The notes beneath the pieces were generated by a model that was not told where the DNA came from, ran no database searches, and saw only the letters and a list, made by a program, of their open reading frames with translations. Of a stretch of DNA of 64,000 nucleotides, positions 1-64,000 are shown in pieces. Positions within the stretch are counted from its first letter, which is position 1. Every line of letters starts with the position of its first letter. The translations under genes were made by a program, and so were the position numbers. This DNA is from a virus: IMG/VR virus record IMGVR_UViG_3300037499_000265, positions 32,001 through 96,000 of that record; one strand, written 5' to 3'.

Positions 1-236
1 CTTGGCATATCACTCTTGATTGCCAGTCGGAGCGTGCCATGGACGTCACCGCCGTCGTTGAGATCGGATGGACTTCGCATCGGCCCGTCCGAGTCGACGA
101 GCACACTTCCTGGGTGGTCGCGACCGGACGCACCGTCACCGAAGCCTGCCTGATCGCCTGTCAGATCGCCGTGGCCGTCCGCCCGTGCGTCATGGTGACG
201 TCCTCGAGAGTCCTGGAGGTGAAGTGGACCCCTTAG
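1..236 (+). CDS. Hypothetical protein, probably 5'-truncated by the window edge
   Basis: Frame is open from base 3 to the stop at 236 and overlaps the next gene's start. Confidence 0.4.
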   Translation, partial: WHITLDCQSERAMDVTAVVEIGWTSHRPVRVDEHTSWVVATGRTVTEACLIACQIAVAVRPCVMVTSSRVLEVKWTP

Positions 237-697
237 TCATCGACGTCCGTGGCGAACGCGCTCCGCAAGGCAGCAAGGTCGCGCTCGGACGGACCAAGAA
301 GGGTAAGACGATCCTCAAAGAGTCCTCGGACAAGCTGCCGGACTGGCGCCACGACGTCAAGGCCGCCGCGGAGAAGTCGATGGCCGAGGCGGGCTGGGAA
401 CGCCCGCTGGCCGGCCCGGTCGTGGTGAGAATGGCGTTCTACTTCTACCGTCCGAAGAACCAGCACCGCACCGGCAAGTTCTCCCATCTGCTCCGCGACG
501 ACGCTCCAGTACGCCCAATCGGCTCGGTGAACGACCTCGACAAGCTCGTCAGGGCTGTCTTCGACGCTCTCACGGGCGCCGGCGTGTGGTACGACGACGG
601 TCAGGCTGTTCTTCAGGTGGCCGACAAGTGCTACACCTCGCCGGCTCGTGAGTTTCACGGCGCACTGATCACCGTGGCTCCGTACCTCGAAGACTGA
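224..697 (+). CDS. rusA: RusA-like Holliday junction resolvase
   Basis: Motifs APQGSK, F..RPK, NDLDKLVRAVFDALT and WYDDGQ; GGAGG RBS before GTG at 224. Confidence 0.85.
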   Translation: MDPLVIDVRGERAPQGSKVALGRTKKGKTILKESSDKLPDWRHDVKAAAEKSMAEAGWERPLAGPVVVRMAFYFYRPKNQHRTGKFSHLLRDDAPVRPIGSVNDLDKLVRAVFDALTGAGVWYDDGQAVLQVADKCYTSPAREFHGALITVAPYLED

Positions 698-722
698 CAA
701 CCTTGTTGGACTCTGATACTAT
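694..722 (+). promoter_or_regulatory. Sigma70/HrdB-type promoter
   Basis: CTGACA-17 nt-TACTAT with TG extension; same pattern recurs across the window. Confidence 0.6.
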
Positions 723-754
723 CGGGTTTTGACAACGACGAAGGGAGTGTCGAT

Positions 755-946
755 GTGACCACGAGCGATCCGAGCCAGGCTCACCAGTTCGCGGCCTCGA
801 TCACCATCCGTGCCAGCTATCGTGAGGTCGGAACCGGTCTCGACGAGATCGAGATCTCATGGGAAGAAGGCACGAACATGCCCAGCACCACCGGCATCTG
901 TGACGTGATCCGCGCTCTCGCCTTCGCCAAGGGCGGTTCGGCGTGA
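755..946 (+). CDS. Hypothetical protein
   Basis: AAGGGAG RBS; stop overlaps next start (GTGA). Confidence 0.6.
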   Translation: MTTSDPSQAHQFAASITIRASYREVGTGLDEIEISWEEGTNMPSTTGICDVIRALAFAKGGSA

Positions 947-1224
947 ACAACCAGATGCCTCTGGTCGGACTGACCGAGATCGCTCAGCGCGCCGGCGTGC
1001 AGAAGCCCGCGGTGGCCATGTGGCGAACTCGCCATCCGGACTTCCCGCGACCGGTCGCCGAACTGCACGCCGGAGCAGTCTGGTGGTGGCCGCAGGTGAG
1101 GTCCTGGCTGCGACGGACCGGACGGAACTGGGACGAGAGCTGGACGCCTCAGCAGGTCAACTCCTCGTCCGGATCGACAAGACGGCGAGAACGAGAGATA
1201 GGGCTGGTGGGCGTCGATGGATGA
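943..1224 (+). CDS. AlpA/excisionase-like HTH DNA-binding protein
   Basis: LVGLTEIAQRAGVQKPAVAMWRTRHPDFPRPV..W..V..W pattern. Confidence 0.75.
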   Translation: MNNQMPLVGLTEIAQRAGVQKPAVAMWRTRHPDFPRPVAELHAGAVWWWPQVRSWLRRTGRNWDESWTPQQVNSSSGSTRRREREIGLVGVDG

Positions 1225-1399
1225 GCAGCTGCCGGTTTTTCAGGTCGTGTTCCGCGATTCGTACAAGCCGAGTCTGGAGATGTGGTTGCGTGCTCACGGC
1301 ATGATGTTGGTCCAACTGCCACAAGAGGTGGTCGGCGAGGATGACCTCGTCACGTATGTCATTTACCCCATCGACGTCCCGCAGGGTAGCCATGTCTGA
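1217..1399 (+). CDS. Hypothetical protein
   Basis: Coupled ORF within the rightward operon. Confidence 0.55.
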   Translation: MDEQLPVFQVVFRDSYKPSLEMWLRAHGMMLVQLPQEVVGEDDLVTYVIYPIDVPQGSHV

Positions 1400-1658
1400 G
1401 ATCTCCGATCAGAAGCTCGCCAAGGCGATCGCTGAACTGACACTCAACCTGAGCAGATGGGTCGATGACACCAGTGCCGAGGCTGAAAAGGTGCTCCGCC
1501 AGGAGGCTCTCCGGCAAGGTATCAGCTTGTCCGAGACAGAACTGGAGATCGCCCGCGCGTCAGCGAGGACCGGCGTGGCCACGTGTCTGGACAAGCTCCA
1601 GAACGCTCTTGGAGAAGGTTTCGTCATGCAACTCAGTGAGATGGTCAACGATGACTGA
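1392..1658 (+). CDS. Hypothetical protein
   Basis: ATG at 1392 overlaps the upstream stop. Confidence 0.55.
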   Translation: MSEISDQKLAKAIAELTLNLSRWVDDTSAEAEKVLRQEALRQGISLSETELEIARASARTGVATCLDKLQNALGEGFVMQLSEMVNDD

Positions 1659-2046
1659 ACGAGCTTTCGATCCGAACTGTGTCTTCTGCCGGGTCGTGGT
1701 CGGCGACGCGCCAGCGGAGGTCTGGGCCGACGGCATCTCGAGCCTAGCCATCGTCCCGCTCAACCCAGTGGTCGACGGCCACTTCCTGGTCATCCCGAAG
1801 ACTCACGTGAAAGACGCGTACGCCGATCCTAGAGTGACCGCGACAGCGATGCATGACGCGGCGCTCTGGGCGAGAATACGGGCTGACCGGGACTCCCGGT
1901 TCGTCAGCGTCAACATCATCACCAGCGTAGGCCGACCTGCCACGCAGTCGGTGTTCCATCTACATATTCACGTAGTGCCACGCGTCGAGAACGATGGACT
2001 CGCGCTGCCGTGGACCGGACAACAAGAAGTTCAAGTCGATGACTGA
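1651..2046 (+). CDS. HIT family nucleotide hydrolase
   Basis: N-terminal CVFC, P...GHFLVIPKTH and histidine triad HLHIHV. Confidence 0.9.
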   Translation: MTERAFDPNCVFCRVVVGDAPAEVWADGISSLAIVPLNPVVDGHFLVIPKTHVKDAYADPRVTATAMHDAALWARIRADRDSRFVSVNIITSVGRPATQSVFHLHIHVVPRVENDGLALPWTGQQEVQVDD

Positions 2047-3682
2047 GCTACTTCCGCTCCGCGGCTACCAATCCGACTGCATCGCCGCAGTGCGCAGGGA
2101 CTGGGCCGACGGCTATCAACGACTGGCCGCCGTACTCTCAACCGGCAGCGGGAAGACCGTGATCTTCAGTCACCTGATCGCCGAACAGCATCAGATGAAA
2201 GGTCATCGTCGCTCGGTCGTGCTCGTACATCGTGATGAACTGGTGAACCAGGCCGTCGACAAGCTCACCCAGGTCGCGCCACATCTGTCGATCGGCGTGG
2301 TCAAAGCCGAGCGGAACGAGGTCGAGGCCGACGTCGTGGTGGCCAGCGTGCAGACGCTGAGCCGGCCGGGACGTCTCGAGCAATTGCAAGATGTCGGACT
2401 TGTTATAGTTGACGAAGTCCATCACGCTGCCGCCAAAACGTGGCAAGATGTCCTATCAGGCCTAGGCTGCTTCCAACCCGCCACCGGTGTGGCGATGCTC
2501 GGCGTGACCGCCACTCTCGCGCGCAACGACGAGAAGCGCCTGTCCGAGACGATCGAGAAGGTCTCCTACACCCGTGACATCCTCGAGCTGATCCAGGACG
2601 GCTACCTGGTGCCGGTCCGCGGGCGGCGAGTCAGCGTCGACGGACTGACGCTCGAGGACGTCCGAATCACCCGAGGTGACTTCTCCGACGATGATCTCGG
2701 TGACGAGTTGGTCGACGCCGGCGCCGGGCAGGTCATCGCCAAGGCGTATCGCGAGCATGCCTCAGAGCGGCAAGGCGTGCTGTTCGCGCCCACCGTAGCC
2801 GCGGCTCACCTGTTCGCCGAGGATCTGAACTCGGTCGGTATCACCGCGCAGGCGGTCTGGGGTGCCATGCCGTTGGAGGACCGTCGGCTCACGCTCAAGC
2901 GTTTCGCCGCCGGCGACATCCAAGTGCTCTCCAATGCCATGTTGCTCACTGAGGGCTGGGATGCGCCATACGTGTCCTGCGCGGTCATCGCCCGACCGAC
3001 CACGTCCGCCTCGCTCTACATCCAGCAGGTGGGCCGGATCCTGCGACCGCACCCCGGCAAGCACGACGCGCTCGTGCTTGACGTGGTCGGGGCGTCGACC
3101 GACCACCGGCTGGCCAACCTGTCTGACCTGTCCGAGCGCACTCGCGACGAAGACATCGAGATCATCTACGGCGAGGGCGAGTCGGAGGCCGATCTGCTCT
3201 CGCTCATCGACAAGGCGTACTCGGACCGGCGCAAGGGTGCGTCCGGCAAGCTCACTTACGACGAGGTCGACCTGTTCTCTGCGTCGCGCTCGGCCTGGTT
3301 GCAGACCTACAAAGGGATCTGGTTCGTGCCGACGGCGACATCGGTGTTCTTCCTGTTTCCAGAGCGTGACGGTGTCACCTACCGGGTCGCTCAGCGGACC
3401 CGCACCGGTGGGTACAACCGGCTGCACAAGAGCCTGACGCTCTCGTATGCGATGAGCTGGGCGGAGAAGTACGCCAACGAAGAGGACGACGACTCGTCGT
3501 ACTCGATCTCTGGTCGGCAGGCGTCCTGGCGCCGGAAGAAGGCGAAAGCGACTGCGGCCCAGCTCGAGTACGCCGAGAATCTCGGTGTCGAACTCACCGG
3601 CTCGGAACACAAGGCCGAGCTGAGCGACAAGATCTCGGTTGCGATCGCGTCGAAGTATCTCGACAGATGGATCAAGGAGTAG
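2039..3682 (+). CDS. Superfamily 2 DEAD/DEAH-box helicase
   Basis: LRGYQ, TGSGKT (Walker A), DEVHH, TAT, LTEGWD and QQVGRILR motifs. Confidence 0.95.
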   Translation: MTELLPLRGYQSDCIAAVRRDWADGYQRLAAVLSTGSGKTVIFSHLIAEQHQMKGHRRSVVLVHRDELVNQAVDKLTQVAPHLSIGVVKAERNEVEADVVVASVQTLSRPGRLEQLQDVGLVIVDEVHHAAAKTWQDVLSGLGCFQPATGVAMLGVTATLARNDEKRLSETIEKVSYTRDILELIQDGYLVPVRGRRVSVDGLTLEDVRITRGDFSDDDLGDELVDAGAGQVIAKAYREHASERQGVLFAPTVAAAHLFAEDLNSVGITAQAVWGAMPLEDRRLTLKRFAAGDIQVLSNAMLLTEGWDAPYVSCAVIARPTTSASLYIQQVGRILRPHPGKHDALVLDVVGASTDHRLANLSDLSERTRDEDIEIIYGEGESEADLLSLIDKAYSDRRKGASGKLTYDEVDLFSASRSAWLQTYKGIWFVPTATSVFFLFPERDGVTYRVAQRTRTGGYNRLHKSLTLSYAMSWAEKYANEEDDDSSYSISGRQASWRRKKAKATAAQLEYAENLGVELTGSEHKAELSDKISVAIASKYLDRWIKE

Positions 3683-3684
3683 TC

Positions 3685-3966
3685 ATGCACGAAACAACGT
3701 CGGGCCTCGAGCCTGATATCGGAGACATCGTCCACTACCGCTCGCGCGGATCGTCCGACGGGAAGTTCCCACCGGTCTGCGTGGCCGCCGCCGTGACTAA
3801 GATCTGGACGACCGTCCACCACGGAACGACACCTGACGAGACCTCACAGTTCGTCGGTCTCGCAGTGCTCAATCCGGCTGGGCTGTTCTTCCAAGACAGG
3901 AGTCCGCAGGATGAGGAGCGAACTCACGGTGGGACATGGCACTGGAAGCACGAAGGAGACGAGTGA
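3685..3966 (+). CDS. Conserved actinophage-type hypothetical protein
   Basis: AAGGAG RBS; P.IGDIVHY...AAAVT...GLAVLNP.G pattern. Confidence 0.65.
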   Translation: MHETTSGLEPDIGDIVHYRSRGSSDGKFPPVCVAAAVTKIWTTVHHGTTPDETSQFVGLAVLNPAGLFFQDRSPQDEERTHGGTWHWKHEGDE

Positions 3967-3967
3967 G

Positions 3968-4198
3968 ATGAGCGAAGACCGGATCCACAACGCCTGTCCG
4001 CTCTGCCTCGAGCCGCTCACGGCGACCTATGGCGGCCGACGCAAGACGGTGCTCGACGTGCCCGGCTCCAAGAAGATCAAGTTCTACAGATGCGAGCCGT
4101 GTGGCTGCGTGGTCGATGTCAACGACTGGGATCGGGCCGTCGGTTTCGGGACCGAGGGAACGATGAACGTCACCTGGACCCGTCGAACGACATCGTGA
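3968..4198 (+). CDS. Small Zn-finger protein
   Basis: CPLC and CEPC motifs. Confidence 0.6.
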   Translation: MSEDRIHNACPLCLEPLTATYGGRRKTVLDVPGSKKIKFYRCEPCGCVVDVNDWDRAVGFGTEGTMNVTWTRRTTS

Positions 4199-4521
4199 TT
4201 CTCGCGGTGCGTCAACACATCGTCGAGCGAACTCGGCTCTTCAGCGCACTCGATGTGTTGCCAGATTCTTGGAAAGTGGGTGCGAAGGTGGGTTACGACG
4301 ATCTGGACCTCGCCATCGCGGCCGAGGAGCATCGACAGGGTCGCGGGTTCGGCGTGCCGAAACACTGCTCTCGATGCGATACCACCATCGAGAATGCTCG
4401 TCGAGCACGCCTTTTAGCGACTTGCAAGCACTCAGACACCATGACAATCAGGACAGTAAGCGACATTTTTATAGACACGTACTGCACGACATGTGGTGTT
4501 CGGGTAGACACTTGTATCTGA
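4195..4521 (+). CDS. Hypothetical Cys-containing protein
   Basis: GTGA overlap with upstream stop; CSRC and CTTC. Confidence 0.5.
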   Translation: MILAVRQHIVERTRLFSALDVLPDSWKVGAKVGYDDLDLAIAAEEHRQGRGFGVPKHCSRCDTTIENARRARLLATCKHSDTMTIRTVSDIFIDTYCTTCGVRVDTCI

Positions 4522-4533
4522 ATCCGATACGGT
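4505..4533 (+). promoter_or_regulatory. Promoter for the exonuclease operon
   Basis: TAGACA-17 nt-TACGGT. Confidence 0.6.
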
Positions 4534-4556
4534 TAACGATCTGACATCGAAGGAGC

Positions 4557-6308
4557 ATGATGGCCAAGTCCACTACCCCTGATCCGTTCGAAGACAAGCG
4601 CACGCCGGGCGAACCGCCTCCCGAAGTGAAACGAGATCAGTGGGGCCGGTATCTGCTGCCGCATCCGGAGACCGGCAAACTGCAGGCCTGGACGCGGGCG
4701 ACCACGTTTGCCAACACGGCCGCCGACCAGTACAACATCGGTCTGTACAACGAGCGCCTGGTCGCCAAGGGCATGGCGATGCGGCCAGATCTCTACGCCG
4801 AGGCCGCCAGCGCGCACATCGACGACAAGGCAACGCTGCAGAAGATCTCCAATCTGGCCAAAGAGGCTGCTGGCGGCAGCGCCAAGGCTCGTCTCGGTAC
4901 CGCGTTGCACACCTTCACCGAGAAGACCGACCTCAACGAGAAGATCACCATCCCGGCTCCATGGGACGCCGACGTGAAGGCCTACACCGCCAAGCTGTCC
5001 GAGGAGAAGGTCGAGGTCCTGAAGGAATACATCGAGGCCACAGTCATCGTGCCGTCGCTCGGTGTGGCTGGCACGCTCGACCGACTGATCAAGATAGACG
5101 GGCTGGACGGCATCGTAGTAGGGGACCTCAAGTCGGGTCATTCGGTGCAATACGCCTGGATGGAGATCGCCTGCCAGCTCTTCCTCTACTCCCGAGCCAC
5201 CCACATCTATGACCACCGGACCGAGACGCTGTCCGAGATGCCGGAAGTCAACCAGGACAAGGCGATCGTCATCCATCTGCCAGTGGGGGATGCGGAGTGT
5301 GAACTCTACGAGATCAACCTCGAGTTAGGCGCCCGTGTGGCTGCGGCGTGCGAGGTGGTCCGCGAACTGCGCAAGCGTAAGAACTTCTCGATCCCGTGGG
5401 AAGGCTCGGTCTCCCGTGCGGTGGCTCTCAGCGGTGACGATGAGCCTGTCAGCGACGATGCCGACTGGACTGACGCAGAAGACGTCAAGGTGGCGTCCGA
5501 CCAGCAGGCGTCGCAGGACGCCAAGGCGGATGAGGACGAGTGGGGAGACGGTCCTAGCGCGGAAGCTACAATGGCCGCTCAGGCCGCCGAGGACGACGCA
5601 CAGGCCATGCAGCCCGCTGACGGGTGGGATGAGGACGAGCCGCCGTCCGCCGCGCAGGCCACCGCAGAGAAGATCGCACTGTCGGACAGCTGGGTCGCCG
5701 CCGGCATCGATCCCGAGGGCAAGCGGTTCCAACGCGCCAAGCTCGCCAAGAGCATGTACATCGCGGTCGACGTGACCACCGGCAAGCATGAGACGTTCAA
5801 GCTGCTGCGTGAGGCCAAGGACCGTGTCGCCGAGCTGGACGACACACTCGTCACTCCGGACTCCGACGTTCGTCCCATCGGTGCAGACGAACCGGCCGGC
5901 TCTGGTGATGAGTGGAACGAGCAGGAAGGCGAGGTCCGACCCGCATCGACACCTCCGTCGGCGGATGACGAGCAGGAGAAAGCAGACGAGATCGCTCTGC
6001 TCAAGGTAGAACTGGCCAAACTACGCGGCGAGGGGGGCGAGGAATCCACTCCAGTGGCGGTCAAGAAGGCTGCGGTGCCGGGAGTCAAGCCGACGAAGGA
6101 GTCGACGAAAGAGCAGGCTAAGCCCGCCAAGCGCAAGTGGATGGCCGAGGTGCTCGAGGCCGACAGCGAGGATCGACTGCTCAAGCTGTACCGCAAGGCC
6201 AAGGCCGCCGGCGAGTGGAACGACAAGCTCACCAAGGCCGCAGCGACCGTCAAGGCCAAGCTGCTGGCCGCCGAGGCAGCCGAGGTAGACGACGATGACA
6301 ACTGGTGA
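4557..6308 (+). CDS. PD-(D/E)XK (RecB/lambda-like) exonuclease with long acidic C-terminal extension
   Basis: TRATTFA, GTALH, E..V, AGTLDRL, GDLKSG and QLFLY motifs; D/E/A-rich tail. Confidence 0.85.
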   Translation: MMAKSTTPDPFEDKRTPGEPPPEVKRDQWGRYLLPHPETGKLQAWTRATTFANTAADQYNIGLYNERLVAKGMAMRPDLYAEAASAHIDDKATLQKISNLAKEAAGGSAKARLGTALHTFTEKTDLNEKITIPAPWDADVKAYTAKLSEEKVEVLKEYIEATVIVPSLGVAGTLDRLIKIDGLDGIVVGDLKSGHSVQYAWMEIACQLFLYSRATHIYDHRTETLSEMPEVNQDKAIVIHLPVGDAECELYEINLELGARVAAACEVVRELRKRKNFSIPWEGSVSRAVALSGDDEPVSDDADWTDAEDVKVASDQQASQDAKADEDEWGDGPSAEATMAAQAAEDDAQAMQPADGWDEDEPPSAAQATAEKIALSDSWVAAGIDPEGKRFQRAKLAKSMYIAVDVTTGKHETFKLLREAKDRVAELDDTLVTPDSDVRPIGADEPAGSGDEWNEQEGEVRPASTPPSADDEQEKADEIALLKVELAKLRGEGGEESTPVAVKKAAVPGVKPTKESTKEQAKPAKRKWMAEVLEADSEDRLLKLYRKAKAAGEWNDKLTKAAATVKAKLLAAEAAEVDDDDNW

Positions 6309-6555
6309 GGTTCAGATCCTCGGCATCCGTCGATTCGGCGAGGATGGCATCACACCCATAGTCATCGATGGCAAGCGGACGTGTGGCACTGTTTCAGATC
6401 ACATTCGTAACGGATGCATCGGCCTGGAGATCACCTACCCAGGCCGTGGAGGAACTGGGCTGTTTCATCTGAATTCGGCAGATGCGCTTCGACTGTCCGA
6501 CCTGCTTCGCGCAATGGCCTCGACGAATGAGGAGATCCATGGCTGCCCAGTCTGA
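6295..6555 (+). CDS. Hypothetical protein
   Basis: Fills the operon gap; start uncertain. Confidence 0.45.
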   Translation: MTTGEVQILGIRRFGEDGITPIVIDGKRTCGTVSDHIRNGCIGLEITYPGRGGTGLFHLNSADALRLSDLLRAMASTNEEIHGCPV

Positions 6556-6790
6556 GCCTGAGACCGTCCTGCCTGAGCCCGAGTACGAGGACGTTCTGAC
6601 GGTTCTTCAGCCGCCACACCAGTTCTGGGGCCATGGTCTGTTCTACATCGAGCGGAACGGTGGGGCCTCACACGACCTGCTCACAGAGGACCCTAGCAAT
6701 ATCTCTCGCCCAGAGCGGGACGTGCTCCAGGCATTGCTCACCTACGTTCTCGACCAACTGAAGAACCCGTGGGACCGCGATGACGTCTGA
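6539..6790 (+). CDS. Hypothetical protein
   Basis: GAGGAG RBS before ATG at 6539. Confidence 0.6.
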   Translation: MAAQSEPETVLPEPEYEDVLTVLQPPHQFWGHGLFYIERNGGASHDLLTEDPSNISRPERDVLQALLTYVLDQLKNPWDRDDV

Positions 6791-7013
6791 GCTGTGCATC
6801 CATGACATGAACCCGGACTGGTGCGGGGACTGCAATTCGCCGGTCGTCGAGAAGGACCCTGGCACGGTCATCGTCGCCCAGTTCGACAGCGAGTGTCACG
6901 AGTGCGGCGGAGACATCCTCGCCGGCGACCGGACGCTTGTCCGGGACGAGATGTACCTGTGTTCCGATCACATCGTCGAACCTGACGGTGATCCGGATCC
7001 GTTCGCCTGGTAG
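6780..7013 (+). CDS. Small Cys-rich (Zn-binding) protein
   Basis: C.H...DWCGDC, CHECG and C..H. Confidence 0.6.
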   Translation: MTSELCIHDMNPDWCGDCNSPVVEKDPGTVIVAQFDSECHECGGDILAGDRTLVRDEMYLCSDHIVEPDGDPDPFAW

Positions 7014-7039
7014 ACACCAGGGGAAAAGTTCGATAGTAT
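7011..7039 (+). promoter_or_regulatory. Promoter for the SSB-like gene
   Basis: TAGACA-17 nt-TAGTAT. Confidence 0.6.
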
Positions 7040-7072
7040 CAGGCCCGAAAGGGCTCAACGAAAGGGAAACAC

Positions 7073-7567
7073 ATGTCCGACGACCCATTCGAACAGCCAG
7101 AACGTCGACCGGCGTATTCGTGGAAGGGTGCCAAGGTCGGCACCGTCATGGATGCCACCGTCGTCGAGGCGCCACGTGAGGTTCAGTCCCGGGAGTTCGA
7201 ATCCGGTGAGCTGGCCTACTGGGACGACAAGAAAGAACAGCCGAAGATGTCCGTCGTGGTCGGCGTCAAGACCACCGACGGCGAGGAGTACTCGCTGTGG
7301 TGCCCCAAGCCGTCTGCCATGTTCCGGGCGATCGCCGAGGCTCAGAAGGACGCTGGCGATCGGATCGCCGAGGGTGGCCGGCTGAGGGTCAAGCTGACCG
7401 GTCGCAAGAAGGACCCGAAGCGGCCCAAGCTCAACCCGCAGAACCTGTTCAAGGCCAAGTACAACGCGCCTGACGCGTTCGCCGAGGCACCCGAGCCGGA
7501 ATCGGAACCGGAGCCGGAAGAGCCGGAAGTAGCCGATGAGGGCTTCGACGACGAGCCGCCGTTCTAG
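7073..7567 (+). CDS. Single-stranded DNA-binding protein (actinophage type)
   Basis: OB-like beta-rich core; acidic tail ending DDEPPF; lies near the recombination exonuclease. Confidence 0.7.
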   Translation: MSDDPFEQPERRPAYSWKGAKVGTVMDATVVEAPREVQSREFESGELAYWDDKKEQPKMSVVVGVKTTDGEEYSLWCPKPSAMFRAIAEAQKDAGDRIAEGGRLRVKLTGRKKDPKRPKLNPQNLFKAKYNAPDAFAEAPEPESEPEPEEPEVADEGFDDEPPF

Positions 7568-7634
7568 GGTTGGGGTTGGACGTTCTCCCTTACGGGTAAC
7601 GTCTAATCTCAAGGGGGCACCCCCCGCCCCCGAT

Positions 7635-7671
7635 GAGAGGGTCTCCCAAACTTCCCCCGGGAGGCCCTCTC
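7635..7671 (+). promoter_or_regulatory. 13-bp hairpin just upstream of the DUF397 RBS
   Basis: GAGAGGGTCTCCC / GGGAGGCCCTCTC; second hairpin at 7579-7603. Confidence 0.5.
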
Positions 7672-7693
7672 GCTCAACGAAAGGAGACCGCTT

Positions 7694-7903
7694 ATGTGGA
7701 TCAAGAGTTCGTTCTGCTCGGCCGACAAGCCTCAGTGCGTGGAGGTCAAGCTCACTGACAGCGGGGAGGCTGAGCTTCGCGACAGCAAGCTCGGCCCGCT
7801 GTTCTCTCCTGTCCTGAGCTTCACCGCAGGCGAGTGGGAAGCGTTCGTCGCCGGCGTCAAGGCTGGCGAGTTCGATCGCCGCAAGGATCTGATCGACGCC
7901 TAG
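7694..7903 (+). CDS. DUF397 domain protein
   Basis: WIKSSFC....CVEV......LRDSK....LSFTAGEWEAFVAGVKAGEF is the DUF397 signature. Confidence 0.9.
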   Translation: MWIKSSFCSADKPQCVEVKLTDSGEAELRDSKLGPLFSPVLSFTAGEWEAFVAGVKAGEFDRRKDLIDA

Positions 7904-7913
7904 GCGACGAGTG

Positions 7914-8141
7914 CTAGCGAGACGCTCGGCGGAACCTCAAGAGCAACCCTGACTTTCGAGGCTTCCGTCGGGCGTCTTTGTGCGTCTTGAGTTGATCAAG
8001 TTCTTCTACGCTGAATCGGATGACCTTGTTCCCAGACGAGCCGATCACGTCGTGTCCGATCAGACCGTCGGAGCGCCAGCGGTCCAGTGTCCGGACACTG
8101 ACGTTGAGATGCTCAGCAGCTTGTTTACGAGTCAACGACAT
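7914..8141 (-). CDS. MerR/excisionase-like HTH protein
   Basis: LTRKQAAEHLNVSVRTLDRW...G.I....RFS.EEL. Confidence 0.8.
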   Translation of the reverse strand: MSLTRKQAAEHLNVSVRTLDRWRSDGLIGHDVIGSSGNKVIRFSVEELDQLKTHKDARRKPRKSGLLLRFRRASR

Positions 8142-8200
8142 ACCTCATGATGACTCACCCTGTCCGCTCCTGTCTACTTTTTCAAGATCGTATCAGGCAC

Positions 8201-8230
8201 TTGACACAGCGATCTACGATCAGATACTGT
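8201..8230 (+). promoter_or_regulatory. Promoter in divergent intergenic region
   Basis: TTGACA-18 nt-TACTGT. Confidence 0.55.
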
Positions 8231-8262
8231 GACCCTTGACATAGACAACCGACAGTGGGAGA

Positions 8263-8928
8263 GTGATCGCCATGATCGAAAGGGAAGACGAGACCGTCAT
8301 CGACGAGGTCCCAGCTGAAGCTGAAAAGACCCAGCGGTCGAGACTGAAGGTCCTCGGCATCGTCCTCGGAGCGTTGCTGATCTTCGGCGCCGGAGCGGTC
8401 GTCGGATCCGTCGGAAACGGAGTCGACACCGTCAGTCTAGACCAGGCGAGCGACGAGATCGAGCGACTGACCAACGACAACGAGACGATATCCGCCGGGC
8501 TAGACGAGGTCATTGCCGAGCGCGACGAGGCGGTCGTCACCATCGCCGAACTGAACGAGGCGGCCGACGAGATCACCGAAGAGCAGGAACGTCGTGCTGC
8601 TGACCTAGATGCGCGCGCCACGGACCTGGACGAGCTTCAGGCCGATCTGGCGATTCGCGAAGAGGTCATCCTCGGCGAAGAGAAGAAGGTCATCGACAAC
8701 ACGATCGCCGGCGACGGCATCTGGATCGTCGGTGAAGATATCGATCCCGGCACATACCGAGCAAAGGGTTCGAGTGACAGTTGCTACTGGGCTCGACTGT
8801 CCGGCCTGAGTGGCGAGCTCGACGACATCATCGCCAACCACCTCGGCTCAGCGAACACGACAGCTGAGATCGGCGCATCAGACGAGGCATTCGAGACCAC
8901 CCGATGCGGCGAATGGACCAAGCAGTGA
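8263..8928 (+). CDS. Membrane-anchored coiled-coil protein with actinobacterial surface-protein-like C-domain
   Basis: One TM helix, heptad region, then GDG.W.VG.DI.PGTY...CYWARL..IIAN. Confidence 0.7.
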   Translation: MIAMIEREDETVIDEVPAEAEKTQRSRLKVLGIVLGALLIFGAGAVVGSVGNGVDTVSLDQASDEIERLTNDNETISAGLDEVIAERDEAVVTIAELNEAADEITEEQERRAADLDARATDLDELQADLAIREEVILGEEKKVIDNTIAGDGIWIVGEDIDPGTYRAKGSSDSCYWARLSGLSGELDDIIANHLGSANTTAEIGASDEAFETTRCGEWTKQ

Positions 8929-9188
8929 GTGCCGGTCTGACCGAGGTCAGGCATACCCTCATCTACGGCGCCTTGAAGGCCGCCGACGACTACTGCCTGA
9001 CCTTCGGCATCATCGACCCGGTGCGGGCCAGGTTCGTGGCCACCGTGACCGTCGACGAGGCACTGGCGTACTGGAACGCCCGCCCGCTAGACGCGCCAGC
9101 ACACGTCGTGGCCACAGATTCGTTGAACCGGCTGACCAACACCTCGTTCGTCGGTAAGTTGCTCGACGAGCACGGATTCGCACCCTGA
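8925..9188 (+). CDS. Hypothetical protein
   Basis: GTGA overlap with upstream stop. Confidence 0.55.
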   Translation: MSAGLTEVRHTLIYGALKAADDYCLTFGIIDPVRARFVATVTVDEALAYWNARPLDAPAHVVATDSLNRLTNTSFVGKLLDEHGFAP

Positions 9189-9201
9189 GCGGGAGTCTGC
9201 A

Positions 9202-9423
9202 GTGAAACCGATCGATGTGCTGGCCGAGGCGATGGGAGTGCTCGAGGAGTGGATCGGTGACTACACCACCCCGGACGAGAATGGCATCCAACATCGGATT
9301 CGCTTGATCGATTCGGATGACTCGTCGATCCTGGTCAGTGTCGAACCGGCCACGGTCCTACGGGATCCGGACGAGACCGAACGGTTCCGGATCCACCTGC
9401 GTGTCGTGAAGGGGGAGTTCTAG
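9202..9423 (+). CDS. Hypothetical protein
   Basis: GGGAG RBS. Confidence 0.55.
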   Translation: MKPIDVLAEAMGVLEEWIGDYTTPDENGIQHRIRLIDSDDSSILVSVEPATVLRDPDETERFRIHLRVVKGEF

Positions 9424-9726
9424 TTGACCAAACCCAAGTCCAAACTGCGGACCAGTGACATCGATCTTATGAGCGATCGTCACTTCCGGCCCGATGACAA
9501 CAAAGGGGTCGTCGGCAAGAATATCGATGGCGTCGGCTCTCAGATGATCACGACCGAGACGAACTCTGAAAGCATCTTCTCCGCTCGAGTGACCGTCCAG
9601 AGAAACATGATCGATGTGGCCGACGGCAAAATGCTGACCAAGCTGCTCGGGTTGGACTGGGCGACGGTGGGCGATGGGCCGACGGAGCAACCAATAAAGT
9701 CAGCTGAAACGGCTGGCGATGAATAA
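9424..9726 (+). CDS. Hypothetical protein
   Basis: Abuts the upstream stop and overlaps the whiB start. Confidence 0.5.
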   Translation: MTKPKSKLRTSDIDLMSDRHFRPDDNKGVVGKNIDGVGSQMITTETNSESIFSARVTVQRNMIDVADGKMLTKLLGLDWATVGDGPTEQPIKSAETAGDE

Positions 9727-10030
9727 GGACTGGCGTAGCGAGGCAGCTTGCCGGAACGAGGATCCGGAGAGCTTCTTCATCCTAGAACACAACGCCGCAG
9801 CCAACCTGCGCCGAGCCGAACGCATGGCCATCTGCTGGCGTTGTCCGGTCAGGCAGTGGTGCCTGCTCACCGCGATCCGACGCAGAGATCGGTGGGGCGT
9901 GTTCGGGGGCTACGACATGGAAGTCTTGAATAACCATTCCGACAAGCGGGATGCCGCCAAATCCGAGGCGACAGTCGAACTGTGGTTCGCCGGCGTCAGT
10001 CTCGATGAGGTCGAAAGCGTACTATCGTGA
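9719..10030 (+). CDS. whiB: WhiB family Fe-S transcription factor
   Basis: W...AAC...DPE.FF, C..CPVR..C and GVFGG turn. Confidence 0.92.
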   Translation: MNKDWRSEAACRNEDPESFFILEHNAAANLRRAERMAICWRCPVRQWCLLTAIRRRDRWGVFGGYDMEVLNNHSDKRDAAKSEATVELWFAGVSLDEVESVLS

Positions 10031-10269
10031 AGTTCCAGGTGCGGACTCTAGGTGACACGTTCGTGGTGCTCTGGTCCGAGGATGGGCTCGGACGAAAGGT
10101 CTCGGCGAAGCGGGGCCGACACGGCGCCACCTACGCCCGTGAGGTGGCTGCTGGCGACTGGCGATACGCCGAACTCCGCAAGATCAGGCGGGTCGTGTTC
10201 ACCGACGTCCGTCAGCTGTCATCGCTCGTGATGAGGATGATGCGGGACGACACACTGCCCAAAGTATGA
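10027..10269 (+). CDS. Hypothetical protein
   Basis: GTGA overlap with whiB stop. Confidence 0.55.
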   Translation: MKFQVRTLGDTFVVLWSEDGLGRKVSAKRGRHGATYAREVAAGDWRYAELRKIRRVVFTDVRQLSSLVMRMMRDDTLPKV

Positions 10270-10275
10270 TACTGT
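10247..10275 (+). promoter_or_regulatory. Promoter (extended -10)
   Basis: ACGACA-17 nt-TACTGT preceded by TG. Confidence 0.5.
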
Positions 10276-10312
10276 CGCTTCGACACCTGATACAGACAAC
10301 AAGGAGGTACCT

Positions 10313-10825
10313 ATGCGCGACTACACCGTACGTGACGGCGACAGAGCGCTGACGTTCTTCGGCATCGAGCTGGCATTCTCGTCGTCCGCCGGCTCTCGCG
10401 GCGGGCGGTCCAGGCCGATCGATGACCTGCGCTGGACCGAGATGACGGTTTATCGAACCATCGACGACCGATACGTCCTGGAGATGATCGGGCGGTCCGA
10501 TGTCTACCACCGTGCTGCTGGCGCCGGCGGTTGCCTCTACGGCACGCCCAGCCTCGTCAGGTTTCTGGACTCCGACCGTCGGCCATGCACAACCTGCAAG
10601 CCCCCGGCGGCCAAGGACCTCGATCCTGACGAGAACATCTCCGTCGAGCTGGACCGCTACACCACGCGAACGGTGGACACGGCCGCAGACTTGGTGGCGG
10701 CCTGCCACTCCGCCGACAACCGTGGGTATCGCTACCTCACCGACGTCGCTCGCAACGTGTTGAACGACGCAACAGTCAAGGATGCCGCCCTCTCGACGGC
10801 CTACTTCACCGAGAAGATCGCCTGA
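10313..10825 (+). CDS. Conserved actinophage-type hypothetical protein
   Basis: AAGGAGG RBS; RWTE..VY.T....YV...GRS..YH and C..C. Confidence 0.7.
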   Translation: MRDYTVRDGDRALTFFGIELAFSSSAGSRGGRSRPIDDLRWTEMTVYRTIDDRYVLEMIGRSDVYHRAAGAGGCLYGTPSLVRFLDSDRRPCTTCKPPAAKDLDPDENISVELDRYTTRTVDTAADLVAACHSADNRGYRYLTDVARNVLNDATVKDAALSTAYFTEKIA

Positions 10826-11193
10826 TGGCCAAAGTCATCAGAAACGACGATGGGGAAGAGTTCATCCAAGTCACCGACGAGGACATCGAGAACTCCCCAG
10901 CGCTGGTCTCTTTCACAGTCCGGGTGCCATGGATCGAGCTGACCGAGATCGGGTTCCAACGTTCGGTCTCGGCTCAGGATGTGGTCAGGGCATTGCAGGA
11001 GAACTGGTCTGATCCAGCGGCCGCCCTCGCTGCCATGAACCTGCTCGACGATGCGACCCTCGAAGTTCGAATCGCCCGACAGGTAGCCATCGGGGCGAAC
11101 ATGACCGTGGAAATCCGGCCCAACAATCATGCCACTTGGCCCCCGGCGGTCAGCGACGAGCCGAGAGACGACTCTCGAGGTGCGGGCTCATGA
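10825..11193 (+). CDS. Hypothetical protein
   Basis: TGATG coupling to the upstream gene. Confidence 0.55.
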   Translation: MAKVIRNDDGEEFIQVTDEDIENSPALVSFTVRVPWIELTEIGFQRSVSAQDVVRALQENWSDPAAALAAMNLLDDATLEVRIARQVAIGANMTVEIRPNNHATWPPAVSDEPRDDSRGAGS

Positions 11194-11867
11194 GGTATGA
11201 GACCCGCCGGGTCGAGATGAGTCCGGTCCAGGAGGAGGCCTATCGTGCGGCATGCTCCTCGCTACTGCGTGAGAAAGTTGATCTATTCGCACCCGGCGGT
11301 GTCGCCAGTCTGACCGTACTGTCGTTGCTCGCCGCGGGCAGGGGTGAGGCGAGTGATGGAAGCGATGTGGCGATCAAGGAGTTCGGAGCGTCGCCGTCGG
11401 CAAAGACGACCGCGATCTACCAGGTGATCAACGAGTGGGACGGGCGTCCGATGGCGGTCTTCACCATCTCGCAGCAGGTCTTGATGACGTTGGAGCGAGT
11501 CTTTCGGAATCGGAAGTTGCGGAACCGGGTCGCCTATGTCTCCGCCGAACATCGCCTCGAGCACCGAACGCGCGCGCTGCAAACGTTCTCCCGCGCTGAG
11601 CGACCGATCCTGCTGACCTCTACGAAGACCATCGGTATCGGAGTCGATCTGAGCCGGGCCGAGACTGCGGTGTTCCTGCAGCCGACGTGGTCGCTGGGTG
11701 AGAGCCGATGGGTCGAGTCCAAACTGTCACCGGACTGCACGGTCATCACCTACGTGACGACCGGGACCGTCGAAGTCCACCAGCACCTCGGTGTCAGCCG
11801 CCTGCGCGAGATCGTGACACGGAAGAACCTCAAGGACTTCCTGTACGGCCGAGAGTTGAAGGAGTGA
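11190..11867 (+). CDS. Stand-alone, degenerate SNF2-like helicase C-terminal (RecA2) domain
   Basis: V.MS..QEEAY, S.KT..I, MAVFT, F......ILLTS..IGIGVDLSRA..AVF.Q..W and V.TYVT.GTVE; no Walker A/B. Confidence 0.65.
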   Translation: MRYETRRVEMSPVQEEAYRAACSSLLREKVDLFAPGGVASLTVLSLLAAGRGEASDGSDVAIKEFGASPSAKTTAIYQVINEWDGRPMAVFTISQQVLMTLERVFRNRKLRNRVAYVSAEHRLEHRTRALQTFSRAERPILLTSTKTIGIGVDLSRAETAVFLQPTWSLGESRWVESKLSPDCTVITYVTTGTVEVHQHLGVSRLREIVTRKNLKDFLYGRELKE

Positions 11868-12391
11868 TCACGTTGCCGAGAAAGAAGGCTATCACCGCAG
11901 TCCCTATCAAATCTGTGAAAAAGGTGGCGAAAACCACTGAGGTCGTCGTGCCGAAGGTGATCGAGGATGAGGATCCGATCTTGGCGGCACGTTCCATCCT
12001 GTCCGCCAGAGGCCTCTACGGGATCCAAGACGCCATCACGTACCTCGAGGGCTTCGTGTGGCGCCATCCCGATATCGATCCCTTCGTCGACCGCAGCACC
12101 GAACGAGCAGCGATGTCGAGCTACCAGACATGGCTGTCGACAGACAACGGCCAGCAGGACGAGGTCTTTCTCGACACTCACTGGCAACGCTGGGGCGTGC
12201 TCGAGCGCAAGGCCGTGTGGCTGCGGCGATGGCTCAACATCGTCGATGGCGAAGCCGAGCCGCCGACTCATGAGCCGAGAGACGAGCCGCGGACCTATGA
12301 AGAGGCCTTCGCGCAGGCTCGTAAAGAGGGCTGGCTGCCGCCGGCCGACCAAGTGGAAGAAGCGAGGCAGGCACTTGAACAGCAACTCTGA
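11864..12391 (+). CDS. Hypothetical protein
   Basis: GAAGGAG RBS; GTGA overlap. Confidence 0.6.
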   Translation: MITLPRKKAITAVPIKSVKKVAKTTEVVVPKVIEDEDPILAARSILSARGLYGIQDAITYLEGFVWRHPDIDPFVDRSTERAAMSSYQTWLSTDNGQQDEVFLDTHWQRWGVLERKAVWLRRWLNIVDGEAEPPTHEPRDEPRTYEEAFAQARKEGWLPPADQVEEARQALEQQL

Positions 12392-12572
12392 AATCATCAT
12401 CGTCGTCCGCCGGGGCGACCGGAAGATCGAGTTCAAGCAGACCATCGAGGACGAGGAACTCCCCTCGTTCAAGAGCATCGCCAACGAGGTCGCAGACCTT
12501 GCCGTATCGGTTCGCAAGCACCTCGAGTCAGCCGATCCCACCGACTCTTCCATTCCTCCGCCGCCGTTCTGA
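12375..12572 (+). CDS. Hypothetical protein
   Basis: TTG start; TGATG coupling to the next gene. Confidence 0.45.
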   Translation: MNSNSEIIIVVRRGDRKIEFKQTIEDEELPSFKSIANEVADLAVSVRKHLESADPTDSSIPPPPF

Positions 12573-13066
12573 TGCGAGTCGTCACAGGCCGCGAGTACTC
12601 CGGTCCGGCAGGCCGCGCTACCGAGATCCTTCGTCAAGGCGAGCCTGACCGGCCGGATTGGGTCGCGACGGTGTCGTGCTGGTTCCTCGAGTGCCCCGGC
12701 CAGTCACCGGCATGGTCCCACTACGTCATGTGGGTCATCCACCTGCGGGATCTCGACGATGTTCCGCCGGCGCATATCGAGATCCCAGGGGCCACTCACG
12801 AGCTGGTTGTGGCCGCGCTGGATCCTGACTACAACCCGAAGGCGCTGAGGCTGTCCCCCTGGCGATTCCTGCGCCCGCTGAACGTCCAGGAGCAGGTCCA
12901 GCTACCGAACGACGAAACGGCCCGGAAGCTGGCCAGTATCGCCGTTCAGGCCGTTGTGAACGGAACCCTTCCGGCAGAGCCGGCTCTGTCCGGCGCGGTC
13001 GAGCCGTGGCGAACGTCGCTGATCAGGACGTCGGCCCATCTACGCGGCGAAGAACACGCATCGTGA
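12572..13066 (+). CDS. Conserved hypothetical protein
   Basis: Globular-looking 164-aa ORF coupled within the operon. Confidence 0.65.
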   Translation: MRVVTGREYSGPAGRATEILRQGEPDRPDWVATVSCWFLECPGQSPAWSHYVMWVIHLRDLDDVPPAHIEIPGATHELVVAALDPDYNPKALRLSPWRFLRPLNVQEQVQLPNDETARKLASIAVQAVVNGTLPAEPALSGAVEPWRTSLIRTSAHLRGEEHAS

Positions 13067-13317
13067 AGATCTCCTACCAGGTCGGACTCGCCTTCGACGA
13101 AGCTGACGATGTCGAGGCTCGTACGGGATACGAGGAGCTGGCCAACCTGTCGGACTACACCGCCGAGAAACACGAGCTGTTCGCTTACCTGCTGATGATG
13201 GCCGTGCGGCTCGAGTGGCGGATGGCAGACCGGTCCAGGGAGTACGAACTGGACCGTCAGCGACGCGAGGAACGCCGACGGGAACGAGCTGAGAAAAAGG
13301 CTGCCGAAAGTACTTGA
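13063..13317 (+). CDS. Hypothetical protein with charged C-terminus
   Basis: GTGA overlap with upstream stop. Confidence 0.5.
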   Translation: MKISYQVGLAFDEADDVEARTGYEELANLSDYTAEKHELFAYLLMMAVRLEWRMADRSREYELDRQRREERRRERAEKKAAEST

Positions 13318-13342
13318 CACGATCGTCAGACCCCGATAGTCT
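13314..13342 (+). promoter_or_regulatory. Near-consensus promoter driving the non-coding array
   Basis: TTGACA-17 nt-TAGTCT. Confidence 0.7.
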
Positions 13343-13353
13343 CGTAGGAGTAG

Positions 13354-13910
13354 GTCGGGTGGGGGTCAAGCCGCTTCGGTCCGGATGACTACAACTCTCC
13401 GGTCGTCGTGGTCCCCGCCCATCCGACGAAGGAGCCGACGAGCTGAAACACACTTGCCAGACCGCCAGCGAGGCGAGAAGGTGGGTAGACAACTCCACAG
13501 CGTGGCACAGGAGGTTCCTCCATCATCAAGCTCCGTCAGGGGCTTTCCGCAGATTTACCTCCCGCCACGTCTTCAACAACTTCATAGATGTGCTGCGCCG
13601 GGTAGGCACGGCTGGACGGTTGGCCGGAAAGCTTCAGCGACCTAGTCGCTCGAGGTGAGTAGGTGGGACCCGGTGCAGTGCTTGACAACTGAACAGCGGT
13701 GGCACAGGAGGTTCCTCCATCAACGCTCCTCTCGAGGAGCTCGAACAGACTACCTCCCGCCACCTCTGACAACTTCATAATGTGGCATAGGGGGTTCCTC
13801 CACAAACCACCATGTAGGTATCCATACCTCCCGCCACACTGACAACTTCATAACGTGGCACAGGGAGTTCCTCCACATCCGCATTTGGTTGCATATATAC
13901 TCCCCGCCAC
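13354..13910 (+). ncRNA. Putative multi-module structured ncRNA array (four repeated modules plus other closed stems)
   Basis: No credible ORF; bounded by promoter and terminator; repeated pairing arms with compensatory changes. Confidence 0.7.
13502..13910 (+). repeat. Four copies of GTGGCA(C/T)AGG(A/G)(G/A)GTTCCTCCA-variable-TAC(C/T)(T/C)CCCGCCAC at 13502-13568, 13699-13763, 13782-13837 and 13855-13910
   Basis: Read directly from the sequence. Confidence 0.95.
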
Positions 13911-13920
13911 GCCCGACGAT

Positions 13921-13958
13921 GGGCGCGGTTCTGTGCGACAGACCGCGCCCGTTTTTTA
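13921..13958 (+). terminator. Intrinsic terminator closing the array
   Basis: GGGCGCGGT..CTGT/ACAG..ACCGCGCCC stem followed by GTTTTTTAT. Confidence 0.8.
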
Positions 13959-13995
13959 TGTTTGATCATGTTAGACCGACGAGAAGGAGGCAACA

Positions 13996-15876
13996 ATGCG
14001 ATCCACTATCCGACTGTTCAAGGCGCTGCCGGTGTCCGGCACCGCGGGCGGTCTGCCGACAGATCCCGCGTTGGATCGGCTCACCCTGCGCCGTGGGTTC
14101 GTGTTCGACTCTAGTCTCGTCGGCGAGTACCGCAGTGTGGACCGTCTGATCTCCATGGTTGACGAGGTGTACGGCCGGGGCTCGGTCGAGCTGAACACCG
14201 CGTTCCACAAGTCCTTCGCCAAGGTCCGCGACGCCTCGATCCAGCAGCTGGTCTTCGAGCAGATCGTCCACTACTTCACCACCTACGGCGCAGAGCACTT
14301 CGGCGTGTACGACGAGAGTTCAGTCTTCGTTCCCGGTGAGCACCTCGACGCCCCGGAACTGTCCGAAGGCATTCGCGTCGTCGTCATCCGCGGGCTGACC
14401 AAGGCCGAACTCAAGACCGAGCTGCTGACGCTCGTCTCGTCCGGGATCGCCCTGGCCGAGGACACCATCGCCGACGTGCTCGACGTGGCCGCCTTCGTCG
14501 GCCTGGACGAGGCCGATCTGTCCGCCATCACCAACCGAGAGGTCCGGGCCGCGCTGTACGACCATCTCGGCATCATGCCGTCCGACCCGCAGGAGTTCCT
14601 GCGGTTCCTGGTGTACCGGGCGACCGGACAGACCCAGGTGGTCCAGAACGACTCCCTGCTCAACACTCTGCGCTCCCGGGACAACCTCGACCTGGTCCGG
14701 TACTTCCGGACGTATGAGGCTCAGACCGGCCTGCGCCGGCTCGGTGAGATCTTCCTACGGTACCGGCTGGTCTTCCTCGCCATGAAGACCAACACGGTCC
14801 TGCGCACCTACATCAACCGGATCCGTCGGGAGGCCAAGCGGTCCCACAAGCCGATGCCCGAAGACGTCCTGAACTCGGTCACGATGCACCTCAAGCGCGG
14901 CGATCTGGACTCCGGCGCGGTGTCCCAGGCGCTGGCGACCGCCAGTGTGTTCCGCAAGGCCCGGCTGGCCTACGCGCTGCGGTACCGGATGTCCGGAGCC
15001 GACGGGATCGTCTATCGGGTGCGCAACGGGCGCGCGTACGCCACCGACTTCAGCTTCCCGCTCGATATCGACGTCGAGACTGTTTTCGGCGAGGTCATCT
15101 CCTCGATCGCTGGCGACATCACGCCGAAGGTAGACGGGAAGAAGATCTTCATCCCGGCCGGACTGGCCTATGGCCTACCCTCGACCGAGAAGCAGTTCAT
15201 CGGGCACCTGCCGGCGGGGACGTCGGTGACGGTGCCGGACGGGCTAGTCGTCGGCGTGCACTGGGAAGACCAGGGCGATCACCGCATCAACCTCGACCTG
15301 TCGCTGTCCAACATCGCTGAGAAGATCGGATGGGACGGCTACTACCGGAGCAGCGGGGACGACGGAATCTACTTCTCCGGCGACCTCACCTACGCTCCGC
15401 CGCCGAATGGTGCCACCGAGGTGTTCCGCATCGGCGCCAGTGCGTACGGAACGTGGCTGCTGAACCTGAACTACTTCAACTACAACGAGGACATCGACGT
15501 CCCGTTCCGGATCCTGGCCGGACACGCCTCAGCCGTGGAGAAGAACCACGTCGTCGACCCGAACGCCCTCGTCGCGAACGCTCACGCGAGGATGGACGTG
15601 CACCAGCGGACACTCGGGATCGTCGTGTCGGGCTTCACCGAGCGACAGTTCTTCTTCGCCGGCGCCGACATCGGAGGTGGGATCACGTCCCGGCACACCC
15701 AGCGTGCCGACGTGGCGATGAAGTACTTCGAGACCTACTACGTCAACGCGATCCCACTGAACGACATCCTGGTCTCCGCCGGCGCCGAGCTGGTCGTTGA
15801 CGCTGCTGACTCGGACCTGGATCTGTCGCCGGAGGCCGTGGACAAGAACACGTTCCTCGAGCTGCTGACGACGTGA
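13996..15876 (+). CDS. 626-aa protein with helical N-terminal region and TerD-like C-terminal domain
   Basis: AAGGAGG RBS; VGVHW...NLDLS...IGWDG....FSGDLT.AP..GATE resembles TerD-family motifs. Confidence 0.7.
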   Translation: MRSTIRLFKALPVSGTAGGLPTDPALDRLTLRRGFVFDSSLVGEYRSVDRLISMVDEVYGRGSVELNTAFHKSFAKVRDASIQQLVFEQIVHYFTTYGAEHFGVYDESSVFVPGEHLDAPELSEGIRVVVIRGLTKAELKTELLTLVSSGIALAEDTIADVLDVAAFVGLDEADLSAITNREVRAALYDHLGIMPSDPQEFLRFLVYRATGQTQVVQNDSLLNTLRSRDNLDLVRYFRTYEAQTGLRRLGEIFLRYRLVFLAMKTNTVLRTYINRIRREAKRSHKPMPEDVLNSVTMHLKRGDLDSGAVSQALATASVFRKARLAYALRYRMSGADGIVYRVRNGRAYATDFSFPLDIDVETVFGEVISSIAGDITPKVDGKKIFIPAGLAYGLPSTEKQFIGHLPAGTSVTVPDGLVVGVHWEDQGDHRINLDLSLSNIAEKIGWDGYYRSSGDDGIYFSGDLTYAPPPNGATEVFRIGASAYGTWLLNLNYFNYNEDIDVPFRILAGHASAVEKNHVVDPNALVANAHARMDVHQRTLGIVVSGFTERQFFFAGADIGGGITSRHTQRADVAMKYFETYYVNAIPLNDILVSAGAELVVDAADSDLDLSPEAVDKNTFLELLTT

Positions 15877-16493
15877 GTCTTCCCCAGCCCCACGAGGGGA
15901 TCCGGGGGGTCGAGCGAGATGAAGCACTTCTCTCGCTCGACCCCTCGATGATCGGCGTCCGTGAGCTGGTCCGGATCCTCGCCATGCACGTGTACAGCGC
16001 GACACTGGTCGGCTACCCGGCCCCAAAGGTTCAACGCATGAACGACTGGATGCGCAACCCCCGGATAGGCGACCTCGTCGTCGAGGAGTCCACGTCCTAC
16101 TACCCGGTCGAACGCAAGCGGGACCGCTTCCCAGAACAGTGGCCGTTCACCCGGATGGGCTATCTGATCACCGTCCGGGAGGAGTGGGAACAGACCGACG
16201 AGCAGTGGCAGTCCGAACTCGCCGAACAACGCGAGTGGAACGCCAAGCACGGCTTCGACGGTCTCGACGAGGAACGCATGATCGAACCGAGAGCCTGGTA
16301 CATCCAATACGGACCGGACCCCGCCGACGTCGCCCGCTGGGAGGACTGCTCATTCATCGCCGTGCCCACCGAGATCCGCCAGTTCGACACTCTGACCGCC
16401 GCGGAGGACGGTCAGGTGACCATCACCCGGCAGAGCCTGGTCGACAACCTTGCCGACACAGGCTTCACGCTACGAAAAGACAACAGGAGTTGA
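15873..16493 (+). CDS. Hypothetical protein
   Basis: GTGA overlap with upstream stop; 206 aa. Confidence 0.65.
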   Translation: MSLPQPHEGIRGVERDEALLSLDPSMIGVRELVRILAMHVYSATLVGYPAPKVQRMNDWMRNPRIGDLVVEESTSYYPVERKRDRFPEQWPFTRMGYLITVREEWEQTDEQWQSELAEQREWNAKHGFDGLDEERMIEPRAWYIQYGPDPADVARWEDCSFIAVPTEIRQFDTLTAAEDGQVTITRQSLVDNLADTGFTLRKDNRS

Positions 16494-16498
16494 TCGTT

Positions 16499-16744
16499 AT
16501 GCCCGCACCGCACATGCCACCCGGCGAGTACACCCAGAAGGCCATCTACTGGGGCGAGAACCCTGATCAGAGCCCGTGGGACCGTGGGGAGCAGAGTGTT
16601 CACATGTTCCACGAACTGACAGGCGACGACCCGCGTCAGCAGGAGCGCCGGATAGTCAGCAGTGTCGCTGTGGATGGCGTCACGTCACGAGTCTTCCGCC
16701 GGAAGGTCACCGTTGGGCCGTGGGAGGAAGTACCTCAGGCGTGA
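16499..16744 (+). CDS. Hypothetical protein
   Basis: CAGGAG RBS. Confidence 0.55.
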   Translation: MPAPHMPPGEYTQKAIYWGENPDQSPWDRGEQSVHMFHELTGDDPRQQERRIVSSVAVDGVTSRVFRRKVTVGPWEEVPQA

Positions 16745-16995
16745 CCGTGTACGGACCTGGCATGCACCCCAACTGGATCTACAACTTGATCACCGCGATC
16801 GAGGAGTGGGAGGACATCCACTCTGGCGCTCACGACGAGTCGGTAGACCAAAGGATGGCCGCCTGCTTTGATGCCGAACTGAACAAGATCCCGCAGGAGG
16901 TTCGCAGGACGGCTCGGGCCATCGCCGAGTATCGTCGCAACCAATACAGAGAGGGCTCCAATGGCCAAGCTGCACGCGGTTTCGATAGCGGTTGA
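16741..16995 (+). CDS. Hypothetical protein
   Basis: GTGA overlap with upstream stop. Confidence 0.55.
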   Translation: MTVYGPGMHPNWIYNLITAIEEWEDIHSGAHDESVDQRMAACFDAELNKIPQEVRRTARAIAEYRRNQYREGSNGQAARGFDSG

Positions 16996-17200
16996 CTGCC
17001 TGGTCCCGGGGTGCGGCCAGGTGTTGCTGGATGTCCCGATACTGGACGAACTCGTTCGTAACGACAAAGGTGAAGTCGAGATCCGCCTCGAGCCAGACAT
17101 CAAGGCCGCTCTCGCCCAGTACCGGGCTCACCTGGCCGAGGTACACCCCGACGTGCCGGTCGACGACGACGCCTTCCCAGATGACGTCGGTAGCGACTAG
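16961..17200 (+). CDS. Hypothetical protein
   Basis: GAGAGGG RBS; last rightward gene. Confidence 0.55.
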   Translation: MAKLHAVSIAVDCLVPGCGQVLLDVPILDELVRNDKGEVEIRLEPDIKAALAQYRAHLAEVHPDVPVDDDAFPDDVGSD

Positions 17201-17233
17201 GGACTAAGGTAGCGGCGGTAGCGCCCCGCGGAC

Positions 17234-17278
17234 GAGAAGACCCCGGTGGCTCGCGGGGGGAGCCACCGGGGTCTTCTC
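17234..17278. terminator. Bidirectional terminator between convergent early and late arms
   Basis: Perfect inverted repeat GAGAAGACCCCGGTGGCTC / GAGCCACCGGGGTCTTCTC. Confidence 0.85.
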
Positions 17279-17290
17279 ACGGAAAGAGAC

Positions 17291-17677
17291 TCACTCCACG
17301 CTGGACGACGACACCGAACCGCCATTGATAGCGGGCAACTTGGTCTCTGGAGTGACGACTTGGCGCAGTAGAAGTCCGATGACCGACACCCCGGTATAGA
17401 CGCCGGCCACCTGCGTGTCGGAGAACTCGAGTCCGAACTCGACAAGAAGGACCACCACGGCCTGGACCAGTCCCATGATCACCGCGTAGTTGAACGGTCG
17501 GACCGTGATGGCTAGGAACAGTGCGGACAGCCCAGCCACAACGGCGAGTACCGCGCCGGTCTGGGCTTCGGAGAAGGCGACCAGGTCGAAGGCGACGGCC
17601 AGTCCGAGCAGAGCCCCAACGGACTGTGTCAGGATGGTCGGCTCTCGCTTGAGCCAGTTGATGAAACGATCCCACAT
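17291..17677 (-). CDS. Holin
   Basis: About 4 TM helices with an internal duplication; lies in the lysis cassette; W.KREP motif. Confidence 0.7.
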   Translation of the reverse strand: MWDRFINWLKREPTILTQSVGALLGLAVAFDLVAFSEAQTGAVLAVVAGLSALFLAITVRPFNYAVIMGLVQAVVVLLVEFGLEFSDTQVAGVYTGVSVIGLLLRQVVTPETKLPAINGGSVSSSSVE

Positions 17678-17758
17678 GAGTCTCTCCTCGATTCGACAAA
17701 GAACGTCATGACGGTCCTGATACTAGCGACACTCATTCAATCTGTCGCTTACGACTGT

Positions 17759-18454
17759 TCACGACGCCTCGCTTTCAAGCGGTGCCGGACATACCAGGTA
17801 CGTCCCAGCCTCTAGACCGATCAATGTTGCTTGTGGCTCGGTCAAGGTCCACCTGACTGGGGGCGAGTCGTCAGGGCACGTCGGCCCAGGTGCTCCATTC
17901 TCGCCATCTTGACCATCATCACCGTCTTCACCAGCTGGTCCGGCCGGTCCAGTCTCGCCTTGTGGCCCAGCAGGACCAGTGATGGATTCACCGGCCGGGC
18001 CTGGCTCACCTTGTTCACCTTGCGCGCCAGTGATCGCTTCACCCAACGGTCCGGGTATGCCTTGTGGGCCAGTCTCGCCGGGTTCGCCAGCCGGTCCGGG
18101 TGGTCCTATCGGGCCAACAGGTCCCAGTGGTCCAATAGGTCCGCGTGGGCCTGGCTCACCCTGGTCGCCCTGCAGTACGACGACTTCACCGACGTCATCG
18201 GCTTGATCTTCGGGCTCCGGAACCTCGGGCTCCTGACCCAGTCCTTCGAGCTGGTTTCGGAGTGTCCGAACGTCTTCAGCGAGCAGTTCTCGTTCTGCTA
18301 CACTCTGGGCCGATCGCTCTGAAGCACGATCAGCTCTGCCAGACAGGTAGAGAAAGCTGACCAGATACAGGATGGCCAGTAGGACGATGGCGCTGCCGAC
18401 GATGATCTGAGGCAGCCATGGCCGCCAACGCGGCTCCTGAGCGTGCAGGGACAT
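17759..18454 (-). CDS. Membrane-anchored collagen-like protein (lysis cassette)
   Basis: TM helix, coiled coil, long Gly-X-Y run, two C-terminal Cys. Confidence 0.8.
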
Positions 18455-18865
18455 CTACCCACCCCTGACTAAGGTGATGACCAGTCCAACGATAGCGATG
18501 ACCGCCAGGATGCCGGGAATGAGCACGGCAGTGATCACCCAGCGCTGGCTGTCTTTCAGTTCTTTGATCGAAGCAGTGAGGTCCTTCGACATGTCTTTGA
18601 TCTCGGACTTGGAAGCCGTGCGGTTGGCGCTGACGGTTGCACTCAGGTCCGTGATGTCCTTTTCGATCTCTCGTTTGACATCGCCGAGATCTTTGGAGAA
18701 TCGAGCTAGTTGCTCGTCCATCCGGCGCTCGGACGCGGCATGGACCTGTGCGGGGACGAAGCTGTCCAGACGCTTGTTCATCTCACCGAACTGGCTGGAC
18801 ACCTGCTGGGAGAGAGACCGGATGAGGCGGCCCAACTCGCCTAGGCTCTCCGGCTCGTCCGCCAT
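18455..18865 (-). CDS. Coiled-coil protein with C-terminal TM helix (lysis accessory)
   Basis: GAGAGGGG RBS; heptads followed by a hydrophobic helix. Confidence 0.7.
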   Translation of the reverse strand: MADEPESLGELGRLIRSLSQQVSSQFGEMNKRLDSFVPAQVHAASERRMDEQLARFSKDLGDVKREIEKDITDLSATVSANRTASKSEIKDMSKDLTASIKELKDSQRWVITAVLIPGILAVIAIVGLVITLVRGG

Positions 18866-18969
18866 ACCGTCCCCTCTCGTCACCCGGTCACTAAGAGCAT
18901 GATCCCGTGTAACGACACGACAAAACAACTCAGAACGCAGTGTTGGGTACCCGCGAACGGTCAGTGCCG

Positions 18970-19140
18970 TCATAGCGACGACGATAGCCGTTGCCGCTGG
19001 GGTGAAGGAACCCCCTCACTGAAACGAGACCCTGCGAGATGTACTCGATGCCACAGCATTGCAAACACACGGATCGCGATCCCCGCCAAAGCGAATGCCA
19101 ACAAATCCAAGATCTCACCGGAGACGGCAAGCAGGCTCAC
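18970..19140 (-). CDS. Small 56-aa membrane protein (below the ORF-track cutoff)
   Basis: GTG at 19140 just after the endolysin stop; MSLLAVSGEILDLLAFALAGIAIRVFAMLW hydrophobic helix. Confidence 0.4.
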   Translation of the reverse strand: MSLLAVSGEILDLLAFALAGIAIRVFAMLWHRVHLAGSRFSEGVPSPQRQRLSSSL

Positions 19141-19143
19141 TTC

Positions 19144-20316
19144 TCAGCTCTCGCCAACGCCTTCGCGGAGCACCTCGCGGAACGCCTCCGCTATCGACTC
19201 CTTGTCCGCCGGCACACCCTCGGCCTGAACCCGTTCAAGAAATCGGTCGGCTACCTGATCGCCAAACTCGGCGCCCTCGGCTCGAACGGCAGCCGCGACT
19301 GCTGTTGTGATCTCAGCGACCTGCTCGGTACTTATCCCGTCAACTTTGGCGATGGCCTGCACGATGGCGAGCATCTGGCGGATGATCGTGCCGTACTGCA
19401 GATTCAGGGTCGGGTTGACCCGATTCCAGGTGTCCTGGGCCTGTCGTTGTCGACCGATCGGTGACGCCGCCGTCGCAGCGTAAGCGGCAAGATAGAACGG
19501 CGATGTGTTCCACGACGTAGTACCGTCCGCCTTCTTGGGCAAGGTGTCCTCGACCAGCCCGCTCACCGACAACTGATTCTTGAACTCCTCGCGGAATACC
19601 TTCCTGAGCATCGCTTCATCGGCCATGTCAAACCAACTCTCTTGTGGTGGTAACGGTGTCGGTCCAAGACCTTTGTCGATGTAGTGATGGATCTTGGTGT
19701 GGAGTAGGCCCATCTTGGCCCACATCTGGTTCGCCGGACAGCTCTTCGCGCTGACGCAACGATGACCGTGCAGGTTGTGCGCTGCGGCGAGTGTGATGAA
19801 CCCGGCCCGGTAGTCGGTGACGATCGCCCTGGCCATCAGGTCGACCATCGCGTCCGGCACGGAGTGGCCGACGTTCTGGCAGATCACGTACGACCGGGCG
19901 TTGTAGTTGAGGTTCCAGTTCCGATTCGGCGCGGTGATGGACGTGCCGCGACCGGGGCAGCCGGTGGTCGAACAGTCCGAACGCTTGAAGTCGTTCACCG
20001 TGTGCGCGCCGCGGCGCCCGATGGGCTGACCCTCTCGAACCACGGTGGATCCGGCCATGAACAACCGGTTGTAGCTGATACCGGTGTTCGGGAACCGGCT
20101 GATTCCGATGGCCTCGACGGCTTGAGCGTGCCGGTCGTAGCTCGAGTAGTTGCTCGGGTTGGTGATGGTGATGTGGATGAAGATCCGAGTGGCCGGCTCA
20201 TCTACCGGATTGGAATCGGTGTAGCTACGCTTCGCGCCCCACTCGTTCCGGGTCCGCATCGTCGGATGGCCAGAGACCGCGTTCCACTTGGTGCGCTCCT
20301 GCGCGATGGTGGTCAC
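19144..20316 (-). CDS. Endolysin, N-acetylmuramoyl-L-alanine amidase (Amidase_2-like)
   Basis: R..WGA, IFIHIT, GISYN, GAHT and GHR....KSCP Zn-amidase motifs. Confidence 0.88.
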   Translation of the reverse strand: MTTIAQERTKWNAVSGHPTMRTRNEWGAKRSYTDSNPVDEPATRIFIHITITNPSNYSSYDRHAQAVEAIGISRFPNTGISYNRLFMAGSTVVREGQPIGRRGAHTVNDFKRSDCSTTGCPGRGTSITAPNRNWNLNYNARSYVICQNVGHSVPDAMVDLMARAIVTDYRAGFITLAAAHNLHGHRCVSAKSCPANQMWAKMGLLHTKIHHYIDKGLGPTPLPPQESWFDMADEAMLRKVFREEFKNQLSVSGLVEDTLPKKADGTTSWNTSPFYLAAYAATAASPIGRQRQAQDTWNRVNPTLNLQYGTIIRQMLAIVQAIAKVDGISTEQVAEITTAVAAAVRAEGAEFGDQVADRFLERVQAEGVPADKESIAEAFREVLREGVGES

Positions 20317-20546
20317 AGCTTCCGCCACTCTCCGGGCGCGTCCTCGACCCAGCCGGACACCGACTCGACGTGGCCTTCCATAGTCAGCTGGTTGAACTCT
20401 GCCACGACAAGGTCGCCTTCTGGGTGACCGTAGGGGCGAAGCACGGCGAGCGGAGCCTCATTCTCATGTCCCGGGGAGATGTCGACAACGACTCGTCGTT
20501 CTCCCTGGCAGGTCACGATGTCACCAGGTACCGGATCCTTCGGCAT
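20313..20546 (-). CDS. Hypothetical protein (probably leaderless)
   Basis: ATG lies 6 nt downstream of a TACTAT -10. Confidence 0.6.
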   Translation of the reverse strand: MPKDPVPGDIVTCQGERRVVVDISPGHENEAPLAVLRPYGHPEGDLVVAEFNQLTMEGHVESVSGWVEDAPGEWRKL

Positions 20547-20552
20547 AGCCCG

Positions 20553-20581
20553 ATAGTATCCGGACCCGCAGGCGATGGCTA
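20553..20581 (-). promoter_or_regulatory. Leftward promoter for the lysis cassette
   Basis: TAGCCA-17 nt-TACTAT on the minus strand. Confidence 0.5.
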
Positions 20582-20582
20582 C

Positions 20583-20828
20583 TCAGACGGTTTGGGTATG
20601 ACTGGGCCGATCTCCAGATGCGTCCCTGACCCAGACCTTGACTGTCCGACCCTGGGACGGAAAGTAAGCCACGATCGTCCGGACCGGCCTCTTCCCGGTG
20701 CGGTTGATGTCCCGGAAGGCAGGCTTCCACGTCGACGGCCTGGCCTGGTCGGTGATGCCGAGATAGATCGTGCTCAGGTTGGCCGAGTCGTGCTGGTACG
20801 GGACCTCGACTTTGATGGTGGCCATCAC
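20583..20828 (-). CDS. Small virion-associated hypothetical protein
   Basis: GGAGGTG RBS. Confidence 0.6.
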   Translation of the reverse strand: MMATIKVEVPYQHDSANLSTIYLGITDQARPSTWKPAFRDINRTGKRPVRTIVAYFPSQGRTVKVWVRDASGDRPSHTQTV

Positions 20829-20930
20829 TGCACCTCCCCGTCGTCACCGTTGGGACGAGTATAGTCATTGAGAAGCCCCCGCGCCCGCAGGCACGGGCCG
20901 GAGGCATGGCCGACTGGTGAAGGAGTCGAC

Positions 20931-21575
20931 ATGGCCCAGCGTACCTGCCTCGTCGAAGGTTGCGATCGCCCGTATCACACGAGACGAGTATGTTTCGCTC
21001 ACTACGTCCAAGCTAGGTCTGAAGGCCGTCTAGCTAGCTTTACCGTCGATTGTTCAATTGACCAGTGCGATCTTCCTCGTCATGCGCAAGGTCTGTGTCG
21101 CTCCCACTACATGAAGGAGTGGCGACTAGGCAACGATCTTTACCGTCCTCTTGCTCCTGTTGAAGATCGGTTCTGGACCTACGTCCATATCATTCATCCG
21201 TTCGGATGCTGGTGGTGGACCGGTGCGACAGCCAACCGAGGTTACAGCTCGTTTCGCTATGAGGGACGAAGCCAGCCTGCTCACCGGGTCGCCTGGAAGC
21301 TCTTGGTCGGACCGATCCCTGATGGGATGGAACTAGACCATCGTTGCCGGAACGTCTTGTGCGTCAACCCTGATCACATGAGGGTGGTAACTCACAAGGT
21401 CAACTCGCTGGCTGGATACGCCCCTCCTGCCATGAATGCTCGGAAGACTCACTGTATCCGTGGCCACGAGTTCACTCCCGAGAACACCGGCAAGACTCGG
21501 AACGGACGTCGCTGCCCGACCTGTCATCGTGAACGCGAGCGTGAACGACAACGACATAAGAGATTGTCCGATTAA
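20931..21575 (+). CDS. HNH homing endonuclease with Zn-finger repeats, inserted antisense
   Basis: RFW..V....CWWWTG, AHRVAW, LDHRCRN..CVNPDH and KTHC.RGH. Confidence 0.9.
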   Translation: MAQRTCLVEGCDRPYHTRRVCFAHYVQARSEGRLASFTVDCSIDQCDLPRHAQGLCRSHYMKEWRLGNDLYRPLAPVEDRFWTYVHIIHPFGCWWWTGATANRGYSSFRYEGRSQPAHRVAWKLLVGPIPDGMELDHRCRNVLCVNPDHMRVVTHKVNSLAGYAPPAMNARKTHCIRGHEFTPENTGKTRNGRRCPTCHRERERERQRHKRLSD

Positions 21576-21581
21576 GCTCTT

Positions 21582-21923
21582 TTATTGTACTTCGAGCATT
21601 TCTGGGGCTATTCTTACGGGTCGTTCCACCGTGTCCGTTAGGCGGATCCACGGCTGGTAGGTGTCAGGTCCGGCGAGCACGACCGTGCCGCCGCCGAATG
21701 ATCCGATGAGGATGGCGACGAAGAAGTCGCCGGTCACGCCGGAGGCCTGTGCGTCGTTCCAGAGCGGGGACTGGTCGTCCTCGACCAGGACAGCGGGCTC
21801 CCACTCGGTGGTAGGACGAACGCCGGCGTCCAGGAAGGCGACCTCCTGGTCCGTGGCGGGCGGATCACCGGTTATTCCGAAGAATACGTATTCAGTTGTC
21901 TCGCGCTGAATGACCAGAGTCAT
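21582..21923 (-). CDS. Virion structural protein (tail-associated Ig-like)
   Basis: Position in tail cluster; I.RETTEYV and Y..W.RLTD..E.PV pattern. Confidence 0.6.
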   Translation of the reverse strand: MTLVIQRETTEYVFFGITGDPPATDQEVAFLDAGVRPTTEWEPAVLVEDDQSPLWNDAQASGVTGDFFVAILIGSFGGGTVVLAGPDTYQPWIRLTDTVERPVRIAPEMLEVQ

Positions 21924-21940
21924 GACGTTATGTCCTTTCT

Positions 21941-23596
21941 TTACTCCGGTCCGACCTTCGGCCCGGTAACCAACCGGCGATAACGTGGCCCAGTCATAAC
22001 CCTGCGCACCCCGACTCCGGTCGCCTCCGGTGTGTCCTTGCTACCGGCGCCTGTGACCACAATAGTGCTACCAGCACTCCCGACGTCTTGAACGTCGATG
22101 GTCACTCGACCGGGTCCGATCACGATCCGATGACCTCGAGGACCGAAGATATCCCGAGAGACTGCCAGGCCGTTCACGACCGGTTGCGCTTTGGCGGCGA
22201 TACCGGTGATGTCGACACCGGTGATGATGGCCGCCTCGGTGATCGGGCTAGCCGTGGTGACGTTCTCGTCCGGTGCGGACAGCCGGAGCCCGCTCGGCCG
22301 GTCCAGGTGAACGGCATCGAGAGTGACCACTCCGGCCGGACCGGACAGCCGGATCCCGTTCGGCGTGTCGGTGACGAGGGTGGCTGGGAACGCCTCTGTG
22401 GTGACAATCTCCGACGGGCCGGACAGGCGAACCCCGGTCGGAATGTCGAACCTGACGGTCCCGATCGTGAGCGCCTGTGACGGTCCGGACAGTCGAACGC
22501 CTGACGGATTGTCGTTCAACGTCATGTCGCCCGGCAGCGCGGTGGTGACGGTCTCTGTCGGCCCGTTGAGTCTTACTCCGGTCGGAGTGTCGGTGAGAAC
22601 GACGTCGATCGCTGTCGTCCCTGCCGGGCCGCCGAGGCGGACACCGGTCGGGAAGTCTTCCAGCGTGAAAGATACGACGACGTCCAGCGCCGTCACTCCG
22701 GACAGGCGCAGACCGGTCGGAGTGTCATTGATCACTGTGGCCGGCGCGGCGTCGGTCGTGACGGTCTCAGTCGGTCCACCAAGGCGTAGGCCGACCGCCT
22801 TGTCGTCGATGTCCGTCTCGATGATGATCTCGACATTGCTCACGCCTGCCATACGCAGGCCGGTCGGGGTGTCGTCGATCGCCACCGGGTCACCGCCGGC
22901 GGCGGCGAAGCTGAACCCTGGCGGGTCGTCGTCGGTGACTACGGCAGTGCCGCTGCGAGATACCTCGTCTGCTCCACCCCCGGTCTCATCCTCAACCAGA
23001 TCAGTGACTGCCGCCTGATTGAACAACTGGAGCATGTCTGGTGACTCGGCCAGCCAGTTCGCTGCCGAAACTTCGAGACCAGCCGCCTCAAGAGCAGCAT
23101 CGCCGGTGGCATCGGTCGACCAGGGGATCGAGTTCCATCCAGCTCGTATAGCGACCAAACCGTCGTAATGGTCGAAACTCTGCCAGCGAAACCGGATGCC
23201 CCCACCTGCCGCCGTGGGCCAGTCAGCGATCGACACCGTTCCAGCGGTATGTGTCCACGTCTCGGCAGTGAAATCATAAAGCGAGAAACGAGCCACCGAC
23301 GAACCAGCAGGCTTGCGGACAACTACCAACGCCCAGTCGGCGGTGTTGGCCCAGGTGATAGCCGAATCGGAGTCAGGACCGGTGCTCTGCCAGATGTGCA
23401 ACTGATCGGTGCCGCCGTTGAAGGCGAACTGATTGACCGGGTCACCGCTCGAATTGTGCGTGGCGAGGATGGTGTGCCAGGTACCGGTAGCGGCCCGCTT
23501 GACGATGGCAGCAAACGTTCCCGACGTACCCGACCCCAGCGTTCCAACTGCTGTGATCAGGTCGTCGGAAGACCCATTAAGCTGACGGACCGTCAC
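21941..23596 (-). CDS. Minor tail protein: LamG-like N-domain plus 9 D-x-P-T-G-L-R-L-x-G-P repeats
   Basis: Beta-sandwich-like N-terminus; repeats counted in the translation. Confidence 0.75.
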   Translation of the reverse strand: MTVRQLNGSSDDLITAVGTLGSGTSGTFAAIVKRAATGTWHTILATHNSSGDPVNQFAFNGGTDQLHIWQSTGPDSDSAITWANTADWALVVVRKPAGSSVARFSLYDFTAETWTHTAGTVSIADWPTAAGGGIRFRWQSFDHYDGLVAIRAGWNSIPWSTDATGDAALEAAGLEVSAANWLAESPDMLQLFNQAAVTDLVEDETGGGADEVSRSGTAVVTDDDPPGFSFAAAGGDPVAIDDTPTGLRMAGVSNVEIIIETDIDDKAVGLRLGGPTETVTTDAAPATVINDTPTGLRLSGVTALDVVVSFTLEDFPTGVRLGGPAGTTAIDVVLTDTPTGVRLNGPTETVTTALPGDMTLNDNPSGVRLSGPSQALTIGTVRFDIPTGVRLSGPSEIVTTEAFPATLVTDTPNGIRLSGPAGVVTLDAVHLDRPSGLRLSAPDENVTTASPITEAAIITGVDITGIAAKAQPVVNGLAVSRDIFGPRGHRIVIGPGRVTIDVQDVGSAGSTIVVTGAGSKDTPEATGVGVRRVMTGPRYRRLVTGPKVGPE

Positions 23597-23613
23597 CTAC
23601 AACCTCTTTCCTG

Positions 23614-23883
23614 TCAGTCCTTCAGGAGTACGAACGTCCATACCATGGTGGTGTCGTCTATTCCGTCATGCTGGACGATTCCGATAAATCGAGGTCCTTC
23701 CGAACTAGGAGTAATACTCGCTGCGATCATTCGAACATCAGGATTACTGAAACTGGTATATCCCCAACTAATAAGGGTATATCCCTCCGGTGCGTGGAAC
23801 TCGTACTCCGATTCCTGACCCGCAGGAATAGGGAACTTCTGATGGATATAATCAAACTCTAAGACACAACGGACATCAGGCAT
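23614..23883 (-). CDS. Small hypothetical protein, visibly AT-richer than its neighbours
   Basis: GGAAGGAAG RBS; 89 aa. Confidence 0.5.
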   Translation of the reverse strand: MPDVRCVLEFDYIHQKFPIPAGQESEYEFHAPEGYTLISWGYTSFSNPDVRMIAASITPSSEGPRFIGIVQHDGIDDTTMVWTFVLLKD

Positions 23884-23895
23884 TTTTCTTCCTTC

Positions 23896-25260
23896 CTATG
23901 TTACTTGCAAAACGAGGATCCAGGCATCCTCACCCAAAGAGTTCGTGCCGGGCGTGGTGTAGTTCGCCCCTACCGTCTCCGGCGTCGTCGAGCCGTCCAC
24001 CGGGTCGATCCATCGGGCCGTATAGCTTCCGACGAGTTCGGTGTCGTCGACGGTGATGGTCGTCGAGACCGGGAAGTAGATGACCGCCAAGTCGCCGGCC
24101 GCGTTGACCGCGCCGGTGACATAGTCGTCCTGGGAGTCGGAGGCGTTGTACTCCCCGCCACCGCCGCCAGATCCGCTCACGTAGTCGCCCTGGGTCCCGC
24201 GGCCGGCGGTGAGTAGGGAATCGTCGGTGTCGGGGACCAGCAGATGCCAGCCGGACAACGCGGCGAAGGTGTCCCAGACGGTCGGCTGGTCAGAGTTGGA
24301 GAAGATCTCCGACGTCAGGTTGGTCAATGCACTGGACGCCCACGCCCACGTTCCCTCGGAACCGTAGATGCTGCCTCGCGCGCCCGACGAGAGAGCCCAC
24401 CACACCAAGTCCCGCATGACCTTGCGGTCGGGAGCGCTGTTCTGGTCGAAGTGACCGTCGCCCCAGACCACCAACAGCGGGGACGCCTCGCCGTAGGCGT
24501 AGTTGATGCCGCGATAGATGACGTTATAGGAGTAGACGAAGTTGAAGTCCGCGTTGTCGTTCCCAGTGTCCTGGAGGCCGTCGTTCTCTAGGTCCCGGCG
24601 AGAAGTGGTCTCCGGATAGTTCTGCACACCGAACAGGTGGGTGTCGCCCTCGGCACGGATGGCCGTCAGCACCGCCGTCAGCCCGGTGTTGAACGTGTCG
24701 AAGTAGTCGCCGCCCACCATCCACACCAGATTCGACCGGTCCTTGTAGCGGGCGGCCAGTGAGGTTCCGTAGTCGGTGAAGTCTCCGGTGGTGAAGCCGG
24801 ACAAGACTCCGATATCAAGGTCGGTGGAATAGGCGACGTTGAAGAACACGGTGATGCCTGCGGCCTCGCACAGATCGAACAGGTAGTCCGACCGCTCCCA
24901 GAACTCGCCATTGAACGCTGCCGGGTCGCCACCGGTGAACGGCGACACGCCGTCCCAGGTGTCCCCGTTGTCGAACGCGCCGCCGTTCTGCTGGTTGCCC
25001 AGCGGCTCGGTGTACAGCACGTTGACACCGAGGGACTCGAGACCGCTGACCGCGCCTTCGAGATCGGACTCCCACGTTCCGCCCCAGCGGCCGGCGTTCA
25101 TCAGCAGGCCCCACAGCACATAGCCTCGGACGAGAATCGGGTTGTTGTGCTGGTCGACAAAGTGCTGCTCGGTTCCGGACCCACTGATCAATGTGACGAA
25201 TGACGAGTCTAGAACTGTGCGGACTGACCGGATGATCTCGATGTGCAGTTCGTCAGCCAT
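23896..25260 (-). CDS. Glycoside hydrolase-like tail protein (DUF4038/apiosidase-like TIM barrel plus C-terminal beta domain)
   Basis: NLVWMVGGD, Y.YG..WAW and ARWIDP.DG...D.WILVL motifs; GAGGAGG RBS. Confidence 0.75.
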   Translation of the reverse strand: MADELHIEIIRSVRTVLDSSFVTLISGSGTEQHFVDQHNNPILVRGYVLWGLLMNAGRWGGTWESDLEGAVSGLESLGVNVLYTEPLGNQQNGGAFDNGDTWDGVSPFTGGDPAAFNGEFWERSDYLFDLCEAAGITVFFNVAYSTDLDIGVLSGFTTGDFTDYGTSLAARYKDRSNLVWMVGGDYFDTFNTGLTAVLTAIRAEGDTHLFGVQNYPETTSRRDLENDGLQDTGNDNADFNFVYSYNVIYRGINYAYGEASPLLVVWGDGHFDQNSAPDRKVMRDLVWWALSSGARGSIYGSEGTWAWASSALTNLTSEIFSNSDQPTVWDTFAALSGWHLLVPDTDDSLLTAGRGTQGDYVSGSGGGGGEYNASDSQDDYVTGAVNAAGDLAVIYFPVSTTITVDDTELVGSYTARWIDPVDGSTTPETVGANYTTPGTNSLGEDAWILVLQVT

Positions 25261-26378
25261 CATCCTCCTCCCGGCGGTGTCCACCACGGCGCTGCGCCAT
25301 GACGTCTCTGAATTATCACCCGATCACGTGTGTGCATCACAGCCGTCGCGATGATTTCCTCCCAGCTGTCCGGAACGGCCCAGAGACGAAGAGCGGTCGG
25401 AGTGTCGGTGATGTCCATCGGCAGGGTGGCTGCGGTCTGAACAGTCTCGACCGGACCGCCGAGACGCACGCTGTTCGGCGCGTCGACCAGCACCAGATCC
25501 GGGACCACTTCGACGCCCGGACCGTCCAGGCGTAGCCCGGTCGGAACGTCGAACAGATCGACACCGATATCCAACGACCCCGATGGCCCGAACAGGCGCA
25601 GTCCGGTCGGGAAGTCGTCCAGATCGACACCGATGTCCAACGACCCCAACGGCCCGAACAAGCGCAGTCCGGTCGGAACGTCGAACAGATCGACCGGCTC
25701 CGTGACGGGCTCGGCTGCGGTGACGGTCTCGGTCGGCCCGGTCAGTCGGGACCCGGAGGACGTATCGACAAGAACGACATCCACGACCAGCGACTCGACC
25801 GGACCTGACAGCCGGATCCCGGTCGGGGTGTCGGTAACCTCTGTCGGCGAGGGAGCGCCCGCCGTGTACTCGCCGGTCAGCTGTAGAGCGGTGACTCGTT
25901 CTTCAACTGAGTCACCGCCCTTGTTGCGAGTGATACCGAACCGCAGTCGTAACAGTGCGCCATCCCAGATGGCCTTGGCGTCGTCGGTATCGACTCCGGT
26001 GAACTGGAGGACAGCCGAGGTCGACGGCGTGTGCGCGATGTTGGACGCAATGGTCCGCTCGTTCGTCAGCGGTGTGGTCAGGTCGGATCGTAGAATTTGA
26101 ACGGTAAGGGAGTCCCAGGTGTTGTTACCAGGTGCCGCGCCCAGCCCGTACCGTATCTGAACGAACAAGGTGTCCATCGACCCGAAGTCGGCGGGCGTGT
26201 TGCCGAGCGAGAAGACGGCAGTCCCGGTGTGCGTACTGTTCTCGGTGTCGTGAACGTTGGTGCCGTCGTTAGCTCCGGCAATCGACTGGAGCACGGGCTC
26301 GGTGCCGGTGAAGTCCGTGAACTCTGCCTCGCCAGCCACGAAGTTGCCAGCGGTGATGGTCGGTAGGTCAGCCATCAC
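25260..26378 (-). CDS. Minor tail protein with 7 D-x-P-T-G-L-R-L-x-G-P repeats
   Basis: Includes a near-exact 66-nt tandem duplication at about 25555-25686. Confidence 0.75.
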   Translation of the reverse strand: MMADLPTITAGNFVAGEAEFTDFTGTEPVLQSIAGANDGTNVHDTENSTHTGTAVFSLGNTPADFGSMDTLFVQIRYGLGAAPGNNTWDSLTVQILRSDLTTPLTNERTIASNIAHTPSTSAVLQFTGVDTDDAKAIWDGALLRLRFGITRNKGGDSVEERVTALQLTGEYTAGAPSPTEVTDTPTGIRLSGPVESLVVDVVLVDTSSGSRLTGPTETVTAAEPVTEPVDLFDVPTGLRLFGPLGSLDIGVDLDDFPTGLRLFGPSGSLDIGVDLFDVPTGLRLDGPGVEVVPDLVLVDAPNSVRLGGPVETVQTAATLPMDITDTPTALRLWAVPDSWEEIIATAVMHTRDRVIIQRRHGAAPWWTPPGGG

Positions 26379-26640
26379 CGATCACCTCACACACAACGCA
26401 TGTCTCTCCGGCCGGCGGCCAGTCACCACAGTTCAGCGACGGGTTGAACCGCTGCCAGAATGGACGTACGTGCTCCAGATAGCGAGAATCGGCATGAACC
26501 TTGTCCCACGAACCGAGTTCGCGGCGCAGGCCGCACACCCAGTGACGACCCTGTACGGTGTCGATCTCGAGGAACCGGCAGATCTCGCCGTCCACCCAGC
26601 AGCAGTGGTCGCCGACAGTGAGGCCAGAGCACAAGGCCAT
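26368..26640 (-). CDS. Small Cys-rich protein (8 Cys)
   Basis: C..HCC...C, C..C..C.VC; AAGGAGG RBS. Confidence 0.65.
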   Translation of the reverse strand: MALCSGLTVGDHCCWVDGEICRFLEIDTVQGRHWVCGLRRELGSWDKVHADSRYLEHVRPFWQRFNPSLNCGDWPPAGETCVVCEVIGDG

Positions 26641-26669
26641 GGCGCACCTCCTTCGGAGCGAGTCGAGGA

Positions 26670-27299
26670 CTACGCCACGAAGAAGTGCAACAGTCCTTGA
26701 GCGTCGGGGGTAACGGTGAACGCGCCGCCCTGGCCGGTCTCGTCGGTGCCGAAGTCGACCACTCCGATGAGCGGGTTGGTCGCTGTCGTGCCGGGCTGCA
26801 CGTCGATGACGACCAGGTATCGCGCGGTGAACGTGGCGTCGGCCCAGGCGATCGGATCACAGTCGATGACCACGATGGCCCGTGCGACACACTCCCAAAC
26901 GACCGTACCGCCGTCGGCAACGTCCTCGCCGATAACAGTCGGCCAGGTCGCGGGCTCGGTACCACTCGTGGTGCCGGCGGTGACGCACCGATACAAGAAC
27001 CCGTTGCCGGTGGTCGGCCGGACCACATAGTCGGCCTCCACGGCGGTCGTGGCCGCCCAGGTGTCAGCCCAGGAGTTCGCTGAGGTCGTGACGACGGTCT
27101 TGGTGGTCAGGAGTTCACCATTGGTGGTGTACCCGTCGCCGTTGGCGACCTCGTTGGCTCCGAGATCGTCCTCGTAGTCGTGGGTGAGCCGGTCGAGCGT
27201 GTACGACGATGTGTACAGCTTGGCTCGGACGGCATCAGTCAGGAAGTTGATCTCCTCGCCGAGCATCTTGCTCGGAGCCGGAGCGTACCACTGTGCCAT
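26670..27299 (-). CDS. Minor tail protein with inserted carbohydrate-binding-like module
   Basis: WAATT....V.PT..NG..YRC..AGT...EP.WPT..G..V.DG.VVW insert within a tail fold (DFGTD..G..FTV). Confidence 0.75.
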   Translation of the reverse strand: MAQWYAPAPSKMLGEEINFLTDAVRAKLYTSSYTLDRLTHDYEDDLGANEVANGDGYTTNGELLTTKTVVTTSANSWADTWAATTAVEADYVVRPTTGNGFLYRCVTAGTTSGTEPATWPTVIGEDVADGGTVVWECVARAIVVIDCDPIAWADATFTARYLVVIDVQPGTTATNPLIGVVDFGTDETGQGGAFTVTPDAQGLLHFFVA

Positions 27300-27570
27300 G
27301 TCAGGCCCTTCCTTCTAGAAGATCAGCGGGGAATCCAACTCGACGAGATCAGGATCTCGGGAACAGTGAAGCTTCCAACGGCGTTCTGTCACCCCGAGTG
27401 TAGCCGGTTACTACCTGCTCTACCTGGGTAATCGTGTCGCTCAGCGTCCCGGTTCCGCTGGCGCCAACACCAGACCGCAGCGTATCCTGAACATATATCG
27501 GCCCGGCCGCGAGATGGAAGCTCGCAGACCGGGCCTTGGTACCGACTAGCTAGGAGGTCAAGTCAGCACC

Positions 27571-28152
27571 ATGACTCTCATCGTAATGGCCAGACGCATT
27601 CTCATTACGGCCGCAGTTGCAGTTGTTCTCATCGCGTTCGCCGTCACCGTCTCCGCAGGCAGCGGTCCGACCGCGGCCAAGGCAACGTACGCTGTCGTGC
27701 CGGAGTACTGGCTTGGCTACTGGCCAGGCAATCCGACGCTATGCGTGCTCGACCGAACTGACGGGATTCCAGTGGCCGAGGCTGTGGCCACATTCGATCG
27801 CACCGTGGTCGATTTGGAGGTCCGGGAAGGCTGCAGCGACACCCAGACGGTCATCGTCTACCTCGATCCAGAGCCCAGCGACTATGCCGCTTATACCTAT
27901 CGTGCCGACCGTGGACGTTACGACGCCGACGGGATGTGGGCGATGGCCGGCGTCGTGTGGATGCGGGTGCACGCGGACCACTACGAGATGACGCGCGAGG
28001 ACTGGCGGCGACTGCTCGTCCACGAGCTGGGACACGCCGTCGGCCTTGCTCATACGACACGACAAGATTCGATCATGAACGTGGATCGGATCTATGAATC
28101 GGACGGTCTGACTCAGACGGATCTGACCGTGCTGGAGCGGTTGTATCGGTAG
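27571..28152 (+). CDS. Secreted matrixin (M10-like) zinc metalloprotease, antisense in the tail cluster
   Basis: Signal/TM helix; HELGHAVGLAH and SIM Met-turn; AGGAGG RBS. Confidence 0.85.
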   Translation: MTLIVMARRILITAAVAVVLIAFAVTVSAGSGPTAAKATYAVVPEYWLGYWPGNPTLCVLDRTDGIPVAEAVATFDRTVVDLEVREGCSDTQTVIVYLDPEPSDYAAYTYRADRGRYDADGMWAMAGVVWMRVHADHYEMTREDWRRLLVHELGHAVGLAHTTRQDSIMNVDRIYESDGLTQTDLTVLERLYR

Positions 28153-29251
28153 GCTTGCGCTTCGGCAGCGCAGTCGCTTCGACGCTCGGCCTCTCGGGTG
28201 GCTGGAATCCCTGGGTTGCCGCCCAGGCGGTGAGCGAATCGACCTGATGGCGTAGGGTCTTGATCTCCTCTATCGCAGGCAGGACCAGCCGGTCGTAAGC
28301 GATCGAGAATGGTGCTCCGTCTTTGTCGTAGTTGACGAACGCACCGAGCCCGATTTCGTCGAGCTCCTCGGCGATATACCCGACGTTCCAACGATCGGTG
28401 GCCGGATCCCTCTCGACCTCACCCCGGTCCCGCCAAGTTCGAGGCTTCAGATCGAAGATGGCCCGCGAGGGAATGTGGAAATCACGGATGTCGGTCTTGA
28501 AACGCCGAGCTGAGGTCTCTTCTGCAATTCGGACCCCAGTATAGATCACATTTGTGCCAGACCCGGTCGACATGTTAGCAAGAAAGTAGTCCCCTGATCC
28601 GGCATCTAGGACCACGTCGCTGGTGCCGCCGGCGATCATGAACGCGTTCCCGGCGTTTAGGGAGAACCTGCTGCCGCCTGGATCGGGCATCCCCATAACG
28701 ATATCTGCGCTGCGGATCCTGATCTGATCAGCGGGCACATCAGAATGGCCAATCTGGATCAGGTCACCAAGTACAATGATTTCCTCGGCCGGGTGTGCGG
28801 CAGTCCCCAAGTTAATCTGGTCGGAGATGGCCCAGAAAGCTCCTAGATTGCCCAGCTCGGAGCCGTTGACGACTTCTCTGGTCCCATCAGGTCTGACACT
28901 GAGTGAAACGACATTCACTCCGTTCACGTCCTGGACTACGATTCCGTGGCCCAGATCTAGACCAGGCGCCGAACTTTCCGGGCTTCCGACAAGTGTGCCC
29001 CAACTGACAGCTTGTTCCCCGCCAGCATAGAGGGCCTTGATGCTGGACCCGTTACTAGCAACGAAATCTCCACCACCGTCAACAGTGACACTGCCGCCGC
29101 CGAACACTCGTAGCCCGCCAGCTCCGATCGAGGCAGACGGTAGTCGGCGGCCGGTCTGCAGTTGACGAACGTCCGCCTGCAATGTCCGTTGGTTACGCAT
29201 GAGGTCACCACTGGAAAACGCGGCATCGCCGATATGATCAATTTCCGTCAT
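28073..29251 (-). CDS. Tail fiber/spike with C-terminal intramolecular chaperone (peptidase S74-like)
   Basis: SARRFKTDI, LKPRTW, GYIAEE and Y..L....I..IK.L coil. Confidence 0.85.
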   Translation of the reverse strand: MTEIDHIGDAAFSSGDLMRNQRTLQADVRQLQTGRRLPSASIGAGGLRVFGGGSVTVDGGGDFVASNGSSIKALYAGGEQAVSWGTLVGSPESSAPGLDLGHGIVVQDVNGVNVVSLSVRPDGTREVVNGSELGNLGAFWAISDQINLGTAAHPAEEIIVLGDLIQIGHSDVPADQIRIRSADIVMGMPDPGGSRFSLNAGNAFMIAGGTSDVVLDAGSGDYFLANMSTGSGTNVIYTGVRIAEETSARRFKTDIRDFHIPSRAIFDLKPRTWRDRGEVERDPATDRWNVGYIAEELDEIGLGAFVNYDKDGAPFSIAYDRLVLPAIEEIKTLRHQVDSLTAWAATQGFQPPERPSVEATALPKRKPTDTTAPARSDPSESDRPIHRSDPRS

Positions 29252-32200
29252 CAGTCACAACCTCTCTGCCAGGTGTCAGTAGGAGCGGTGCGATGGTTCC
29301 AGCCTGCATGTCCAGTTCGAACCCGATGCACCGACCTTTACCAACAGTGCCAGCTGGATGACGATGGCCGGTCAGATCCCAGCCGATGTCGTCTCCGATC
29401 TTCCAGTCGACACCGTAGCGCGGATACTGACTCCATACAGCGTCGATTTTGAACACATTCGTACCATTGGCAAGCCGATCAAGCCCTGCAGCGGCGTGAT
29501 CGTTCAACGTACCGACCTGAGTGATGGATGATGATGGCATCCAGTGTCGTTCGAAGATCGGTTTCCCAGCGGCCAGTGCGACAGTGTCGATAGCAGGGTC
29601 GGAAACCGGCTGATCGTCACCCTCGCCAACCGCGTAGGCGACTTGATAGTTGCCATAGCGGCCTTCAGTTCGATCCTCGGTATAGGTGTAGATAGCGTTT
29701 GATGACCCGATTGAAGAGAATATGGACTGCTCTGTAGTCTGAAAGACCGCTGGTGGAGACTCTTCAGTGATTCCAATTCGTTTACGGGCACGGAAAATCT
29801 TTGCAACTGCCGTCTCGGTCGTGTCAGTCCAGTCGATGTCGATTGTCCATTCCGGACCTTCGATCACGCCCATCAGCTCACGTAACCGCTCATAGACTGT
29901 CGCATGGTCGGAGTAGTGGTAAGTTCTCGTTCTCAACGTTCCGGTCGCCGGCGCGTCCACCAGCAAACTGATTCCAACCCCGACGCCGGGGATGTCCTGA
30001 GCATCTTCAACCAGTCCGGTCAAGATTACTGAGGACTCGTCCTGTTGCGTCCAAGAATGGTCACGGACGAACCGGCGACGGAAGTACCCTTCTAGGCTCA
30101 CCGCACTGAACTCGGCCTGCGCAGGTGTGCCTCCCCGCCGCACCAAGGGGATGCCTGCCCAGATAGGAACGTTGTTCACCACCGCCACCAGCATGGTCTC
30201 AGCTGGTGTGGACAGTTGTTCGACCAGTGCAGCCTTCTGGATCAACGACAGTCCTGAGTGCCCGACAGTAGGGATAGGTAGCCTCAGGCTGGAAGACGTG
30301 TATGCTCCGAGAACTCGAGAGACCTGACCGACCAGATTCGGCAGCTCCGCGATAATTCGCCCAGTAGCCAGGTCACAAGACAGCCAGGTGACCTCGGTAC
30401 GGATCTCGGACACAGCGATCGTCGGCAGGCCGGGCTCCGGCGGCGGTGGTTCGGGCGGCTCCGGTCCAGTGTCGATGACCAGCTGATGCGAGAATGTCGC
30501 TGCCGCAGCGGTATATGCCTGGGCGGTGATCGTGATCGATGCGCCGGAATCGTTGACACTGAACGTACCGTACTGCGTCCGTGATTGACTGGCCCCGACG
30601 TCGTAGCTACCAGCGCCGGGGTCGAACGGCGTGGCGTCTATGCTTCCAACCACGTAGACCGGGAAACCACCCCATAGGTTGTTGGCTCCGGAGTCAAACG
30701 CGTTCGCATGAATGTCGGCGTTCATCATGACCATGCGATCAGACCAGCCGGTCGAGATGAGCAGGTCTGCTAATTCCTGCCGCTCGGTCATGAAACCTGG
30801 CCACGAATCCGAGCCGCCGTTGATCCATCGGATGGACGACACGACTACTAACGCATCGGCGGTGGACGTGTTTAGAAGATTGGTGAACCATACCTTCTGG
30901 GCCGCGCCGAGCATCGTCTTGCTCGGGCCGTCAGGGTCAGAGTTGGGAGAGCGGTAGAAACGGCAGTCCCAGACCACGAACAGCACGCGTCCGATTTGGA
31001 AGCTGTGGTAGATGGCGCCGCTATCATCCAGCGAATAGGACGGCACTCGCTCCCGGTAGACATCTGCGCCGTTCTGCTTGGTCGATAGTGTGCCGTCGGA
31101 GTTGTTCGGCCCGTAGTCATGGTCGTCCCACATGTAAACCAGCGGCATGTTGTGGTACAGCTCATGCTGTCGGCTCTGAAGTAGAACGTCGTCAAAGGCG
31201 CGGCGATAGTTGGCTAGCGACCCGCCACCGGTGATGCCGTGGCTCCCGGACCCAAGATCGTAGTAGTGCAGGTCCCCAGCGTGCAGGAAGAACAGTGGGC
31301 CTGACGGGTGCTCGCGGATCGTGTCAAAGGTTGGCGCATTTGACACCCGATCAGTCGCCAGTACGTTGCCTGTGGTGTCGGGGAAGTCCGGTGATAGTCC
31401 TGCATCACCGGATGCGATGAACGAGAACGAGCCGACCGATCCGGCTGGCGCTGGCGCGGTCCGGAACTGGCCGGTGGTACTGAAGATCTGTGCGGTGCCT
31501 TGGACGGTCCAAGTCTTACCGGTGGTGTCAGTGAAGGATGCCGCGTCGATGGGTGCAAGCGCAGGAAACGGATCAGTAACCACAACTCCGTCGATGCCGT
31601 TGCGGATCTCCGCGGCGTGTATCGTCCCCGCGAACGGCCGCCCGGTCCCACCGTCCACGGCGGCCAGGGAAGCCTCAGCGGTGCCACTGAAAATGGTGGT
31701 GGCCCCGGCGGTGGTGACCACCGATCCGAGCTGTGTCCACGACCCGGTGATGGCATCGGCGGTATAGAAGGTGACGTCATTCCCGGCCGCCCCGTTATCA
31801 GCGTCGAGGGTGGCCCGGACGGCCAGCTTTCCGCTGGTGATCGGGACTGAGACCGTCGACATGGGCAGAACCGAATTCGCCCCAGTGGTTGACCAGAACA
31901 GCGACAGCCGGCCGTCATTCTCAACCCCTAAGAAGTACGATCGCTGGCCCCCGGTCGTAACCCACTTCCCGAGGAGTGTAGCCCGCACACCATCCGGCGC
32001 GGCAGCGGTCCAGTCGTCGATGGTGACTTCGGCCCGGACGTCGAGATCCCCGATGATATCGAGCGAGGCATCGTCGGGAGTGGTGGCATAGTCGCCCGAC
32101 GTGCCGTCAGTGACCAAGCCGCCAGGGGCAAGATTCCCATCCTCCTCGATGGCGTAAAAGTAGGTGCTGCCGGGATCGAGCGCGCTGGCCGCGATGTCTA

Positions 32201-32363
32201 CGACACCCTGGGCAGTCGGGGTGTCCGGTCCGAACATTGTCGGGTTACCAAAGTGCGGGTCAGTATCGACTGCCAATTGGGCGCTGGTGACCCCGGTCAG
32301 TTTGGCATTGACCCGCAGACCGTCGTGGGTGAGCCCACCACCCCACAGGTTGATCACCGTCAT
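29238..32363 (-). CDS. Minor tail fusion protein: PhoD-like phosphatase with inserted LamG domain plus siphovirus baseplate/tail domain
   Basis: GQFRTAP, SGDA, HAGDLHYYD, WDDHDY, DCRFYR, MLGAAQK.W and ADIH; C-terminal W..CDL.TG...Gp37-like tail domain. Confidence 0.85.
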   Translation of the reverse strand: MTVINLWGGGLTHDGLRVNAKLTGVTSAQLAVDTDPHFGNPTMFGPDTPTAQGVVDIAASALDPGSTYFYAIEEDGNLAPGGLVTDGTSGDYATTPDDASLDIIGDLDVRAEVTIDDWTAAAPDGVRATLLGKWVTTGGQRSYFLGVENDGRLSLFWSTTGANSVLPMSTVSVPITSGKLAVRATLDADNGAAGNDVTFYTADAITGSWTQLGSVVTTAGATTIFSGTAEASLAAVDGGTGRPFAGTIHAAEIRNGIDGVVVTDPFPALAPIDAASFTDTTGKTWTVQGTAQIFSTTGQFRTAPAPAGSVGSFSFIASGDAGLSPDFPDTTGNVLATDRVSNAPTFDTIREHPSGPLFFLHAGDLHYYDLGSGSHGITGGGSLANYRRAFDDVLLQSRQHELYHNMPLVYMWDDHDYGPNNSDGTLSTKQNGADVYRERVPSYSLDDSGAIYHSFQIGRVLFVVWDCRFYRSPNSDPDGPSKTMLGAAQKVWFTNLLNTSTADALVVVSSIRWINGGSDSWPGFMTERQELADLLISTGWSDRMVMMNADIHANAFDSGANNLWGGFPVYVVGSIDATPFDPGAGSYDVGASQSRTQYGTFSVNDSGASITITAQAYTAAAATFSHQLVIDTGPEPPEPPPPEPGLPTIAVSEIRTEVTWLSCDLATGRIIAELPNLVGQVSRVLGAYTSSSLRLPIPTVGHSGLSLIQKAALVEQLSTPAETMLVAVVNNVPIWAGIPLVRRGGTPAQAEFSAVSLEGYFRRRFVRDHSWTQQDESSVILTGLVEDAQDIPGVGVGISLLVDAPATGTLRTRTYHYSDHATVYERLRELMGVIEGPEWTIDIDWTDTTETAVAKIFRARKRIGITEESPPAVFQTTEQSIFSSIGSSNAIYTYTEDRTEGRYGNYQVAYAVGEGDDQPVSDPAIDTVALAAGKPIFERHWMPSSSITQVGTLNDHAAAGLDRLANGTNVFKIDAVWSQYPRYGVDWKIGDDIGWDLTGHRHPAGTVGKGRCIGFELDMQAGTIAPLLLTPGREVVTDDGN

Positions 32364-33706
32364 GGCATCGGGATGATCTGCAGCGCCCGGTGAAAGGCTT
32401 CAGCGTTCGTCGAAGTGACCCGGTGTTCTAGGCGGCAGTTGTACTCATTCCCTGCGGTGAGCCCGGACAACAGGTAGGAACAGCCGGAGCGGTTCCGAGC
32501 ACCACCCTCGTCCACACCGATCTCGGATCGGGAGGCTCGCCGTGAGTTGTTGTCCGCTGCGGCCAGCACTACGGTTCCTGATCCGATCACGTTTCCGGTG
32601 CGCACAGCTGGTGACATGTAGGCGACGTTGGCGACCTCGGACGGCTTGTCAAGCACGGTGTTCCACAGAATCAACACTCGCCCGGAAACCGGGGCAGTGA
32701 ACACCACCGCGCAGTTCTGGAACGTGCCGCCCGACGTACCGATGCCAAATGAAGTGTTCGTGAAGGTGAACAAGCTCACGCTGTCGAAGTTCTGTACCGC
32801 CGGGGGCGACGCGCCCGGCCCGCCGATCGGCGCCCACGCTGACCCGTCCCACACTTCCATCACATCGTCATCTCGCCGGTAGCGGACCATGCCGTGGTAA
32901 CGACCAGCGTCTGGACCCTCGGTATTGTCCCGCACCGGCAGCACACCACCGGACGCGACTGTGTACTGCGCCAGAGTGGAGATTGCCGGAGCAGGCGTGC
33001 CACCCGACCCGACCAAGATAGTCGCCAATCGTAAGCTGTTCGCCGTCACCGCCGGTGCGTCCGGTGAACCAGCTGGCGTACCTGCCACGTATACCACGCG
33101 GGCGCGACGGAACCCGGACGCGTCCTCGTCATCGTCCTGAATCTGAAGATCGAGTGCGTCGATGCGGTCGTTCGTTCCATCAGCCGGGTCCAAGCTGCCG
33201 GATTCCGACGGGTGCTGTACCCGATACGGACCCGACAAGGAAGTTAAACCTGGGTACACAACGGCGGTCAGGTTCTCCACCGTCCATGTCGTTCCCGCTA
33301 GCGTGACCGGCGCCGTCGAATGCGGCCGTACTCCCTGTCGGGCACCGAACTCGTCAGCGTGGCCCGCGTATAGCAGCGTCGAATCGACGCGGCGCAGCTC
33401 GATCGCCGAGTAGTACGGCACCCGCGTGTACACGTCCGCGCCGCTGGCTGACCCAAACGTGATGATCTCGTCACCGAGCGCGGACACCAAATCGAACGTG
33501 TCCGTGGCGCTGTTCACCACGAAATAGGTCGTGTCCTCGCGAAGCACAGCCGCAGCGCCACCAGTCAGTGTGTCCACCTCGACCGGCTGACCATCGTTCA
33601 GGCCGTGCGCGACAATCGTGAACGTGCCGTCGGTGGCGATCGTGGCAGTTCCGACAGAGTCACCGCGACCGGCGTTAACCCAACTTGGATCAGACATCAG
33701 AACCAC
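32360..33706 (-). CDS. Minor tail protein
   Basis: Position; ADGTNDRID and LRLATILV motifs typical of actinophage minor tails. Confidence 0.75.
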   Translation of the reverse strand: MVLMSDPSWVNAGRGDSVGTATIATDGTFTIVAHGLNDGQPVEVDTLTGGAAAVLREDTTYFVVNSATDTFDLVSALGDEIITFGSASGADVYTRVPYYSAIELRRVDSTLLYAGHADEFGARQGVRPHSTAPVTLAGTTWTVENLTAVVYPGLTSLSGPYRVQHPSESGSLDPADGTNDRIDALDLQIQDDDEDASGFRRARVVYVAGTPAGSPDAPAVTANSLRLATILVGSGGTPAPAISTLAQYTVASGGVLPVRDNTEGPDAGRYHGMVRYRRDDDVMEVWDGSAWAPIGGPGASPPAVQNFDSVSLFTFTNTSFGIGTSGGTFQNCAVVFTAPVSGRVLILWNTVLDKPSEVANVAYMSPAVRTGNVIGSGTVVLAAADNNSRRASRSEIGVDEGGARNRSGCSYLLSGLTAGNEYNCRLEHRVTSTNAEAFHRALQIIPMP

Positions 33707-34581
33707 GCATCCCTATATTCGACTGTCAACGTTCCCGACCCATCAGAGGCCGCGAACCGGATCTCAGAAGTGCCAGGCGGCAACAACGGCCATCCGTTCT
33801 GAACCACTGTCTGTCCCCGCTGCGATGCCTGCGGCAGGCCGTTCAAGAGTACTGTGCGAGCGGCCGTATCCACATCCAACCACTGCCCTGTCTCGATCTC
33901 CAGTAAGAACCGGAGAGTCTGTACCAACCCGTCAGAACGCTGCAGTGTCACACTCGGCTCACTCAGCGGTCCATCTAAGCGCAGACGCAAACCCGTCAGC
34001 GCGGTGCCAGCGTTGACCAGCGTCGCACCGCCGCCGATACGATTGGTCTCGATCAGGAACGGAACCAGCAACGGCACAGACATGCCGCTGATATAGATCG
34101 GAAGTGGGATCACGCCAGTGGTGTGTAGCTCACCGGAGTAGACCAGTGGGTCGAGGGCGACGAAAGCGGCATTACTCACCGAACGTCCTGATCTGATGAG
34201 CCGCAGGTTGGACTCGACCATCCTGGGCCGACCGAACAGGATGAACTCTGACCCGCCCATCTCGAAGCGCAGTTCGATATTGGTGAGAACATCAGCGATG
34301 GGGGCGAACGCAGCCATCAGCTGTTGGTGAGCTTGCAGCCATGCCGCAGTCGAGTCGATCCCGGACGGACCAGACGACGCGTTGATAAAGATCCGCAGTG
34401 GGACGACGGCCTCTTCTTGCCACTCCGCCCCCGACCACGACCCGTGATCCCACGCTCGTGGGCCGGTCTGATCAGCACGTACGGTTCTGTTGAAAGGGTT
34501 GGTGTCCATCACCACCAAGTACTCGGTGTTCTCACCCATGACCAGATCCCTGATCTGGTACTGACCCGGCAGTAGCGCCAT
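33697..34581 (-). CDS. Distal tail protein (Dit-like)
   Basis: Directly follows the tape measure gene; DP..Y, N.GT and L.PGTSEIRF..YRDAW. Confidence 0.8.
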   Translation of the reverse strand: MALLPGQYQIRDLVMGENTEYLVVMDTNPFNRTVRADQTGPRAWDHGSWSGAEWQEEAVVPLRIFINASSGPSGIDSTAAWLQAHQQLMAAFAPIADVLTNIELRFEMGGSEFILFGRPRMVESNLRLIRSGRSVSNAAFVALDPLVYSGELHTTGVIPLPIYISGMSVPLLVPFLIETNRIGGGATLVNAGTALTGLRLRLDGPLSEPSVTLQRSDGLVQTLRFLLEIETGQWLDVDTAARTVLLNGLPQASQRGQTVVQNGWPLLPPGTSEIRFAASDGSGTLTVEYRDAWF

Positions 34582-34593
34582 CTCACACCTCCC

Positions 34594-37500
34594 TCAGACC
34601 GCACCGTGCATGGCTAGTTCGTCCTCGATCTGTCGAAGCGAGAATCGATCATTGAACGCCCGAACGTTCAGATTCTCTACTGTGATCCCTTCCGAACTCG
34701 AACTTGCGATCGAGACTCTCGATCGCTCCGCATCGTTGTTCAGCGCCGCCTGTGTCTGGGCGACGATGCCACCATCGGCCATCGGGTGCAGCTGGTACCC
34801 GAACTCTCTCGCCGTTCGCTCGAGGATCTTCTTAGCCCTCGGGCGCTTACCCGGAGCCCACGGGATGTAGGACTCGGCGTGGGTCTCAGGCTCTGCCCAG
34901 AAGATGTTCGACCCGCCCTTGGCCACCATCGGCGCGCGACGGGCGAGCGCGCCACCGGCGGCTGCGATAAGACGACCGTGGGGCGCAGCGATAAGACCTT
35001 TGGCACCAGACACGGTGAGGCCGCCCTGCCCGGTGGCACCAGCCACCCGGGTGGTGACGGTGATCGTCTTGCTCTTGATCCCAGCCAGTAGATCCTTGAT
35101 CGATTGAAGTCGACTGGTTGCTTGGTCGGTGACACCGACCGTCGGGTTGGCCCGCGCGTTCCTGAGATTCTCGAGTTGACGGTCGACTTCCCGCTTGCGC
35201 GCTTGGAAGATCCGAGTCTCGGCGCGGACCTCGGGGGTGGGCCTCTGACGGTTCAGCTCGGCGAGCTTGGCGTCGATGTCCCGCTTCTCCCGCTCGAGGA
35301 TCTGCGGATCCAGTCCGGCTATCGGCGTCGGGTTCTGCGAGTCCAGATCGGCGAGGATAGTGACGACTCTCCGATAGACCGCCTGCGCCTCGGAGTCATC
35401 CATGTCCGCCGTAGCGGTGGCGATGACTGCATCAAGATCGTTAAGGTTTCCACGGTTGGCAACGATCTTGTTGGCGAGATCCGTGTCGTCACCGAACAGT
35501 TCGGCGATGGCCTGGGCGCCGTCTACCTCGGCGAGCCGTGCCTCGGCCGAGTCGAGCGGGTCGTTGAACGGATCCGGGTTGAGGATCAGGTCCACGACCG
35601 TCTCGATCGGCACCTCCTGCAGGCTGGAGACGATCCCGTCGATCTGTTCCGGAGTGGCGCCGGCGGTTTCGAGCAGGTCGCGGAACTGACCGATCATCGT
35701 GTCGTACGGCGCCCGTACTTCCTCGGCCGACCCGCCCGACTCAGCGATCGCCAGCGCAGCTGCAGAGGCGTTGTCGAACAGCCGGTCGTAGGTGTCGGCG
35801 ACGATCGCACCGACCTCGGTGGTCTGATCAAGCTTGCCGGTGGAAGCGTCGATAGCGTCGGTCAGGTCGCGATAGACCGTCTTACCCTTTTCAGCGCTGG
35901 CGGCGGTGTCCACCAGGGCGTCGTCGACGTCGCGGAAGCTCTGGTGCATCCGGCGAGTGGCCTCATCGATGTCACGTTCTCCACCCTCGAGAACGGACAG
36001 CGCGTCGTCGAGGGCGCGCGCCTTGTCGTCCGCGCTGGCGAACTCATCCGCCAGCACGCCGATGGCGTCCGACAGGGTCCGGACCTCGGCCGACGTCGTG
36101 CCGGCGGCCGCTGCGATATCGCGGATACGCTGCTGTTCCTCGGCCATGGCCGCGTTCAGCTCGTCGACGAAGCCTCGCAAATCGTTATGCTCAACGGCGG
36201 CGTTGCGGATCTCGTCGGCCAGTTGCGGTGTGATCTGGCCAGTTGCCAGAGCAGTGTTCAGGAACCGTTCCAGTTCGTCTCCGCCAGCCTCCATGGCTGC
36301 GGTCAGGTCTTCCTGGCTGAACTTCAAACCCTCGACACCAGTCACCGCGTCACGTGCGGAGTCGCTGAACTCACGCATGAATCCCGCCGTCTGACGAGCC
36401 AGGTTGCCCTCCATAGCGGCGTTCAGCTCGTCCTGGGCCTGAGCGTTGCCCAGAGCGGCATCGGTCAGCAAAGAGGTCTCAAGGCCGAGTGCGGCAACCG
36501 AGTCGGTCAGCCCACGACTCTCAGCCTCCGATGCGATCCACTCTCGAGACTGCTCGGTGACCGCACCAGTCGCCCGGTCGAGCGTGGAGGCGAAGTCGAG
36601 CATCTTCGCCTGATGCTCCTCCGCAGCTTTCTTGGCATCGAAATGACTCTTGACCAGCAGGCCCAGTCCGACCACCACACCCGTGATGGCCAGGCCCACT
36701 CCACCGCCCAACGCGCCGGCAAGTAGTCCAGCACTGCCCCGCAACGCCCCCAGACCGGCTCCTCCGGCCGCTACCACGGCCTGACGAGCCACAATGCCCA
36801 GAGCGACCCCTACCTCGCTCAGACGGCCCAGCAGTGGCGTCAGAGCTCGTGTGAAAGCGCCCAAGGTGACGATGTTGAGAGCCTTGCCGAATGCGAGGAA
36901 CGCGATGGTCCATCTGGTGATCTCCCCGACCACCGGCATCGAGATCATCGCTTCTAGGACCTGGAAGGCTGTCCTCAACGTCGAGATGAAAGTCGAGATG
37001 GCTCCGGTCTGAGCCAGAGTCCGGAACAGGTTGGCCACCGAGACGACGAGTTCGTTGAACATTGGCCCCAGCCCGGCGAAAGCGCTACCCATCTCACCGA
37101 CCGCGGGCAGCACCTGGAACCGGAGGGTCCGAATGAAAGCGATCAGACTGTCGGAGTTGGATACCAGTCCCCGCCCGACCAGACGGAACATGTCACCGAA
37201 CAGTCCGGTCACTTCGATGACCACCGCGCGAGCACGGTCCAGGAAGTCGGCGATCTGGTTCCGACCGGAAACGCTACGAGTGAAGGTCAGCCAGCGTTCG
37301 GTGAGTCCTTCGATCCGGCCCCACAGGTCGAACGCGTCCCGATTGGCGATCCTGAAGGTCTCCGATAGTGCCTGCCGGACGTTAGAGCCGATCCGGCCCA
37401 GCTGTTGGAGGAACTCTCCAGTTCGATGGAACCAGTCGGCGAGCCGACCCGTCTCCTGAGACAGCCGCAGGGTCTCAGACCAGCCTGCGGCCACGTTCGC

Positions 37501-38805
37501 GACATAGGCAGCGAACTGCTCGGTCAACGGACTCGCGGCCGCGAGCACGGTGACAAGAGCGTCTGCCAGCGATACCGCGGCCCGGCCGAGAGACTCCAGC
37601 ACGCGGTTGTTCGACGCCAGGACCGTGCCGAATCGGGCCTGGAAGAACGGATCCTCGCTGAGAGCGGCGAACCGCCTGGAGACGGTGGCCAACACCCTGC
37701 CGGTCTGGGTCAGTTCTGAACTGAGTCGCGGCAGCAGGGCATCCGCGACCCGCTCGATCGATCGGTTGAATGTTTCAAGGGTGACGGCCTGGATGTCCTT
37801 GCCCAGATCACGGAGCCGGTCTCGAGTCTCGTCGAGTCGGTCGTTGAACTTGTCCAGCAACGGACCTTCGGTCTTGAACGCGGTGAAGAGCACACCGAAG
37901 CCCTGTGCGGCAACGGTCAATCCTTGACCGAGAACGGCAAGTGATGCCCCGATAGCTGGCCCCAACGGGGACAGCAGGGAGACCGCCTCACCGACGAAGG
38001 CAGCGATGATCTTTGACACGCCGGCGAGAGCCGGTGCGAACGCGGCGAGGAAGAACGGCAGGATGGGCAGTCGCCGAATCTCGAACGCCAGCTCACGACC
38101 GATGCTACGACCGAGCCTCTGCCCGATCCGGCGGCCGGTGGAACTGGCTGACGAGATAGCTCGCCGGCCTACCTGCTCGATCGCCTCGAAGGACTCGCGG
38201 ACCGTCTTCGTGGTCTCGGTCAGCGCCTTGCGACGCTCCGTGCTCAGCCGTGTGACGACCGAGGAGATACGCTTAGACTCTTTCTGGTATGCCTTAGAAA
38301 CCCGGATCGTATCTTGGATCTCCGCGATTGCGGCATCGCGAGACGACTTCTCTCTGGCCTGTGCACCCAACTCGGCGATTCGTCGCCGTTCTCGCTCGAA
38401 TTTGGTATCGAGCTTCAAGGCCTCGGTATGCGCCCGGCCTAGTTGTTGGATGCGCTCACGAACCTCCTTGTTGATCGACTTGGAGATCAGATTGATCCGG
38501 CGCTGCTCGAACTGCCCCTGCATACGGAGTGCCTCGGTGTGCGCCTTGTCGATCTCCCGAGAGGCGAGCTTGCTGGCACTCTTGACCGATTTTGAGACAA
38601 TGCGCGCCCATTGAGACCGGTCGAAACCCTGTCCCACCCGGTCGCCGAAACGCTGGCCGAGCTTGTTCCCCTCACGGTCGACATCCCGCCGCGCGTCTTT
38701 GGCGCCCTGCTCGAACCCCCGCCGGATGTCCCGCTTGACGCCTTGGGTAAGAGCCCTAATAGTTACAAATGCCGTACCGACTATGTTATCGGCCAAAAGG
38801 GACAC
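34594..38805 (-). CDS. Tape measure protein
   Basis: 1403 aa, helical and Ala-rich with hydrophobic stretches; follows the tail chaperones. Confidence 0.95.
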   Translation of the reverse strand: MSLLADNIVGTAFVTIRALTQGVKRDIRRGFEQGAKDARRDVDREGNKLGQRFGDRVGQGFDRSQWARIVSKSVKSASKLASREIDKAHTEALRMQGQFEQRRINLISKSINKEVRERIQQLGRAHTEALKLDTKFERERRRIAELGAQAREKSSRDAAIAEIQDTIRVSKAYQKESKRISSVVTRLSTERRKALTETTKTVRESFEAIEQVGRRAISSASSTGRRIGQRLGRSIGRELAFEIRRLPILPFFLAAFAPALAGVSKIIAAFVGEAVSLLSPLGPAIGASLAVLGQGLTVAAQGFGVLFTAFKTEGPLLDKFNDRLDETRDRLRDLGKDIQAVTLETFNRSIERVADALLPRLSSELTQTGRVLATVSRRFAALSEDPFFQARFGTVLASNNRVLESLGRAAVSLADALVTVLAAASPLTEQFAAYVANVAAGWSETLRLSQETGRLADWFHRTGEFLQQLGRIGSNVRQALSETFRIANRDAFDLWGRIEGLTERWLTFTRSVSGRNQIADFLDRARAVVIEVTGLFGDMFRLVGRGLVSNSDSLIAFIRTLRFQVLPAVGEMGSAFAGLGPMFNELVVSVANLFRTLAQTGAISTFISTLRTAFQVLEAMISMPVVGEITRWTIAFLAFGKALNIVTLGAFTRALTPLLGRLSEVGVALGIVARQAVVAAGGAGLGALRGSAGLLAGALGGGVGLAITGVVVGLGLLVKSHFDAKKAAEEHQAKMLDFASTLDRATGAVTEQSREWIASEAESRGLTDSVAALGLETSLLTDAALGNAQAQDELNAAMEGNLARQTAGFMREFSDSARDAVTGVEGLKFSQEDLTAAMEAGGDELERFLNTALATGQITPQLADEIRNAAVEHNDLRGFVDELNAAMAEEQQRIRDIAAAAGTTSAEVRTLSDAIGVLADEFASADDKARALDDALSVLEGGERDIDEATRRMHQSFRDVDDALVDTAASAEKGKTVYRDLTDAIDASTGKLDQTTEVGAIVADTYDRLFDNASAAALAIAESGGSAEEVRAPYDTMIGQFRDLLETAGATPEQIDGIVSSLQEVPIETVVDLILNPDPFNDPLDSAEARLAEVDGAQAIAELFGDDTDLANKIVANRGNLNDLDAVIATATADMDDSEAQAVYRRVVTILADLDSQNPTPIAGLDPQILEREKRDIDAKLAELNRQRPTPEVRAETRIFQARKREVDRQLENLRNARANPTVGVTDQATSRLQSIKDLLAGIKSKTITVTTRVAGATGQGGLTVSGAKGLIAAPHGRLIAAAGGALARRAPMVAKGGSNIFWAEPETHAESYIPWAPGKRPRAKKILERTAREFGYQLHPMADGGIVAQTQAALNNDAERSRVSIASSSSEGITVENLNVRAFNDRFSLRQIEDELAMHGAV

Positions 38806-38874
38806 CTCCCCACGACGTCGTTCTGACAGGCATCCCTAACATCAACGGCTGTACCAGCATCCTAGCCGGTACGT

Positions 38875-39569
38875 CTAGTTCAGCGGTTGTTCTTTCCAGT
38901 CGCCCGGCAGGACGGTCACCCCGTCGCCGAACGGGTTCTCGCCCGGACCGACGGTCCTCGGCTGAATCGCGGCTCTCTTGCCGCCTCGCCTAGCCGACTG
39001 TGGAACAGCTGGCGGCGGCGTGGATGACTGCCCGACCTCTCCGGCGATGATGGCTCGGATCTTCTGACGGGCTTCCCGATCTGGATCAACCATGTAGTCC
39101 TCGAACATCGTGACGGTCAGAGCGAACAGTTCGGCTGCGGTCAGGCTTTCGAGGCGGGGGCCTTGCGTCGCGACGAGCCGGCCTTCGATCCAGAGTCGCT
39201 GGGAACAGAGCCATTCGAAGAGCTCTGTTCCGGCTCGGTAGGGGTTCCGCCTAGATACTCCTCCGCCAACGAGATCGCGATGTCCATCAGAGTCTCGGGG
39301 TCGACGAAGTTGTCCTTGTCGGCGAGGAACTTGTTGAACCGCTCCCGATCGTCTTCGACGATCGCGATCTCGAAGAGCTTCTTGATCGCCGCGGCGGCCT
39401 CGCCGGTGTTGTCGGAGTCGATCCCCGCCAGCAAGTCGATCAGATCCACGCCGAGGATCATCGGGATGGCCAGGAATGTCTCTTCCTTGCCTTCGGGGCC
39501 GATGTCAAGTTCGATCGGCTCCATCTCTTCCGACGTCCTAGACGTCCGGAACGTTAACCGCTTACCCAT
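38875..39569 (-). CDS. Tail assembly chaperone pair: short form 39141-39569; long form via a probable -1 frameshift to 38875
   Basis: The -1 frame is open through RRNPYRAGTELFEWLCSQRLWIEG into the 38875-39108 ORF. Confidence 0.7.
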
Positions 39570-39591
39570 GAAAACTCCTCAACTTGTCTTC

Positions 39592-40053
39592 TCAACTCAT
39601 GGCGATTCGAAGGGCTTTGGTCAGGTACTCCTGGGCTGGACTCCCAGGATGTCTGACTCGCTTCAAATAGACAACTCCGCCCGCCTTCACCCAGTAGAAA
39701 CGCAGTCGCGAGGCTCGGCGAGGCACGATCGGATATACGCCTCGCCCGCCGTGGACTCCGGTGCCCTCATGATGGAAGATGGCATAGCCGACGATCCGTC
39801 CGGTCGGATTGGCCCCAGCATGTGCCTCGACGTCGCGGTTCGGGGCGAACCGGTGCACGACTCGCAGGCTGCGAGCCAGCCGACCGCTACCGGACCGGCT
39901 GGAGACGCCGGCGTACTTCTTGCCGATGAACCCACGACCGAGATTCACCGTACGGTCCGCGATGCTGTCGATGTGCCTGCCGACCGGACCCGGCCACGAC
40001 TTGAACACGTAGGTGAAAGCTTGTTCGTGCCAGACCCAGATCAGCTCGGCCAT
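39592..40053 (-). CDS. Neck/tail-completion protein (HK97 gp10-like)
   Basis: SGRLARS, YAIFHHEGT and V.HPG...YL..AL; TGATG coupling. Confidence 0.7.
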   Translation of the reverse strand: MAELIWVWHEQAFTYVFKSWPGPVGRHIDSIADRTVNLGRGFIGKKYAGVSSRSGSGRLARSLRVVHRFAPNRDVEAHAGANPTGRIVGYAIFHHEGTGVHGGRGVYPIVPRRASRLRFYWVKAGGVVYLKRVRHPGSPAQEYLTKALRIAMS

Positions 40054-40553
40054 CAGTGCAGCGCGATCGAGGCGAGGAGCCTGGTGGCGTAGTTGTCGCC
40101 CTGCGGCGCGAGGAACTGGATGCTGGCAACGATATGACCCCACCGGTCGCCGATCCGCTTGGCCACCGCCCCTCTGAGTACGGCGGAGTCCTCGCTGGCC
40201 TGCTGGACCTGAGCGGTGAGTATGGCCCTCGGTACGACGCCATTGCTACCGGGTTTGGCGGCGCAACGGATGATGTCGGCATACAGGTTGACAGTCCAGG
40301 CCGGCAACGAATGGTCGTCGTACTGACCGATCCCTAATGGCAGGGCCTCGGGGATTCCGGTGTTCATCGGCGCCAACGCCACCACGACCGAGGGACATGC
40401 GTGGACGGTCTCGACCATGTCAAGATACTGCGACTCCGGGAGCTCGACATCGAGATCGTCGGCAGCTTCGTTGATGAACGTCAGCAGCCGATCAGCCTCG
40501 AAGAAGACCCGGTCCTTCTCGTCGGGCAGTACGGCGACGGGCTGGACAGTCAT
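40053..40553 (-). CDS. Tail terminator-like protein
   Basis: Position between adaptor and tail genes. Confidence 0.6.
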   Translation of the reverse strand: MTVQPVAVLPDEKDRVFFEADRLLTFINEAADDLDVELPESQYLDMVETVHACPSVVVALAPMNTGIPEALPLGIGQYDDHSLPAWTVNLYADIIRCAAKPGSNGVVPRAILTAQVQQASEDSAVLRGAVAKRIGDRWGHIVASIQFLAPQGDNYATRLLASIALH

Positions 40554-40918
40554 CAGTCGTCTCCGAGGAGTCCCTGGTTCTCCAGGAGCTCAATGATCTC
40601 TTTCCGGTTCAGGCCGGCCCACGACTGGAGAGGCGAGTTGGTCACCTGGGACGCGAACTCTCTCCACGGCTCAGTACCTGACCCCGGTCCCACCCGCGGC
40701 GGTGGCTTGGGAGTGTCGACCTGGACGGCTGGTATCGGCTCCTCCGTCGGCTCCGGAGCCTGCGGAGCTGGGGTCTGGAGGTCTTCAGCGGCGGGCTCGT
40801 CAGGCGTTGGAACGACCGGCTCCGGAACGCTCTGCTCCTGATGTGGTGGACTGACCCTCGCGGGACGGGAAGGGCGCCGAACACGTGGAGCGAATGGGTC
40901 GTGGATAGCCATGATCAA
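40553..40918 (-). CDS. Pro-rich hypothetical protein with a small C-terminal helical domain
   Basis: Low-complexity linker then W..LNRKEII. Confidence 0.6.
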   Translation of the reverse strand: MIMAIHDPFAPRVRRPSRPARVSPPHQEQSVPEPVVPTPDEPAAEDLQTPAPQAPEPTEEPIPAVQVDTPKPPPRVGPGSGTEPWREFASQVTNSPLQSWAGLNRKEIIELLENQGLLGDD

Positions 40919-41565
40919 CTTCCTTGTCTCGCTTGACGTCGGCCCGGACGGTAATCGGTAGAGTACACTCTAGCCCTTTTACGAGCCTTGGACGGATTGA
41001 AGACACTGAGTGCGAAATCGACCTCGGGGATGCCGGTCCGACCGTCGTCAAGAAAATCCATCGGGTCGATCAGGGTCATGTCGATGCCGCGGCTGGAGAT
41101 CTCCTTCACCCGAGACGGCAGTCGACACGCGTCTAGGTCGTCGTAGAAGTTGTCGATCTCTTCGGCCAAGATGTCGATGGCGTTCTTGACCTGCTCCGGC
41201 GCTTCGGCGCCGTAGGTGTAGTCGACGATCACCTTGCGACCACAGGCGGGATCCAGTGGGTCGAGCAGTATTCCGATCGGGTCGATACCGGTCCAGACCC
41301 ACCCACTCGAGGCCCACAGCAGGTTCCCGCACTGTCTGGGCAGTTCCAGTATGGTGCCGTTCTTGAGTTCGAAGTCGAGGATTTCCTCACCGCGGACGGT
41401 GACACTGTCGATCACGATGACCGGTCGGCCGCGCAGATGAATGCTTCGGACCCTGGTCTCGTACTCTTCGACGGCCCTGATCGGCGGCCACACCCATCGA
41501 CGACCGAGCAGCTCGTACATCACCCGGTTGGCGACAACGATGGAGTTCCCGGGGTTGACTGGCAC
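40915..41565 (-). CDS. Head-to-tail adaptor
   Basis: YELLGRRW, DYTYG..P....AI..LA.E, RLPSRV..ISSRG and TGIPEVD. Confidence 0.8.
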   Translation of the reverse strand: MPVNPGNSIVVANRVMYELLGRRWVWPPIRAVEEYETRVRSIHLRGRPVIVIDSVTVRGEEILDFELKNGTILELPRQCGNLLWASSGWVWTGIDPIGILLDPLDPACGRKVIVDYTYGAEAPEQVKNAIDILAEEIDNFYDDLDACRLPSRVKEISSRGIDMTLIDPMDFLDDGRTGIPEVDFALSVFNPSKARKRARVYSTDYRPGRRQARQGS

Positions 41566-41649
41566 TCCACTGCCTCCCTAGATGCCGAACGACCCTGCCA
41601 CTCACAGCGTAGAGCAGCAAGGCCATTCGGTCATATCGACGAGGAAAGA

Positions 41650-42291
41650 CTAGCTTCCGACGACTACGTAGTCCTCGATACCGCTCGGGAAGGTGTCGGT
41701 ACGGGCGTACTGGAACGGGCTGGCCGAAGTGAACGGCCAGTCGTCCCCCGGACCGTCGCCCCAGTCGGTGTTGCCGACACCCCACCCTTCGAAGGTGTTG
41801 GCGAGCATGCCGTTCTCCAACAGTCGTTCGCCGGCGAACCGCATCTGGGCGTACGGGAAGACCCACCACCAGTACGGGTTCGGACTGGCGAGCCGACCGT
41901 CCTCGACCGCGCGAGACCAGATTTCCAACGACACGCCGAACGGTGTGGCGTCGACACCGACTGACGGGCCTTGGTAGCCGACGACCTCGGTACCGGTCTC
42001 CAGCAACGTGCCGCCAGCGAGGATCTCGGAGAGTTCCGGCGACGGCGCGCAGATCTGCAGGGTGAAGACGACTCGCTTGAGCACGTCGGGCAGCTTGAAG
42101 TAGACACAGACCGAACCGTCTGCGGCCTTCTCCTCGACCTCGTCGCCCTCGGTGTACTCCGGGGTGAACCCGAGAGTCATGAACCGGCTGGTGACGTACG
42201 CCGACTCAGCTCCTGGCAACGGCTCGCCAGAAACGGCCAGCTTGGACGCACGAAGAGCCAGTCCGCTGACACTGGCGGGACTTGCAGCCAT
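41650..42291 (-). CDS. Major tail protein
   Basis: R.SKL..SG, G.EVEEK.ADG.VC and Y.WWVFP actinophage tail tube pattern. Confidence 0.85.
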   Translation of the reverse strand: MAASPASVSGLALRASKLAVSGEPLPGAESAYVTSRFMTLGFTPEYTEGDEVEEKAADGSVCVYFKLPDVLKRVVFTLQICAPSPELSEILAGGTLLETGTEVVGYQGPSVGVDATPFGVSLEIWSRAVEDGRLASPNPYWWWVFPYAQMRFAGERLLENGMLANTFEGWGVGNTDWGDGPGDDWPFTSASPFQYARTDTFPSGIEDYVVVGS

Positions 42292-42303
42292 ATCAAACTC
42301 CGA

Positions 42304-43041
42304 TCATGATCCGATGACACCCAGACGAGCTAGGCACGGGTCGAATTGAATGAGCCCCATCCGGGTCCCCTCGGCGTACCGACGGTTCACCGTCCACTGC
42401 TCGTGGGTCAGGTTCTGGATGGAGCCGATGTAGATCTGGATCGGCCCGGTGACCGCGATGCCGTCGATCGGGTATGCCGGGTTGACCACGTACGGAACGT
42501 TGAGAACACCCACGTCCAGTCCGAGCTGCAGAGCGGCGCCCATGCCGAGATGCAGGACAGGGTTCAGGTCCGGATGAGCCTCGAACGCGTCGGACAGCAA
42601 CTCTGCGACAGCGGTCTTCGGGTCAACATCGAGAGCCGAGGTGGCGACGGCTCCAGAGGTGAGGAACAACTGATTGAACTGGTCGCCGCCCGAGCCGTCG
42701 GCCCAGTTGCTGTCACCGAACCAGAGCACCTGGCCGACCAGATGCTCCGTGGCCTGGTCGAACGCGGCGATCAACTCGCGAGGACCGTCGCCCGGCTCGC
42801 ACCGGACCGGGAACTTCTGTCGGGCGGCGATGGCGAACGGCAGGGCCAGGTATCCGAATCCCGACTCGTCGATGTCCCCGTCCGGAGGGATCTCAGGACA
42901 GATCTCGGCGAAGAAGAACTCCCGGCCGCAGGCCCACGCGTTGTACGCCAGGCCTAGGCCATGCAGTGGCCCGCCGTCGGTGTCGACGTCGGTCACCGCG
43001 ATGGAGGGAACCTCCTTGCCGAGCAGACTCGCTGCGGTCAT
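42304..43041 (-). CDS. Minor head/capsid-associated protein
   Basis: Follows the capsid gene; ends with A.R....FDPC. Confidence 0.65.
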   Translation of the reverse strand: MTAASLLGKEVPSIAVTDVDTDGGPLHGLGLAYNAWACGREFFFAEICPEIPPDGDIDESGFGYLALPFAIAARQKFPVRCEPGDGPRELIAAFDQATEHLVGQVLWFGDSNWADGSGGDQFNQLFLTSGAVATSALDVDPKTAVAELLSDAFEAHPDLNPVLHLGMGAALQLGLDVGVLNVPYVVNPAYPIDGIAVTGPIQIYIGSIQNLTHEQWTVNRRYAEGTRMGLIQFDPCLARLGVIGS

Positions 43042-43093
43042 GGTTCCCTCCTCCCGTGCTTCTCGTTCAACGACTCGAACTCACTCGCGTTGC

Positions 43094-44821
43094 TTACGAG
43101 CCGGACGGAGCGACGGTGCCGACCGTGGCACCCTCGATCAGGCTGACCTGGGTGACGGACAGTGCCTCGACACCGATCATCGCGACGCCCTCGAAGGTCT
43201 CCATGAAGACCTTGTAGTCGTTGGTCGAGACCAGGGCCGAGTCGCGGACCACGCCGATGTCCAGCGTCCCGCCGTCGAGGAATAGGAACGAGCCCTCGGC
43301 GAACAGGTGCCAGACGAACTCGTCCGGGTACTCCACCAGCGGAGCAGACCCCGCCTGGGCGTCGAACGGACCGTCCAGGTGCCAGGACACCCGAACGTTC
43401 TGGGCGGCCAGGAAGGCCTGGATCTGAGCGTCAGCGTAGGCGACGTTGTCATCGCCCGGCAGGCCCTGCGAGAAGTCCGTCCGCATCGCGTCGAGCACCC
43501 ACTCGGGAGCGATGACACGAAGCGGCGTGGTCCGGCGCATACGGTGCCGGGACCGGTAGGCCGACGCGCCTCGGGCGATCGCGTTCAAGAAGTCCCGCCC
43601 GACACCGAGCTTGGCCGCCGAGGTGACCGCCGTGGACAGCGCGCTCATCTTGGACAGCAGTTCCAGCTCGGCGAACCGGGCGTGCTGGACCAGGCCCAGC
43701 TCGTTGTTCCGGTTGACCAGCTCCGGGTAGGCCCGGGTCATGAAGTTGCCGAACTCGAGCTGGAGGGTCACCGCGTCGGACTCGGCGTCCACCTCGGCCG
43801 CGCAGGTGACCTTCAGCTCGGCCTTGACGGCCGTGCCGGGGCTGGCGTCGATGGTAGAGGTCCAGAGGCCCACCGCGTCCTCGAGATCGGTCAGCACCGG
43901 TGGCGTGACGAACCGGACACCGCCGCGAGAAGCGTTGAACATCATCAACGCGTCCCGGACCGGCCGGTCGACGACACCGAGGCCGAAGATGTCGTAGCGC
44001 ACCGGCAGCGGAGCGCAGTACCCGCCGGAAGCGACCACGGCCTGCTCCAGCACCGCGTTGATCTTCCTGGCGTTGCCCTGGAAGTCGCCGTCGAGGATCC
44101 GGTCCTCGGGGTAGGACGCCATCACGGTGGCGACCGTGTGCTTCTCCCCGTCACCGCCCGCGGCGCGCTTGATGGCACGGATCCGCTGGGCGAACGCCTT
44201 GCCGACGTCCTCAGCGGTCTTGAACGCAGAACCGGCCGAGGTGCCCTGCACGTCCATGCCGGCCAGAATCGCGGTCGGCATGCCCTGGGTAGTGGCGATG
44301 GGCTTGTTGTCCTCGGGGACTTCGATGGCTGTGTCGACGGAAGCGGAAGCGGTCACCGTCGTCTCCTCACTGGTGGTGGTGGTCTCAGCCTGCGCCTCCG
44401 CGCCCGCCGGGGCAGGATCGGATTCGGGTGGCTCTGATGCGTCAGCCGAGGCCGTGGTGGCGTCGGCCGGGGTAGGCGAGTCATCAGGCGCTGGCGCCGC
44501 AGGCTCGTCCGTCGTGGGTGTCGGATCGGTCGACGGCTCGTCCGTGCTGGCAGTCGTCGCTTCGACCGGAGCGGGCTCGTCCGCAGCAGCGGTCTCCTCG
44601 GCCGGAACGGAGTCGCCTCCGTCGGACTCAGTAGCGGCCGTCAAGGCATCCTTGCGACCGGTGAGTGTCTTCGTGGCGGCCAGGTACTCCTGCATCTCGG
44701 CGGCGTTCCCGGCCTCGTCGGCCTTGGTGAACGCTTCCTTCGCCGAAGCGATGAGGGCGTCGACCTGCTCTGCAGTCAGGGTGTCGAGATTCTCCAACCC
44801 CTGCTTGATCGGATCGATCAC
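43094..44821 (-). CDS. Major capsid protein with N-terminal scaffold-like extension
   Basis: Acidic coiled N-terminus; ASGG.CAP, RGGVRF, GGTLDIGVVRDS.L..TNDY..F.ETFEG. Confidence 0.9.
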   Translation of the reverse strand: MIDPIKQGLENLDTLTAEQVDALIASAKEAFTKADEAGNAAEMQEYLAATKTLTGRKDALTAATESDGGDSVPAEETAAADEPAPVEATTASTDEPSTDPTPTTDEPAAPAPDDSPTPADATTASADASEPPESDPAPAGAEAQAETTTTSEETTVTASASVDTAIEVPEDNKPIATTQGMPTAILAGMDVQGTSAGSAFKTAEDVGKAFAQRIRAIKRAAGGDGEKHTVATVMASYPEDRILDGDFQGNARKINAVLEQAVVASGGYCAPLPVRYDIFGLGVVDRPVRDALMMFNASRGGVRFVTPPVLTDLEDAVGLWTSTIDASPGTAVKAELKVTCAAEVDAESDAVTLQLEFGNFMTRAYPELVNRNNELGLVQHARFAELELLSKMSALSTAVTSAAKLGVGRDFLNAIARGASAYRSRHRMRRTTPLRVIAPEWVLDAMRTDFSQGLPGDDNVAYADAQIQAFLAAQNVRVSWHLDGPFDAQAGSAPLVEYPDEFVWHLFAEGSFLFLDGGTLDIGVVRDSALVSTNDYKVFMETFEGVAMIGVEALSVTQVSLIEGATVGTVAPSGS

Positions 44822-44942
44822 GGCAAACCTCCGTGTTTACATCGGGTGTGACCACACGGAGGTACCGACGACGTGAAACGTCGAATCGATCGCTCACGCA
44901 TACTCTCGCATGATCGGTGAGTTTTGTGCAACCTGCCGCGTT

Positions 44943-45806
44943 CTACTCGTTCCGGCTAGAAGCGGCGTGAACGTTGAAAACGATGCCGGCGGGTGTTTCC
45001 ATACTCGAGATCGTGCCGACGGACGAGACCACTGACTCGAGCTTGGTAGTCTCTCCAGCCGTCTCCGTGCTCTCGGTACCGGCGATCTTGTCCTCGATCT
45101 TGGTGATTCGAGTGTCCATGTCCGAGATCGCCGCAGCGATCGCCTCCTGCTGCCGCAGCTCGTACATGGCAGACGCACCGGCAGCGATGATGGCCTGCAT
45201 CTGACCGCCGGCCACCAGTGTCCGGGCCACCGGGAACCCCGGATGGTTGACCTGGCAGATCGCGACGAGTTCGTGCGAGCCGTTGATCGGGCGCCAGTCG
45301 CCGGACGGCGCGGAGGCTCGCAACGCGCGGATCTGCTCCGCGCTCACACCGGGACGGATCGAACCGGCGATCCAGATGCCGTGAGCGTCCTCGCCGACAT
45401 TGACGTCGGCGACCGCGGACGAGGTGTCGTCGTAGTGCTTGACGGCGTCCCCGGCACTCGCGGTCAGATCGTTGCAGTGTCCACCGGCGAGCGTGACCTG
45501 GCCGACCGGGATCTCGTCGCCTTCCTTGGAGACCACCACGCCGGTCCGGAAGAACGCGTAGTTGCTCGCGCTGCGTGGCACTCGCTGGTACGGCATGCCG
45601 GTGTGCGTGGCGTCCCACGGCGCGATGTGACCGTAGACCCGGCCGTCGGCCTTGACGGCAATGGGGGTCTTACCCTGGAGACTCGGGTTCTGGAACCACG
45701 TCCGCGGCGGGAAGAGTAGGGCGTCGTCTCCGGCGGCCGTGATGGCCGAGACGATCTCGTCGGATCCGTCCGGAACGGTTTCGGTGTACATGCCGTCGGC
45801 GAGCAT
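44943..45806 (-). CDS. Capsid maturation protease-like protein
   Basis: GRVYGHIA.W, HYD.T...ADV.VGED..GIW.AG and SGDWR motifs; directly upstream of the capsid gene. Confidence 0.75.
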   Translation of the reverse strand: MLADGMYTETVPDGSDEIVSAITAAGDDALLFPPRTWFQNPSLQGKTPIAVKADGRVYGHIAPWDATHTGMPYQRVPRSASNYAFFRTGVVVSKEGDEIPVGQVTLAGGHCNDLTASAGDAVKHYDDTSSAVADVNVGEDAHGIWIAGSIRPGVSAEQIRALRASAPSGDWRPINGSHELVAICQVNHPGFPVARTLVAGGQMQAIIAAGASAMYELRQQEAIAAAISDMDTRITKIEDKIAGTESTETAGETTKLESVVSSVGTISSMETPAGIVFNVHAASSRNE

Positions 45807-45842
45807 ATTCGCTCCTTGGTAATGCCCAACGGTGTCAACGGA

Positions 45843-47891
45843 TCAACTGATGCTCAACGGAATGTCAACGGCGTCGCCACCGAAGACGACGCGAATCTTG
45901 TCGAATGTGATCGGTCCGACTCTGGACACCATATCGTCCATCGATACCGTATCGCGCCCATACGCGAGTGTCATATGAGGCACCCATGGATCGAACTGGG
46001 GTGGGATCTCTGGGGCTGCCACCTCGGCCCTGGCCCGGTGAAGGTCCTCTTCAATGATGCTATGGACCCACGACAGCTCGTTGGTGTCGCCGATGGCGAG
46101 CACCCAGGCGGCGTCATCGCCGGCGTCGGGATTCCACAGGTTTGCCCCGAACACCTTCGCCTCGATCGTCGCCCCGTTGTCCAGATCGGATGAGATCACA
46201 TCTCCAACAGTGGTCTTGACCCTGTTCGCAAGTCCAGCACGCTGTTCTGGCGTCCATGCGTCAGCATCCCCCAGGAAGAACAGAGTCAGGTGCAACTCCT
46301 CAGCAGACTCCCCACCCTCAATCACTAGACGTTCAGTATCTTCGGTGGTCGGCAGCAGGGCGATCATCCCACCGGTAGAAGTTGCCGCCGAGGCCTGCAG
46401 GGCGAACGGTCGCTTGGTGATCGACGCTTTGAGTGTGCTGACACCCCGTCGATGAGCCTTGTCGCCGGTGTACATGCCGGTCATCTGCTTGTGCCGGAGC
46501 TGGCAGTAACCGGCTGCGCGAGGACCCAGATACTTGAACAGCTGACGATAGCACCGGCGCCAATCGCCATGTACACCCCAGCGGATCTTCAACGCGCCCT
46601 TGCCACGGGTCCAGTAGCGACGGAGCCGGATCGCGCCAGGGTGGTACTTGCCGAGCGCCTCGCCCGGTCCGGCCGCGATCAGGCTCGGCTCGCGGTTCAC
46701 GCCGTCCAGAGCGGTCTGGTACAACTCCCGGCGAGCCTTCAGCGCCGCCCAGTCCCGGAAGGTCTCGATGTCGGACACCAACGCCCGGTCCTTACGCCGA
46801 CGGTCAGTCTTGGTGTCGTAGTCCTCGTCTTCATCATCATCATCATCGTCGTCGTCGTCGTCGTCGGTGTGGTACGCCCCGACCATGGCGATGACCTCGC
46901 CGAACGTCCGGTCCATGGCGGCGGTGAAACCGTAGACATCCGGCAGATCGACGAGGCTGTCAGACGCCACCATGGTCGATGGTATGTAAATCGAACCAAA
47001 GTCGATACTGTCGGCCCGCTCGAGCGCGTCTGCGGCGAGAGCCTCGTCCAGAAGGACCAGTCGAGGCCGCTCGAGCAGTTCTGCCGGTTCCCACCCGCCG
47101 GCGGCCCGGATAGACACCTCCGGACCGGGCTCGATACGAAGGACGGACCAGACCGCGGTGTCGTCGATATCGTCCACCGCGGCCGCGACGATCGAAGTCT
47201 CGACGTCATCGGGAAAGGCCGTCACGGTCATCCCGTCCGGCAAGAACATCAACGGGTCGCTGTAGACGAGCAGCAGCTTGTCACCGGATTTGACCGCTGC
47301 GACGATCGCGGCGAGCATCCCCGAATCCGGTTCGACCGCCGGGTACGAACGCAGCACGGCCGCCTCAACGGCCTGCCACTCACGCTGGTCCGGATCCCAT
47401 CGCTCGTACGAAGAGTCCTTGTTCCGGACCAGGTCTGTGACGATGTCCTCGTCCCCGGCCGCGCACAGCCCGAGATACGCGAAGGTATCCGGGTCGTAGG
47501 AGATCGAAGCGAGCAGGCCCTCATTCTCACGCTCGATCTGCTTGCCCAGCGAGGCCCGGAGGGACTCGCTCCACTGCCGGATAAGGTCCCCACCCGCGAG
47601 ACTGGACAGCACGAGGTCCCGGCTCGGATAGCCGCCCTCCCCCGGATTCCAGCCGGGGAGATGCTCGGTCGTCGGAGACACCTCGTCGACCAGGGTTGAC
47701 AGACTCTCGACCTCGGATAGGTCCAGCCCGCTGCCGGAGGCCAGCATCGCCGCGGCGCGCTGATAGGGCTCGGGAACATTGACGTCGTAGGCCTTCGTCC
47801 AGCGCACGCCCTGCAAGACCTCGGCGACGACACCGGCCGGAACCGGATACGTCCGCAGAGACCCTGTGGAGACGGCGATGACCTCAGACAC
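45843..47891 (-). CDS. Multidomain head-morphogenesis protein with C-terminal 2H phosphoesterase domain
   Basis: Two HxT motifs (ELHLTL, PHMTL); internal poly-Asp tract; RLRRYW..G.G..KIRWG domain. Confidence 0.75.
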   Translation of the reverse strand: MSEVIAVSTGSLRTYPVPAGVVAEVLQGVRWTKAYDVNVPEPYQRAAAMLASGSGLDLSEVESLSTLVDEVSPTTEHLPGWNPGEGGYPSRDLVLSSLAGGDLIRQWSESLRASLGKQIERENEGLLASISYDPDTFAYLGLCAAGDEDIVTDLVRNKDSSYERWDPDQREWQAVEAAVLRSYPAVEPDSGMLAAIVAAVKSGDKLLLVYSDPLMFLPDGMTVTAFPDDVETSIVAAAVDDIDDTAVWSVLRIEPGPEVSIRAAGGWEPAELLERPRLVLLDEALAADALERADSIDFGSIYIPSTMVASDSLVDLPDVYGFTAAMDRTFGEVIAMVGAYHTDDDDDDDDDDDEDEDYDTKTDRRRKDRALVSDIETFRDWAALKARRELYQTALDGVNREPSLIAAGPGEALGKYHPGAIRLRRYWTRGKGALKIRWGVHGDWRRCYRQLFKYLGPRAAGYCQLRHKQMTGMYTGDKAHRRGVSTLKASITKRPFALQASAATSTGGMIALLPTTEDTERLVIEGGESAEELHLTLFFLGDADAWTPEQRAGLANRVKTTVGDVISSDLDNGATIEAKVFGANLWNPDAGDDAAWVLAIGDTNELSWVHSIIEEDLHRARAEVAAPEIPPQFDPWVPHMTLAYGRDTVSMDDMVSRVGPITFDKIRVVFGGDAVDIPLSIS
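46826..46868 (-). repeat. (GAC/GAT)n triplet tract encoding poly-Asp
   Basis: tcttcatcatcatcatcatcgtcgtcgtcgtcgtcg on the plus strand. Confidence 0.9.
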
Positions 47892-48363
47892 TCAGCTGAC
47901 CCATCTCCAGGCGCAGCATCTCGGTAGACAGCTGGTCGATGTCCACCACGTCGCCTTCCCCATCGGCCGAGGCTGTCTTGGCCTTCCAGGTGTCCGGCAG
48001 CATGCCAAGAGCACCCAGTGCTCGCGCCCGCTTGATGATGTGCCGACGAACCAGGGACTTGTCCTTGGTGGTGGTGTTCAGCCGGATGATGGCCCGGCGC
48101 AGCGCATCCCGGTCCGGGATCGGGAACGAGCCGTCGGGCAGCGCGATGCCGCCCTTGGCGAAAGTCCGGCGCTGCTCGGCGGAGAAGAACCGACTGGCCG
48201 CGATCAACGACTCGGACAGGTCCCACTCGGCCGGGATCTGGTCCAGCTGACGAAGCGAATCGGCCTTCTTGATCACGTACCATTTGATCGACGGGTCCGA
48301 AGCGGCGGCCTCGATCGCGATCGACAGGTCATCGGTTGTGGCGACAGGTGGAATGAGATTCAT
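47884..48363 (-). CDS. Head-associated protein (DUF6582-like)
   Basis: R...AK.GIALPDGSFPI.D...LRRAI...RHI.KRA.ALG. Confidence 0.65.
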   Translation of the reverse strand: MNLIPPVATTDDLSIAIEAAASDPSIKWYVIKKADSLRQLDQIPAEWDLSESLIAASRFFSAEQRRTFAKGGIALPDGSFPIPDRDALRRAIIRLNTTTKDKSLVRRHIIKRARALGALGMLPDTWKAKTASADGEGDVVDIDQLSTEMLRLEMGQLSV

Positions 48364-48372
48364 GACGACTCC

Positions 48373-50058
48373 CTACGACGTCACTTCAACGGTGTCAACA
48401 TCGCCCAAACCATCGGACTCGGCTTCGGCCGTGGTGATGGCGTCGCCAGGACCGAACGTCGCGTCCTGCGGAGCTGCGTTGGGCCTCAACGGTGCGCCTG
48501 CCGGCGTCGTCTTACCGAAGATCTCCGGCAGCACCTGGTGAAGGATATCGGCCTGCTCCACCGGCTGCAGGTTCTTGCCGACCTGATCGATCACCATCCG
48601 GAACGCGATCTCGGTCTGGGAGGGCGCGTCGGTGTCAGAGTACCCGTGCGCTCGCCGCCAGGCGTCGCCGGAGATCAGGTACTTGTCATAGCCCTCGTTG
48701 GCAGACTCGGCCGCGTCGGTCTTGATGACGATCTCGGTCGGGTCGTACCAGACACACAGTTTTGCCAAGATTTCCGACGGTAGATCCCTGAACTTGGACT
48801 TGATCCGAGCTCGCAGGTAGGCCGAGGACAACGCGTCGCAGAGCATGACGGCCGACGGCTCGATATGGATCTTATAGAGGTCTTCATCGATGACGTTGGC
48901 ATTGGTGTACCTGACCGAGTCCATGCCCGAAATCTTCTCTTTCGGGATGTTCAGGCCGTTGAGGATCCGCTCGAGCACGGTGTCGGCACGCTTGATGAGG
49001 AACTGGTCGGACTCCCGGGCGAACAACTTATGGATGATCTGCTTGCCCAGTTCTCCCGGACCCGAGATCACCAGCGGCACCACCGACGTACCTGCGGTCT
49101 CGTCGGTGACCGGAGTGGTCATCGCGTCGAACAGCTCCTCGACCAGGCTCTCGGTCTCATCCTCGGTCTGGTCCTTGTCCTCGGTGACGGAGTTGCCGGC
49201 CACCGACAGACCGTCCGGAAGGAACAGGATGCCGGCGTTCATCCGGGACCGGGCGATGCCGCGGATCATCTGCTGAAGCGTGCGCAGTTCGCTGCACATC
49301 TCCAGCAGGGCGAGCATGGACGACGTCGGCTCTCTACTGAAACGCGCGTGCCGCTTCCAGATCCGGATCAGGGGGGTGGTCTTCGGCAGTTCCCGCCATG
49401 GCAGACCGTGCGCAGCCCGCGACGTCCTCGCCTCTCGAAGAACGACTACACCGTCACCTTGACGAACAGTGATCTCCGACGTCGAACGGATGCTCCAGCG
49501 GTTGTCGATGAACGCCAGGTAGCACTCGCCGGGCACTGCGGTGTTGATCGTGAACACCCGCAGCAGCTCGGAAATCCCGCCGTAGCCAGACCCCAGTTCA
49601 ACCATGACCTGCTCGGCGTAGTCGAGGACCGCATCGGAGATCCCTTCCGGGATGTCCAAGCCCGCCTTCTCGTCGTAGGCCTCTTCATCCGGTGTCTGGT
49701 CGATCTTCCGCCGGCGCAGCTGGTTGACCGAGGCCGGCGGAGCGTCAGGGTCGATGTTGATCGCGGCATAAAGGCGCAATCGCGACATCACCGAACCAAG
49801 GATCTCGTGGCCGTAGTTGATCTCGCCGACACTGTCGCTATGCTCCCAGGCCTCGTTCTGCCATGCTCGCCACGGAGTGTCAGCGGCCTCAGCGGCCTCT
49901 TCCGGATCGGACAAGTTGATCTTTTTGGCCGACGCGACGATGCCACGAATCGTGTTGGCCGGGGCGGGCTGAGCGACATAACCGCCGACGAGCTCGGCAA
50001 GATCGGTGACACTGGTCTTCCCGTTCGGGACACCCCGGATCATGTCTCGAAGAGCCAC
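48373..50058 (-). CDS. Portal protein
   Basis: WQ.EAW...D.VGEI.Y, VPGECYL, IRIWK.H.R and A.SRM.AGILF. Confidence 0.9.
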   Translation of the reverse strand: MALRDMIRGVPNGKTSVTDLAELVGGYVAQPAPANTIRGIVASAKKINLSDPEEAAEAADTPWRAWQNEAWEHSDSVGEINYGHEILGSVMSRLRLYAAINIDPDAPPASVNQLRRRKIDQTPDEEAYDEKAGLDIPEGISDAVLDYAEQVMVELGSGYGGISELLRVFTINTAVPGECYLAFIDNRWSIRSTSEITVRQGDGVVVLREARTSRAAHGLPWRELPKTTPLIRIWKRHARFSREPTSSMLALLEMCSELRTLQQMIRGIARSRMNAGILFLPDGLSVAGNSVTEDKDQTEDETESLVEELFDAMTTPVTDETAGTSVVPLVISGPGELGKQIIHKLFARESDQFLIKRADTVLERILNGLNIPKEKISGMDSVRYTNANVIDEDLYKIHIEPSAVMLCDALSSAYLRARIKSKFRDLPSEILAKLCVWYDPTEIVIKTDAAESANEGYDKYLISGDAWRRAHGYSDTDAPSQTEIAFRMVIDQVGKNLQPVEQADILHQVLPEIFGKTTPAGAPLRPNAAPQDATFGPGDAITTAEAESDGLGDVDTVEVTS

Positions 50059-50336
50059 CGTTTCGCCCCTTCGCCGAGAAGAATGGTTGCTTCAGATGCC
50101 GCCAGCGTATCTACCAGGACCTTTGGGAGCAATCCGCCCGTCACAACGAGCCCTGCCCAAACCGACAGACACTTCTCGCAGGTCAACAGATAGGTGAGCT
50201 TGTTCTCTTCTGGCGGCCACTTGTCGAAAGCCCACACTCGAGCGTCTTCGAAGATCTCGTCCTTGACGATCAGACGGACGATCCGCTTGGTCGCAAGAGC
50301 TTGTTTGATCACCGGCGCCGCCCTAGACCGGCACAA
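50040..50336 (-). CDS. DUF1360-like small membrane protein
   Basis: LAT.RIVRL...D.I, L.TC..CLSVW. Confidence 0.7.
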   Translation of the reverse strand: MCRSRAAPVIKQALATKRIVRLIVKDEIFEDARVWAFDKWPPEENKLTYLLTCEKCLSVWAGLVVTGGLLPKVLVDTLAASEATILLGEGAKRWLFET

Positions 50337-50997
50337 GTTGAGTCAGCGTGTCACGGGGCCTTTGAGGAACGGATCGGACTAACGTCCCAAACACCATGAA
50401 ACACCGACAGTTAATCGTTAACTGGGGTGGAGCGGACCTATCGCCCGGATACCGCAGCTCTCCTCCGATCGTAACGAACACTCCGTCCAACGGACGTGTC
50501 CGACCCTCGAGCAGCCGGTGCGCTGTCCTTACTCGTTCATCGAGACGAGTACGCCAGGTCTTGGTCGAATAGCCCAGCCGTTCAGCCATGGCCAGCTGTA
50601 CGACAGAACGAACCGTGGTGACCATAGATTCTGCGACGTGACGAAGACGCGTCATCCGTTCGACCGAACCTTGACCAGATAAGAACACTGGGTCGACCCG
50701 GCCAGCTTCTCGAAACACTTCGAGACCAGTTGCGGCAGCCATCGCGGCGATCTGATCACGTTCGGCCAGACTCAGCGGCTCGCCCGGCGCGTAACGCTCG
50801 GTCAGGTCGATGACAGTGTTGACGAAACCGGCGATCGAAGAACGAAAGACGAGGATGAGGATGGCGTCGTCTTCGTCTTCTGGTTCGTCCTCACTCCGCG
50901 CAGCGAGGTAAGTCGTCATGAGGATGATCAAAGCGTTCTCAGCGTCGTCGGAAGCACGTTCGAGATCTCGAGCGAAGACTTCCGGTTGCGTTGGCAT
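50323..50997 (-). CDS. MuF-like head morphogenesis protein
   Basis: K.W.TRLD.RVR..H..L.G, LRYPGD...INCRC. Confidence 0.85.
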   Translation of the reverse strand: MPTQPEVFARDLERASDDAENALIILMTTYLAARSEDEPEDEDDAILILVFRSSIAGFVNTVIDLTERYAPGEPLSLAERDQIAAMAAATGLEVFREAGRVDPVFLSGQGSVERMTRLRHVAESMVTTVRSVVQLAMAERLGYSTKTWRTRLDERVRTAHRLLEGRTRPLDGVFVTIGGELRYPGDRSAPPQLTINCRCFMVFGTLVRSVPQRPRDTLTQLVPV

Positions 50998-51035
50998 GAC
51001 ACCACTGTAGGCGATCAGGTCATTGGAGTCGTCTG

Positions 51036-51064
51036 TAGACACTTGGATGAGAGTCTGATACTGT
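51036..51064 (+). promoter_or_regulatory. Promoter for the glycosyltransferase cluster
   Basis: TAGACA-17 nt-TACTGT with TG extension. Confidence 0.65.
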
Positions 51065-51165
51065 AGGAGTTGTCCACCTCGATCAGAACGGCTCCGACAT
51101 CCATGGAGGGCGCATCGAGGTGGAACCAAGATGCGGCTGTATCAGGAAACAGCTAGGCTGTCATC

Positions 51166-51834
51166 GTGACCTTCGACGCCTCAGACATCACGATCGCCGT
51201 CCTCACCGGACGCCGGCCCGAACTCCTACGACGAACCCTCAACGCTCTACCAGACTGGCTCTGGACTAGCGCACACACCGTCGTACTCCACAACTCTGGA
51301 GATGGCGAGACCACCGAGGTGTTGGATGACTACAAGATCGACCTGAAATACACCAATCTGGACGGTCTGTGGTCGATCGGGCGAGCATCGTCGCACATCT
51401 TCCAGATCGCCCAAGCCGAGGCACGGCCGTTCACGATGTACGTCCAGGACGACTGGAAGTGCAAAGATCAATCTTCCGAGTGGTTGATCACGGCACTACA
51501 GATCCTCGACGACGACCCACACGTCGGAGCGGTCCGGCTTCGTCGCACAGACGAACGAACCATGGTCAACAGTATGGCTCGAGGAAAGACCGTCACCTGG
51601 TCGCAGCACGAGGGGTTCCGAGTCTCACGTCAAGCAGTGTGGTGCCTGAACCCATTCCTCATGCGTACCCACGAACTGATCTTCCCGATCGAGGACGAAA
51701 GAGACGGCATGCGAAAGTTCAACGACTGGGGTCAGTCTGTGGCCCAGCTCACGCCCGGCGTGTTCGCACACATCGGGTACGGGGGAAAGAGCCTGCGTCA
51801 GAAGGTGGCGAATGATCGACTACTCCGTCCTTGA
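51166..51834 (+). CDS. GT-A fold glycosyltransferase (GT2-like)
   Basis: IAVLT.RRPELL..TL, YVQDDW and VGAVRL. Confidence 0.75.
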   Translation: MTFDASDITIAVLTGRRPELLRRTLNALPDWLWTSAHTVVLHNSGDGETTEVLDDYKIDLKYTNLDGLWSIGRASSHIFQIAQAEARPFTMYVQDDWKCKDQSSEWLITALQILDDDPHVGAVRLRRTDERTMVNSMARGKTVTWSQHEGFRVSRQAVWCLNPFLMRTHELIFPIEDERDGMRKFNDWGQSVAQLTPGVFAHIGYGGKSLRQKVANDRLLRP

Positions 51835-52444
51835 GATCCCACGGCAGATACATCGCATCTGGCTCGACGAGCCCATGCCGAAGATGTTCAGCGTCTACCT
51901 GAATGCCTGGCAGGTCCTGCACCCAGGATGGTGGATCCAGGACTGGATGACCTCTCGGTCACTGCCACCGCTGCACAACCAGGACTTGTTCAACCGGGCG
52001 TCGGAGTTCTACCCGAACGACTGGAAGAGGTTCCAGGCCGACATCGTCCGGCTCGAACTGCTTTGGCACTACGGCGGCGTCTACGCTGACACCGATATCG
52101 AGCCGTTCCGCAACCTCGGCCCGCTGCTTGACGAGCGAGTCTGCCTGGTCGGCCGGTCTCCACAGGTCTGGCGCGGCGTGCACTCGATCACCAATGCCTT
52201 CATGGCCACAGTCCCCAGGCATCCGTTCATCGAGGCCACCATCGAGCGTCTTCCCGAGTCTGTTCGCAGGCGTCGAGGACACCCACTGGCGCGATCCGCA
52301 GGACCGTGGCACCTGAACCGTGTCTACGACTCAGGTAGCTGGCCGGACGTCACTGTCCTAGAACCGGATGAACTCTATGATGGAACCTATTTCCGGCATT
52401 ACTGGAACAACAAGCTACGCAAGCAGGGACGGGGTCTCGGATGA
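51812..52444 (+). CDS. Glycosyltransferase, GT32/DXD-type
   Basis: IPRQIHRIW, ADIVRLELL..YGGVY.DTD, NAFMA..P.HP and GP..L. Confidence 0.9.
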   Translation: MIDYSVLEIPRQIHRIWLDEPMPKMFSVYLNAWQVLHPGWWIQDWMTSRSLPPLHNQDLFNRASEFYPNDWKRFQADIVRLELLWHYGGVYADTDIEPFRNLGPLLDERVCLVGRSPQVWRGVHSITNAFMATVPRHPFIEATIERLPESVRRRRGHPLARSAGPWHLNRVYDSGSWPDVTVLEPDELYDGTYFRHYWNNKLRKQGRGLG

Positions 52445-53367
52445 ACTACCAGGGTACGTGGGAAGACGGGACACTCATTCAGCGAGGAGAACGAGACTGT
52501 GCCGACCGCTATAAGGCGATTCGAGCGATAGCCGCAACACTCCCGATCCCGTTCAACGTTCTTGATCTCGGCGCGAACCTCGGCTACTTCTCGGTCCGGC
52601 TGAGCGAAACCTTCGACTGTGACGTCACCGCAGTCGACGACCTCGAAAGACTGCGAGATGTCGAATCCAGTCATATCCGAGTGATCAGCCAGCGGGTCGA
52701 TGCGACCTGGCTCGCTCGGCAGAAACGTCACGACCTCGCCCTCGCGCTGTCGGTGCTGCACCACATGACCGACTGGCGCGAGGTGTTGACCGAGCTCACT
52801 GCTTGTCGTCACGCTTCGATCATCGAGGTTCCGCACCCGGACGAGAGCTGGTTTCGCAGCGCCGCAGCCCGATACGACGTGACCAAGATCTACCAGGCCG
52901 TCCATGACGTCGCATCGAAGCAACTCGGAGAGTTCGAACGCGTCGGACGGGATCGCCGAACATACCTGCGACCGATGTTCCTGGTGCCAGGTCGGGTTCG
53001 GACCCACGTCGGCGTCGTGTTCACCGGGTCGGGCGCCAACTCACGCTGGATGCATCGATATGGCAACAGACTGCCCGAACAGCTCGGCTACGAACCCTAC
53101 TGGGGGTCGCTGAACATCCGGCTGCCGGAAGTCCCTGACCTCGGTCCGCCAGCGATCGACTACCTCGGTCGGCGTGGAGAACGGACTCGGGACTACCAAT
53201 TCTGGCGAGCCTGGATCCGGGACGTCCCCTGCCACGTCATGGTCCCCGGCAACCGCAGTCACGGTCCAGACTGTCTAGAAATAGTCGCTCCGATCCGACT
53301 TCGCGACCGCTACGATCTTGCCGACGGACAGACTCTCCCCGTCGATGTCGAGGTGAACACGCCATGA
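52441..53367 (+). CDS. Fusion: SAM methyltransferase plus CTP-dependent riboflavin-kinase-like domain
   Basis: VLDLGANLGYFS; then GVVFTGSG....LGYEPYWGSLN...H..D.LEIVAP.RLRD...L.DG. Confidence 0.75.
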   Translation: MNYQGTWEDGTLIQRGERDCADRYKAIRAIAATLPIPFNVLDLGANLGYFSVRLSETFDCDVTAVDDLERLRDVESSHIRVISQRVDATWLARQKRHDLALALSVLHHMTDWREVLTELTACRHASIIEVPHPDESWFRSAAARYDVTKIYQAVHDVASKQLGEFERVGRDRRTYLRPMFLVPGRVRTHVGVVFTGSGANSRWMHRYGNRLPEQLGYEPYWGSLNIRLPEVPDLGPPAIDYLGRRGERTRDYQFWRAWIRDVPCHVMVPGNRSHGPDCLEIVAPIRLRDRYDLADGQTLPVDVEVNTP

Positions 53368-54065
53368 TCGTCCTGAGCATCCAGGCTCATGGAACAACCC
53401 TCCAGCTGAACGACACCGGAGGGAAGATCGCCCGCTGTTACCGGCGAGGATACCCCTACGAGAGATTCTTGCTGGAACATATCTATGACCGACGTCACAC
53501 GCTGGCGGGGACGGCCCTTGATGTCGGAGCCAACATCGGCAATCACGCTCTTTGGTTCGCCGGCGTGTGCGGGTTCGATGTGGTCGCCTACGAGCCGCTT
53601 CACCATCAGATCCTTCGAGAACACGCCGAGCTGAACCAACTCGCTCACAAGATCGTCATCGAACCGGTAGCGCTCGGAGATCACAACAACACCGCAGTAC
53701 ACATCGGCAAAGGCCGACTCGCGGACACTGATCAAGATGTCCCGATCAACGACCAGCCAGACGTGGCGAGTGGTAAGTGGCTGAGAACCGGCGCACGAGT
53801 GCCTGTTCGCCGACTCGATGATTACAATCTTGAACACGTATCTCTGATCAAGATCGATGTCGAAGGCATGGAACCGGCTGTCCTGCGCGGAGGAGAGAAG
53901 ATGATCAGGAGAGACAGGCCTGTGATCTTTGCTGAAGAATGGGACAAAGACCCGAGTTGGCATCAGGGGATCGCACAGGTGCTAGAACCGTGGGGTTACA
54001 CGATGACAAAGATCTTCAAAGGGAAAGAGTCGCCCACGCCAGTTGGACGTTGGGAACACGAATAA
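53364..54065 (+). CDS. FkbM family methyltransferase
   Basis: LDVGANIGNH, AYEP, RLDD and LIKIDVEGME..VL.G. Confidence 0.92.
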   Translation: MIVLSIQAHGTTLQLNDTGGKIARCYRRGYPYERFLLEHIYDRRHTLAGTALDVGANIGNHALWFAGVCGFDVVAYEPLHHQILREHAELNQLAHKIVIEPVALGDHNNTAVHIGKGRLADTDQDVPINDQPDVASGKWLRTGARVPVRRLDDYNLEHVSLIKIDVEGMEPAVLRGGEKMIRRDRPVIFAEEWDKDPSWHQGIAQVLEPWGYTMTKIFKGKESPTPVGRWEHE

Positions 54066-54085
54066 TGCCTTGAAAGGGGTAAATC

Positions 54086-54376
54086 ATGCAAAACACATTT
54101 TTCGGTGTAAAAGTTACGCTTCCGTTCGATGATTCCGACCTTCTCATTGAATCAGCAGATTTTGATCGACTCGTCCTTCTCACTCGGATGACTGACACAA
54201 TCTTGATCAATTTCCACGAGTTTGTTGTACCTTCCGGCGACTTCGCTCAATTGGATCCAGCTTCAAGCAGTCAGCAGGTGTCTTTCGTCCTACCTGCCGG
54301 ACAGGAGTTCTGGGCTGGTCACACTCAGGACGGCCAGGCAGTGACTTTGTCACTCCTTGTAACCAAAGTTCCATGA
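54086..54376 (+). CDS. Hypothetical protein, visibly AT-richer
   Basis: GAAAGGGG RBS; 96 aa. Confidence 0.5.
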   Translation: MQNTFFGVKVTLPFDDSDLLIESADFDRLVLLTRMTDTILINFHEFVVPSGDFAQLDPASSSQQVSFVLPAGQEFWAGHTQDGQAVTLSLLVTKVP

Positions 54377-54380
54377 ATCT

Positions 54381-55091
54381 GTGGAACCGTTGATCGTCGC
54401 TGGCAGCCAGTGGTCCAGCACCACGTCCCTATCCACCGTCATCATGGCCCACCGTCTCCGAGAGACGTTTGTCGACGAGCTGCTGCTCGACGTCCCACAA
54501 GTCGCCGAGGTGATCTGGGACCAACGCGACAACCGGTGGGACACCGGGTCGCGTGCCATGCTCGCCGGCCTCGATCATGGCTGCGACTATCACATGGTGA
54601 TCCAGGACGATGCCGTCGTCTGTCGCGATCTCGTCCCCGGCGTGCGACACATGCTCGACCGACTCAGCGAACGGACTGAACCCCCAACCCCACTGTGTCT
54701 CTATCTTGGGCACAAGTATCGCGAGACAGATCAGTTCGGCGAGAACGTGTCCTGGGTCCGCACCACGCTCGGTTCTGGCGTCGCCGTCGTCATGCCGACT
54801 GAATTCATCGCAGAAGCCGTCGCCTTCGGCAACCTACGCACCCACATCGACAACTACGACGTCCGTCTCAGTGGCTGGCTGTGCCATCGCGGCATCGACG
54901 TCTGGCACTCGTGGCCGTCGCTGGTGGACCATCGGAACTCACCATCATTGGTTCCCAAACGAGGCATGCGCAGCCGATACGCCCGCAACTTCATCGGCAA
55001 GGAAGTATCGGCGCTCGACTTCGATCCGACCGGATCCGTTGCCGAACTTTCCGACCGCGTCTTCCATTCCTCGATCCGTCGGAGCCCTTGA
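54381..55091 (+). CDS. Glycosyltransferase-like protein (GT-A)
   Basis: MAHRLR, HMVIQDDA, D.RL..W and PSLVDH. Confidence 0.7.
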   Translation: MEPLIVAGSQWSSTTSLSTVIMAHRLRETFVDELLLDVPQVAEVIWDQRDNRWDTGSRAMLAGLDHGCDYHMVIQDDAVVCRDLVPGVRHMLDRLSERTEPPTPLCLYLGHKYRETDQFGENVSWVRTTLGSGVAVVMPTEFIAEAVAFGNLRTHIDNYDVRLSGWLCHRGIDVWHSWPSLVDHRNSPSLVPKRGMRSRYARNFIGKEVSALDFDPTGSVAELSDRVFHSSIRRSP

Positions 55092-55879
55092 TGACAATTC
55101 TCGTCGTGATACCGACCTACCGGACCCCACAGCCCATGCTGGACCGCTGCGTCGACTCGCTGCTGAACCAGACGTTCACCGACATCTGCCTGTTGGTGCT
55201 CGGCGATGGCGAGCAGCCTGTCCTCAACGTCACAGATCCACGCGTCATCGTTCACACGCTGACCGAGAACCGAGGCCGCTACTTCGCCGATGCGGTGGCC
55301 CAGCGAGCCACCCCGTTCGAGTGGTACGCCCCACACGACGCCGACGACTGGTCCGAACGCGACCGACTGGACGATCTGTGGCAGTACCGAAAGACCGGGG
55401 TCGTCTGGTCCGACCATATCAACCACACCGCCAGCGGCTCGGTCGTCAACCGGGCGGTCTTCCCGCGAGCACTCAAGCCCGTCGGACCGTTCCAGAAGAG
55501 GCAGGGCTGCCACCTCGGGCTCTATCGGATCGACCGGTTGCGCGCCACCGGGATGTACCACCCTGACTTCCGGGTGCACTACGACTCGATGCATAACTCA
55601 CTGGTCAAGATGACCGGACCAGTCGCCGTCAGTCCGCGAGCGCTCTACCATCGGGTCAAGTGGGCCGGCTCGCTCACCAAGGCTCCAAAGACCAGACTGT
55701 CAGGCCCCTACCGCCGGGCAGCCGCCGAGCAGTGTCGTCCGATCTACAGTGCGTCCTATGCGGCCTACAAGGACAACGAGCCAGAGAAGATCGCCGGAAT
55801 CGTGACCGCCAGCATCGACTCACGAACGCTCGAGGCCGTCGAGTTCGAGGTCGAACGACTGCGCAAGGAACTGTCATGA
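55091..55879 (+). CDS. GT2 family glycosyltransferase
   Basis: VVIPTY, CVDSLLNQT, N.GRY, HDADD and G.Y.PDFRV.YD. Confidence 0.88.
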   Translation: MTILVVIPTYRTPQPMLDRCVDSLLNQTFTDICLLVLGDGEQPVLNVTDPRVIVHTLTENRGRYFADAVAQRATPFEWYAPHDADDWSERDRLDDLWQYRKTGVVWSDHINHTASGSVVNRAVFPRALKPVGPFQKRQGCHLGLYRIDRLRATGMYHPDFRVHYDSMHNSLVKMTGPVAVSPRALYHRVKWAGSLTKAPKTRLSGPYRRAAAEQCRPIYSASYAAYKDNEPEKIAGIVTASIDSRTLEAVEFEVERLRKELS

Positions 55880-56181
55880 TCGGGAAGGGTGATCTCTACG
55901 TCGCTCTCATCGGCCTAGCCCTAGACGGCTTCATTGTCATGATCGTGACCGGAACTCCGCCGACCTTGCTCATCATGGTCGCTGCTCTGTTGGTGTGGAT
56001 CGTGATCGAAAAGGCAGTCTACAAGAGCTACCGTCGACTCAGACCCATCGTTACGCGAGCTGAACCATCGGAACTGAGCGTCTACGACACCAAGGCGCTG
56101 CACATCCTCTTCAAGATCTGTCCGCCGCGGAACAAACGTGCCTGGCGGTGGCAGATCGAACGAAAGGTCGAACCGAGATGA
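55876..56181 (+). CDS. Small two-TM membrane protein
   Basis: Two hydrophobic helices. Confidence 0.6.
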   Translation: MIGKGDLYVALIGLALDGFIVMIVTGTPPTLLIMVAALLVWIVIEKAVYKSYRRLRPIVTRAEPSELSVYDTKALHILFKICPPRNKRAWRWQIERKVEPR

Positions 56182-56444
56182 CACCACCTCAGCCTCCTGA
56201 ACCTCCCGGGCCGGCCCGACGGCCAAAGGACTTTATCCTTCCCACCAGGGCGACTCCACGCAGGAAACGGACCAGGCTTCGTCCCACCCAGAGAGGGGTG
56301 ACCGGGAACTGCCGGTCTATCGACCCGGCCGGGCGACAGTGTCAGCTACCAAGCGAACACAGGGGTGTTCACCGGGTTCGCTACCCCGGCTCTCGAGGCC
56401 CCTTCGTCTATACCTGGGGCGACGAGAGTGAGGAAGAGGCGTGA
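56178..56444 (+). CDS. Basic Pro-rich hypothetical protein
   Basis: ATGA/GTGA couplings; C.....C.L..EH..VH. Confidence 0.5.
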   Translation: MTPPQPPEPPGPARRPKDFILPTRATPRRKRTRLRPTQRGVTGNCRSIDPAGRQCQLPSEHRGVHRVRYPGSRGPFVYTWGDESEEEA

Positions 56445-57424
56445 TCGTCGACGCGTCGGCCGCCGAAAGTCACTTCCTCGCTCACCTGGCACCGATCTGG
56501 CGAGCACTCGAGAAAGACGAGCGAGGCACGCTGTACCTTCCCAACGATCACAAGGTGCAAAGACTCGCCGACGAGCTCGGCCTGGACTATACACCGGGCT
56601 TCGGGATCCCATCGGCGTCGACGGCGATCCGGCTGGTAGCGGCCTGGAGCGATCTGCGGAGAGTCCGGACACACGGGCGCCCGATCGTGTTCGCCGAGCA
56701 CGGAGCCGGATTCACCTTCGGCACGAGACACGAGTCGTACGCCGGCGGCCGAGGGCGAGAGACGGTGTCATTGTTCTTGTGCCCGAACGAGCAGGTCAAA
56801 GAGGTCAACAAGACTCACTACCCTGCCATCCCAGCCGAGGTGGTCGGATGCCCGAAGCTGGACGACCTCGAGGCCCGCTCGCCGGTTGGACGGACGGTAT
56901 GCGTGGCATTCCACTGGCCCGGTCGGGCTTGTCCTGAGACGAACTGGGCCTTCCCAGAGTATCGCAACGTGTTGCGTGACCTGGCTCGGAACGCTGACTG
57001 CGAGGTGATCGGACATGGCCATCCGAGAGTCTGGCCGCGACTGGAATCGCTGTACCGCCGACTTGGCATCGAGCCCGTGCAGTCCTTCGACGAGGCGCTG
57101 AATCGCTGTGACATCTATGTGAACGACAGCAGTTCGACAATCTACGAAGCCGCTGCCGCTGGACGAGGTGTGGTGGTGATGAACTCCCGGTTCTACCGTC
57201 GAGACGTCAGCCACGGCTTGAGGTTCTGGGACCACATCCCCGGCCCACAGGTCGACTCAGCGCCTAGACTGGCGCCAACTGTGAAGCTGATGCTCAATGG
57301 CTGGTGGAGAGGAGGCTGGGAGACCGCACGGCAGGACGCCGTGATCGCTGCCTACGGACCCTGGGGCATCGATGGCGGAGCCGCCAAACGTGCGGTTGAA
57401 GCTATCCGTAGACATCTTGGCTAA
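56441..57424 (+). CDS. GT-B fold transferase, CDP-glycerol glycerophosphotransferase (TagF)-like
   Basis: EHG, VGCPKLD, HPR and CDIYVNDSSSTIYEAAA.GR.VVVMN. Confidence 0.7.
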   Translation: MIVDASAAESHFLAHLAPIWRALEKDERGTLYLPNDHKVQRLADELGLDYTPGFGIPSASTAIRLVAAWSDLRRVRTHGRPIVFAEHGAGFTFGTRHESYAGGRGRETVSLFLCPNEQVKEVNKTHYPAIPAEVVGCPKLDDLEARSPVGRTVCVAFHWPGRACPETNWAFPEYRNVLRDLARNADCEVIGHGHPRVWPRLESLYRRLGIEPVQSFDEALNRCDIYVNDSSSTIYEAAAAGRGVVVMNSRFYRRDVSHGLRFWDHIPGPQVDSAPRLAPTVKLMLNGWWRGGWETARQDAVIAAYGPWGIDGGAAKRAVEAIRRHLG

Positions 57425-57437
57425 AGTCTGATACTGT
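57409..57437 (+). promoter_or_regulatory. Promoter 1 of the tRNA/RNA operon
   Basis: TAGACA-17 nt-TACTGT. Confidence 0.65.
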
Positions 57438-57508
57438 CGGCTCTGTCCACTTCGGCCAAATCCGACACGATCTCCAGAGCATGGGCGCCGAGGCGGACTC
57501 AAGTACTG

Positions 57509-57537
57509 TCGACATCTAGGACAGACCCTGGTACTGT
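57509..57537 (+). promoter_or_regulatory. Promoter 2 of the tRNA/RNA operon
   Basis: TCGACA-17 nt-TACTGT. Confidence 0.6.
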
Positions 57538-57692
57538 TGCAAGTGCTGACGGCAGAGAACGAGGGTGACGCCTTGAAGACTGCCCGATGGAAAAGCGAGG
57601 TCACGGTTGGGTGAGGACCCTTCCCTCGCCGCTCGGACGGAGTTGACGGTGAGTCGTCGTCACCTGAACTGTCCGGCGCAGGGTCCTATCGA

Positions 57693-57764
57693 TCTCCATT
57701 GGTGTAATCGGTAGCACGGTCGGCTCTGGTCCGGCCGGTCGAGGTTCGAATCCTTGGTGGAGAG
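57693..57764 (+). tRNA. tRNA-Gln (CTG)
   Basis: Cloverleaf: TCTCCAT/GTGGAGA, anticodon loop CTCTGGT, GGTTCGAATCC. Confidence 0.88.
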
Positions 57765-57806
57765 CGACACAAGTGTCCAGGCGCAACACCGCGCTTGGCT
57801 TCCCGA

Positions 57807-58053
57807 GATGGGAGATGGCGAGATGCCAGTGGAACGGATTTACCTCGATGAGACCGACGAGCGCAACGCTCGACACATCGATGTGCAGTGGGGACGCGAG
57901 AAGCCGAACATCAATATCGGCACCACACAGGATGACCCCAACGCGAGAGAAGACTTGGGCGTGTTCATCGACCTGGTTGATCGAGGTCAGGTCAACCACC
58001 TGATCCGAGTGCTTCGCAAGGCTCGCGACCAGGCGTTCGGCCGCGACGAGTAG
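57807..58053 (+). CDS. Hypothetical protein inside the tRNA cluster (ORF track 57754-58053; start uncertain)
   Basis: C-terminal N.LIRVLRKARDQAFGRDE motif. Confidence 0.55.
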
Positions 58054-58139
58054 TACCATCAAACGGCGCAGGCGCCCGAGCCTTGCCTCAGGGTGTCTGT
58101 GCAAAGCCAGGGGTAGGTGCCCGTCCATGCTCCTGGCGA

Positions 58140-58212
58140 CGGGACGTAGCTCAGCAGGAAGAGCACCCGGCCTGGGACCGGGAGGTCGCACGTTCGAGCC
58201 GTGCCGCCCCGA
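58140..58212 (+). tRNA. tRNA-Pro (TGG), atypical
   Basis: CCCGG-CCTGGGA-CCGGG anticodon arm; C at position 33; one acceptor-stem mismatch. Confidence 0.75.
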
Positions 58213-58213
58213 C

Positions 58214-58339
58214 GATGGAAGCAGTAGGGATGCCGGTACAAGCTCGCCCGATGACGAGGTGAGGCTAGCTTCAACAGGGTCAGCGGCGTGATGAGCGCCG
58301 ATCTTCAACGACAGATGAAATGTGCCTGCCGCTTCCATC
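58214..58339 (+). ncRNA. Candidate structured non-tRNA RNA
   Basis: Closing stem GATGGAAGC-A-GTAGG / CCTGC-C-GCTTCCATC enclosing several hairpins. Confidence 0.4.
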
Positions 58340-58417
58340 AAGCGGGTCCGGTTAGTACGTCATTGTGCAACCAAGGAACACCGGAGCGAGTGGTGGGAGC
58401 GCACCAGCCCGCGGCAC

Positions 58418-58491
58418 GGCGCGTTGGTCTAGTTGGGCAGGACGCCTGATTCTCAGTCAGGAGGACGTGAGTTCGAACCTCACACGCGCTA
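58418..58491 (+). tRNA. tRNA-Glu (CTC)
   Basis: CCTGA-TTCTCAG-TCAGG anticodon arm; full cloverleaf. Confidence 0.88.
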
Positions 58492-58492
58492 C

Positions 58493-58574
58493 GCGTCGGT
58501 TGAGCAACTGGTGGCTCGCGTGGCTGTAAACCACGTCCCTTCGGGGCTTGCAGGTTCGAGTCCTGCCTGGCGCA
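58493..58574 (+). tRNA. tRNA-Tyr (GTA)
   Basis: CGTGG-CTGTAAA-CCACG anticodon arm; long variable arm. Confidence 0.88.
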
Positions 58575-58575
58575 C

Positions 58576-58649
58576 GGGGCGTTGGTCTAGCCTGGTGAGG
58601 ATCCCTGACTTTCGATCAGGAGGCGCGAGTTCAAATCTCGCACGCCCTG
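58576..58649 (+). tRNA. tRNA-Glu (TTC)
   Basis: CCTGA-CTTTCGA-TCAGG anticodon arm. Confidence 0.88.
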
Positions 58650-58703
58650 CTACTATGAGGCCATGCTGATCCGCCGCTCGTCTAGCCGCTCATCCTGACG
58701 TCA

Positions 58704-58787
58704 GGAGGGGTGGCCGAGAGGCCTATGGCACCGCACTGCTAATGCGAGTACGCGAAAGCGTCGCGGGTTCGAATCCCGCCCCCTCCG
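58704..58787 (+). tRNA. tRNA-Ser (GCT)
   Basis: GGAGGGG/CCCCTCC acceptor; loop CTGCTAA; long variable arm. Confidence 0.9.
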
Positions 58788-58792
58788 CGCAA

Positions 58793-58875
58793 GGAGGGTG
58801 GCGCTGAATGGTCGGCAACCGGTTTCGAAAACCGGGCTGGGGTCACACCCAAGGGTTCGAGTCCTTCACCCTCCG
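58793..58875 (+). tRNA. tRNA-Ser (CGA)
   Basis: GGAGGGT/ACCCTCC acceptor; loop TTCGAAA; long variable arm. Confidence 0.9.
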
Positions 58876-58887
58876 CTCTGGAGGTAG

Positions 58888-59385
58888 TCATGATCGCACA
58901 CCTTCAGCGTGTAGCCACTCGATGAAGTATTTGTTGAACAGCACCTTCGGGTGCCGCTTCTGCCGGATCAGGTCGATCGCGGCGTCGGTAGTGAGACCCT
59001 GGTGGATGAGTGTCAGGGCCGTGATCAGACCAGATCGGTTCATACCGGCCTGGCAGTGGACCAGCGTCTTTCCCCGGGTAGTGCGCCAGTTGACTGCGGC
59101 GGCGATGGAGTGGAGCGTTTCCGCGGCCGGCACGTTGGCCGAGTCGTACATCTCGAACTCGAGCCTCTCCTGCCCGGCGCCCATGTCGTACTTCTCCCAC
59201 GGGTACAGCGACACGACGTACCGGAAGTCCTCCGGCAGCTGCAGACCGTTACGGCACCCGCCCATCCACAGGTTCTCCGTGATCTGCGAAATGAGCGGCA
59301 CGTTGATCAGCAGGGCAGGTTGTGTTCCGTTCGAGAACGACGAGTCGATGTAGAACTGACTCCACTCGTCGTATACGCCGGTCAA
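58888..59385 (-). CDS. Dual-specificity/tyrosine protein phosphatase family protein
   Basis: SQITENLWMGG, LVHCQAGMNRSG (CX5R) and AIDLIRQKR. Confidence 0.92.
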   Translation of the reverse strand: MTGVYDEWSQFYIDSSFSNGTQPALLINVPLISQITENLWMGGCRNGLQLPEDFRYVVSLYPWEKYDMGAGQERLEFEMYDSANVPAAETLHSIAAAVNWRTTRGKTLVHCQAGMNRSGLITALTLIHQGLTTDAAIDLIRQKRHPKVLFNKYFIEWLHAEGVRS

Positions 59386-60170
59386 TCTAACGCTCTTCGA
59401 ACGACACTCTTGCGACCGACCGCGAACACGGCCTCGCCCTGAGCGATCAGCAGCCTGTCCAGATCACGCAAGGTGATTTTCGCGTCGCCTCGATCGCCCC
59501 AGCCCACCCCCCAGGAGTTGCGAAGTACTACGTACGAGGCGTCCAGATCGACGTTGTCCCACTCCCTCGGCGCCCGCTCGTCCAGCGCGTCTAGCCAGGA
59601 CAACTGGACCGACCGAGCCAGGATGGCGTGTCCGCCGACGACCGAACCGGTTGGACGGACCCAGGCATTGACTGGGGTGTACATACCTCTATGCCAGTTG
59701 ATGCCGAGCACCGCCGGACCGTTGCGGCCCAGACCGTGCACCAGATCTTGTAGTCCGAACGCCCAGCGGTACTCGCGGAAATAGCCGAGCCGCTGAGCGA
59801 CCTTCATGCCGGCCAGTACCGAAGTGCCGTCGTAGCGAGGAGCCGCATCAGGATAGGAACCACCTGGCCACTCGTCTTCACGCTGGGCCTCCCAATAGAT
59901 CCGCTCGAAGGCGAACCTCTCAGCCTGCTTCCGGTTCTCGAAGGCCACCGAGGCCGGTCGGGCATGTAGCTCGTTGACGATCGCGTGGCCGACACAACTG
60001 CCTTCGGTACCTTGGTCGATCCGCCAGACGCCCGGAATCGACCAGGTGTATGAACGCAGCGTCAACGAAGCGAACATGGTGCGGATCGGGAAGTCTTTCG
60101 AGGCCTCGTCGAACGAGACCAGCCGGTTCAGCCGTGGATCGTTGACCTCGGTGCCGTCGCGAAGCCTCAT
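59382..60170 (-). CDS. Papain-like (C1A) cysteine protease
   Basis: DQG.EGSCVGHA, GGHAI and NSWG..WG..G. Confidence 0.88.
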   Translation of the reverse strand: MRLRDGTEVNDPRLNRLVSFDEASKDFPIRTMFASLTLRSYTWSIPGVWRIDQGTEGSCVGHAIVNELHARPASVAFENRKQAERFAFERIYWEAQREDEWPGGSYPDAAPRYDGTSVLAGMKVAQRLGYFREYRWAFGLQDLVHGLGRNGPAVLGINWHRGMYTPVNAWVRPTGSVVGGHAILARSVQLSWLDALDERAPREWDNVDLDASYVVLRNSWGVGWGDRGDAKITLRDLDRLLIAQGEAVFAVGRKSVVRRALD

Positions 60171-60925
60171 CAGAATCTAGCCATCTGGACCATGCGCACC
60201 GGAGGCGACCACGGACGCCAGTTCGCCAGCCGGTTGCCACAGGTCGAGCAGCCACCGGTCGGGGAGTAGGTGTGCTCCTCGCCGTCCTCGGTGGTGAACA
60301 TGTCAGTCCTGGACTCGGTGTCACGAGAACGCTCGGTCACCCGGCGCGGCGGCCCGGAAATCATGACCGGACCGCCGGACGAATTGACCCACCAGACCGC
60401 GGCCAGTGTGCCTTCCTCGCCGGGCACGCCGATGAGCATCAACCGGCACTTCTTGACCCCGTCGACAGTCACCGGGAAGGTGTTCACGTGCATTCGCACC
60501 CGGTCGTCGTCGCCGACCAGATCGTCGAGAGTGAGTGACTCGAGCCGACGAGGAGCCGGCGGAGATTTGACCTCGGTGACAGTGGCGGTGAACCTGCCTC
60601 CAGAGACCGTAGAACCGACACCGGAGTCGATCACAGAGCCGGGGTACTCCTCGACCAGGTTCTGCTTGTAAGACTCGGGAACCTCTGGCTCCTTAGTCGG
60701 TTGCATGGCCTCGTCATGAGCCCGCATGGCTTCGACCGACTCGTCGGGCTCAGGCACCTTCTCAAGCTCGGGTGGTGTGTAGGCCTGCCCGGTCTCCCAG
60801 GCCTCGAGCAGACCGACCAGCTGGGTCTTCTTGCGCGCGTCGATGTCCGAGGTATCGACCTCGTTGGCCTTGGCGAACGTACGCAGTTCGGACGGGCTCA
60901 TCGCCTGAAAATCGGTTCTACTCAC
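60170..60925 (-). CDS. Hypothetical protein with N-terminal Rho-N/HeH-like motif
   Basis: AAAGGAG RBS before GTG at 60925; MS..ELR.FAK...V......K..L. Confidence 0.6.
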   Translation of the reverse strand: MSRTDFQAMSPSELRTFAKANEVDTSDIDARKKTQLVGLLEAWETGQAYTPPELEKVPEPDESVEAMRAHDEAMQPTKEPEVPESYKQNLVEEYPGSVIDSGVGSTVSGGRFTATVTEVKSPPAPRRLESLTLDDLVGDDDRVRMHVNTFPVTVDGVKKCRLMLIGVPGEEGTLAAVWWVNSSGGPVMISGPPRRVTERSRDTESRTDMFTTEDGEEHTYSPTGGCSTCGNRLANWRPWSPPVRMVQMARF

Positions 60926-61116
60926 TGGGGCTCCTTTACAATCTCGACAGGCAGCCGGGTATATGCCGCCGCCCATTCTCTCGCGTCGTCGATGCACGCC
61001 TGGCGGTCGCACACCCAGACACTCGCGTGTGGCCCGTCATGCGGGTCTCCTGCTGTGACGCGTGTCGCGTGACGTGCGTGACGGCACTTCGGGTCGGGAA
61101 GCTCGTACCGACTCAC
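60922..61116 (-). CDS. Small Zn-binding hypothetical protein
   Basis: C.H......H.S.WVC...C. Confidence 0.55.
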   Translation of the reverse strand: MSRYELPDPKCRHARHATRVTAGDPHDGPHASVWVCDRQACIDDAREWAAAYTRLPVEIVKEPQ

Positions 61117-61397
61117 TGGGGTTCCTTCAGTTCGTACTTGCGACGGAAGTAGTCGTCTTCAACCGGCCAGTGATCAGAGTAGTCACCGATCGACCTGACG
61201 ATCCAGTGACCGACTGGGACCGGGACGAACTCCTGAGCGCCATCGGCACCGGCGAACAACTCGATCTCACTGACATCGTTGGAGTCGTCCCGCATCGTGC
61301 CTCGAAGAGTCGCACCGAAGGCGAGCACCTGTTCGAAGTTATCTCCACGCCACTGCACAGCTTCGATCTCGGACGGACGAGAGACGTAGGGGCTCAT
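61113..61397 (-). CDS. Conserved phage protein, Y..RP..IEAVQW family (copy 1)
   Basis: Motif plus GHWIVR...WPV.DDYF..KYE. Confidence 0.7.
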   Translation of the reverse strand: MSPYVSRPSEIEAVQWRGDNFEQVLAFGATLRGTMRDDSNDVSEIELFAGADGAQEFVPVPVGHWIVRSIGDYSDHWPVEDDYFRRKYELKEPQ

Positions 61398-61693
61398 CGA
61401 GATCTCTTCACAGGCTCATAGGTGTCGGTGAAGATGTCATTTGGGTAGGGATAGAATGAATCCCGGATACCGTGGATGATCCAGTCACCCGGCCTAGCTC
61501 GATAAGTGTTCCTAAACGTGTCGATATGGATCTCAGGTGATCCCTCGTCGTGATACCTAGCTGTGCCACCGGAAGCGAGGATCCAATCGATGATCTCACT
61601 GGCGTTGGTGACCAGGTTTTCATCCTCGTTCGCCGGTCGCCACTGCACGGCCTCGACCGCGATCGGTCGTCTCAGATACTTCTCCGGAGTCAT
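61394..61693 (-). CDS. Conserved phage protein, Y..RP..VEAVQW family (copy 2)
   Basis: KYLRRPIAVEAVQW...GDWII.G....FYPY..DIF..TYE. Confidence 0.75.
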   Translation of the reverse strand: MTPEKYLRRPIAVEAVQWRPANEDENLVTNASEIIDWILASGGTARYHDEGSPEIHIDTFRNTYRARPGDWIIHGIRDSFYPYPNDIFTDTYEPVKRSR

Positions 61694-62733
61694 CGACGTC
61701 CTCCCCAGGCGATTGGGTCCGCCTCGCGAATGACCTTCTCCGGTTCGGTGAAGAACCGCAGCTGGTCCTCGTTCGGGCGTAGTGGTTCGGGGTAGAAGTC
61801 GATGGCCGGCTCGTAGTGCTCCGGCCGCCAGATGTGAGGCATCGACGAGGTGTACAGCAGGTGCAACGGCACCGCGTACAGCGGAGACGCGTCCGGCGCG
61901 GCGTTGGACAGCTCGTGCACCCAGGCCTTCTCGTCGTTGATGACGGTGAACTCTCCCAGGCCCGCGGCGGCCAGCGTGTTCGGCTTGGGTTGTCGGACCG
62001 GGTCGAAGGTGAACATCGGCGCCTCGGGCTTGCGCAGGCGCAGGGTGTAGAAGCGGATGAACGATGCCGCCACCACCTGGACGATGGCGAACTGGCGGCG
62101 TGGATCGTTGATCTGCTCGGCGGTCCGCGGGGTGGGCAGTGGCTTGGTCGGGAAGGACAGGAACGAGGTGTCCAGCTCGGCCGGCAGCGTGCCCCGCTCC
62201 TTGGCTCTGCGCATGCGCTCGGAGGCCGCTCGATGGGTGACGTTCCCGCAGGTGGCGATGCGCACGTACGGCACCCCCCGGCGCAGCAGCAGCGCGATGG
62301 TGACGTCCAGCAGGACGGAGTTCGGCGACGATCCTCCTGACTTGTCCCGGAAGATGTGCGCCCACATCGCCTGTAGCGGAGCGCACATCGAGGCAGGCAC
62401 GTCGGCCAGGTCCTGGCGCATGTACAGGCCGTAGTCCGGCGGCGGTCGCATGTCGTACAGTTTCGGCGCGTCCGACGGCGACTTGGCCTGTGGATGGTTC
62501 GCGACGATCTGGTACAGCCACTGCCGGGACACCTTCAGTTCCTCGGCCAGCCGGGTCATCTCCCAGCCGTGCTCACGGAGCAGGGTGATACGAGCGGCGA
62601 GATCGGATGTACGGCCCTGACGGCGAAGCCTGCGCAGGTACGGAGACTCGGAGGTATAGGCCCGCTCGATCCCGGCCGAGTCGTCGAGGGCGACTGGGGC
62701 TGTCGCAGCGCTCGTATTGTCAGGTTCTGTCAT
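61690..62733 (-). CDS. HTH-containing putative transcriptional regulator (probably leaderless)
   Basis: LAEELKVSRQWLYQI HTH; ATG lies 7 nt after a TACAGT -10. Confidence 0.65.
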   Translation of the reverse strand: MTEPDNTSAATAPVALDDSAGIERAYTSESPYLRRLRRQGRTSDLAARITLLREHGWEMTRLAEELKVSRQWLYQIVANHPQAKSPSDAPKLYDMRPPPDYGLYMRQDLADVPASMCAPLQAMWAHIFRDKSGGSSPNSVLLDVTIALLLRRGVPYVRIATCGNVTHRAASERMRRAKERGTLPAELDTSFLSFPTKPLPTPRTAEQINDPRRQFAIVQVVAASFIRFYTLRLRKPEAPMFTFDPVRQPKPNTLAAAGLGEFTVINDEKAWVHELSNAAPDASPLYAVPLHLLYTSSMPHIWRPEHYEPAIDFYPEPLRPNEDQLRFFTEPEKVIREADPIAWGGRR

Positions 62734-62740
62734 GCGAACA

Positions 62741-62769
62741 ACTGTATCAGGAGGGAACGGATGTGTCAC
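62741..62769 (-). promoter_or_regulatory. Leftward promoter
   Basis: GTGACA-17 nt-TACAGT with TG extension on the minus strand. Confidence 0.55.
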
Positions 62770-64000
62770 GCTGACGACGTCGCTGCTCCTCAGCCTTCCG
62801 AGCCAGCTGGCGGGCTCGACGCTGAGCCTTGGACTCCTTGCGGAAGGCGAAACGCACCTGGGGCTTGAAGGCGTTGGTAGTCGCGTTGCTGCCTGTCATC
62901 GAGCGGTCCGCGGTCCTGATACTCGTCATCCGTCGCAGCGGCGCCCCGGCAGCCCGTCCCAGCCGGATCCGCCCGCCCATGCCGGACGGCGGGTTGATCA
63001 GGGCCGCGGACAGTCCGATCACGCCGGCGTCCAAGCGGTCCGGAGAGTAGTTCGACTCGTCCGGCACCCATGAGGTGAGCTGGGACTCGTACTCGCCGAA
63101 GTAGTCCAAATGGGATACTTTGCCTCGCTCGTACGCGAGGACCACTGGCTCTGCACGGACCTGCTTGGACTCGGCCGAGCGAGCCAGCACCACCGGCACT
63201 TCTGGATCCTCGGCCTTGATGATCATCCGTACCAGTTCACCGCCCTGGTTGTCCTCGGCGACGACGTAGGCCCGGTACTGCCGAGCCAGCGTGGCCACCC
63301 GCTTGGCCCAGACACCGGGCGAGCCGTGGACAGACTCGTCGGCGACGACGAAGGCCTTGCGCAGGTTCGGGTTGCGCTCGGCGGTGGCGCAGACCACCAC
63401 GATGCCGCATTCGTCGCGTGGCTTCTCGGCCACCGACGGGTCCACTCCGATGATGCGGGTCGGCATGGTGAGCGGCTGGAAGCTGTCGCGTTCGGGAACG
63501 CGACGGATCTGGGCCATCTTCAGCAGCGCGCCCTCGATGTCGCCGAGCAGCTCGCCCTCGAGTTCCTGCTTGGCGAGCGATGTGCCCTCGTACATCGCGA
63601 CGATGGTCTCGTGGTAGATCTGCGCCAGATGACGGTTCGCTGCGGTCGAGCCTCGAATGACGTTGTACTTGCTAGGGTCGAGGTGAGTGCCGTTGAGGAT
63701 CTCGATGACCATCGGTACTCGCCGCGGCGTGGTGGCCATGAAGATCTGAGGATGGTCGCCCAGACGAGTGGCCAGTTTCAAGTTGTCCCAGGCGTTCGCG
63801 ATACTGCCCGCCGGTGGGCGGTGCGGCCAGGCAGCTCCCTCGTCCGCGATCGCCCAGTCGAATTGTGGGCCTCTGAGCATATCGGGTACGGAAGCTGTGA
63901 ATGTGTGGGCAACTGTCCCATTCGGCCAGGTCACCTCACGGTTGTTCGGAACGTACTTCGGGCGCTCGTTCGGGTGACATGTGTTTAATATGCCCGAATC
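62747..64000 (-). CDS. terL: Terminase large subunit, 5' end beyond the window
   Basis: LRGPQFDWAIADE (Walker B), ATTP, IIGVDP, DECGIV, EDNQGG and SPDRLDA; frame open to the window edge. Confidence 0.95.
   Translation of the reverse strand, partial: DSGILNTCHPNERPKYVPNNREVTWPNGTVAHTFTASVPDMLRGPQFDWAIADEGAAWPHRPPAGSIANAWDNLKLATRLGDHPQIFMATTPRRVPMVIEILNGTHLDPSKYNVIRGSTAANRHLAQIYHETIVAMYEGTSLAKQELEGELLGDIEGALLKMAQIRRVPERDSFQPLTMPTRIIGVDPSVAEKPRDECGIVVVCATAERNPNLRKAFVVADESVHGSPGVWAKRVATLARQYRAYVVAEDNQGGELVRMIIKAEDPEVPVVLARSAESKQVRAEPVVLAYERGKVSHLDYFGEYESQLTSWVPDESNYSPDRLDAGVIGLSAALINPPSGMGGRIRLGRAAGAPLRRMTSIRTADRSMTGSNATTNAFKPQVRFAFRKESKAQRRARQLARKAEEQRRRQRDTSVPS

What the first reader, a model, noticed from the sequence alone, without database searches (positions are those of the whole stretch)
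13314..13959. Self-contained non-coding array of four covarying RNA stem modules with variable inner loops
Seen in sequence: a TTGACA-17-TAGTCT promoter and a U-tract terminator enclose about 600 nt with no credible ORF. Four modules (13502-13568, 13699-13763, 13782-13837, 13855-13910) share a 5' arm GTGGC-ACA-GGAGGT-TCCTCCA and a 3' arm T-ACCTCC-C-GCCAC. These arms pair into a 5-bp plus 6-bp helix with a 3x1 internal loop around a variable segment of about 22-33 nt. Copy 4 changes both arms together (GGGAGT/ACTCCC) and copy 3 has a wobble-compatible change (GGGGGT/ACCTCC), the signature of selection on RNA structure rather than simple DNA duplication. Inference: a processed array of protein-bound small RNAs (Y-RNA-like architecture of end-pairing bulged stem, pyrimidine-rich loop and variable hairpin), acting as guides, decoys or scaffolds. 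I do not recognise it as CRISPR, TIGR or any Rfam family, so it is the best candidate here for an undescribed system.
Basis: partly seen in the sequence, partly recalled or inferred. Interest (0 to 1): 0.92.

Follow-up and report, generated by a model that had tools for sequence, protein, structure and literature searches.

The report
Y-RNA-like array with TerD-fold partner
Four small folded RNAs that share one conserved stem sit in front of an uncharacterised 626-residue phage protein; the same RNA-protein pair recurs in hundreds of phages, bacteria and archaeal bins, often among tRNA genes or beside the RNA ligase RtcB, so it looks like an undescribed counterpart of the Ro60/Y-RNA particle.

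Summary
Four units (13502-13568, 13699-13763, 13782-13837, 13855-13910, + strand) share a 5-bp and a 6-bp helix separated by an A-N-A bulge opposite a single C, followed by an invariant UCCU. They lie between a TTGACA-17-TAGTCT promoter-like site and a strong terminator.

Across 159 unique relatives, with the 3' arm anchored blind to pairing, the helices covary strongly (one pair: AU 50, GC 38, UA 31, CG 27). G-U outnumbers A-C 158 to 20, so the + strand RNA is the functional molecule. No Rfam family matches these four units.

The units always accompany one protein family (window 13996-15876, no Pfam domain). Its model shows a helical N-domain plus a TerD-fold beta-sandwich, and the family has 1145 clusters. 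No other neighbouring gene is conserved.

In relatives some units carry a permuted tRNA-like domain that matches the YrlA core. About a quarter of the viral loci sit in co-oriented tRNA clusters. In 41 Chryseobacterium-type loci the order is RtcB, RNAs, protein, like Salmonella rsr-yrlBA-rtcBA.

The protein shows no detectable homology to Ro60 (hhalign 0.1%).

Best reading: a Ro60/Y-RNA-like particle with an unrelated protein, tied to tRNA and RNA repair. Binding, processing and expression are not shown. This scan had already found the same system on other genomes.

The parts
13314..13342 (+). Promoter-like site: TTGACA (13314-13319), 17-nt spacer, TAGTCT (13337-13342). It overlaps the stop codon of the upstream ORF.
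   Evidence: Direct reading. Not reported by the sigma-70 scan, because the -10 hexamer matches TATAAT at only 3 of 6 positions. Function not tested.
13350..13487 (+). Leader segment A: no repeat unit and no significant fold.
   Evidence: Fold z -0.64. Its 3' end resembles the 3' end of segment B (D7).
13502..13568 (+). Module 1: handle GUGGC-ACA-GGAGGU ... ACCUCC-C-GCCAC. Its 41-nt insert holds a G+C hairpin.
   Evidence: -27.5 kcal/mol, z -4.07; R1 38.3 bits, E 2.6e-7.
13587..13683 (+). Segment B: a different structured RNA in a module slot between two linkers. It has a 14-bp closing stem and three inner hairpins.
   Evidence: z -3.63 on +, -2.25 on -. No Rfam match. No relative was found to test conservation.
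13699..13763 (+). Module 2: same handle as module 1. Its 39-nt insert holds a G+C hairpin.
   Evidence: z -3.72; 38.5 bits.
13782..13837 (+). Module 3: AUA bulge, with a G-U wobble in helix 2 (GGGGGU/ACCUCC).
   Evidence: 47.1 bits, E 1.3e-9.
13855..13910 (+). Module 4: helix 2 changed on both sides (GGGAGU/ACUCCC). Its insert belongs to the recurrent UUUGG class.
   Evidence: (50.7 bits, E 1.4e-10).
13921..13957 (+). Intrinsic terminator: a 9-bp G+C stem, an inner hairpin and a T6 tract.
13996..15876 (+). Gene for the 626-aa partner protein. It has a helical N-domain (1-380), a TerD-fold beta-sandwich (about 412-578) and C-terminal helices. An AAGGAGG ribosome-binding site lies 6 nt upstream.
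   Evidence: pLDDT 86; TerD Z 10.3.

Best explanation
The region is a transcription unit that encodes an array of small non-coding RNAs. All four share one conserved protein-docking 'handle', with this consensus: a 5-bp helix; a bulge A-N-A opposite a single C; a 6-bp helix that ends G-C, U-A; then an invariant UCCU.

The gene that follows encodes their likely partner, a 626-residue protein with a helical domain and a TerD-fold domain. Together they would form RNA-protein particles built like Ro60/Y-RNA particles. The handle holds the protein, and the variable insert presents an effector element. In this phage the inserts are small hairpins. In relatives some inserts are an anticodon-less, permuted tRNA-like body, as in YrlA.

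The likely field of action is tRNA and RNA damage control (repair, decay or decoy) alongside RtcB. In phages it would probably protect the translation apparatus or the phage's own tRNAs during infection.

Shown here: the RNA structure, the strand, the RNA-gene linkage, the tRNA-like sister units, and the tRNA-cluster and RtcB contexts.

Inferred: protein-handle binding, cutting of the array at its short A/U-rich linkers, and the cellular target.
For: 1. Structure under selection. With the 3' arm found from conserved letters only, 159 unique units pair at 93-100% of the variable positions, against 39-79% when arms are shuffled. One pair shows all four Watson-Crick types. On an 84-sequence MAFFT alignment, 98.3% of cells pair against 76.2% shuffled; the covariation score is 0.699 against 0.238 (0 of 500 shuffles reach it), and every slid register collapses.

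2. It is RNA of the + strand: G-U 158 against A-C 20.

3. Linkage. Regex hits lie directly upstream, on the same strand, in about 73 of 80 viral loci. The covariance model R1 finds 174 hits in 80 cellular loci, all on the + strand; nearly all lie within about 400 nt upstream of the gene, and a few lie elsewhere. From the RNA side, 27 of 42 motif-bearing loci carry the gene, in most of them directly downstream on the same strand. No other protein neighbour is conserved.

4. Y-RNA kinship of sister units. They carry a T arm, a closed acceptor hairpin and a D arm inside the same handle. They score 36.8-42 bits against Rfam YrlA (E 3e-6 to 6e-6).

5. Context.
- RtcB, three units, then the protein, with a divergent WYL regulator, in 41 Chryseobacterium-type loci. 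RtcB also lies nearby in L037, L041 and L100. This mirrors rsr-yrlBA-rtcBA (PMC7790460).
- 21 of 80 viral loci have tRNA genes within 3 kb, and 135 of 135 of those are co-oriented.
- In cultured Synechococcus phage S-CRM01 the cassette lies inside the tRNA cluster.
- This phage encodes an RtcB elsewhere in its genome.

6. The protein has conserved Arg/Lys-rich helices (R320, K321, R323, R331, R343).

7. Linkers between units are 5-20 nt long, A/U-rich and G-poor.
Against: - No experiment or RNA-seq shows that the RNAs exist, are cut out, or bind the protein.
- The four units of this window have no tRNA-like domain.
- The protein has no recognised RNA-binding domain. TerD domains are usually discussed as Ca2+ or nucleotide-derivative binders (PMC7159879).
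- In this genome RtcB and the tRNA cluster are 68 kb and 44 kb away, so the functional context comes from relatives.
- Some real units occur away from any copy of the gene.
- In most loci the last unit abuts the start codon, which also fits a leader or autoregulation role.
Confidence: 0.65

Rival explanations
1. Cis-acting leader: the units are binding sites in the 5' UTR through which the protein, or another factor, autoregulates its own translation or mRNA stability. On this reading they are not free-standing small RNAs.
For: The units are always upstream and co-oriented. In most loci the last unit ends 15-40 nt before the start codon.
Against: - In this window a strong terminator separates the array from the gene.
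- Arrays hold 2-8 diversified units, including tRNA-like bodies.
- Units also lie downstream of the gene (S-CRM01, L224) or kilobases away.
- In Chryseobacterium they sit between rtcB and the gene, like yrlBA.
- Autoregulation could still coexist with the particle model.
Confidence: 0.12
2. Canonical Y RNAs that serve a Ro60/Rsr protein of the host, or another host protein. On this reading the adjacent gene is an unrelated passenger.
For: The sister units match the YrlA core. In one Bythopirellula genome a true TROVE gene with a YrlA lies about 4 kb from the cassette.
Against: - The handle lacks the Rsr motif GNCGAAN0-1G (PMC4201824); it reads GGCAnAG.
- Four of five cellular genomes with the cassette have no TROVE gene, and this phage has none.
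- Linkage to the 626-aa family holds across phages, bacteria and archaeal bins with no other shared neighbour.
Confidence: 0.06
3. Anti-Shine-Dalgarno mimic or sponge: the UUCCUCCA after helix 2 imitates the 3' end of 16S rRNA and titrates mRNA ribosome-binding sites or ribosome factors.
For: All four units here read UCCUCCA. The 5' arm GGAGGU is itself Shine-Dalgarno-like.
Against: Across 270-odd short units only UCCU is invariant. The next two positions are A (83%) and U (75%), with C in only 7-9%. CCUCC is therefore a feature of a few high-G+C members, not of the family.
Confidence: 0.04
4. Guide-RNA array (CRISPR-, TIGR- or retron-like) whose variable inserts target nucleic acids by base pairing.
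For: The layout is repeat-like, with variable inner segments.
Against: - The arms covary instead of being identical repeats.
- The inserts fall into classes shared between unrelated phages, such as UUUGG and the tRNA-like body.
- The longest matches of the four inserts elsewhere in the genome (9-12 nt) equal those of shuffled controls.
- The partner has no Cas, Nop or RT domain in Pfam or PADLOC.
- The host genome is unknown, so host targets are untested.
Confidence: 0.03
5. DNA-level element: repeated inverted repeats that serve as protein-binding or recombination sites.
For: Each unit is an interrupted inverted repeat.
Against: - The strand asymmetry of wobble pairs (158 G-U against 20 A-C) is expected for RNA, not duplex DNA.
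- The distance between the arms varies from about 20 to 140 nt.
- All units are co-oriented with the gene.
Confidence: 0.02

Closest known systems
Ro60 (Rsr; TROVE + vWA) with bacterial Y RNAs YrlA/YrlB, e.g. the Salmonella rsr-yrlBA-rtcBA operon (Chen et al. 2014, PMC4201824; Hughes et al. 2020, PMC7790460; Rfam RF02553)
   Same: - Several small RNAs are encoded next to one protein gene.
- The RNA ends pair into a conserved bulged stem.
- An effector insert in some members is a permuted tRNA-like body (T arm, closed acceptor hairpin, D arm).
- There is an operon link to RtcB and a link to tRNA biology.
   Different: - The protein is not detectably homologous: no TROVE hit and hhalign probability 0.1%.
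- Its second domain is a TerD beta-sandwich, not vWA.
- The handle reads GGC-ANA-RR...UCCU instead of GNCGAAN0-1G.
- The short units are absent from Rfam.
- Arrays can hold up to 8 units.
Phage-encoded Ro60 with upstream Yrl RNAs (Thermus phage phiLo, PMC12135203; mycobacteriophages, PMC4201824)
   Same: Phage-borne, with two or more Y-like RNAs directly 5' of the protein gene. The proposed role is to take over host RNA metabolism.
   Different: phiLo Ro60 is a true TROVE/vWA ring that binds a CGAA-motif RNA. Here the structural match to phiLo Ro60 and to Xenopus Ro60 is only Z 6.0 at rmsd 5.5-6.4, which is within noise for helical repeats.
TerD-domain proteins and the MXAN_6230/SCO0854 RING family (NCBIfam NF041916)
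   Same: The C-terminal domain has the TerD fold (Z 10.3 to 2qz7_B) with DLDxS and GD-type motifs. There is a local hit to NF041916 at E 2e-8, and the Atlas structure search gives TM 0.60 over 507 residues.
   Different: No RING domain. The score of 32.9 bits is far below the family cut-off of 600. As far as I could find, no RNA partner is described for these families.
SPFH/Band-7 scaffold with a cognate tRNA-like RNA in RNA-repair operons (Burroughs and Aravind 2016, recalled from memory; the paper was not held)
   Same: A non-TROVE scaffold protein paired with a tRNA-like non-coding RNA in ligase-centred repair systems.
   Different: A different protein fold. I could not check its RNA against this handle.

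Membership tests
Y RNA / YrlA (Rfam RF02553) | The 5' and 3' ends pair into a conserved, bulged closing stem. | tested here: met
Y RNA / YrlA (Rfam RF02553) | Rsr-binding motif GNCGAAN0-1G near the 5' end (PMC4201824). | tested here: not met
   The units read GUGGCAYAGG. The family consensus is GGCAnAG.
Y RNA / YrlA (Rfam RF02553) | tRNA-like domain (T arm, acceptor-like hairpin, D arm). | tested here: not met
   None in the four window units. Present in sister units of relatives.
Y RNA / YrlA (Rfam RF02553) | Score at or above the Rfam gathering threshold (69 bits). | tested here: not met
   No hit in the window. Relatives score 36.5-42 bits.
Y RNA / YrlA (Rfam RF02553) | Encoded next to an rsr (TROVE) gene. 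| tested here: not met
   No TROVE gene in the phage genome. None in four of five cellular genomes that carry the cassette.
Ro60/Rsr (TROVE + vWA) for the 626-aa protein | TROVE domain detectable by sequence or profile. | tested here: not met
   Pfam finds none among 43 members. The PDB profile search is empty. hhalign against 10 TROVE proteins gives probability 0.1%.
Ro60/Rsr (TROVE + vWA) for the 626-aa protein | HEAT-repeat ring closed by a vWA domain. | tested here: inconclusive
   Whole-length alignments to 1yvp_A and 9l5y_B reach only Z 6.0. The N-domain folded alone gives no clear match. The closing domain is TerD-fold, not vWA.
TerD domain | TerD beta-sandwich fold. | tested here: met
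   VIA Z 10.3 and 9.3 with 146 residues aligned. Foldseek E 6e-5 to 8e-4.
TerD domain | Pfam PF02342 match. | tested here: not met
   No hit even at E 5.
CRISPR array | Near-identical direct repeats separated by unique spacers, with cas genes. | tested here: not met
   The arms are inverted and covary. There are no defence-system hits.
TIGR-Tas | Adjacent Nop-domain Tas protein. | tested here: not met
   No Pfam domain of any kind in the adjacent protein or in its 42 relatives.
MXAN_6230/SCO0854 RING family (NF041916) | Full-length match over the curated cut-off, and a RING domain. | tested here: not met
   32.9 bits against a cut-off of 600, local to residues 404-479.

The most novel reading that the evidence does not exclude
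A widespread RNA-protein particle, with more than 1100 protein clusters in phages, bacteria and archaeal bins. It evolved independently of Ro60 but fills the same niche. A helical/TerD protein docks on a conserved RNA handle whose inserts, including anticodon-less tRNA mimics, act with RtcB in tRNA/RNA damage control. Phages carry it inside their tRNA clusters to keep translation running against host tRNA-targeting defences.
Probability: 0.5. Interest if true: 0.9.

Novelty: new variant of a known kind. Interest (0 to 1): 0.82.

Why it matters
Ro60/Y-RNA particles are the only well-studied case of a protein whose small RNA partners mimic tRNA and sit in RtcB repair operons, and their bacterial function is still unclear. 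A second, unrelated protein family with its own handle, the same tRNA-mimic cargo and the same RtcB and tRNA contexts would show that this design arose, or was displaced, more than once.

It would also give the field tractable systems: Chryseobacterium operons and the cultured cyanophage S-CRM01. It would assign a role to a large 'hypothetical protein' family and to an RNA family missing from Rfam.

For phage biology, it points to an RNA-based accessory of phage tRNA clusters. This may be relevant to counter-defence against anticodon nucleases.

Tried and rejected
- blastn of the region against 50,697 phage records: no match.
- Metagenome scan for close relatives of the protein: only distant ones, so segments A and B and the GACAACT linkers could not be tested for conservation.
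- The look-up of sequencing runs: one DNA run, probably the source sample, and no RNA holder listed.
- Search for longer (fused) forms of the protein: none scored.
- N-domain folded alone: no fold match above background.
- Pfam, PHROGs and PADLOC on the protein: nothing. NCBIfam gave only the local RING_SCO0854 hit.
- Guide hypothesis: the inserts match the phage's own genome no better than shuffled controls.
- Anticodon-loop mimicry of the short inserts: a few loops read CUGUUAA or CUGCUAA, but only 10 of 272 units do, so I dropped it.
- Pairing of UCCU with the downstream UGGA of the UUUGG class: only 2-3 pairs and no covariation, so it is not claimed.
- Co-occurrence of the cassette with TROVE in 151 Bacteroidota genomes: 2 against 10 genomes with no overlap, too few to conclude anything.
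- Three papers were not held.
- Literature searches for TerD with Y RNA, TROVE or RtcB found nothing relevant.
- Complex prediction was not used: no protein-protein claim is made.

Full report
**What is in the window.**
- TTGACA (13314-13319), a 17-nt spacer and TAGTCT (13337-13342) overlap the stop codon of the upstream ORF.
- A 9-bp G+C stem with a T6 tract (13921-13957) ends the region.
- Between them lie four units at 13502-13568, 13699-13763, 13782-13837 and 13855-13910. All are on the + strand, and they are the only four in the 127.5-kb phage genome.
- Each folds into a 5-bp helix, a 3-nt bulge, a 6-bp helix with one C opposite, and a 30-41-nt insert.
- Copy 4 differs from copies 1 and 2 on both sides of helix 2. 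Copy 3 has a G-U wobble.
- Units are preceded by GACAACT-type linkers.
- Two further segments occupy the transcript: A (13350-13487, no significant fold) and B (13587-13683, z -3.6, a long closing stem with three hairpins).
- Rfam 15 has no match to any of this.

**Relatives and covariation.**
A pattern scan of viral contigs found one true homologue, a 152.7-kb phage with eight units before a homologous gene. Starting from the protein, I fetched 80 of 261 viral loci and 80 of 185 cellular loci.
- In about 73 of the 80 viral loci, 1-8 units lie just upstream on the same strand.
- To avoid circularity I located the 3' arm by its conserved letters only (AC....CGY), then scored pairing.
- In 159 unique units the variable positions pair in 93-98% of cases, against 39-79% with shuffled partners.
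- The third pair of helix 2 is AU 50, GC 38, UA 31, CG 27.
- A plain MAFFT alignment of 84 short units gives 98.3% paired cells against 76.2% shuffled, and a covariation score of 0.699 against 0.238 (0 of 500 shuffles). Pairing is lost in every slid register.
- G-U pairs outnumber A-C 158 to 20, so the + strand RNA is the selected molecule.
- Consensus: NNRGC-ANA-RRNNGU-UCCU-A-U, then an A/U-rich G-poor stretch, a variable element, another A/U-rich stretch, then U-ACNNYY-C-GCYNN.
- Linkers between units are mostly 5-20 nt long, A/U-rich and G-poor. That is the kind of site RNase E prefers; this is an inference from general knowledge.

**Linkage to one protein family.**
- A covariance model built from the 84 units (R1) finds 174 hits in the 80 cellular loci. 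Every hit is on the gene's strand. Nearly all lie within about 400 nt upstream of the gene.
- The hosts named in the records include about 40 Chryseobacterium species, Planctomycetes, Ktedonobacter, Firmicutes and several archaeal bins.
- From the RNA side, 27 of 42 viral stretches with a 16-nt handle motif carry the gene, most of them directly downstream on the same strand. Some of the rest are real 'orphan' units elsewhere in phages that have the gene.
- No other protein neighbour is shared across the loci. The minimal cassette is therefore the RNA array plus this gene.

**The protein.**
- The 626-aa product has hundreds of full-length relatives and no Pfam domain.
- An exhaustive profile search counts 1145 clusters (at 50% identity) at E <= 1e-30.
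- The AlphaFold model (pLDDT 86) shows a helical domain (1-380), a beta-sandwich (about 412-578) and C-terminal helices.
- The sandwich is a TerD fold: Z 10.3 and 9.3, and Foldseek E about 1e-4.
- NCBIfam gives a local hit to the MXAN_6230/SCO0854 RING family (E 2e-8). The ESM Atlas finds TM 0.60 to that family.
- Ro60 structures appear only as weak whole-length matches (Z 6.0, rmsd 5.5-6.4).
- The N-domain folded alone matches nothing clearly.
- hhalign of the family against ten TROVE proteins gives probability 0.1%.
- I therefore do not call it a Ro60 homologue.
- Conserved Arg/Lys-rich helices (R320, K321, R323, R331, R343) would suit RNA binding, but that is inference.

**Why Y-RNA-like.**
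In relatives, about 15 units carry the same handle around a T arm, a closed acceptor-like hairpin and a D arm, joined by an anticodon-stem-like helix. This is the permuted tRNA mimic that defines YrlA (PMC4201824).
- These inserts hit Rfam YrlA at 36.8-42 bits, with E 3e-6 to 6e-6. That is below the gathering score, because the Rsr-binding part of the model does not fit.
- The canonical Rsr motif GNCGAAN0-1G is replaced here by GGCAnAG.
- One unit even encloses an ordinary, unpermuted tRNA (L090:2628-2747).
- The four units of this window carry only small hairpins. Unit 4 belongs to a class with a UUUGG loop that occurs in about half of all arrays.

**Context.**
- In 41 Chryseobacterium-type loci the order is rtcB, three units, then the gene. 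A divergent WYL/WCX regulator lies upstream. This is the layout of Salmonella rsr-yrlBA-rtcBA, with the new protein in the place of Rsr (PMC7790460).
- Two viral loci and one archaeal bin also have RtcB nearby.
- 21 of 80 viral loci have tRNA genes within 3 kb. All 135 of those tRNAs are co-oriented with the cassette, and several cassettes sit inside large tRNA arrays.
- In cultured cyanophage S-CRM01, gene g174 lies in the middle of the tRNA cluster. Two units lie before it, under an annotated reverse ORF that is probably spurious, and one lies after it.
- This phage has its own RtcB, interrupted by an intein-sized insertion, 68 kb away. It also has a seven-tRNA cluster 44 kb away.
- Four of five cellular genomes with the cassette lack TROVE. 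In one Bythopirellula genome a true TROVE gene with YrlA lies about 4 kb away.

**Reading and limits.**
- The best-supported model is a Ro60/Y-RNA-like particle with an unrelated protein, acting in tRNA/RNA damage control.
- What is shown: structure, strand, linkage, tRNA-mimic sister units and genomic context.
- What is inferred: binding, processing and the target.
- No RNA run holds the sequence.
- The guide idea found no support.
- The anti-Shine-Dalgarno look of UCCUCCA is peculiar to a few G+C-rich members.
- A leader or autoregulatory role cannot be excluded and could coexist with the particle model. In this window, unlike most loci, a terminator sets the array apart as its own unit.

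**Known or new.**
- I found no paper that links this protein family or this handle to an RNA partner. Three relevant papers were not held.
- After I had reached this reading, the scan's own notes showed that other agents had reported the same RNA-protein pair on at least seven other genomes. Those reports are not independent evidence.
- I rate it a new variant of a known kind: Y-RNA-type particles.

Noticed in passing
window 13587-13683 (+): A 97-nt segment sits in a 'module slot' between two GACAACT linkers but lacks the handle. It folds (z -3.6) into a 14-bp closing stem with three inner hairpins. It may be a different RNA in the same transcript.
   Followed up: partly
window 13488-13501, 13573-13586, 13684-13698, 13768-13781, 13841-13854: GACAACT(T/C)CA-type linkers precede the units in this phage. 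Family-wide, linkers are simply short, A/U-rich and G-poor, so the exact motif is lineage-specific.
   Followed up: partly
G000:C1:114218-116260 (outside the window): The phage encodes an RtcB RNA ligase in a 705-aa open frame. The Pfam match is split by about 300 residues (model positions 1-50 and 49-426), which looks like an intein.
   Followed up: no
window 57693-58876: Cluster of seven tRNA genes (Gln, Pro, Glu, Tyr, Glu, Ser, Ser). Three of them abut with no spacer (58418-58650).
   Followed up: no
L090:2628-2747: A unit whose insert is a complete, unpermuted tRNA with a trailing ACCA, enclosed by the handle. ARAGORN calls it a tRNA of undetermined anticodon.
   Followed up: partly
L237:2291-2437 (NC_015569 g173c): The annotated reverse-strand ORF g173c of Synechococcus phage S-CRM01 overlaps one handle unit (2316-2377) and abuts a second (2248-2306), so it is probably not a gene.
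   Followed up: partly
L116:7700-9762: In a Bythopirellula genome a canonical TROVE gene with an upstream YrlA (36.5 bits) lies about 4 kb from the new cassette, in convergent orientation.
   Followed up: partly
L139:609-1622 (-): A WYL/WCX-domain regulator is divergently placed upstream of the Chryseobacterium rtcB-RNA-protein operon. It is conserved in 38 loci and is a candidate sensor for the operon.
   Followed up: no

Follow-up and report, generated by a model that had tools for sequence, protein, structure and literature searches.

We identified P0001, a phage-encoded protein of 626 amino acids, as the probable protein component of a previously undescribed RNA-protein particle whose plan is analogous to that of Ro60 and its Y RNAs. 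P0001 is encoded in a 64,000-nucleotide stretch of viral DNA (positions 32,001 to 96,000 of IMG/VR record IMGVR_UViG_3300037499_000265), referred to here as the window. We assign it this role because in most of the roughly 160 family loci studied, from phages, bacteria and archaeal bins, the gene adjoins small RNAs that share a structural element, which we call the handle. In our main reading, to which we give a probability of roughly 60%, P0001 and the adjacent small RNAs make up a two-part RNA-protein module that likely serves tRNA or RNA damage control during infection. Few ribonucleoproteins are common to phages and bacteria as well as animals; Ro60 with its Y RNAs is one of them, and what it does in bacteria has yet to be clarified.

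The P0001 gene is an open frame from ATG that occupies positions 13996-15876 of the plus strand, stop codon included, and is supported by the ORF call, by homology and by an AlphaFold model. Both protein segments quoted in the first-pass annotation were found in the translation, FHKSFAKVRDASIQQLVFEQIVHYFTTYG as residues 70-98 and RYRLVFLAMK as residues 255-264. The strong ribosome binding site and the terminator about 40 nt upstream that it had described are also present, as judged by sequence reading and folding. The Shine-Dalgarno sequence GAAGGAGG (13983-13990, plus strand) was read 5 nt ahead of the ATG, and an intrinsic terminator-like G+C-rich hairpin followed by a T-run (13917-13958, plus strand; folding and terminator scan) lies between the RNA array and the ORF, ending about 38 nt 5' of the start codon. 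These last 38 nt show no promoter of their own, so P0001 is probably expressed by read-through. On the other side of the array, a putative promoter with the sequence TTGACA-N17-TAGTCT was read at 13314-13342 (plus strand). Its -10 element is compatible with the looser TANNNT form and agrees with TATAAT at only three of six positions, which is why the consensus scan missed it. An arrangement with one promoter per module, suggested by the TGACAA that stands before each, was rejected because no -10 element is found at the correct spacing.

The array that had been reported upstream of the gene was recovered as four handle RNA modules between positions 13500 and 13912, all on the plus strand. From these modules we built a search model, R1, which scores module 1 (13500-13570, recognized from repeat families and alignment) at 78.3 bits, module 2 (13697-13765, also a match to a strict regular expression) at 78.0 bits, module 3 (13780-13839) at 69.4 bits and module 4 (13853-13912) at 71.2 bits. 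The modules of the window carry only a short distal hairpin. They are accompanied on the same strand by two unclassified structured elements found by folding, namely element A (13354-13427), a non-handle RNA with a closing stem of about 10 bp, and element B (13590-13681), a four-way junction in which a 14-bp closing stem surrounds three hairpins. The array region as a whole (13320-13960), folded by MFE and centroid, gave a z of -4.7. Element A had no Rfam match, and element B, which might be a degenerate tRNA-like body, matched neither tRNA nor YrlA. An Rfam search of the window array at E <= 10 returned neither YrlA nor Y_RNA, the only matches being chance miRNA-like ones.

The handle has two helices. 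The first, of 5 bp, ends in G-C and leads into an internal loop in which A-N-A faces a single bulged C; the second, of 6 bp, is closed by U-A and followed by UCCU, which is unpaired. The consensus is GGC-ANA-GGnnGU UCCU ... ACnnCC-C-GCC. Pairing is preserved by covariation: 99.6% of the cells are paired, nine of the 11 pairs vary on both sides, and none of 500 shuffles reached the observed score. Changes of this kind can already be seen within the window, where module 3 has G-U in helix 2 in place of the A-U of module 1, and module 4 carries the compensatory pair GGGAGU/ACUCCC as against GGAGGU/ACCUCC. We rejected a general role of the loop as an anti-Shine-Dalgarno mimic, since CCUCC is present in the window phage but only GUUCCU is invariant across 65 modules.

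Arrays upstream of homologues, which the first-pass annotation had proposed as a check, proved to be widespread. When R1 was run on 158 homologue loci (78 viral, 80 genomic), it returned 278 further matches, 170 of them in the viral and 108 in the genomic loci. All lie on the strand of the gene and nearly all are adjacent to it, almost always no more than about 500 nt upstream. A strict, model-free regular expression applied to the same 158 loci gave 238 matches on the plus strand, none on the minus strand and none in shuffled sequence. Of these matches, 219 fall within 1200 nt upstream of the gene and nine just downstream. At least one strict module is present in 120 of the 158 loci, in one to seven tandem copies per locus. 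At the scale of whole genomes the linkage is exclusive: the window phage (127.5 kb) has only four R1 matches, all inside the array, and cyanophage S-CRM01 (178.5 kb) has only three, all flanking its family gene g174. Two of four flavobacterial genomes have a single R1 match, at the locus (E <= 0.01), and the other two have none at that cut-off.

Two circular permutations of the handle were found, one in hairpins that stand alone and one within the anticodon arm of tRNA-like RNAs, the latter at about 35 loci. A function as a docking motif would fit these findings. At one locus (L087, 5726-5852) the handle stem encloses a core of the YrlA type with T-arm and D-arm, and S-CRM01 (4622-4736) provides a second example of a handle joined to a YrlA-type tRNA-like domain. 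Against the Rfam YrlA model (RF02553), the relatives L087, S-CRM01 and L024 scored 36-52 bits, below the gathering score of 69 bits and mainly through the tRNA-like core. The architecture of Y RNAs and YrlA, in which a stem of the protein-binding type and a tRNA-like domain lie beside the gene, is seen in relatives and not in the window. No TROVE was found in the L087 and S-CRM01 records, in which YrlA-type domains lie by or in the handle modules.

If the modules were cis-regulatory operators in the leader of the gene, bound by P0001 or by another factor or ligand so as to act on terminator read-through or access to the ribosome binding site, there would be no free particle acting in trans. 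Such a reading would account for modules that are nearly always upstream and on the same strand, for the 31 of 98 loci in which 25 nt at most separate the last module from the start codon and the Shine-Dalgarno sequence comes immediately after that module, and for the terminator between array and ORF in the window, where no second promoter is visible. It is harder to reconcile with one to seven tandem copies per locus, with modules located downstream of the gene (L093, L124, L111, L132 and S-CRM01) or, in cyanophage S-CBWM1, 2.4 kb away between tRNA genes, with handles embedded in complete tRNA-like and YrlA-like RNAs, and with the Chryseobacterium loci, where the RNAs follow RtcB in an operon resembling rsr-yrlBA-rtcBA. 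We regard purely cis-acting operators as unlikely. Autoregulation and a role in trans are compatible, and both could apply.

The protein that accompanies these RNAs belongs to a large family, which comprises 1392 clusters at 50% identity. Of these, 843 have E < 1e-30, and nearly all members are 600-700 amino acids long. The homologue search gave 366 scored matches, with conservation far above chance, and the family occurs in phages, in archaeal bins and in many phyla of bacteria. Judged by sequence comparison the protein family is uncatalogued, and its RNA family is in neither Rfam nor Pfam. No family model of Pfam, PHROG or PADLOC matched P0001 or 32 homologues, and Pfam on 33 members returned noise. 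P0001 retrieved only its own viral clusters from the ESM Atlas and no named family. By sequence, P0001 alone found no relative in the PDB, and the family profile gave no match to all PDB sequences at E <= 10. Among cultured phages, sequence relatives are S-CRM01 g174, S-CBWM1 gp22 and a protein of Phass-1 (28-31% identity over 67-86% of the protein), and full-length Foldseek matches in BFVD are found in Campylobacter phages IBB35 and CP21 and Lactobacillus phage LpeD (E 5e-17 to 1e-11, 12-14% identity). These relatives are uncharacterised and annotated as hypothetical or 'tellurium resistance-like'. In literature on TerD together with RtcB, YrlA, Rsr or RlaP, a description of the family was not found; the work of Burroughs and Aravind (2016) lies outside that comparison and is taken up below.

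The AlphaFold model of P0001 (pLDDT 85.5, pTM 0.85) has a helical N-terminal two-thirds, as the first-pass annotation had anticipated, and a C-terminal TerD fold. Along the chain, all coordinates being on the plus strand, the protein begins with an acidic alpha/beta part (residues 1-125, 13996-14370), delimited by invariant columns and net charge, in which family alignments reveal the invariant motif N67-x2-FHKS-x2-K76 ... E88 Q89 H92 Y93 T96 Y97. It is followed by a basic body of alpha-helical repeats (residues 126-335, 14371-15000), which we propose as the RNA-binding part on the basis of its charge, its conserved lysines and arginines, and a structural alignment to Deinococcus Rsr. The net charge of this body is +4 to +18, with a mean of +10.7, in all 33 homologues examined, the other domains being acidic, so that a basic character is a constant property of the central domain. 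About 20 K/R positions are conserved there, including R203, R255, R257, K264, R277, R278, R320, K321, R323 and R331. A low-confidence loop with the invariant sequence Y340-R-V-R343-N-G345-R (residues 336-350, 15001-15045; alignment and model) is a candidate contact or active loop. The TerD-fold beta-sandwich (residues 381-562, 15136-15681; Foldseek, VIA and a partial match to NF041916) contains invariant D434 (DLDLS), D447, G462-D463-x-T465 (SGDxT) and E475, and the full TerD acidic loop is absent from it. An acidic helical tail with conserved D609-L-S-x-E613 and K617 (residues 563-626, 15682-15873; alignment, model and charge) completes the protein.

The description of P0001 as TerD-like held by fold and failed by the Pfam definition. 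With the full model, Foldseek returned 2kxt (E 7.5e-5), 3ibz (1.8e-4) and 2qng (8.7e-4), all at probability 1.00, and VIA aligned residues ~412-578 with 2qz7 (Z 9.7, 146 residues, 3.0 A) and 2kxt (Z 9.0, 147 residues, 3.1 A). NCBIfam NF041916 matched partially at residues 404-479 (E 2e-8), far below the model cut-off. The Pfam TerD model PF02342 had no match in P0001 (E <= 1), the phage genome (E <= 10) or 33 family members (E <= 0.1). On the strength of the fold, and of stand-alone TerD genes reported in actinobacterial jumbo phages (PMC7824862), P0001 might be taken for an ordinary metal or stress protein of the TerD type, its adjacency to RNAs being meaningless, as in a shared mobile cassette. 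We consider this highly improbable, as the TerD fold makes up only ~180 of the 626 residues, PF02342 is without a match, the RNA-protein pairing is kept across phages, many bacterial phyla and archaeal bins at protein identities of 30-50% while nearly all other neighbours change, and R1 matches in whole genomes, where there are any, lie only beside the family gene.

Apart from TerD, the only long fold matches to P0001 among 48,161 chains were three Ro60 structures, all of them weak. VIA ranked them 3, 5 and 7, with 1yvp at Z 5.5 (268 residues, 5.5 A), 9l5y at Z 5.4 (236 residues, 6.7 A) and 2nvo at Z 5.3 (169 residues, 4.7 A), and just 14 chains reached Z >= 5. The alignment with Deinococcus Rsr (2nvo) covers residues 169-375 of the model, which is largely the basic helical body. 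The structural comparison with Ro60/TROVE and TerD that had been called for thus yields a helical body joined to a TerD fold, with a weak likeness to Ro60. The N-terminal 385 residues modelled alone gave a poorer model (pLDDT 77.7, low over residues 60-125). For this model, Foldseek returned weak helical-repeat matches (PPR, TPR, ARM and Puf, E > 0.04), the VIA matches listed contained only helical hairpins aligned to residues 286-385 (Z < 7), and Ro60 was absent from the listed matches of both. The Pfam TROVE model PF05731 matched neither P0001 nor the phage genome nor family members, and profile comparison by hhalign of the family alignment with 11 TROVE proteins was negative (probability 0.13%, E 0.45). 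All of the checks set in the first-pass annotation that computation allowed went in favor of its proposal, and the reading of P0001 as a Ro-analogous protein with TerD in place of vWA is supported as an analogy in fold, array and context.

P0001 might instead be an enzyme, for example a nuclease, a transferase or another RNA-modifying protein, for which the handle RNAs would be substrates, guides or inhibitors and not scaffold partners. The invariant polar residues H71, K72, S73, K76, E88, H92, Y93, H284, D290 and N293, clustered N-terminally, the conserved Y-R-V-R-N-G loop, and the nature of the neighbours RtcB and RlaP, which are enzymes acting on RNA ends, would all agree with catalysis. 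A loose R-x5/6-H pattern (R277/R278...H284) is also reminiscent of HEPN RNases, but chance alone would be expected to produce it in a helix as rich in arginine as this one, and it was rejected as it has no fold support. No catalytic family was matched in Pfam, NCBIfam, PADLOC or PHROGs, and there was no HEPN or nuclease fold among the Foldseek and VIA matches of the P0001 models. An enzymatic P0001 is in our judgment improbable, and we continue to favor a scaffold protein paired with its RNAs.

The genomic surroundings of the family point to RNA repair and tRNA. Flavobacteriia have RtcB first, then the RNAs and then the family gene. In about 30 Chryseobacterium loci the gene order is WYL regulator, HopJ, RtcB, RNAs and P0001-family gene, and RtcB or RlaP is also found near the family gene in Tenacibaculum, an archaeal bin, a Desulfobacterales bin and viral contigs. 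Cyanophages S-CRM01 and S-CBWM1 have the family gene within tRNA arrays, and both have handle RNAs. The window phage encodes RtcB and RlaP, and TROVE was not found in it. The context is thus Ro60-like, with RtcB/RlaP operons, tRNA arrays and handle-bearing YrlA-type tRNA mimics in genomes without TROVE. The link to RNA repair appears to be facultative, because just 10 of the 49 viral records with the family gene contain RtcB, which is missing from many complete 42-kb phages that do have the protein-RNA pair. There are no ter genes near P0001, and, except for one weak match to a helicase fragment, its protein-coding neighbours are not seen again at the other 160 loci; the RNA is therefore the only recurrent partner of the window gene. 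Family protein and true Ro60 occur together in three of five flavobacterial genomes, and at locus L024 a TROVE gene accompanied by YrlA lies ~2.5 kb away from the family gene. Because of this co-occurrence the family is not a simple replacement for Ro60.

The gene, its fold classes, the covarying RNA family, the exclusive genomic linkage and the RNA-repair and tRNA setting are results of the analysis. From them we infer a scheme for RNA binding and processing, the stoichiometry of the particle, the part played by the TerD domain and what the module does for the phage. The array (~13349-13958) would be transcribed from its own promoter, with most transcripts stopping at the terminator and being cut into single RNAs, and some passing the terminator to be translated into P0001. 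The basic helical body would bind the conserved handle of each RNA, and the TerD-fold domain would sit where Ro60 has its vWA domain, probably as a binding site for a divalent metal or for a second protein. Through its variable distal part, the RNA may link the particle to tRNA-handling enzymes or decoy them. This distal part is a short hairpin in the window phage, and in relatives it is a tRNA-like body with the handle replacing the anticodon loop, or a permuted tRNA mimic of the YrlA type. The likely role would be tRNA or RNA damage control alongside the phage's own RtcB and RlaP, or alongside host repair enzymes. P0001 may also form a closed ring and may act against host defences, as the first-pass annotation had imagined.

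More tentatively, it is possible that the family represents a second, independent kind of Y-RNA-type particle, with a protein that is non-homologous to Ro60 and convergent with it in joining a helical RNA-binding body to a metal-binding end domain, and with a portable handle mounted on hairpins, tRNA-like anticodon arms and YrlA-like mimics. The anticodon-less tRNA look-alikes could then decoy or sense anticodon nucleases, or provide a platform for repair by RtcB and RlaP, and the particle would be used by phages against tRNA-cleaving host defences and by bacteria in WYL-controlled repair operons. As a large second family on what resembles the Ro60 plan, with its own covarying RNA family, it would offer an independent system for studying the part that such particles play in tRNA damage and in repair by RtcB. 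Tractable systems include Chryseobacterium species, which have the gene in an RtcB operon with a WYL regulator, and cyanophages S-CRM01 and S-CBWM1, both of them in culture. Many tRNA clusters of phages contain stretches left without annotation and puzzling "tRNA-like" calls, which the family explains, and the handle itself is a portable RNA element found in either of two circular permutations.

Among known systems, SPFH/Band-7 modules with a tRNA-like RNA were reportedly proposed by Burroughs and Aravind in 2016 as scaffold-RNA pairs in RNA repair. The shared idea is a non-enzymatic scaffold with a cognate tRNA-like RNA beside RtcB and RlaP; the protein family is different, and the neighbour clusters of the P0001 family contain no recurring SPFH/Band-7 gene. 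TerD proteins (Klebsiella TerD, 2kxt; Streptomyces SCO6318, 2qz7 and 3ibz) share the fold of P0001 residues ~412-578, whose acidic DLD and GDxT-like motifs appear to lie where TerD has its metal-site motifs. They are, however, single-domain proteins of ~190 residues in ter clusters with TerC, TerB and TerY, whereas in P0001 the fold takes up the C-terminal third of a 626-residue chain, and it is an RNA that is conserved as its partner. The closest parallel in plan is Ro60 (Rsr), with TROVE and vWA domains, which occurs in bacteria and phages with the Y RNAs YrlA and YrlB in operons of the rsr-yrlBA-rtcBA type (PMC4201824; PMC7790460). P0001 differs from it in having no TROVE sequence signal and a TerD beta-sandwich where Ro60 has an alpha/beta vWA domain, the handle differs in sequence from the Ro60 binding site, which is GGUCCGA, or GNCGAA in bacteria (PMC4201824), and the window RNAs match neither Y_RNA nor YrlA of Rfam. 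In both systems, a protein of 500-650 residues combines a helical body with a C-terminal domain from a metal-binding family, the gene adjoins one or more small RNAs sharing a conserved bulged helix, some partner RNAs have a tRNA-like domain (several loci of the P0001 family reaching the YrlA scores given above), and the genes are found in RtcB-linked operons and in phage tRNA clusters.

The ORF of P0001, the 626-aa TerD-like protein, is uninterrupted from ATG to stop (13996-15876, +), and the peptides quoted in the first-pass annotation correspond to residues 70-98 and 255-264. A Shine-Dalgarno sequence, GAAGGAGG, lies 5 nt upstream of the ATG, and a G+C-rich hairpin with a T-run (~13917-13958) has its 3' end ~38 nt upstream of it. 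The large ORF, strong ribosome binding site and terminator just upstream that had been described are thus all found in the window sequence. The source virus record, from a sediment metagenome, is complete at 127,505 bp with direct terminal repeats, and the window, which forms part of it, has ~62% G+C and encodes collagen-like tail fibres and a tRNA cluster. This seven-tRNA cluster (Gln, Pro, Glu, Tyr, Glu, Ser, Ser; 57693-58876) lies 42 kb away from P0001 and its RNAs, unlike in many relatives, where the RNA-protein pair is placed within the tRNA cluster.

The small RNA array upstream of the ORF contains four modules (13500-13570, 13697-13765, 13780-13839 and 13853-13912, all +) that share what we term the handle (a 5-bp helix, an A-N-A loop facing a single bulged C, a 6-bp helix and an unpaired UCCU) together with a variable hairpin. 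Compensatory changes were seen between the module copies. A covariance model with only these four modules as input matched 170 times at 78 viral homologue loci and a further 108 times at 80 genomic loci, on the gene strand in every case and nearly always within ~500 nt upstream, with a few just downstream. Arrays upstream of homologues, as anticipated in the first-pass annotation, are therefore a feature of viral and genomic loci. As a model-free check, the 158 loci were scanned with a strict regular expression that also tested complementarity; it yielded 238 matches on the plus strand and none on the minus strand or in shuffled sequence, and 120 loci held between one and seven strict modules each. 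Searched across the whole window phage, the covariance model found the four array modules and nothing more; across S-CRM01 it found three sites only, all flanking g174; and in four flavobacterial genomes (E <= 0.01) it gave a single match at the locus in two and zero in two. Since whole-genome matches fall only beside the TerD-like gene, exclusivity of the handle is supported. An alignment of 65 modules, fitted to the covariance model and so biased towards the structure, had 99.6% of cells paired and both-sided change in 9 of 11 pairs, and none of its shuffles and slid registers came near these values. Positions C7, A8, A10, U16-U17-C18-C19-U20, A148, C154 and G155 were invariant. Mimicry of an anti-Shine-Dalgarno by CCUCC(A) in the module loops (13515-13525 and equivalents) was rejected as a family-wide feature: it is specific to this phage, only GUUCCU being invariant in the 65 modules.

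At other loci the window gene lacks recurrent protein-coding neighbours, one weak helicase-fragment match apart, so the RNAs are its only recurrent partner. We consider it fairly probable, at roughly 60%, that P0001 and the handle RNAs form an RNA-protein particle; any specific role for it is held with less confidence. In such a particle the basic helical body of P0001 would bind the handle, the TerD domain would stand in for the vWA domain of Ro60 (the RNA-binding ring protein of the TROVE family) in metal or protein contact, and the variable RNA part would tie the particle to tRNA-directed enzymes or serve as a decoy for them. Autoregulation through the modules, the main rival to the particle and a possible added layer of control, is plausible because the last module abuts the ribosome binding site in 31 of 98 loci.

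A conserved 11-nt spacer, ACAACTTCATA, occurs 2-5 nt 5' of modules 1, 3 and 4 and also just 3' of module 1 (13489-13499, which reads ACAACTCCACA; 13576-13586; 13769-13779; 13842-13852), and module 2 is preceded by a variant, GACAACTGAACAGCG (D6). The spacer may be a processing site; it was ruled out as a promoter because a correctly spaced -10 element is absent. Two larger handle-free structured elements (13354-13427 and 13590-13681, the latter a four-way junction with three hairpins inside a 14-bp closing stem) had no match to Rfam, tRNA or YrlA, a Ro60 partner RNA, and an Rfam search of the array returned nothing. Since the array carries its own promoter-like site and terminator, with no further promoter seen in the window sequence ahead of the ORF, P0001 is probably translated from read-through transcripts, which would leave RNA in excess over protein.

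P0001 was modelled with AlphaFold2 on a 33-sequence alignment (pLDDT 85.5, pTM 0.85). The model begins with a small alpha/beta part at the N-terminus and continues with a helical body as far as about residue 335. A loop of low confidence, bearing an invariant Y-R-V-R-N-G, leads into a long helix, which is followed by a beta-sandwich (~381-562) and a helical tail. This modelled beta-sandwich has the fold of TerD: in Foldseek it matched 2kxt (E 7.5e-5), 3ibz and 2qng, all at probability 1.00, and VIA returned 2qz7 (Z 9.7) and 2kxt (Z 9.0). The Pfam TerD and TROVE models matched 0 of 33 family members, so that the description as TerD-like holds for the fold and not for the Pfam model. In an unbiased VIA scan of 48,161 chains only 14 reached Z >= 5, and three of these, at ranks 3, 5 and 7 and with the longest alignments by far, were Ro60 structures: Xenopus Ro60 1yvp (Z 5.5, 268 aa), Thermus phage Ro60 9l5y (Z 5.4, 236 aa) and Deinococcus Rsr 2nvo (Z 5.3, 169 aa). 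The modelled likeness to Ro60 is weak but specific. It is without sequence support, as an hhalign comparison between the family and 11 TROVE proteins gave a probability of 0.13%, and Ro60 was absent from the fold matches when residues 1-385 were modelled separately (a poorer model). In 33 of 33 homologues the helical body (aa 126-335) is basic (net +4 to +18, ~20 conserved K/R positions), whereas every remaining segment is acidic on average, which makes the body a candidate for the basic surface that had been envisaged.

P0001 matched no Pfam, PHROG or PADLOC model, its sole library signal being a partial one to NCBIfam NF041916 (aa 404-479, E 2e-8). An enzymatic role is conceivable, though neither a library nor a fold match supports it. 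There were 366 scored homologues, and an exhaustive search gave 1392 family clusters at 50% identity, 843 below E 1e-30; the hits listed span 600-700 aa in almost every case and align over their full length. The family is present in IMG/VR phage contigs (42-260 kb), in bins or genomes of Flavobacteriia, Desulfobacterales, Planctomycetota, Cyanobacteria, Erysipelotrichaceae, Ktedonobacter, and Asgard and DPANN archaea, and in the cultured cyanophages S-CRM01 and S-CBWM1 and phage Phass-1. Every source name seen was 'hypothetical protein'. No description of the family was found by full-text search of the literature on TerD together with RtcB, RlaP, YrlA or Rsr, with a prior mention possible in Burroughs and Aravind (2016), and a jumbo-phage survey mentioned TerD only as stand-alone genes of actinobacterial phages (PMC7824862).

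The handle is also joined to other RNAs. At one homologue locus, L087, cores of the YrlA type, with the T arm ahead of the D arm, are placed between handle modules, and one is enclosed by a handle stem; S-CRM01 has a YrlA-like RNA immediately 5' of its two modules; no TROVE gene was found in the L087 record, S-CRM01 or S-CBWM1. A tRNA-like RNA that has acceptor, D and T arms, and a handle in circularly permuted form (AC-nnnn-C-GC, small loop, GGC-ANA-nnnn-GUUCCU) in place of the anticodon loop, is present in Chryseobacterium and in many further bacteria and phages. That handle sequence and pairing survive circular permutation is as expected of a docking site. A non-canonical tRNA-like element lies beside the TerD-like gene in 58 of 160 loci. 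Permuted-handle RNAs were located in Chryseobacterium (L045:5643-5756) and at L013, L015, L017, L019, L022, L025, L115, L117, L121, L123 and L152; ARAGORN missed them, and the Rfam tRNA model gave the L045 RNA 48 bits, with an insert of 47 nt. S-CRM01 g173c (L164:4791-4937, -), annotated as a 48-aa hypothetical ORF, overlaps two handle modules of the opposite strand (4746-4808, 4814-4879) and is probably mis-called.

In ~30 Chryseobacterium species RtcB, the tRNA-like RNA, two or three modules and the TerD-like gene occupy the plus strand, with RlaP nearby, and a WYL/WCX regulator and HopJ the minus strand. These last two (L045:2503-3998 and equivalents) are divergent from the operon, for which the regulator is a candidate sensor. 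RtcB or RlaP is also close to the TerD-like gene in several viral contigs, in Tenacibaculum and in two bins, one of Pacearchaeota and one of Desulfobacterales. The tRNA gene cluster of S-CRM01, like that of S-CBWM1, has the TerD-like gene in its middle, and 16 of 80 viral loci have at least three tRNA genes within 6 kb. The window phage encodes RtcB and RlaP far from the RNA-protein pair, and TROVE was not found in its genome. Its RtcB, within a 705-aa ORF outside the window (G000:C1:114218-116260), is split between model positions 50 and 49 by a ~300-aa insert that looks like an intein, and RtcB is split in the same way in three other viral records with the TerD-like gene (G171, G172, G176). 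Its RlaP (PF10127) nucleotidyltransferase gene is at G000:C1:9072-9689, likewise outside the window.

The Chryseobacterium layout of RtcB, RNA and TerD-like gene mirrors the Salmonella rsr-yrlBA-rtcBA operon (PMC4201824, PMC7790460). On a Bythopirellula chromosome both systems lie within one neighbourhood: a true TROVE (Ro60) gene (L024:10400-12120) is ~2.5 kb from the TerD-like gene, and the region 2.5-6 kb downstream of the TerD-like gene and its handle module holds, besides TROVE, a pair of YrlA matches at 52 and 36 bits, together with an array of 13 tRNAs. True Ro60 occurs together with the TerD-like protein in three of five flavobacterial genomes. Since RtcB is found in only 10 of 49 viral records carrying the TerD-like gene, and true Ro60 coexists with it in some genomes, the TerD-like system is related to Ro60 in theme and is not interchangeable with it.
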